17,292 bases of DNA from Chthonomonadales bacterium (GCA_038217285.1 JBBQPO010000122.1:1-17292), one strand, 5' to 3'. Positions 1 through 17,292 are shown, counted from the first letter of the stretch. Numbers and translations: made by a program. Notes: a model not told the origin generated them from the letters alone.

Positions 1-160
1 CAAAGCAGGCATAGGTCTTGCGCCGGAAGTCGGCAAGTGTGCTAAAATCCATGTGGGCACCTTCCTTTCTTGTTAACTGAAAGGTACCCAATGGGGCAGC
101 CAAAGTTTATCTTCGGCTGCTCTGTAGTCTAAACGTCAAACGAAAGAGGCACTGGAGACC

Positions 161-523
161 TTGCCTCTCCTGCGCGCTGACCAGGACAAACTCGGCCGTA
201 CATTGGTGAACCTGCTGGGAAATGCGATCAAGTTCACGCGGCAAGGCGGCGTCATTACCCTGACTGCGCGCCATGACGCCCCGCAGAGGGAGGTCATTTT
301 CTCCGTGTCCGATACCGGTGAAGGCATCCCGAAGGAGGCGTTCGAACGCATCTTCGAAAAATTTGGCCAGGTGGAAACACGCCAAGGAGGCCGCAAGATG
401 AGCACCGGATTGGGCCTCACGTTCTGCAAGATGACTGTGGAAGCGCACGGCGGCCGGATCTGGGTGGAGGGCGAATTGGGAAAGGGGAGCACCTTCTCTT
501 TTACCCTCCCGATTACGTCGTAA
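161..523 (+). pseudogene. Stand-alone C-terminal HATPase_c domain of a sensor histidine kinase (probable truncated remnant)
   Basis: N box [11 protein letters not shown]1 [10 protein letters not shown] box IFEKF and G2 STGLGL are intact. An in-frame TAG at 125-127 leaves no room for HisKA or sensor domains. Only a TTG start is available. Confidence 0.7.
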
Positions 524-612
524 TCTCAGGGGCGAATAGCAGGATTTAGCCCGTCGGCTGGCGTAAAGTGGGATCAGCAACCGTTCACACTCCGATGCCT
601 GAAGGGACTCCC

Positions 613-1413
613 ATGCGAATCCAGAATCTGCGTATTCCTCTCTATGCCTGCCTGGCGTTGGCTTTACTACAGGTTTCCAGCGTTTCTGTGGGATCCTCAC
701 CTCGACAGGAGACTCAGGCGAACTCCCTGGATCTCCGTTTCGCGGCGGCAACGCTGGGCAGAGTGATTCCGCTTGCGCCCGCTGGCCCGAAGCCTCCAAG
801 CGTAGATGGCGACCTTTCCGACTGGGGTACGCTCGATCCACGGTCGGGCTGTATCGTACAGGGGATCGACGACGTGTCCGGCTTTGCCAGCGACAAGAGC
901 AAAGACGCGGCGGTTTTCAATCTGCGCTATGACAACCAGGCGCTCTACATCACCGTCCGTGTACTCGATGCCTCCGTAAAGACTCAGGACCCGCCGTATC
1001 TCGGAGACTGTGTCCAGCTCTTCTTAGATGTGCGTCCTACCTCCGGCAGCGGGCCGAAACTCGGGAATCGTGACTATTCCGACGGCGTCTACCAGCTCAT
1101 GATCACCGCCCCGAAGCCGGGCGACAGGACCGTACGCTGGATCGCCGGTAATCAAAAAGTGGCTCCGCTGGGCCCCTTCGATATCGCCGGGCGCGCCCTG
1201 ACGAACGGGTATGCGCTCGAGTTGAGAATTCCTTTTTCCAGCCTGGGCGGAATGACGCCGGAACGCCTGCAAAATCCTATCGGCTTCGACCTCTACGTAG
1301 ACGACACCGTCGCGGTCCCGGCAGCGGCGCACCGGGCCGCGAAGGACTATCACATCGATCCCTCCATCCTGACTCTGTTGGACCAGGCGGCAGGCGCAAA
1401 GCAACCGAAGTAA
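613..1413 (+). CDS. Secreted protein with carbohydrate-binding family 9 (CBM9/DOMON-like) sugar-binding domain
   Basis: ATG at 613 follows GAAGGGA; hydrophobic signal-like N-terminus. Motifs PSVDGDLSDW, YDNQALYITVRVLD, GDCVQLFLD, GYALELRIPFSSL and IGFDLYVDD are typical of CBM9-like domains. Confidence 0.75.
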   Translation: MRIQNLRIPLYACLALALLQVSSVSVGSSPRQETQANSLDLRFAAATLGRVIPLAPAGPKPPSVDGDLSDWGTLDPRSGCIVQGIDDVSGFASDKSKDAAVFNLRYDNQALYITVRVLDASVKTQDPPYLGDCVQLFLDVRPTSGSGPKLGNRDYSDGVYQLMITAPKPGDRTVRWIAGNQKVAPLGPFDIAGRALTNGYALELRIPFSSLGGMTPERLQNPIGFDLYVDDTVAVPAAAHRAAKDYHIDPSILTLLDQAAGAKQPK

Positions 1414-1535
1414 GGCAACGCGCAAGAATTAACGCTCCTCATTTTCGCTTCGAATGAGATGAAAACTGCCTTGATTGTGAAGCAGTTATTCTTGCGCCTG
1501 TCCTAATGTTGTGTGAACCGGCTCGCCCGCACGAC

Positions 1536-1567
1536 AAAAAAGAGCCCTCCCGAATTTGGGAGGGCTC
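1536..1567 (-). terminator. Rho-independent terminator of the RRM gene
   Basis: Perfect 10-bp stem GAGCCCTCCC (1542-1551) / GGGAGGGCTC (1558-1567), 6-nt loop, A-run at 1536-1541 (U-tract on minus strand), 20 nt after the stop codon. Confidence 0.9.
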
Positions 1568-1587
1568 CTCTATTTCAGGACGCGGGA

Positions 1588-1941
1588 TTACCAGCGGCTG
1601 TTGTTGTTGCCGCCGCCGTAGCCGCCGCCGTCGCGATTGCCGCCGCCACCGCCGCCATAACCACCGCCGCCGCCGCTGTTGCGCGGGCGCTCCTCACGGG
1701 GTTTGGCTTCGTTGACGGTCAGGGTGCGTCCGCCCATAAGCGTACCGTTCAGAGTATTGATCGCGGACTGAGCCTCGGCGTCGGTGCCCATCTCCACGAA
1801 GCCGAAGCCCTTGGCCTGGCCGGTATACTTGTCGGTGATCACGCTGGCCGAAGAGACCGTGCCGTGCGAAGAGAACAGGTTCTGCAGTTCCTGCTCGGTT
1901 GCAGAGTAGGGCAGTCCGCCCACATAGATACGAGTTGCCAT
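1588..1941 (-). CDS. RRM-domain RNA-binding protein with Gly-rich tail (bacterial Rbp type)
   Basis: RNP2 IYVGGL, RNP1 KGFGFVEM, RTLTVNEAKPRE, GGGGY tail. AAGGAG SD upstream of the ATG at 1941. Confidence 0.95.
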   Translation of the reverse strand: MATRIYVGGLPYSATEQELQNLFSSHGTVSSASVITDKYTGQAKGFGFVEMGTDAEAQSAINTLNGTLMGGRTLTVNEAKPREERPRNSGGGGGYGGGGGGNRDGGGYGGGNNNSRW

Positions 1942-1947
1942 TGGGAT

Positions 1948-2096
1948 GGCTCCTTTCTTGTTTCCTGATCCGTTCCGGAACAAGGAAATGGTCCTGATGT
2001 CGCGTCACCGGTGGACCGGGACGACATCATAAAGTGGATGAAGTCTGTAAATATCTTCATCATCTGAGACGAGTATCAGGAAATCAAGAAGAAGCC
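1948..2096 (-). promoter_or_regulatory. Structured 5' leader of the RRM gene: multibranch fold whose closing stem covers the SD
   Basis: 2075-2096 is complementary to 1948-1969 (about 21 bp, two 1-nt bulges, one G.U). It encloses hairpins at 1995-2029 and 2037-2061. Confidence 0.6.
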
Positions 2097-2198
2097 TAAC
2101 CAGAAATGCACAGGAGAAGAGCGGAACTAGGGCCGATTCAGGAGTTACATCAAGTGCGGTTCAGTCTAAGAAATTCGTGTCCATGTATCAGATACTCT

Positions 2199-2207
2199 AT
2201 TGTACCA
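2199..2207 (-). promoter_or_regulatory. Extended -10 element (TGgTACAAT), likely promoter of the RRM gene
   Basis: Reverse complement of 2199-2207 is TGGTACAAT, in an AT-rich divergent intergenic region. Implies a 5' UTR of about 250 nt. Confidence 0.5.
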
Positions 2208-2293
2208 CATATTTTATCCTTTGTGCGGCCTAAACAGGTAAAATGTGGCCGTAGTACTCGTCGGGAACCAAAAAAATAAAAGAGGACGACATT

Positions 2294-4468
2294 ATGAACG
2301 TCGGAAGACCAGGGCTGGTGGCTATTATATTGGCGATGCTATGCCTGCCCGGTATGGCCGTGTTCGCGGGCTTTGCACAAGGTTCGCGAGAAGCGGTGAC
2401 GCCGCCCGTGCGGTTTCGCGAACATCTGATCGACCACTTGCCGGGCGCATATCAGTGTTCGGTCGCGGATATGAACGGTGACGGCAAGCCCGACATCCTC
2501 GCGCTCTCCAGCGACAAGAGCGAGATCGCCTGGTACGAGAACCCGACCTGGAAAAAGCATCTTGTCACGACTTCGACGCACGGCAACATCGACATCGCTG
2601 CTTACGACCTGGATGGCGACGGAAAGATGGAGTTGGCCGTCGCCAGCGAGTTCGATCTCGGCAACACGCAGACAGGCGGACGCCTCCAGTGGTTCAAGCC
2701 GGGAGCGGATGTGACGGCTGAGTGGACAGGGCATGACTTCGCGATGCTGCCGACGACCCATCGCCTGCGGTGGGCCGACTGGGACGGCGACGGCAAGAAG
2801 GAGCTGGTCGTCGTTCCTATTCTCGGTCCCGGCGCGATCGCTCCCACCTACATTGCGCCGCTCTCCATCGTCAGCTACGCCTTTGCAAAAGGGGAGGCGC
2901 ACGCCAGAGTGGTAGATCGCTCCCTTACCGTGGCGCATGGCATGCGGATCCTGGATTTCGACGGCGGTGGGCGCGACGATCTGCTCGTGGCGAGTTTTGA
3001 AGGTGTGACGCTCTTCAAGCCGATGGGAAAGGGCAGTGCGCGCACATGGCAGAAGACTCCCCTGGCGGCGGGAGAACAGTCCATGCCTCCCAAACGGGGC
3101 AGCAGTGAGGTGGATCGCGGCTGGCTCAAACCGACTGTGGGAAGCAAGAAGAGACGGCCATTCCTCGCCACCATCGAGCCGTGGCATGGCAACGAGGTCG
3201 TGGTCTATACGCCCCCTGCCGACGGTAAAGGGCTGTGGAAGCGGCAGGTCATCGACGCTACTCTGGAAGACGGACATGCGCTTGTCTGCGCGGATCTGGA
3301 CGGCGACGGACAGAGCGAAATTCTGGCGAGCTATCGCGGTCGCGGGCACAACCTGTACTGCTATCGCTGCCTCAACGCGGACGGCACGCAGTGGGAACGC
3401 TCGGTTATCGATGCAGGCGGCATGGCCGGGGCCGGAATGGTCGCCGCCGATCTGAACGGGGATGGACGCATCGACCTTATCTGCACCGGCGCCGCCACCG
3501 CAAACGTCAAGTGGTACGAAAACCTCGGCTCTACGCAGTCACCGCGCGACAAAGTGAACCCTATCGCCTTTATGCAGCCTCCGATGGGCGCGAAAGCTTT
3601 CTCGGTAGATCGCATCGAAGGGCAGGCAGTGCTTGCGCGGCCTGCCCGAAAATGGTTCAACCCGACGCCGGGACTGCGCATCGCTCTTTTCGATGAGAAA
3701 CACGCGCCGGTCTCCACCGTCGTTTCCGGAGAGAGCGGGCAGTTTCAGTTCGGAGATGTCGCCCCCGGCGCCTACACGTTGGTCGTCGAGTCGGAGACGT
3801 TGCACCTTCTGAGTATCCCGCTTCGGGTCGGAACGAGAACATCGCAAGGCGCGCCCGCAGAGCCTGCGCTGCTGTTGGTTCTGCGCTCGAAGACCGATAG
3901 GAGAAAGAGTGTCGCAACTCCGATCGCCAAAAAGGCGCTGCGCGCCGAGTTGCTGGAGAGGGTTGAAAAGGATCAGGCTATTCGCCACGAACTGATCCAG
4001 CAGGGAATGGACCATCCTGACAAAGAGATCCAGACGCGCATGGCCGCCATCGACGCGCAGAACCTGGCGCGGATCAAAGAGATCGTCCGTCAACACGGAT
4101 GGCCGGGGCCTGCACTCGTCGGGATAGATGGCACAGAAGCCGCCTTCCTGCTGGTTCAGCACAGTCCCCACGAGTTCCAGAAGGAGATGCTGCCACCTAT
4201 TCGGGGCGCGTATCGATCCGGCAAGTTAGATGGGCAGAGTTACGCCCTGTTGCTGGATCGTGTGTTGGTAGGGGACGGCCAGCCTCAAGTCTATGGAACG
4301 CAGACGCTGCCATTTGCTAAGTGGAAGGACAAGGAACCTGCTCTCTTTCCCATCGGGGAGGCGACGCATGTGGATCAGCGTCGCGCGCAGCTCGGGTTGC
4401 CCCCACTGGCGGAGTATGTGAAAATGTTGAAAAAAGCCTATTTCCCACCGGGAAAGGACAGGCCCTAG
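2294..4468 (+). CDS. Secreted multidomain protein: FG-GAP/VCBS beta-propeller (aldos-2-ulose dehydratase-like) + carboxypeptidase-regulatory-like beta-sandwich + DUF6624
   Basis: GAGGA SD and signal peptide. Six DxxGxGxx(D/E)-type repeats and IEPWHGN. Middle domain SGESGQFQFGDVAPGAYTL. DUF6624 motifs LRAELL..DQAIR, HGWPG...VG..G..AAFLLVQH, LLDRV....PQVYGTQ, VDQRRAQLGLPPL. Confidence 0.85.
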   Translation: MNVGRPGLVAIILAMLCLPGMAVFAGFAQGSREAVTPPVRFREHLIDHLPGAYQCSVADMNGDGKPDILALSSDKSEIAWYENPTWKKHLVTTSTHGNIDIAAYDLDGDGKMELAVASEFDLGNTQTGGRLQWFKPGADVTAEWTGHDFAMLPTTHRLRWADWDGDGKKELVVVPILGPGAIAPTYIAPLSIVSYAFAKGEAHARVVDRSLTVAHGMRILDFDGGGRDDLLVASFEGVTLFKPMGKGSARTWQKTPLAAGEQSMPPKRGSSEVDRGWLKPTVGSKKRRPFLATIEPWHGNEVVVYTPPADGKGLWKRQVIDATLEDGHALVCADLDGDGQSEILASYRGRGHNLYCYRCLNADGTQWERSVIDAGGMAGAGMVAADLNGDGRIDLICTGAATANVKWYENLGSTQSPRDKVNPIAFMQPPMGAKAFSVDRIEGQAVLARPARKWFNPTPGLRIALFDEKHAPVSTVVSGESGQFQFGDVAPGAYTLVVESETLHLLSIPLRVGTRTSQGAPAEPALLLVLRSKTDRRKSVATPIAKKALRAELLERVEKDQAIRHELIQQGMDHPDKEIQTRMAAIDAQNLARIKEIVRQHGWPGPALVGIDGTEAAFLLVQHSPHEFQKEMLPPIRGAYRSGKLDGQSYALLLDRVLVGDGQPQVYGTQTLPFAKWKDKEPALFPIGEATHVDQRRAQLGLPPLAEYVKMLKKAYFPPGKDRP

Positions 4469-4548
4469 GAATCCAAGGTGGGCAGGCAAATTGGAATATG
4501 AATCCCTGAAGTGCGCCCTGTCGCCCTTTTTCCGGCAGGAACGGCGTT

Positions 4549-5544
4549 TTATGCCTTCCTCTCCTGCCCAGTGCGGCGGCGACCTCCCTCTTTCCAGAAC
4601 GTAGGATTGCCCCATCGCTCCGTGATGGGGCCCGGCGCGTGGCCAGCGCGGATCCGCTCGAACTCGGAAGGGCTTTCGATGACTTGGTGCCGCCGTTTTG
4701 CGCTTCGAATCAACACATCGGCCTCCGGTGGATAGCAGGCGATCGGTGCCGACGGCTCGTGGGGAAGCTCCTCCGGCAGCCGCGTTATGGGCGCGTTCGT
4801 CGGCAGGCCGGCCGACTGATAACGCAGATCCATCGACCAGCGGATCTCCTCGCTGACGTTCGGTGTGCTGCAGTGGGGCGTGAGGTTCGTCAAGAGCAGG
4901 ACCCCGCCGCGGCGTACAGGCACGGTGACGACCTCACCGGGAGGAAGATCGCTCTGGGCGATCTCGAGGTAGTGGTGTGGCCCGAAGCCGTGCGGCGCGA
5001 CAGCGCCCCGGTGGCCGAAGCGAAGTGCCTGAAGGCATCCGTTCCGTTCATCGGCATCCACGAGCGGTACCCAGCAGGTGAGTATCAGAGCCTGGTCGCA
5101 GTACGGCTCGAAATACCCCGAATCCTGGTGCCACGGCACCACGCCAGGGCCATAATTCGGAAGCTTGGGGCGCAGTCGGTAGACGCTGGAGGCGATCATC
5201 TCTGGGCCGCAGAGAGACTCGGCCACGTCCAGAAGAGGCTCGCATCGAATCATCTCGAAGATGGCAGGGATCGCCAGCGCGCCGTCCGTAATCTCCTTGA
5301 TGACTCGGGGTGTCTTCGCCGTGATCTTCGTAAGCCGGGTCGTGAAGGGCTCGTCGGCATACGTTGACGACAGCTCGCCGGTGCGCACCAGATCGTTCGC
5401 AATTCGGTCGATCTGATCGGTGATGCCCTGCTCCATACCGGCGAGTATCGACTCCGGTATCAGATCCTCGACCACCAGAAATCCCTCGGCGTGAAACTGC
5501 GCGATCTGTTCGGACGAAAGTCCGCGTTGACGTGTGGTTGGCAT
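4549..5544 (-). CDS. Phytanoyl-CoA dioxygenase (PhyH) family Fe(II)/2-oxoglutarate dioxygenase
   Basis: LSSEQIAQFHAEGFLV N-terminus, HxD motif VPWHQDSGY, distal His in LTPHCS, RWSMDLRY. GGAGG SD. Confidence 0.9.
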   Translation of the reverse strand: MPTTRQRGLSSEQIAQFHAEGFLVVEDLIPESILAGMEQGITDQIDRIANDLVRTGELSSTYADEPFTTRLTKITAKTPRVIKEITDGALAIPAIFEMIRCEPLLDVAESLCGPEMIASSVYRLRPKLPNYGPGVVPWHQDSGYFEPYCDQALILTCWVPLVDADERNGCLQALRFGHRGAVAPHGFGPHHYLEIAQSDLPPGEVVTVPVRRGGVLLLTNLTPHCSTPNVSEEIRWSMDLRYQSAGLPTNAPITRLPEELPHEPSAPIACYPPEADVLIRSAKRRHQVIESPSEFERIRAGHAPGPITERWGNPTFWKEGGRRRTGQERKA

Positions 5545-5616
5545 GGTCTCTTCCTCCCGCGCTGTCGCGGCCGCCAGGCGAGCATTCTTTGCGCAGAAGG
5601 CACTGGCGCTTCGCCG

Positions 5617-7632
5617 CTATTCCAGAATGAAGTCTTCGAGTTGCATAGAGGGAAGTCCTGCCAGATTGATGACCTCAAATCCAAGTTTATAGGCTCCCTT
5701 GCCGATCAGGCCCCATCCCATTCTGAGATCGGTCGGGGCATCGAGGTGGAGCGAGGCCTTCCCGGTCCAATCGGCCACATCACCGTCGGCTTTGAGGCGT
5801 GTGTAGGTGGGCCGAATAGAATCGCCGGCGAGGATCGGCATCTGCAGCGGTCCCTGCTTCGTCTGGGCGAAGGCATAGAGCAGTTGGCCGCTGGGCGCAG
5901 CTCCGGCCGCCGTCACCAGGAAGGTGAACTGAACCGCGGTCCATTGGTCGGAACCGGCGCGTTTGATCTGGCCGGGAACATAGGCCAGATAGCTCTCCCC
6001 CTTCGGGTCGAGGGCTTCGAAAGAGGTGATCGGGCAGGTGACCCCCTCCTTCTGATTGGTGAGCATGAACCAGGTGCCCTTGAACCGATGGGCGAGGGTG
6101 CCGTCCGGCAATATGAACGTGGGAAAGCGCCCCAGAATCAGAAGATCGGGGCCATCGTGCGCCAGCATCAGAAAATGGACTTTGTCGATGTCGCCATCCG
6201 TGCATTTCGAGAAGATCTCGATGGGTTTTTCCAGGGATGCCGTCCTTCCTGTCGCCTTCAGCGGAAACAGTTTGGGCTTGTCGGCGTAGTCGTTGACGGC
6301 GACGGAGTAGAGGCTCAGAAAGTTGATCCAGCGGCAGTCTTTGGAGAAGGTACGGGAGAGATAGTCACGCCCCTTCTCCTCGTCCAGCCGAATGCCCTCG
6401 ATGGGGAAGAAGATAGAGATTCCACCGGCGTGGGGAGTGCTGCCTCCAAGCATAAAGTAGGTGACGGCATGGCGAATCGCGTCATCGACCTGCAGAGCGG
6501 CCTCACGCAACGCAGGATCGTCCGATTTTTCGAGCGTCTGCGCGAGATGCATCAGATCGTGCATCTCCTCTTCACCGCCCTCTCCGCGCACTCCGACTTC
6601 GCCGAACTCCTCGGAGACCGCGCGCGGACGCGCCACCTTGATCCAGCCTGCGCGCCCCTTATGCAGCGAGGCGGCGCATCGGTCTCCCAGCGTGGAGACG
6701 GCCGCCTGCAGTGGCGCAAACTGGTCGAGGTTCAGCATCGAGAGCGTGGTGCCTACGGCTTCGGATCGGGCCATCGGATCTTTCGACTCACGAAAGTGAA
6801 TCGTATAGGCGTCTATAATGGCGCGGCCCAGGTCGTACCCGTTCATCGTGGGCTTCTGCACCAGCGCCTTCGACAGCTCATCGTAGTTCCAGCCGCGTCC
6901 CGGCGCCAGCTCTTCCGACGCGACCATGATATGCGTCACAGGCGCGAGCGCTTGCGCTGTCTCGAAGCTTGCCATCAGGCAGGCATCCAGGCCGATCAGG
7001 TCCAGTTTGCCATGCGTCGTCACGAACGGCTCCAGGCCCGCCCGCAGATCGCGCAGACTCATCGTCTTGTCTCCGCTCGACTCATCCACGCAGAGCGCCG
7101 CCCACCCGGAGCCGTGATCCGCGATGATGAGGCCATAGTGGTGGGCCGGAAAAGCCTGGGCCGACGCCGCCAGGAACTTCCGCAGCGTACTGGGATCGGA
7201 CATATCGGTCGCGCCCCAGTCCGCCAGGGATTTCAGTTTGCCTTTCTCGACATGCAGCAGTTTGGCGCCGGACCAGTTCGGCAGCCCGCCGATGGCAACA
7301 TCGGTGTAGCGGTCCTTCGGCTCACTTTTCGCGCTGCGATCGCACAGCATCACGATCTGGACATTCTCGCTGCTTCCCACGTGCAGCATCTCCACGACAT
7401 TGGCCATCTCCGGGGTTTCCAGGGAGTTGTCCGCATCCATATAGACCATCAACGTCCAGTCGGATATGATGGTGGTCTGCCGTGACGCGCCTCTACCGGC
7501 CGCCGGAACAACCGCCGCTGTGATCAGAAGCAGTATCGCCAACGGCAGGCCTGAGAAAGCAGCCAGGCAATGCCGAAGCAGAGCGCTGGTGTGCAGGCGA
7601 ACATTACACCCGTGACTGGAGAGGAGAGGCAT
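5617..7632 (-). CDS. Clostripain-family (peptidase C11) cysteine protease with N-terminal signal/anchor and C-terminal extension
   Basis: WTLMVYMDADNSLE, catalytic His in IIADHGSGW, catalytic Cys in LDLIGLDACLMASFE, VASEE. AAGGAG SD before the ATG at 7632. Confidence 0.9.
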   Translation of the reverse strand: MPLLSSHGCNVRLHTSALLRHCLAAFSGLPLAILLLITAAVVPAAGRGASRQTTIISDWTLMVYMDADNSLETPEMANVVEMLHVGSSENVQIVMLCDRSAKSEPKDRYTDVAIGGLPNWSGAKLLHVEKGKLKSLADWGATDMSDPSTLRKFLAASAQAFPAHHYGLIIADHGSGWAALCVDESSGDKTMSLRDLRAGLEPFVTTHGKLDLIGLDACLMASFETAQALAPVTHIMVASEELAPGRGWNYDELSKALVQKPTMNGYDLGRAIIDAYTIHFRESKDPMARSEAVGTTLSMLNLDQFAPLQAAVSTLGDRCAASLHKGRAGWIKVARPRAVSEEFGEVGVRGEGGEEEMHDLMHLAQTLEKSDDPALREAALQVDDAIRHAVTYFMLGGSTPHAGGISIFFPIEGIRLDEEKGRDYLSRTFSKDCRWINFLSLYSVAVNDYADKPKLFPLKATGRTASLEKPIEIFSKCTDGDIDKVHFLMLAHDGPDLLILGRFPTFILPDGTLAHRFKGTWFMLTNQKEGVTCPITSFEALDPKGESYLAYVPGQIKRAGSDQWTAVQFTFLVTAAGAAPSGQLLYAFAQTKQGPLQMPILAGDSIRPTYTRLKADGDVADWTGKASLHLDAPTDLRMGWGLIGKGAYKLGFEVINLAGLPSMQLEDFILE

Positions 7633-7798
7633 GGGAAGCTCCTTTCGACACCCGATCAAAAAGCGTACGATTCTACGCTCGTTTGCATCAGTGTACCCAA
7701 TTCCGCTGTGAGCGCGTCTTCAACAGAGGCGACAAGGGCAGCTTTCGAGATGACACCGGAGGCTTAGAAGCCAGGAGGCACCGGCCCCTGACCGGCAG

Positions 7799-7847
7799 AA
7801 AATAGAAAAAGAAGCTCCCTTTCGGTTATGTCGAAAGGGAGCTTCTT
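7799..7847 (-). terminator. Rho-independent terminator ending the molybdoenzyme operon
   Basis: Perfect 16-bp stem AAGAAGCTCCCTTTCG (7809-7824) / CGAAAGGGAGCTTCTT (7832-7847), followed on the minus strand by a U-rich tract. Confidence 0.85.
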
Positions 7848-7901
7848 CGCGGCGTATCTTCTTGTCTGGTAGGCGCGACCGGTGATTAGCCGACGCCAAA
7901 G

Positions 7902-8558
7902 CTAGAACGTGCCATAGAAAGCGGTGTTCTGGTCGTTTTTGGTCCAGGTGACGCCGAGGGTCTTGTCCTGGATACCGCTCTCTTTCGTGTAACCGACGCG
8001 GCGGTCTTTGATTTCGATCAGTGGCTTGTACCAGACCATATTGGGCTGTTTGCAGCATTCGTGGTTCGGCATAGCTTCGACAGAAAGCAAGGTAATGCCT
8101 TTGGCTTCCACACGATAGTTCTCGCCGGTGTGCGCGAAGGAGATGGGAGTGCGCTTGATCGCGACGATCATTCCGAACGCCCTACCGTAACGGGCTTTGA
8201 GCGCCGCCGAGAGCGCCTCGAACTGCGCAGGCGTGGCCTTCGCATCGATGTAAAGCGTGGAGCGGCGGGCCGCAGTCTCATCCTGGAGATTGGCGTCGCT
8301 CACGATAGAGGCCAGGGCGGAGAGGCCGGAGAGCGAGGTACCCTTCCAGGCGCCGTCACGGATATGCCAGGCCATCTCGGCCTCGCGGCCGGTCGTCGTC
8401 AGTTCGCCATTATAGTGACAGGCGCCAGCGAAGACGCTCGCGGTGCGGGCTTCCAGATAGTCGCCAGTCAGAGTTTGCTTCTCAGGCTTGGCGACCGTTT
8501 GAGCGTTCGCTGCCGTAACGGAAAGCGTCAGGGCCAGCGTGAGCAGTAGATTTTGCAT
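7902..8558 (-). CDS. Secreted DUF1326-like protein (putative metal-binding)
   Basis: Sec signal ending AANA. GDYLEARTASVFAGACHYNGE and AWHIRDGAWKGTSLSGL resemble the DUF1326 N-terminus; second Cys cluster NHECC. Start abuts the upstream stop codon. Confidence 0.7.
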   Translation of the reverse strand: MQNLLLTLALTLSVTAANAQTVAKPEKQTLTGDYLEARTASVFAGACHYNGELTTTGREAEMAWHIRDGAWKGTSLSGLSALASIVSDANLQDETAARRSTLYIDAKATPAQFEALSAALKARYGRAFGMIVAIKRTPISFAHTGENYRVEAKGITLLSVEAMPNHECCKQPNMVWYKPLIEIKDRRVGYTKESGIQDKTLGVTWTKNDQNTAFYGTF

Positions 8559-8834
8559 TTAAGAGGCTCCTTCGTCGAAGAGTGACCGGTAGCACCCGCG
8601 ACTCGCGTTGCAGTCTTCCGGGCGGACCAGCTCGCCGTCCGGTCCAAACGCCTGGACGGTGCGCTGGCACCAGCAGTGATTGCTGGCATCGCGCAGGTGA
8701 TGGATTTCCGTCGGCATCTCCTGCAGGAAATAGTATTTCTTGCTGCGGATTTCGCGGCAAAACGGGCTGTTTACCGGCGGCGCGACGGTCGCTTCCGCCG
8801 CCGTCCCGAGGATCGTTGCTTTCTCCACTATCAT
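8559..8834 (-). CDS. Small Cys-rich hypothetical protein (91 aa, 5 Cys)
   Basis: GGAGG SD. Fills the gap between operon genes, with its TAA directly adjacent to the next ATG. Pattern C..IRSK...HCWC..T...FGPDG......C...RGCY. Confidence 0.8.
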   Translation of the reverse strand: MIVEKATILGTAAEATVAPPVNSPFCREIRSKKYYFLQEMPTEIHHLRDASNHCWCQRTVQAFGPDGELVRPEDCNASRGCYRSLFDEGAS

Positions 8835-8880
8835 ATTATCCCTCCGGAATCGGGTATTTGCAAGTTCGATTTACGTGGAA

Positions 8881-9876
8881 TCAGGCGTTCGCCTGATGAA
8901 TCGCACGGCGAACGAGCGTTTTGGTAAGCGGGACTTTGTAGGCGTTTTGCCCCAGCGGCATTGCTCCGGCCAGAGCGATTTCGGCGACGGCATGAAGCGT
9001 CTCCGGGCTGAGCGTCTTGCCTTTGAGGGCGGCTTCCGCTTTGGGAACGCGCCAGGGAATGGGCGCGACCCCGCCCAGAACGATTCTCGCCTCCACGACT
9101 TTACCGCCCAAGGTGTGCAGCGCGACCGCCGCCGCCGCCATCGCCCAGTCCATCGAGGTTTTCTCCCGGAATTTGAGATAGACGCTGTGGGCTGCCATCG
9201 GGGAAGCGGGTACCGTAATGCCGGTGACGATCTCGTCCGGCTTGAGAATGTTCTCATGGCGCACATTGACGCGCGGCAGAATGAAGAACTTCTCGATGGG
9301 CACCATGCGCGAACCTTTCGGCCCGAAGATGGTAACGGTCGCGCCGAGCGCCGTCAAGGCCGTCGCGGTGTCGGAGGGATGCACGATATAAGAGGGTCCG
9401 CCTCCCAGAATGGCGTTGTATTTGTTCTCGCCGGACACCGCATAGCAGCGATCCCCTCCCTTTTTGAGGCACTGGATATGCTCGTTGCGATAGTACCAGC
9501 AGCGCGGGCGCTGACAGAGGTTGCCCCCCATCGTGCCGACATGCCGAATCTGGGGCGAGGCCACACTGCCAGCCGCCTGCGCCAGGGCGGGGAAGTGCTG
9601 TTGCACCTCCGCACTCTCCGCTACCTCCGCCACCGTTACCAGCGCGCCGATCTGCAGGCCAGTGCGGGGATCGTAGCTCAATCGGTTCAGGCCAGGAATA
9701 TACTTGAGGTTGACGACAGCGTCCGGCTCGACCAGACGATCCTTCATCTCTGTGAGAAGGTCTTGCCCGCCCGCCATCAGGCGCAGACGCCGGTTGTCGA
9801 TGTCTCTGGCATCCAGCAGCGCGATCGCCTGCGGCAGAGTCTTGGGGTTATGGAGATCGAACGATTTCATGCTCAT
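8881..9876 (-). CDS. Xanthine dehydrogenase family FAD-binding subunit (PaoB/YagS-like, with Fe-S insertion)
   Basis: MAGGQDLL, ASPQIRHVGTMGGNL, Cys-rich insertion CQRPRCWYYR...C...C, HPSD, LGGVAPIPWR, NAYKV. AAGGAG SD before the ATG at 9876. Confidence 0.95.
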   Translation of the reverse strand: MSMKSFDLHNPKTLPQAIALLDARDIDNRRLRLMAGGQDLLTEMKDRLVEPDAVVNLKYIPGLNRLSYDPRTGLQIGALVTVAEVAESAEVQQHFPALAQAAGSVASPQIRHVGTMGGNLCQRPRCWYYRNEHIQCLKKGGDRCYAVSGENKYNAILGGGPSYIVHPSDTATALTALGATVTIFGPKGSRMVPIEKFFILPRVNVRHENILKPDEIVTGITVPASPMAAHSVYLKFREKTSMDWAMAAAAVALHTLGGKVVEARIVLGGVAPIPWRVPKAEAALKGKTLSPETLHAVAEIALAGAMPLGQNAYKVPLTKTLVRRAIHQANA

Positions 9877-9889
9877 AAGAGGACTCCTT

Positions 9890-12136
9890 TCAGGCTTTCT
9901 TCTGTTTCGACAGACCGTCGAGGATCTTGTCCGGGGTGATGGGCAGCGAGGTGACCCGAACCCCGCAGGCGTTATAGACCGCATTGGCGATGGCGCTCGC
10001 GCCGGGAATCGCCGCAGGCTCCGCCATGCCGATCACCACGTTGCGTGTGTCGCCATCGTCGATGATCGACACCATCTCCGGAATCTCCAGGCAGCCGGGA
10101 ATTTTATACTCATCCATCGCGGTGTTGAGCATGTTTCCTGTGTGCGAATCGACCCAGTGCTGTTCGAGAAGCGCGTAGCCCAGGCCCTGGATCATGCCGC
10201 CATTGAGCTGACTCTGAACGCCGCGTCGGTTCATAGGCAGGCCGCAGTCCTGCACGCCGACCATCTTGAGGACGCGTACCTGACCGGTCTCGATATCGAC
10301 CTCGACTTCGGCAAACTGAGCGCCGTGGACGCCGCCTCCCGACAGTCCCTGTTTCCACTCGCCCCGCGCCGCAATTCCGGCCATGCCGAGGGTCGCACAG
10401 GCCTGTTTCCAGGTGAGCGTCTTTTCGGGCGCGGTGGAGGCGTAGATCTTGCCGTCGCGTGCGATCAGGTCTTCGGGTTTGCCGCCCAGCATGGGAGCGA
10501 CTTTCTCGAAGAACTGGATCCGGGCGTTGTAAGCGGCGTCTTTCACTGCCGGTGCGAGAGAGGCGGTCGTGGTGCTTCCTCCCGAGGCGTTCGCCTGGCC
10601 GTAGTTGCTGCGGCCGATGCGCGTCTCGACGGCGCTGAGCGGCAGCCCGAACTCCTCGGCGACGATAGCGCCCGTGTAGGTGCGGGAGCCGGTGCCCAGA
10701 TCCTGCGTTCCGACCTGCACGGCGATAGCGCCATCCGGTTGGATGAAGACATCGACCTGGCACGACGGCCCGCCTCCTCCGCCCCAAGTCGCGCAGCCGC
10801 AGCCCATGCCGCGCTTGAGCGACTTGTACGGACCATACGCCACGCCCGCTCCTGGAACGGCCGGACGCTGCTCCCACTTGATCTCCTGCGCCCCCCGGTC
10901 CAACTGGCGATGATAGGCGACATCCGTCGTATTCTTCTTCCGGAATTCGATGGGGTCCATGCCGATCTTGGCGGCCAGATCGTCCATCAGGGCCTCCATG
11001 GCGAAGGAGGGCTGTGGGTGGCCCGGCCCGCGCATGGCGCGGGAGGCGTCCTGATGCGTATGCACGGCATCGACTTCCCGGTAGATCACCTCGACATTAT
11101 AGATATAGGGCAGGCCCGCAAGGCCGCCTTCTCCGAGCCCGCCTAACTGGTGCTGTTCGGCGATCAACGCGACCAGCTTACCATCCTTCGTAGCGCCGGC
11201 TTTCACTTTTTGCCAGGAGCCGTTGCGGTTGCCGGAGGCGAGAAACTCCTGCGGTCGGGTCAGCATCAGCTTGACCGGGGCCTTCGCCTTCTTGCTCAGT
11301 TCGCAGGCGATGCTCCCCGGCAGATCGAGGCCGAATTTGCTTCCGAAGCCACCGCCCATATACTCGACCACGGCCGTTACACTCTTTTGTGGCAGGCCCA
11401 GCGCGGCGGCGGCCTCGCCGGGAATGCTGAACGTGCCCTGCGTCGAGGCGTAGACTGTCGCGGAGTCTCCGCCGTTGTAGTCTACGGTGACGCCGTGGGT
11501 TTCCAGGCAGGTATGGTGCTGCATGGTGGTAACGAACACGTGCTCGACGACCGCATCGCACTTAAGAAGCGCCGCCTCTGCCGCCGCTCGGTCTCCACGC
11601 TTTTCACCGGGGCGGATGTTGCCGTTCTCCTTTTGATAGACCTTGGGTGCGCCCGGTTTGATCGCCTGCTCATAGGTCACCACATGATCGAGCTTGCTGT
11701 ATTTGACTTTGATCGCCCGCAGTGCGTCTTCGGCGATCTCCGGGGAGGTCGCGGCGACCGCAGCGACCGGATCGCCCTCATAACGGAGCTTTTTGGTTCC
11801 GTAACTGATGACGGTCTTAACGCCCTCCATCTTCTCCGCCGCGCCGGTATCGATGCTGATAACCTCGGCGCTGGCATAAGGAGAGGTGAGGATACGGCCG
11901 TACAACATGCCAACCGGGCGAACATCGTAGGTATATTTGGCAGCACCGGTCACCTTCGCAGCGCCGTCCACGCGCCGAAGGTCATGGTTGAGCAGGGTGT
12001 GCCCGTCGCGCGGCCCCCACATCGGGCCAGCGGTATCGTCCACCTCAATCTCGACAAGGGTATCGACGCCGTTGACGACTTTGGGAACTTTGATTTTCTT
12101 CTTTTTCGGGGGATTCTGATTCTGCGGCTCGGCCAT
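9890..12136 (-). CDS. Xanthine dehydrogenase family molybdopterin-binding subunit (PaoC/YagR-like)
   Basis: RVDGAAKVTGAAKY, QHHTCLETH, GGGFGSK, MRGPGHPQ, SGGST, AEVEVDIETG, catalytic Glu in GMAEP. Confidence 0.95.
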   Translation of the reverse strand: MAEPQNQNPPKKKKIKVPKVVNGVDTLVEIEVDDTAGPMWGPRDGHTLLNHDLRRVDGAAKVTGAAKYTYDVRPVGMLYGRILTSPYASAEVISIDTGAAEKMEGVKTVISYGTKKLRYEGDPVAAVAATSPEIAEDALRAIKVKYSKLDHVVTYEQAIKPGAPKVYQKENGNIRPGEKRGDRAAAEAALLKCDAVVEHVFVTTMQHHTCLETHGVTVDYNGGDSATVYASTQGTFSIPGEAAAALGLPQKSVTAVVEYMGGGFGSKFGLDLPGSIACELSKKAKAPVKLMLTRPQEFLASGNRNGSWQKVKAGATKDGKLVALIAEQHQLGGLGEGGLAGLPYIYNVEVIYREVDAVHTHQDASRAMRGPGHPQPSFAMEALMDDLAAKIGMDPIEFRKKNTTDVAYHRQLDRGAQEIKWEQRPAVPGAGVAYGPYKSLKRGMGCGCATWGGGGGPSCQVDVFIQPDGAIAVQVGTQDLGTGSRTYTGAIVAEEFGLPLSAVETRIGRSNYGQANASGGSTTTASLAPAVKDAAYNARIQFFEKVAPMLGGKPEDLIARDGKIYASTAPEKTLTWKQACATLGMAGIAARGEWKQGLSGGGVHGAQFAEVEVDIETGQVRVLKMVGVQDCGLPMNRRGVQSQLNGGMIQGLGYALLEQHWVDSHTGNMLNTAMDEYKIPGCLEIPEMVSIIDDGDTRNVVIGMAEPAAIPGASAIANAVYNACGVRVTSLPITPDKILDGLSKQKKA

Positions 12137-12139
12137 GAT

Positions 12140-12814
12140 CTATGCTCCTCCGCGCATTTTTTGCGCTGCTTCGGCGACCGCTTCAAAGATATGGGGATAG
12201 GTGCCGCAGCGACAGAGATTGCCGGCACAGCCCTTCTGAATCTCCTCGTGAGTCGGGTTGGGGTTGGACTTGAGGAGCGCGGTCGCCGACAGGACGAAGC
12301 CGGGCGTACAGAACCCGCACATCATCGCGTCCCGATGGACGAACGCCTCCTGAACCGGGCTGAGCTCGCCGTTTGCTCCCGACAACCCTTCGATCGTCTG
12401 GATCTGTTTGCCGACCGTATCGACGGCCAACTGCATACAGCCATAGACGGTTTTGCCGTCCAAAAACACGGTGCATCCGCCGCACGCGCCCTGATCGCAG
12501 ATGAGTTTCGGGCCGGTGACAGGCGGATCGGCATGGTTGCGCAGGGCGTTGAGCAGGGTGGTGCGCGGCTCGATCTGCATGGTCATGGCCGTTCCGTTTA
12601 CCTGGAGGGTAACCGCCTGCAAGCCTTTGTGCAGCGTGGTTCCGGCAGGCGGCTCCGCCAGAGGCAGCGGTTCGGCTGCACTAACGTCCGGTGCCAGCAG
12701 ATCTGTGACCAGCGCCGAGCCTGCGCCGACAGCGCCGACGCCGCGCAAAAATTGTCGCCGACTCAATCCGCTCGCCCGGCTGCTCTCGTCGTCTGTCTCA
12801 TGTCTTTTCGGCAT
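12140..12814 (-). CDS. Xanthine dehydrogenase family 2x[2Fe-2S] subunit with Tat signal (PaoA/YagT-like)
   Basis: Twin-arginine motif LSRRQFL plus hydrophobic stretch. Cluster motifs CDQGACGGC...C and CGFC...CRC. AAGGGAG SD. Confidence 0.95.
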   Translation of the reverse strand: MPKRHETDDESSRASGLSRRQFLRGVGAVGAGSALVTDLLAPDVSAAEPLPLAEPPAGTTLHKGLQAVTLQVNGTAMTMQIEPRTTLLNALRNHADPPVTGPKLICDQGACGGCTVFLDGKTVYGCMQLAVDTVGKQIQTIEGLSGANGELSPVQEAFVHRDAMMCGFCTPGFVLSATALLKSNPNPTHEEIQKGCAGNLCRCGTYPHIFEAVAEAAQKMRGGA

Positions 12815-12894
12815 GGAGCAACTCCCTTCCTAAACCCGGTGATCTGATCAAACTTGCTGCTTGCTCAAAAGAGCCGGTAGCGCCGTCCTAAAAT

Positions 12895-12900
12895 ATTATA
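12895..12900 (-). promoter_or_regulatory. Consensus -10 box (TATAAT) for the molybdoenzyme operon
   Basis: ATTATA on the plus strand, about 80 nt upstream of the first start codon. No convincing -35. Confidence 0.5.
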
Positions 12901-12931
12901 CTCGTCTCTTCCTCTCATACGCTACTTGTAC

Positions 12932-12979
12932 GCAAGTTGCTGCATTTCGGCGCATGCAAGTTGCTGCATTTCGGCGCAT
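12932..12979. repeat. Perfect 24-bp tandem duplication (GCAAGTTGCTGCATTTCGGCGCAT x2)
   Basis: Identical head-to-tail copies at 12932-12955 and 12956-12979. Confidence 0.95.
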
Positions 12980-13046
12980 GGTGGATCAGAGAGGGGCCCC
13001 ACCCGGTCAACCCCGATTGTGATCCACTATTGAATCTGTCGTACTA

Positions 13047-13076
13047 TTGACTTATTCCATATTGAGCGTCTATAAT
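13047..13076 (+). promoter_or_regulatory. Sigma70-type promoter of furA-katG (TTGACT-18 nt-TATAAT), predicted leaderless, with probable overlapping FurA operator
   Basis: -35 at 13047-13052 and -10 at 13071-13076. The ATG follows after 7 nt, with no SD. Confidence 0.8.
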
Positions 13077-13083
13077 CATTGTC

Positions 13084-15863
<2,780 letters not shown>

Positions 15864-15917
15864 TCTGGTCGCTCTGCTACTCTGAACCTGTACCGGGGCT
15901 GCTTGTAGGGAGAGGGT

Positions 15918-15949
15918 AAAGGGCTGAAGCATTACGCTTCAGCCCTTTT
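15918..15949. terminator. Likely bidirectional intrinsic terminator between katG and the globin-ankyrin gene
   Basis: 13-bp stem AAAGGGCTGAAGC / GCTTCAGCCCTTT, 5-nt loop, between convergent genes. Confidence 0.8.
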
Positions 15950-15992
15950 GAGCATACCTGACCGCGAACATATCCCCTTACCGGTTCGAGTC

Positions 15993-17027
15993 CTATTCGT
16001 TCTCCATTGTCCTTTGCTCTCCCTGGAGCGCGTTTCGCACACTCTCGCTTCGGGCAGTGTCGATAGGAGTGCGCCCATTCTTATCTGTTGATCGAGGATT
16101 CGCTCCTCTGCTTAGGAGCAGGCGAACCATGGGCTCCTGCCCGCAGTTCACGGCGCGGCGCAGCGGCGTCTCCCCGTCCTTGTCCTTCGCCTCGATGTCT
16201 GCACCGGCATCGAGAAGCGCCTCCGCGATTCTGGTCGTTCCTCGTCTTGCGGTCATATGGAGCGGGGTCATGCCGCCGACGCCAGTGACCTGATTCACGT
16301 TCGCTCCATGCTTCAAAAGCAGTTCGATGGCAGCGCGCCCCTCCTCATCCTCGCAGCCTTCACTATTCGCGGCCCGGTAGAGGGGGTTGTGCCCGCCAGC
16401 ATCTTTTGCATCGACATCCGCTCCAAACTCAAGCAGCAGACGCATACGAGGAACGTCCCATCGCATCGCTGCGGCGCAGATCAGGTTCCTGCCGTGATCA
16501 TTGGCGACAGCGAGCGCGGGATCTGCCTCCAGCTCACGGCGCAGGTCCGCAAGCGGCAGACCATACAACGCAACGAAAGGATCGGAGAGGGTTGCGGCGA
16601 GATCGGTCAGATTCGTCAGCAGTCGTTTCCTGGTCTCCTCGCCTACTCCCTCTGCTTCCATCGAGGCGGAGATATGCTCAAGCCAGTGTTCCGCCTCGGT
16701 CGTTCCGATGGCGAGATGCGCATGCCTGCAGAACAGACTGGTTTTGCCTCGCGCGGCGGAGTAGTCGGGAGGCCCTCCGGTCCGCTCCGCGAGATAGAGC
16801 GCAAGCCGCTCTTCCAGGGCCGTCATGTTCTTCGGGAAGAAGCCTCTCAGCGCCGGGTCTTCTTCAACTTTGAGATGGAAGTGTTGGGAGATTCGTCTGA
16901 AAGCCTCGATTTCGCCGACGGCCTCATACATGCCTGTAAGCGCCTTGTCGTAAAACTTGTTCGACGTTTTGGGGTTCGCTAAGTCCCGTGCCGTATGGCT
17001 CACTTCTTTTCTGCTTGGGCCTGCCAT
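15993..17027 (-). CDS. Group II truncated (2/2) hemoglobin domain fused to ankyrin repeats
   Basis: Globin motifs YEAVG, DPALRGFF, LAERTGGPPDYS..RG, RH (F8 His), HWL (G8 Trp). About 4.5 ankyrin repeats (GHNPLYRAA, GMTPLHMTA, GETPLRRAV, GRTP). AGGAG SD. Confidence 0.85.
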   Translation of the reverse strand: MAGPSRKEVSHTARDLANPKTSNKFYDKALTGMYEAVGEIEAFRRISQHFHLKVEEDPALRGFFPKNMTALEERLALYLAERTGGPPDYSAARGKTSLFCRHAHLAIGTTEAEHWLEHISASMEAEGVGEETRKRLLTNLTDLAATLSDPFVALYGLPLADLRRELEADPALAVANDHGRNLICAAAMRWDVPRMRLLLEFGADVDAKDAGGHNPLYRAANSEGCEDEEGRAAIELLLKHGANVNQVTGVGGMTPLHMTARRGTTRIAEALLDAGADIEAKDKDGETPLRRAVNCGQEPMVRLLLSRGANPRSTDKNGRTPIDTARSESVRNALQGEQRTMENE

Positions 17028-17172
17028 AAGGTCTATCTCCTGCTGCGTCCGACGGTTTCCTGGGGTTAGTCTGAGGATGGCAAATGTTCGCCATCTTTCT
17101 TAAACTCTCTGACGGACGCGAAAGCCGGAAAGTACCGCGGAAACACAGTTTCCCCTGTGATTTTCGTTTATG

Positions 17173-17287
17173 AAATTCCCTCGCGGAACGGTTCACGGGG
17201 CTCAAGCCCCGCGCTGAAACGGGAAGGCAGGAAGCCCTCCGGGCACCCCAAATTCTCCGCTGCCGCGCAGAGAATTTCCTTCGCGGA
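17173..17287. repeat. Palindrome-rich unit of about 100 bp (REP/MITE-like) bounded by imperfect 15-bp direct repeats
   Basis: AAATTCCCTCGCGGA (17173-17187) and AATTTCCTTCGCGGA (17273-17287) match at 13/15. They enclose hairpins CGGGGC-TCAA-GCCCCG and GCCC-TCC-GGGC; a third, AAATTCTC..GAGAATTT, overlaps the right repeat. Confidence 0.35.
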
Positions 17288-17292
17288 CTCAA

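Follow-up and report, generated by a model that had tools for sequence, protein, structure and literature searches.

What are two small, uncharacterized genes doing at the end of an operon that otherwise codes for an exported molybdo-flavoenzyme? The question is raised by a 17,292-nt stretch of DNA from a Chthonomonadales bacterium (GCA_038217285.1 JBBQPO010000122.1:1-17292), hereafter the window, in which five genes, all on the minus strand, occupy positions 7902-12814 in the order FeS (Tat), Mo, FAD, C5 and DUF1326 type (Table 1). The original prediction had described five co-oriented and tightly packed genes with a strong terminator at the end of the operon, and both points are borne out. 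The intergenic gaps obtained from the ORF coordinates are 3, 13, 46 and 0 nt. In the terminator hairpin a 17-bp stem, with G-C at 8 of its pairs, closes a loop of 7 nt, and a T run comes next. The FAD ORF was taken from an internal ATG, as the longest possible ORF would run into the Mo gene. Both small genes are preceded by a strong Shine-Dalgarno sequence, and the TAA stop of C5 directly abuts the ATG of the DUF1326-type gene.

Table 1. Features of the operon, in positions of the window; C5 is our working name for the 91-aa product of 8559-8834 (-).
Feature	Position	Strand	Length	Evidence
2Fe-2S subunit (FeS), N-terminal Tat signal (predicted)	12140..12814	-	224 aa	Pfam, NCBIfam
Mo-cofactor subunit (Mo), xanthine oxidase family	9890..12136	-	748 aa	Pfam, PDB matches
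FAD subunit with 4-Cys insert	8881..9876	-	331 aa	Pfam, PDB matches
C5, undescribed family	8559..8834	-	91 aa	Alignment, AF2 model, synteny
DUF1326-type protein, predicted secreted	7902..8558	-	218 aa	Pfam PF07040, alignment, AF2 model
Intrinsic terminator-like hairpin at operon end	7808..7848	-		Stem-loop and T-rich tail

Judged from sequence, the first three genes code for a PaoABC-like member of the xanthine oxidase family that is predicted to be exported by the Tat pathway. The FeS subunit has the two [2Fe-2S] domains (Pfam Fer2_2 at 1.6e-29, plus Fer2 and Fer2_3), and the Tat signal that had been assigned to it was recovered above the cut-off by two models, Pfam TAT_signal (23.9 bits, cut-off 22.7) and NCBIfam TAT_signal_seq (TIGR01409; 19.2, cut-off 16.7), with the motif SRRQFLR at residues 18-24. 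The N-termini of Mo, FAD and C5 are not signal-like by eye, so that the Tat signal is confined to the FeS subunit and the other subunits must hitchhike. The hammerhead and the two Moco domains are found in the Mo subunit (Ald_Xan_dh_C, MoCoBD_1 and MoCoBD_2), whose Glu706 lines up with the Glu in the GVGE segment of PaoC, which we take to be the catalytic Glu of that protein. The FAD subunit has the domains of its family (FAD_binding_5, 5.3e-42; CO_deh_flav_C, 1.1e-18) together with an insert containing C121, C126, C136 and C144. This insert sits where PaoB-type subunits have their [4Fe-4S] loop and is a candidate cluster site. Its Cys are invariant or nearly so over 38 orthologues. One FAD subunit with C5 nearby has lost the Cys loop.

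The likeness to E. coli PaoABC (PDB 5G5G/5G5H) includes the 2Fe-2S, FAD and Mo subunits, the aligned catalytic-type Glu, the Cys loop at the [4Fe-4S] position (although there are four Cys here and a Leu at the first position in PaoB) and a Tat signal on the FeS subunit only, as described for PaoABC (PMC4273604). However, the two enzymes are distant. The phmmer matches were 3.4e-64 for the Mo subunit (5g5g_C) and 9.6e-37 for the FAD subunit (5g5g_B). The FeS subunit is not a PaoA equivalog, since it scored 149.7 against the PaoA model (cut-off 322), and the Mo subunit was likewise rejected as a PaoC equivalog (307.8, cut-off 1180); in fact, every NCBIfam equivalog model scored below its cut-off for this subunit, and the top NCBIfam match of the FAD subunit, 4hydrxCoA_B, was also below cut-off. 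The best solved match to the FAD subunit was the aldehyde oxidase of Methylobacillus (5y6q_B, 5.9e-55), an enzyme for which we know of no fourth or fifth component; its Cys loop, like that of 5g5g_B, is aligned with ours, and 5Y6Q also matches the Mo subunit (6.1e-57). The best solved match to the latter was 4-hydroxybenzoyl-CoA reductase (1rm6_A, 1e-66), whose FAD subunit has the [4Fe-4S] loop. That enzyme is cytoplasmic, reductive and uses ferredoxin, whereas here a Tat signal is found and all the equivalog cut-offs were missed.

The gene order FeS-Mo-FAD is unlike that of E. coli paoABCD, which is FeS-FAD-Mo. Besides, the operon analyzed here has two additional genes and no paoD-like gene, whereas PaoD, the product of the last gene of paoABCD, is described as required for mature enzyme (PMC3909100). 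From this arrangement it had been proposed that the two extra genes take the Moco chaperone's place, i.e., that C5 and the DUF1326 protein replace XdhC. XdhC is indeed absent from the window, as predicted, and from the flanks of all 80 fetched loci (0/80). However, the search of the genome for xdhC and mocA, suggested as a check, found both on contig C131, where a MobA/MocA-like NTP transferase (NTP_transf_3) comes right after the sole XdhC match. XdhC was also located elsewhere in 5/5 of the other cassette-bearing genomes, and one variant cassette starts with a MocA-like gene. An exported DUF1326 protein, moreover, could not serve Moco insertion in the cytoplasm. We therefore regard replacement of the chaperone as very improbable and abandon that part of the prediction; absence from the loci together with presence elsewhere in the genome indicates that supply in trans is the norm of the clade.

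If the two genes are not chaperones of this kind, what is C5? It had been called a 5-Cys protein, and five Cys are present here (C26, C54, C56, C75 and C81), but in an alignment of 49 diverse relatives only four of them are invariant, C54 being the exception. The complete set of invariant residues is C26, K32, W55, C56, G64, P65, C75, R79 and C81, and the core motif can be written C-x2-[LF]R-x-K...WC-x2-T-x4-GPD...C-x3-R-x-C. These nine positions, the strong Shine-Dalgarno sequence and an AF2 model with a pLDDT of 87.9 indicate that C5 is a genuine folded protein. The family comprises 463 cluster representatives at E<=1e-3. No match was found in Pfam or NCBIfam, nor in PDB sequences at E<=10, and with the model Foldseek retrieved nothing at E<=10 while the best Z of the wide VIA search was 2.0. 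The protein has no signal peptide. In some sequences C5 seems to be fused to FAD or DUF1326; these were rejected, as they have the look of gene calls that are frameshifted or chimeric. Our guess, suggested by the four invariant Cys, is that C5 may bind a metal through them.

The linkage of C5 to the enzyme was very strong. The FAD gene lies directly upstream of C5 in 77/80 fetched loci (of the other three, two have no such gene and one does not extend far enough to judge), and when a profile of distant C5 members was used, Mo-FAD was directly upstream in all 30 of the loci found. Among 201 genomes of Planctomycetota, 58 had exactly one C5 match, in 57 cases just downstream of a FAD gene (212-508 bits) and in the 58th at a contig edge. 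Actually, C5 is single-copy in every C5-positive genome, and such genomes make up between about one fifth and one quarter of those covered, with 58/201 in Planctomycetota, 43/201 in Acidobacteriota (41/199 once the unpublished G381 and G406 are set aside) and 25/151 in Armatimonadota. The order FeS-Mo-FAD-C5(-DUF1326) is conserved in the three phyla, and clustering of all the ORFs in the 80 loci gave no further conserved neighbor. In one Chthonomonas MAG a FAD-C5 pair is present and no Mo subunit was found in the genome. Distances computed for the five proteins over 44 loci gave highly correlated matrices (r 0.79-0.93), and the strongest partial correlation of C5 was with FAD (0.42). The neighborhood check on C5 homologues thus came out in favor of linkage to the FAD gene of the xanthine dehydrogenase family and, on this genomic evidence, a large enzyme clade has in C5 a fourth gene dedicated to it.

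The genomes do contain relatives lacking C5. Eight FAD matches with scores in that same range come without a C5 match, and in the six of these loci that were inspected there was no C5 within about 1.5-2 kb downstream, indicating that C5 is dispensable for some close relatives. No alignment column distinguishes the FAD subunits that have C5 from those that do not. Dispensability fits an accessory factor better than a structural subunit, and C5 could be a cytoplasmic maturation or Tat-proofreading factor that holds the FAD or FeS subunit until it is loaded and assembled and is then released, a logic comparable to that of FdhE and NapD for other Tat-exported redox enzymes. A small, Cys-rich protein with no signal peptide, tightly linked to a Tat-exported enzyme, would suit such a role. 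On the other hand, C5 resembled none of the known chaperone families in our sequence and fold searches, and it moves with a periplasmic DUF1326 gene when the operon splits. Besides, the C5-less relatives keep their Tat motifs (4/4 checked), from which it follows that export alone does not require C5. We consider a transient factor of this kind fairly unlikely. Probably, to judge from the conserved Cys and the tie to FAD, C5 is a small metal-binding Cys4 protein that acts on the FAD subunit, either as a further subunit or in assembly.

The fifth gene is a different case. Its product matches DUF1326 (PF07040) with 55.4 bits (gathering cut-off 25) over residues 52-183, in agreement with the PF07040 annotation of its relatives, and the N-terminus is hydrophobic and ends in ANA, a Sec signal by eye. 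An alignment of 40 sequences revealed conserved loops, GACH(Y/F)xGE (with C47 and H48) and the vicinal pair C168-C169. The cassette version has one Cys where the other DUF1326 copy of the genome has an N-terminal C-x-C-x3-C-x-C. The AF2 model (pLDDT 88.1) resembled beta-cone proteins of the acetoacetate decarboxylase type (such as 4ZBO, 5UPB, 3BH2 and MppR 4JM3), which gave the five best VIA rows with rmsd 3.8-5.0 A over 148-156 residues and Z 8.0-8.8, a range common for unrelated models, and identities of just 7-11 %. The best Foldseek match was to the same family (E 3.9e-4, TM 0.45), again within the common range.

As for its distribution, the DUF1326-type gene is found downstream of C5 in 71/80 loci and is missing there in seven that have sufficient flank; in Planctomycetota it was seen in 5/30 loci, with flanks of only 1.5 kb. 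Among the 151 genomes of Armatimonadota 20 have the DUF1326 type, and C5 is also present in 18 of these, but in 15 of the 18 the DUF1326 gene is on another contig or far off, with variable neighbors. The check proposed for its homologues consequently gave a divided answer, linked in most C5 loci and mostly unlinked in other Armatimonadota. Such scatter is what could be expected if both small genes were mere neighbors, functionally unrelated to the enzyme. However, the order kept across three phyla, the correlated distance matrices of the five proteins and the failure of ORF clustering to find any other conserved neighbor all go against this idea, which for C5 is contradicted by the synteny counts, and we find it hardly credible. 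In two genomes C5 and DUF1326 have relocated as a pair, with Mo-FAD on other contigs. The prediction that the two extra genes are dedicated partners therefore stands insofar as both are evolutionarily tied to the enzyme, but they are not equivalent. C5 belongs to the core, and the DUF1326-type gene is, by its genomic distribution, a looser, optional fifth member.

What the DUF1326 protein does may be suggested by DmdF, a Roseobacter member of the family that was purified and consumed H2O2 with release of O2 (PMC12992908). The likeness is at the level of the shared family (PF07040 in both) and of a gene co-encoded with an H2O2-relevant pathway. The differences are considerable, as the gene of DmdF, a distant family member, is described as always adjoining a DUF2182 membrane protein (PMC12992908), whereas the partners here are C5 and the molybdoenzyme and the N-terminus is signal-like. 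By analogy with DmdF, the sole DUF1326 protein tested (one paper), our protein is possibly a peroxide scavenger. It might instead be a partner in substrate delivery or product conversion, or an electron acceptor. The beta-cone enzymes that the model resembles over some 150 residues, acetoacetate-decarboxylase-like proteins and pericyclases, hold small organic molecules, the Cys/His loops are highly conserved, and the strongest partial correlation of the DUF1326 protein was with the substrate-binding Mo subunit (0.60) rather than with FAD. Yet that value comes without a significance test, the fold scores fall in the range of unrelated models, we recognized no cofactor-binding motif in the protein, and the only experiment in the family points to H2O2 consumption. 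These alternative roles seem to us unlikely.

Taking all this together, we are cautiously inclined, on balance, to accept the following explanation. FeS, Mo and FAD subunits would build a Tat-exported molybdo-iron-sulfur flavoprotein of the PaoABC type, and Moco maturation would be provided in trans by the XdhC/MocA pair encoded elsewhere. C5 would work on the FAD subunit as a small Cys4 metal-binding protein, either as a stoichiometric subunit leaving with the folded complex via Tat or as an assembly factor. The DUF1326 protein, where present, would be exported separately by Sec and act as a periplasmic beta-cone protein beside the enzyme, where its likeliest role would be to clear the H2O2 formed when the flavin hands electrons to O2; that the enzyme passes electrons to O2 is an assumption of ours.

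With C5 a new protein family is defined, whose fold is predicted confidently and matched nothing in the PDB. The DUF1326 family is now linked to a putative oxidase context, which fits its sole published activity, H2O2 consumption, and makes the idea directly testable. More speculatively, and we think this a long shot, C5 would found a class of small subunits, with a metal or an iron-sulfur center held by Cys4, that attach to the flavin subunit in a large and unstudied clade of periplasmic enzymes related to xanthine oxidase and steer the exit of electrons, and the DUF1326 protein would be a new periplasmic peroxidase disposing of the H2O2 made, forming together a self-protecting oxidase module of Acidobacteriota, Planctomycetota and Armatimonadota. 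To our knowledge, it is poorly understood how periplasmic PaoABC-type enzymes are assembled and what accepts their electrons physiologically, and C5, dedicated and previously unannotated, offers a concrete handle on both.

We have found that the operon is made of five tightly packed, co-oriented genes with gaps of 3, 13, 46 and 0 nt, closed by a terminator. This had been read from the sequence in the original prediction, which was right in all the details that we checked (ORFs, Pfam domains, gaps and hairpin). The start codon of the DUF1326-type gene abuts the stop of the gene coding for C5, a small Cys-rich protein, and strong Shine-Dalgarno sequences are located ahead of both genes.

Features of the window, with the operon genes in order of transcription followed by the surrounding genes
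Feature	Coordinates	Strand	Remark
2Fe-2S subunit with twin-arginine signal	12140-12814	-	
Mo subunit	9890-12136	-	
FAD subunit	8881-9876	-	
C5, 91 aa	8559-8834	-	
DUF1326-type protein	7902-8558	-	
Hairpin, 17-bp stem and T tail	7848-7808	-	closes the operon
Clostripain-family (Peptidase_C11) protein, 680 aa	5617-7659	-	just downstream of the operon terminator
PhyH-family dioxygenase	4549-5544	-	
FG-GAP repeat protein, 724 aa, C-terminal DUF6624 domain	2294-4468	+	
Fur-family regulator gene	13084-13536	+	divergent from the operon
Catalase-peroxidase (KatG-type) gene	13539-15863	+	directly after the Fur-family gene
Bacterial-like globin fused to ankyrin repeats	15993-17027	-	next after the KatG-type gene

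The three large proteins all belong to the xanthine oxidase family according to Pfam. The nearest solved relatives of the Mo subunit were 4-hydroxybenzoyl-CoA reductase (1e-66) and PaoC (3.4e-64), and those of the FAD subunit were the Methylobacillus aldehyde oxidase (5.9e-55) and PaoB (9.6e-37). A loop of the FAD subunit containing C121, C126, C136 and C144 aligns to the [4Fe-4S] loop of these last two proteins, and Glu706 of the Mo subunit aligns to the glutamate in the GVGE segment of PaoC. Besides, every NCBIfam equivalog model scored far under its cut-off. These family matches, alignments and low equivalog scores indicate, at the level of sequence, an enzyme that is PaoABC-like in architecture and location and the orthologue of no named enzyme.

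C5 matched no Pfam or NCBIfam model, and neither did 16 small members of its family scanned at E<=0.1. A word-indexed search provided 48 relatives, several from Chthonomonadaceae or Armatimonadota and all labelled "hypothetical protein", and the protein atlas contained only unnamed clusters with the same label. With a profile, 463 matches at E<=1e-3 (72 at E<=1e-10) were detected among 1.84 billion cluster representatives, nearly all of them 55-120 aa long. The residues C26, K32, W55, C56, G64, P65, C75, R79 and C81 were invariant over 49 diverse members, among which C54 was variable. The AF2 model built from the alignment of these 49 members, mostly coil, has a confident pLDDT of 87.9; a Foldseek search of the PDB gave no rows at E<=10, and in the wide VIA comparison the top match, 2y8n_B, had a Z of only 2.0. 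Sequence searches found nothing at E<=10 in the PDB and no match by tblastn in the plasmid collection. Three apparent fusions, P0091 (FAD + C5), P0120 (C5 + a piece of DUF1326) and P0329, were rejected as evidence of contact because they include stretches resembling wrong-frame translation or chimeras, i.e., poor gene calls.

We have scanned species-representative genomes with C5, obtaining 90 relatives from which 80 loci were kept, belonging by their record titles to Armatimonadota, Acidobacteriota (mainly Pyrinomonadaceae, Blastocatellia) and Planctomycetota. A FAD gene was located immediately 5' of C5 on the same strand in 77 of the 80 (tblastn, 1e-5). The exceptions were L005 and L007, two loci without an upstream FAD gene, and L016, a locus without upstream sequence to judge. 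Wherever the flank reaches, the gene order is FeS-Mo-FAD-C5, an arrangement that we call the cassette, with or without DUF1326. When all the ORFs of the 80 loci were clustered, no conserved neighbor appeared past the five genes, and the remaining large clusters were antisense shadow ORFs. C5 was single-copy in these phyla too: Armatimonadota had it in 25 of 151 genomes, and Acidobacteriota in 43 of 201, or 41 of 199 when the unpublished genomes G381 and G406 are left out. A cultured carrier, Engelhardtia mirabilis Pla133, has the locus L057 in its complete genome.

In order to check that close relatives had not biased these counts, a profile made from 25 distant C5 members was run on 201 Planctomycetota genomes, of which 58 had exactly one match. 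The 30 loci that were fetched all had Mo-FAD directly 5' of C5. Comparing the matches by hand, C5 lies just 3' of a FAD gene (212-508 bits) in 57 of the 58, at less than 400 bp in 56 of them and at about 850 bp in one; the 58th is found at a contig edge, with the matching FAD gene at the edge of another contig. Eight FAD matches fell within this range without a C5 match, the limit of 212 bits having been chosen after the score gap was visible, and inspection of six of these loci revealed no C5 within ca. 1.5-2 kb downstream. No alignment column separates 68 FAD subunits with C5 from 6 without it. The Tat signal was ruled out as a correlate of C5, RR motifs being present also in the four C5-less relatives checked. 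In the locus L112 (G170 contig C21) the FAD subunit has lost the cysteines of the [4Fe-4S]-type loop, yet C5 still comes after it.

A Chthonomonas calidirosea MAG contains the FAD and C5 genes alone (L013:5092-6397), beside a divergent FAD-linked oxidase gene; the Mo subunit was not found in this 2.6-Mb MAG, which may be incomplete. We have also compared the divergence of the five proteins over 44 loci (partial correlations, with no significance test). The largest value for C5 was with the FAD subunit (0.42), followed by DUF1326 (0.28), FeS (0.24) and Mo (-0.28). The adjacency, the lone FAD-C5 pair and this largest correlation point to a pairing of C5 with the FAD subunit.

Of the 80 loci, 71 have the DUF1326-type gene behind C5. 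It is missing in seven with sufficient flank, and the other two end too early; the genes found after C5 in loci without it vary. In Planctomycetota it was detected in five of 30 loci, with a flank of 1.5 kb only. L005 and L007 carry the C5-DUF1326 pair alone, between TPR genes and groEL, while Mo-FAD is located on other contigs of the same genomes without C5 behind the FAD gene. The two small genes have moved together in these genomes. Among the 151 Armatimonadota genomes, the cassette-type DUF1326 (>200 bits, a limit also chosen once the score gap was visible) is present in 20 and C5 in 25, with 18 having both, seven only C5 and two only DUF1326, counts that overstate the statistical support since related genomes are not independent. 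Of the 18 genomes with both, 14 have them on different contigs and only two have them side by side; in the remaining two the distance is 5.5 kb and 793 kb, respectively. The neighbors of the unlinked DUF1326 genes were variable. One genome of the same genus had neither gene. The DUF1326-type protein is a frequent fifth member of the cassette, and the idea that both small genes encode dedicated partners of the enzyme holds.

The second part of the original prediction, that these genes stand in place of the Moco chaperone, does not. A search of the genome gave a single XdhC-family gene (457 aa, XdhC_CoxI + XdhC_C), on contig C131, with a MobA/MocA-like NTP transferase gene immediately after it. 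XdhC was absent from all 80 related loci (flanks up to 8 kb), and a MocA-like gene appeared in only one. Five other cassette-bearing genomes were checked and all have XdhC elsewhere, indicating that the cassette clade normally receives its chaperone in trans. A variant cassette, L135 (G266 contig C19, 2412-9545, minus strand), has the order MocA-like, DUF1326, FeS, HAD hydrolase, Mo, FAD, zinc-ribbon protein and C5.

The DUF1326-type protein has a signal-like helix at its N-terminus, and two of its loops are very well conserved, one with the motif GACH(Y/F)xGE and the other with two vicinal Cys. A PDB sequence search found nothing at E<=10. Its model (pLDDT 88.1) resembles acetoacetate-decarboxylase-like beta-cone proteins (VIA Z 8.0-8.8; top Foldseek match E 3.9e-4, TM 0.45), values that the tool itself notes as borderline. 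The DUF1326 protein of Roseobacters, DmdF, is described as always adjoining a DUF2182 membrane protein and as required for growth on DMSP, and the purified protein consumed H2O2 with release of O2 (PMC12992908). A second DUF1326 gene of the genome (L085:6373-7047, G000 contig C40) codes for an N-terminal C-x-C-x3-C-x-C cluster that the cassette protein does not have; a 235-aa ORF without Pfam match comes next, an ECF-type sigma factor gene is near, and no DUF2182 neighbor was recognized.

O2-dependent enzymes such as PaoABC produce H2O2. As an O2-dependent "aldehyde oxidase", PaoABC is used in cascades with added catalase (PMC11611005). The Fur-family, KatG-type and globin genes of the window are an oxidative-stress cluster beside what is possibly an H2O2-making oxidase. 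The 80 related loci do not share this neighborhood. The FG-GAP/DUF6624 and PhyH-family genes show no apparent relation to the cassette. On contig C1 of the same genome there is a second xanthine-oxidase-family enzyme, without FAD subunit (L086:4502-9493; FeS part at C1:48675-49136, Mo domains in the order MoCoBD_2, MoCoBD_1), adjoining a molybdopterin (bis-MGD type) oxidoreductase gene.

Over the anatomy, linkage and chaperone in trans established here, we would propose the following scheme. The trimer of FeS, Mo and FAD subunits would mature in the cytoplasm with help from the XdhC/MocA pair, which is unlinked to the operon, and would then be exported by Tat on the signal of its FeS subunit, the route described for PaoABC (PMC4273604). 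C5 may be a Cys4 metal-binding protein acting on the FAD subunit, with the role of either a small subunit or an assembly factor. The DUF1326-type protein would be exported separately and reside beside the enzyme in the periplasm, with H2O2 as its most plausible target. Its divergence tracks best that of the Mo subunit (0.60, same 44 loci and again no significance test), which weakens the peroxide role and suits a protein that handles substrate or product instead. The cassette enzyme, a variant form of an already known type, is real, widespread and unstudied, and C5 is a new protein family that makes up its near-obligate fourth gene.
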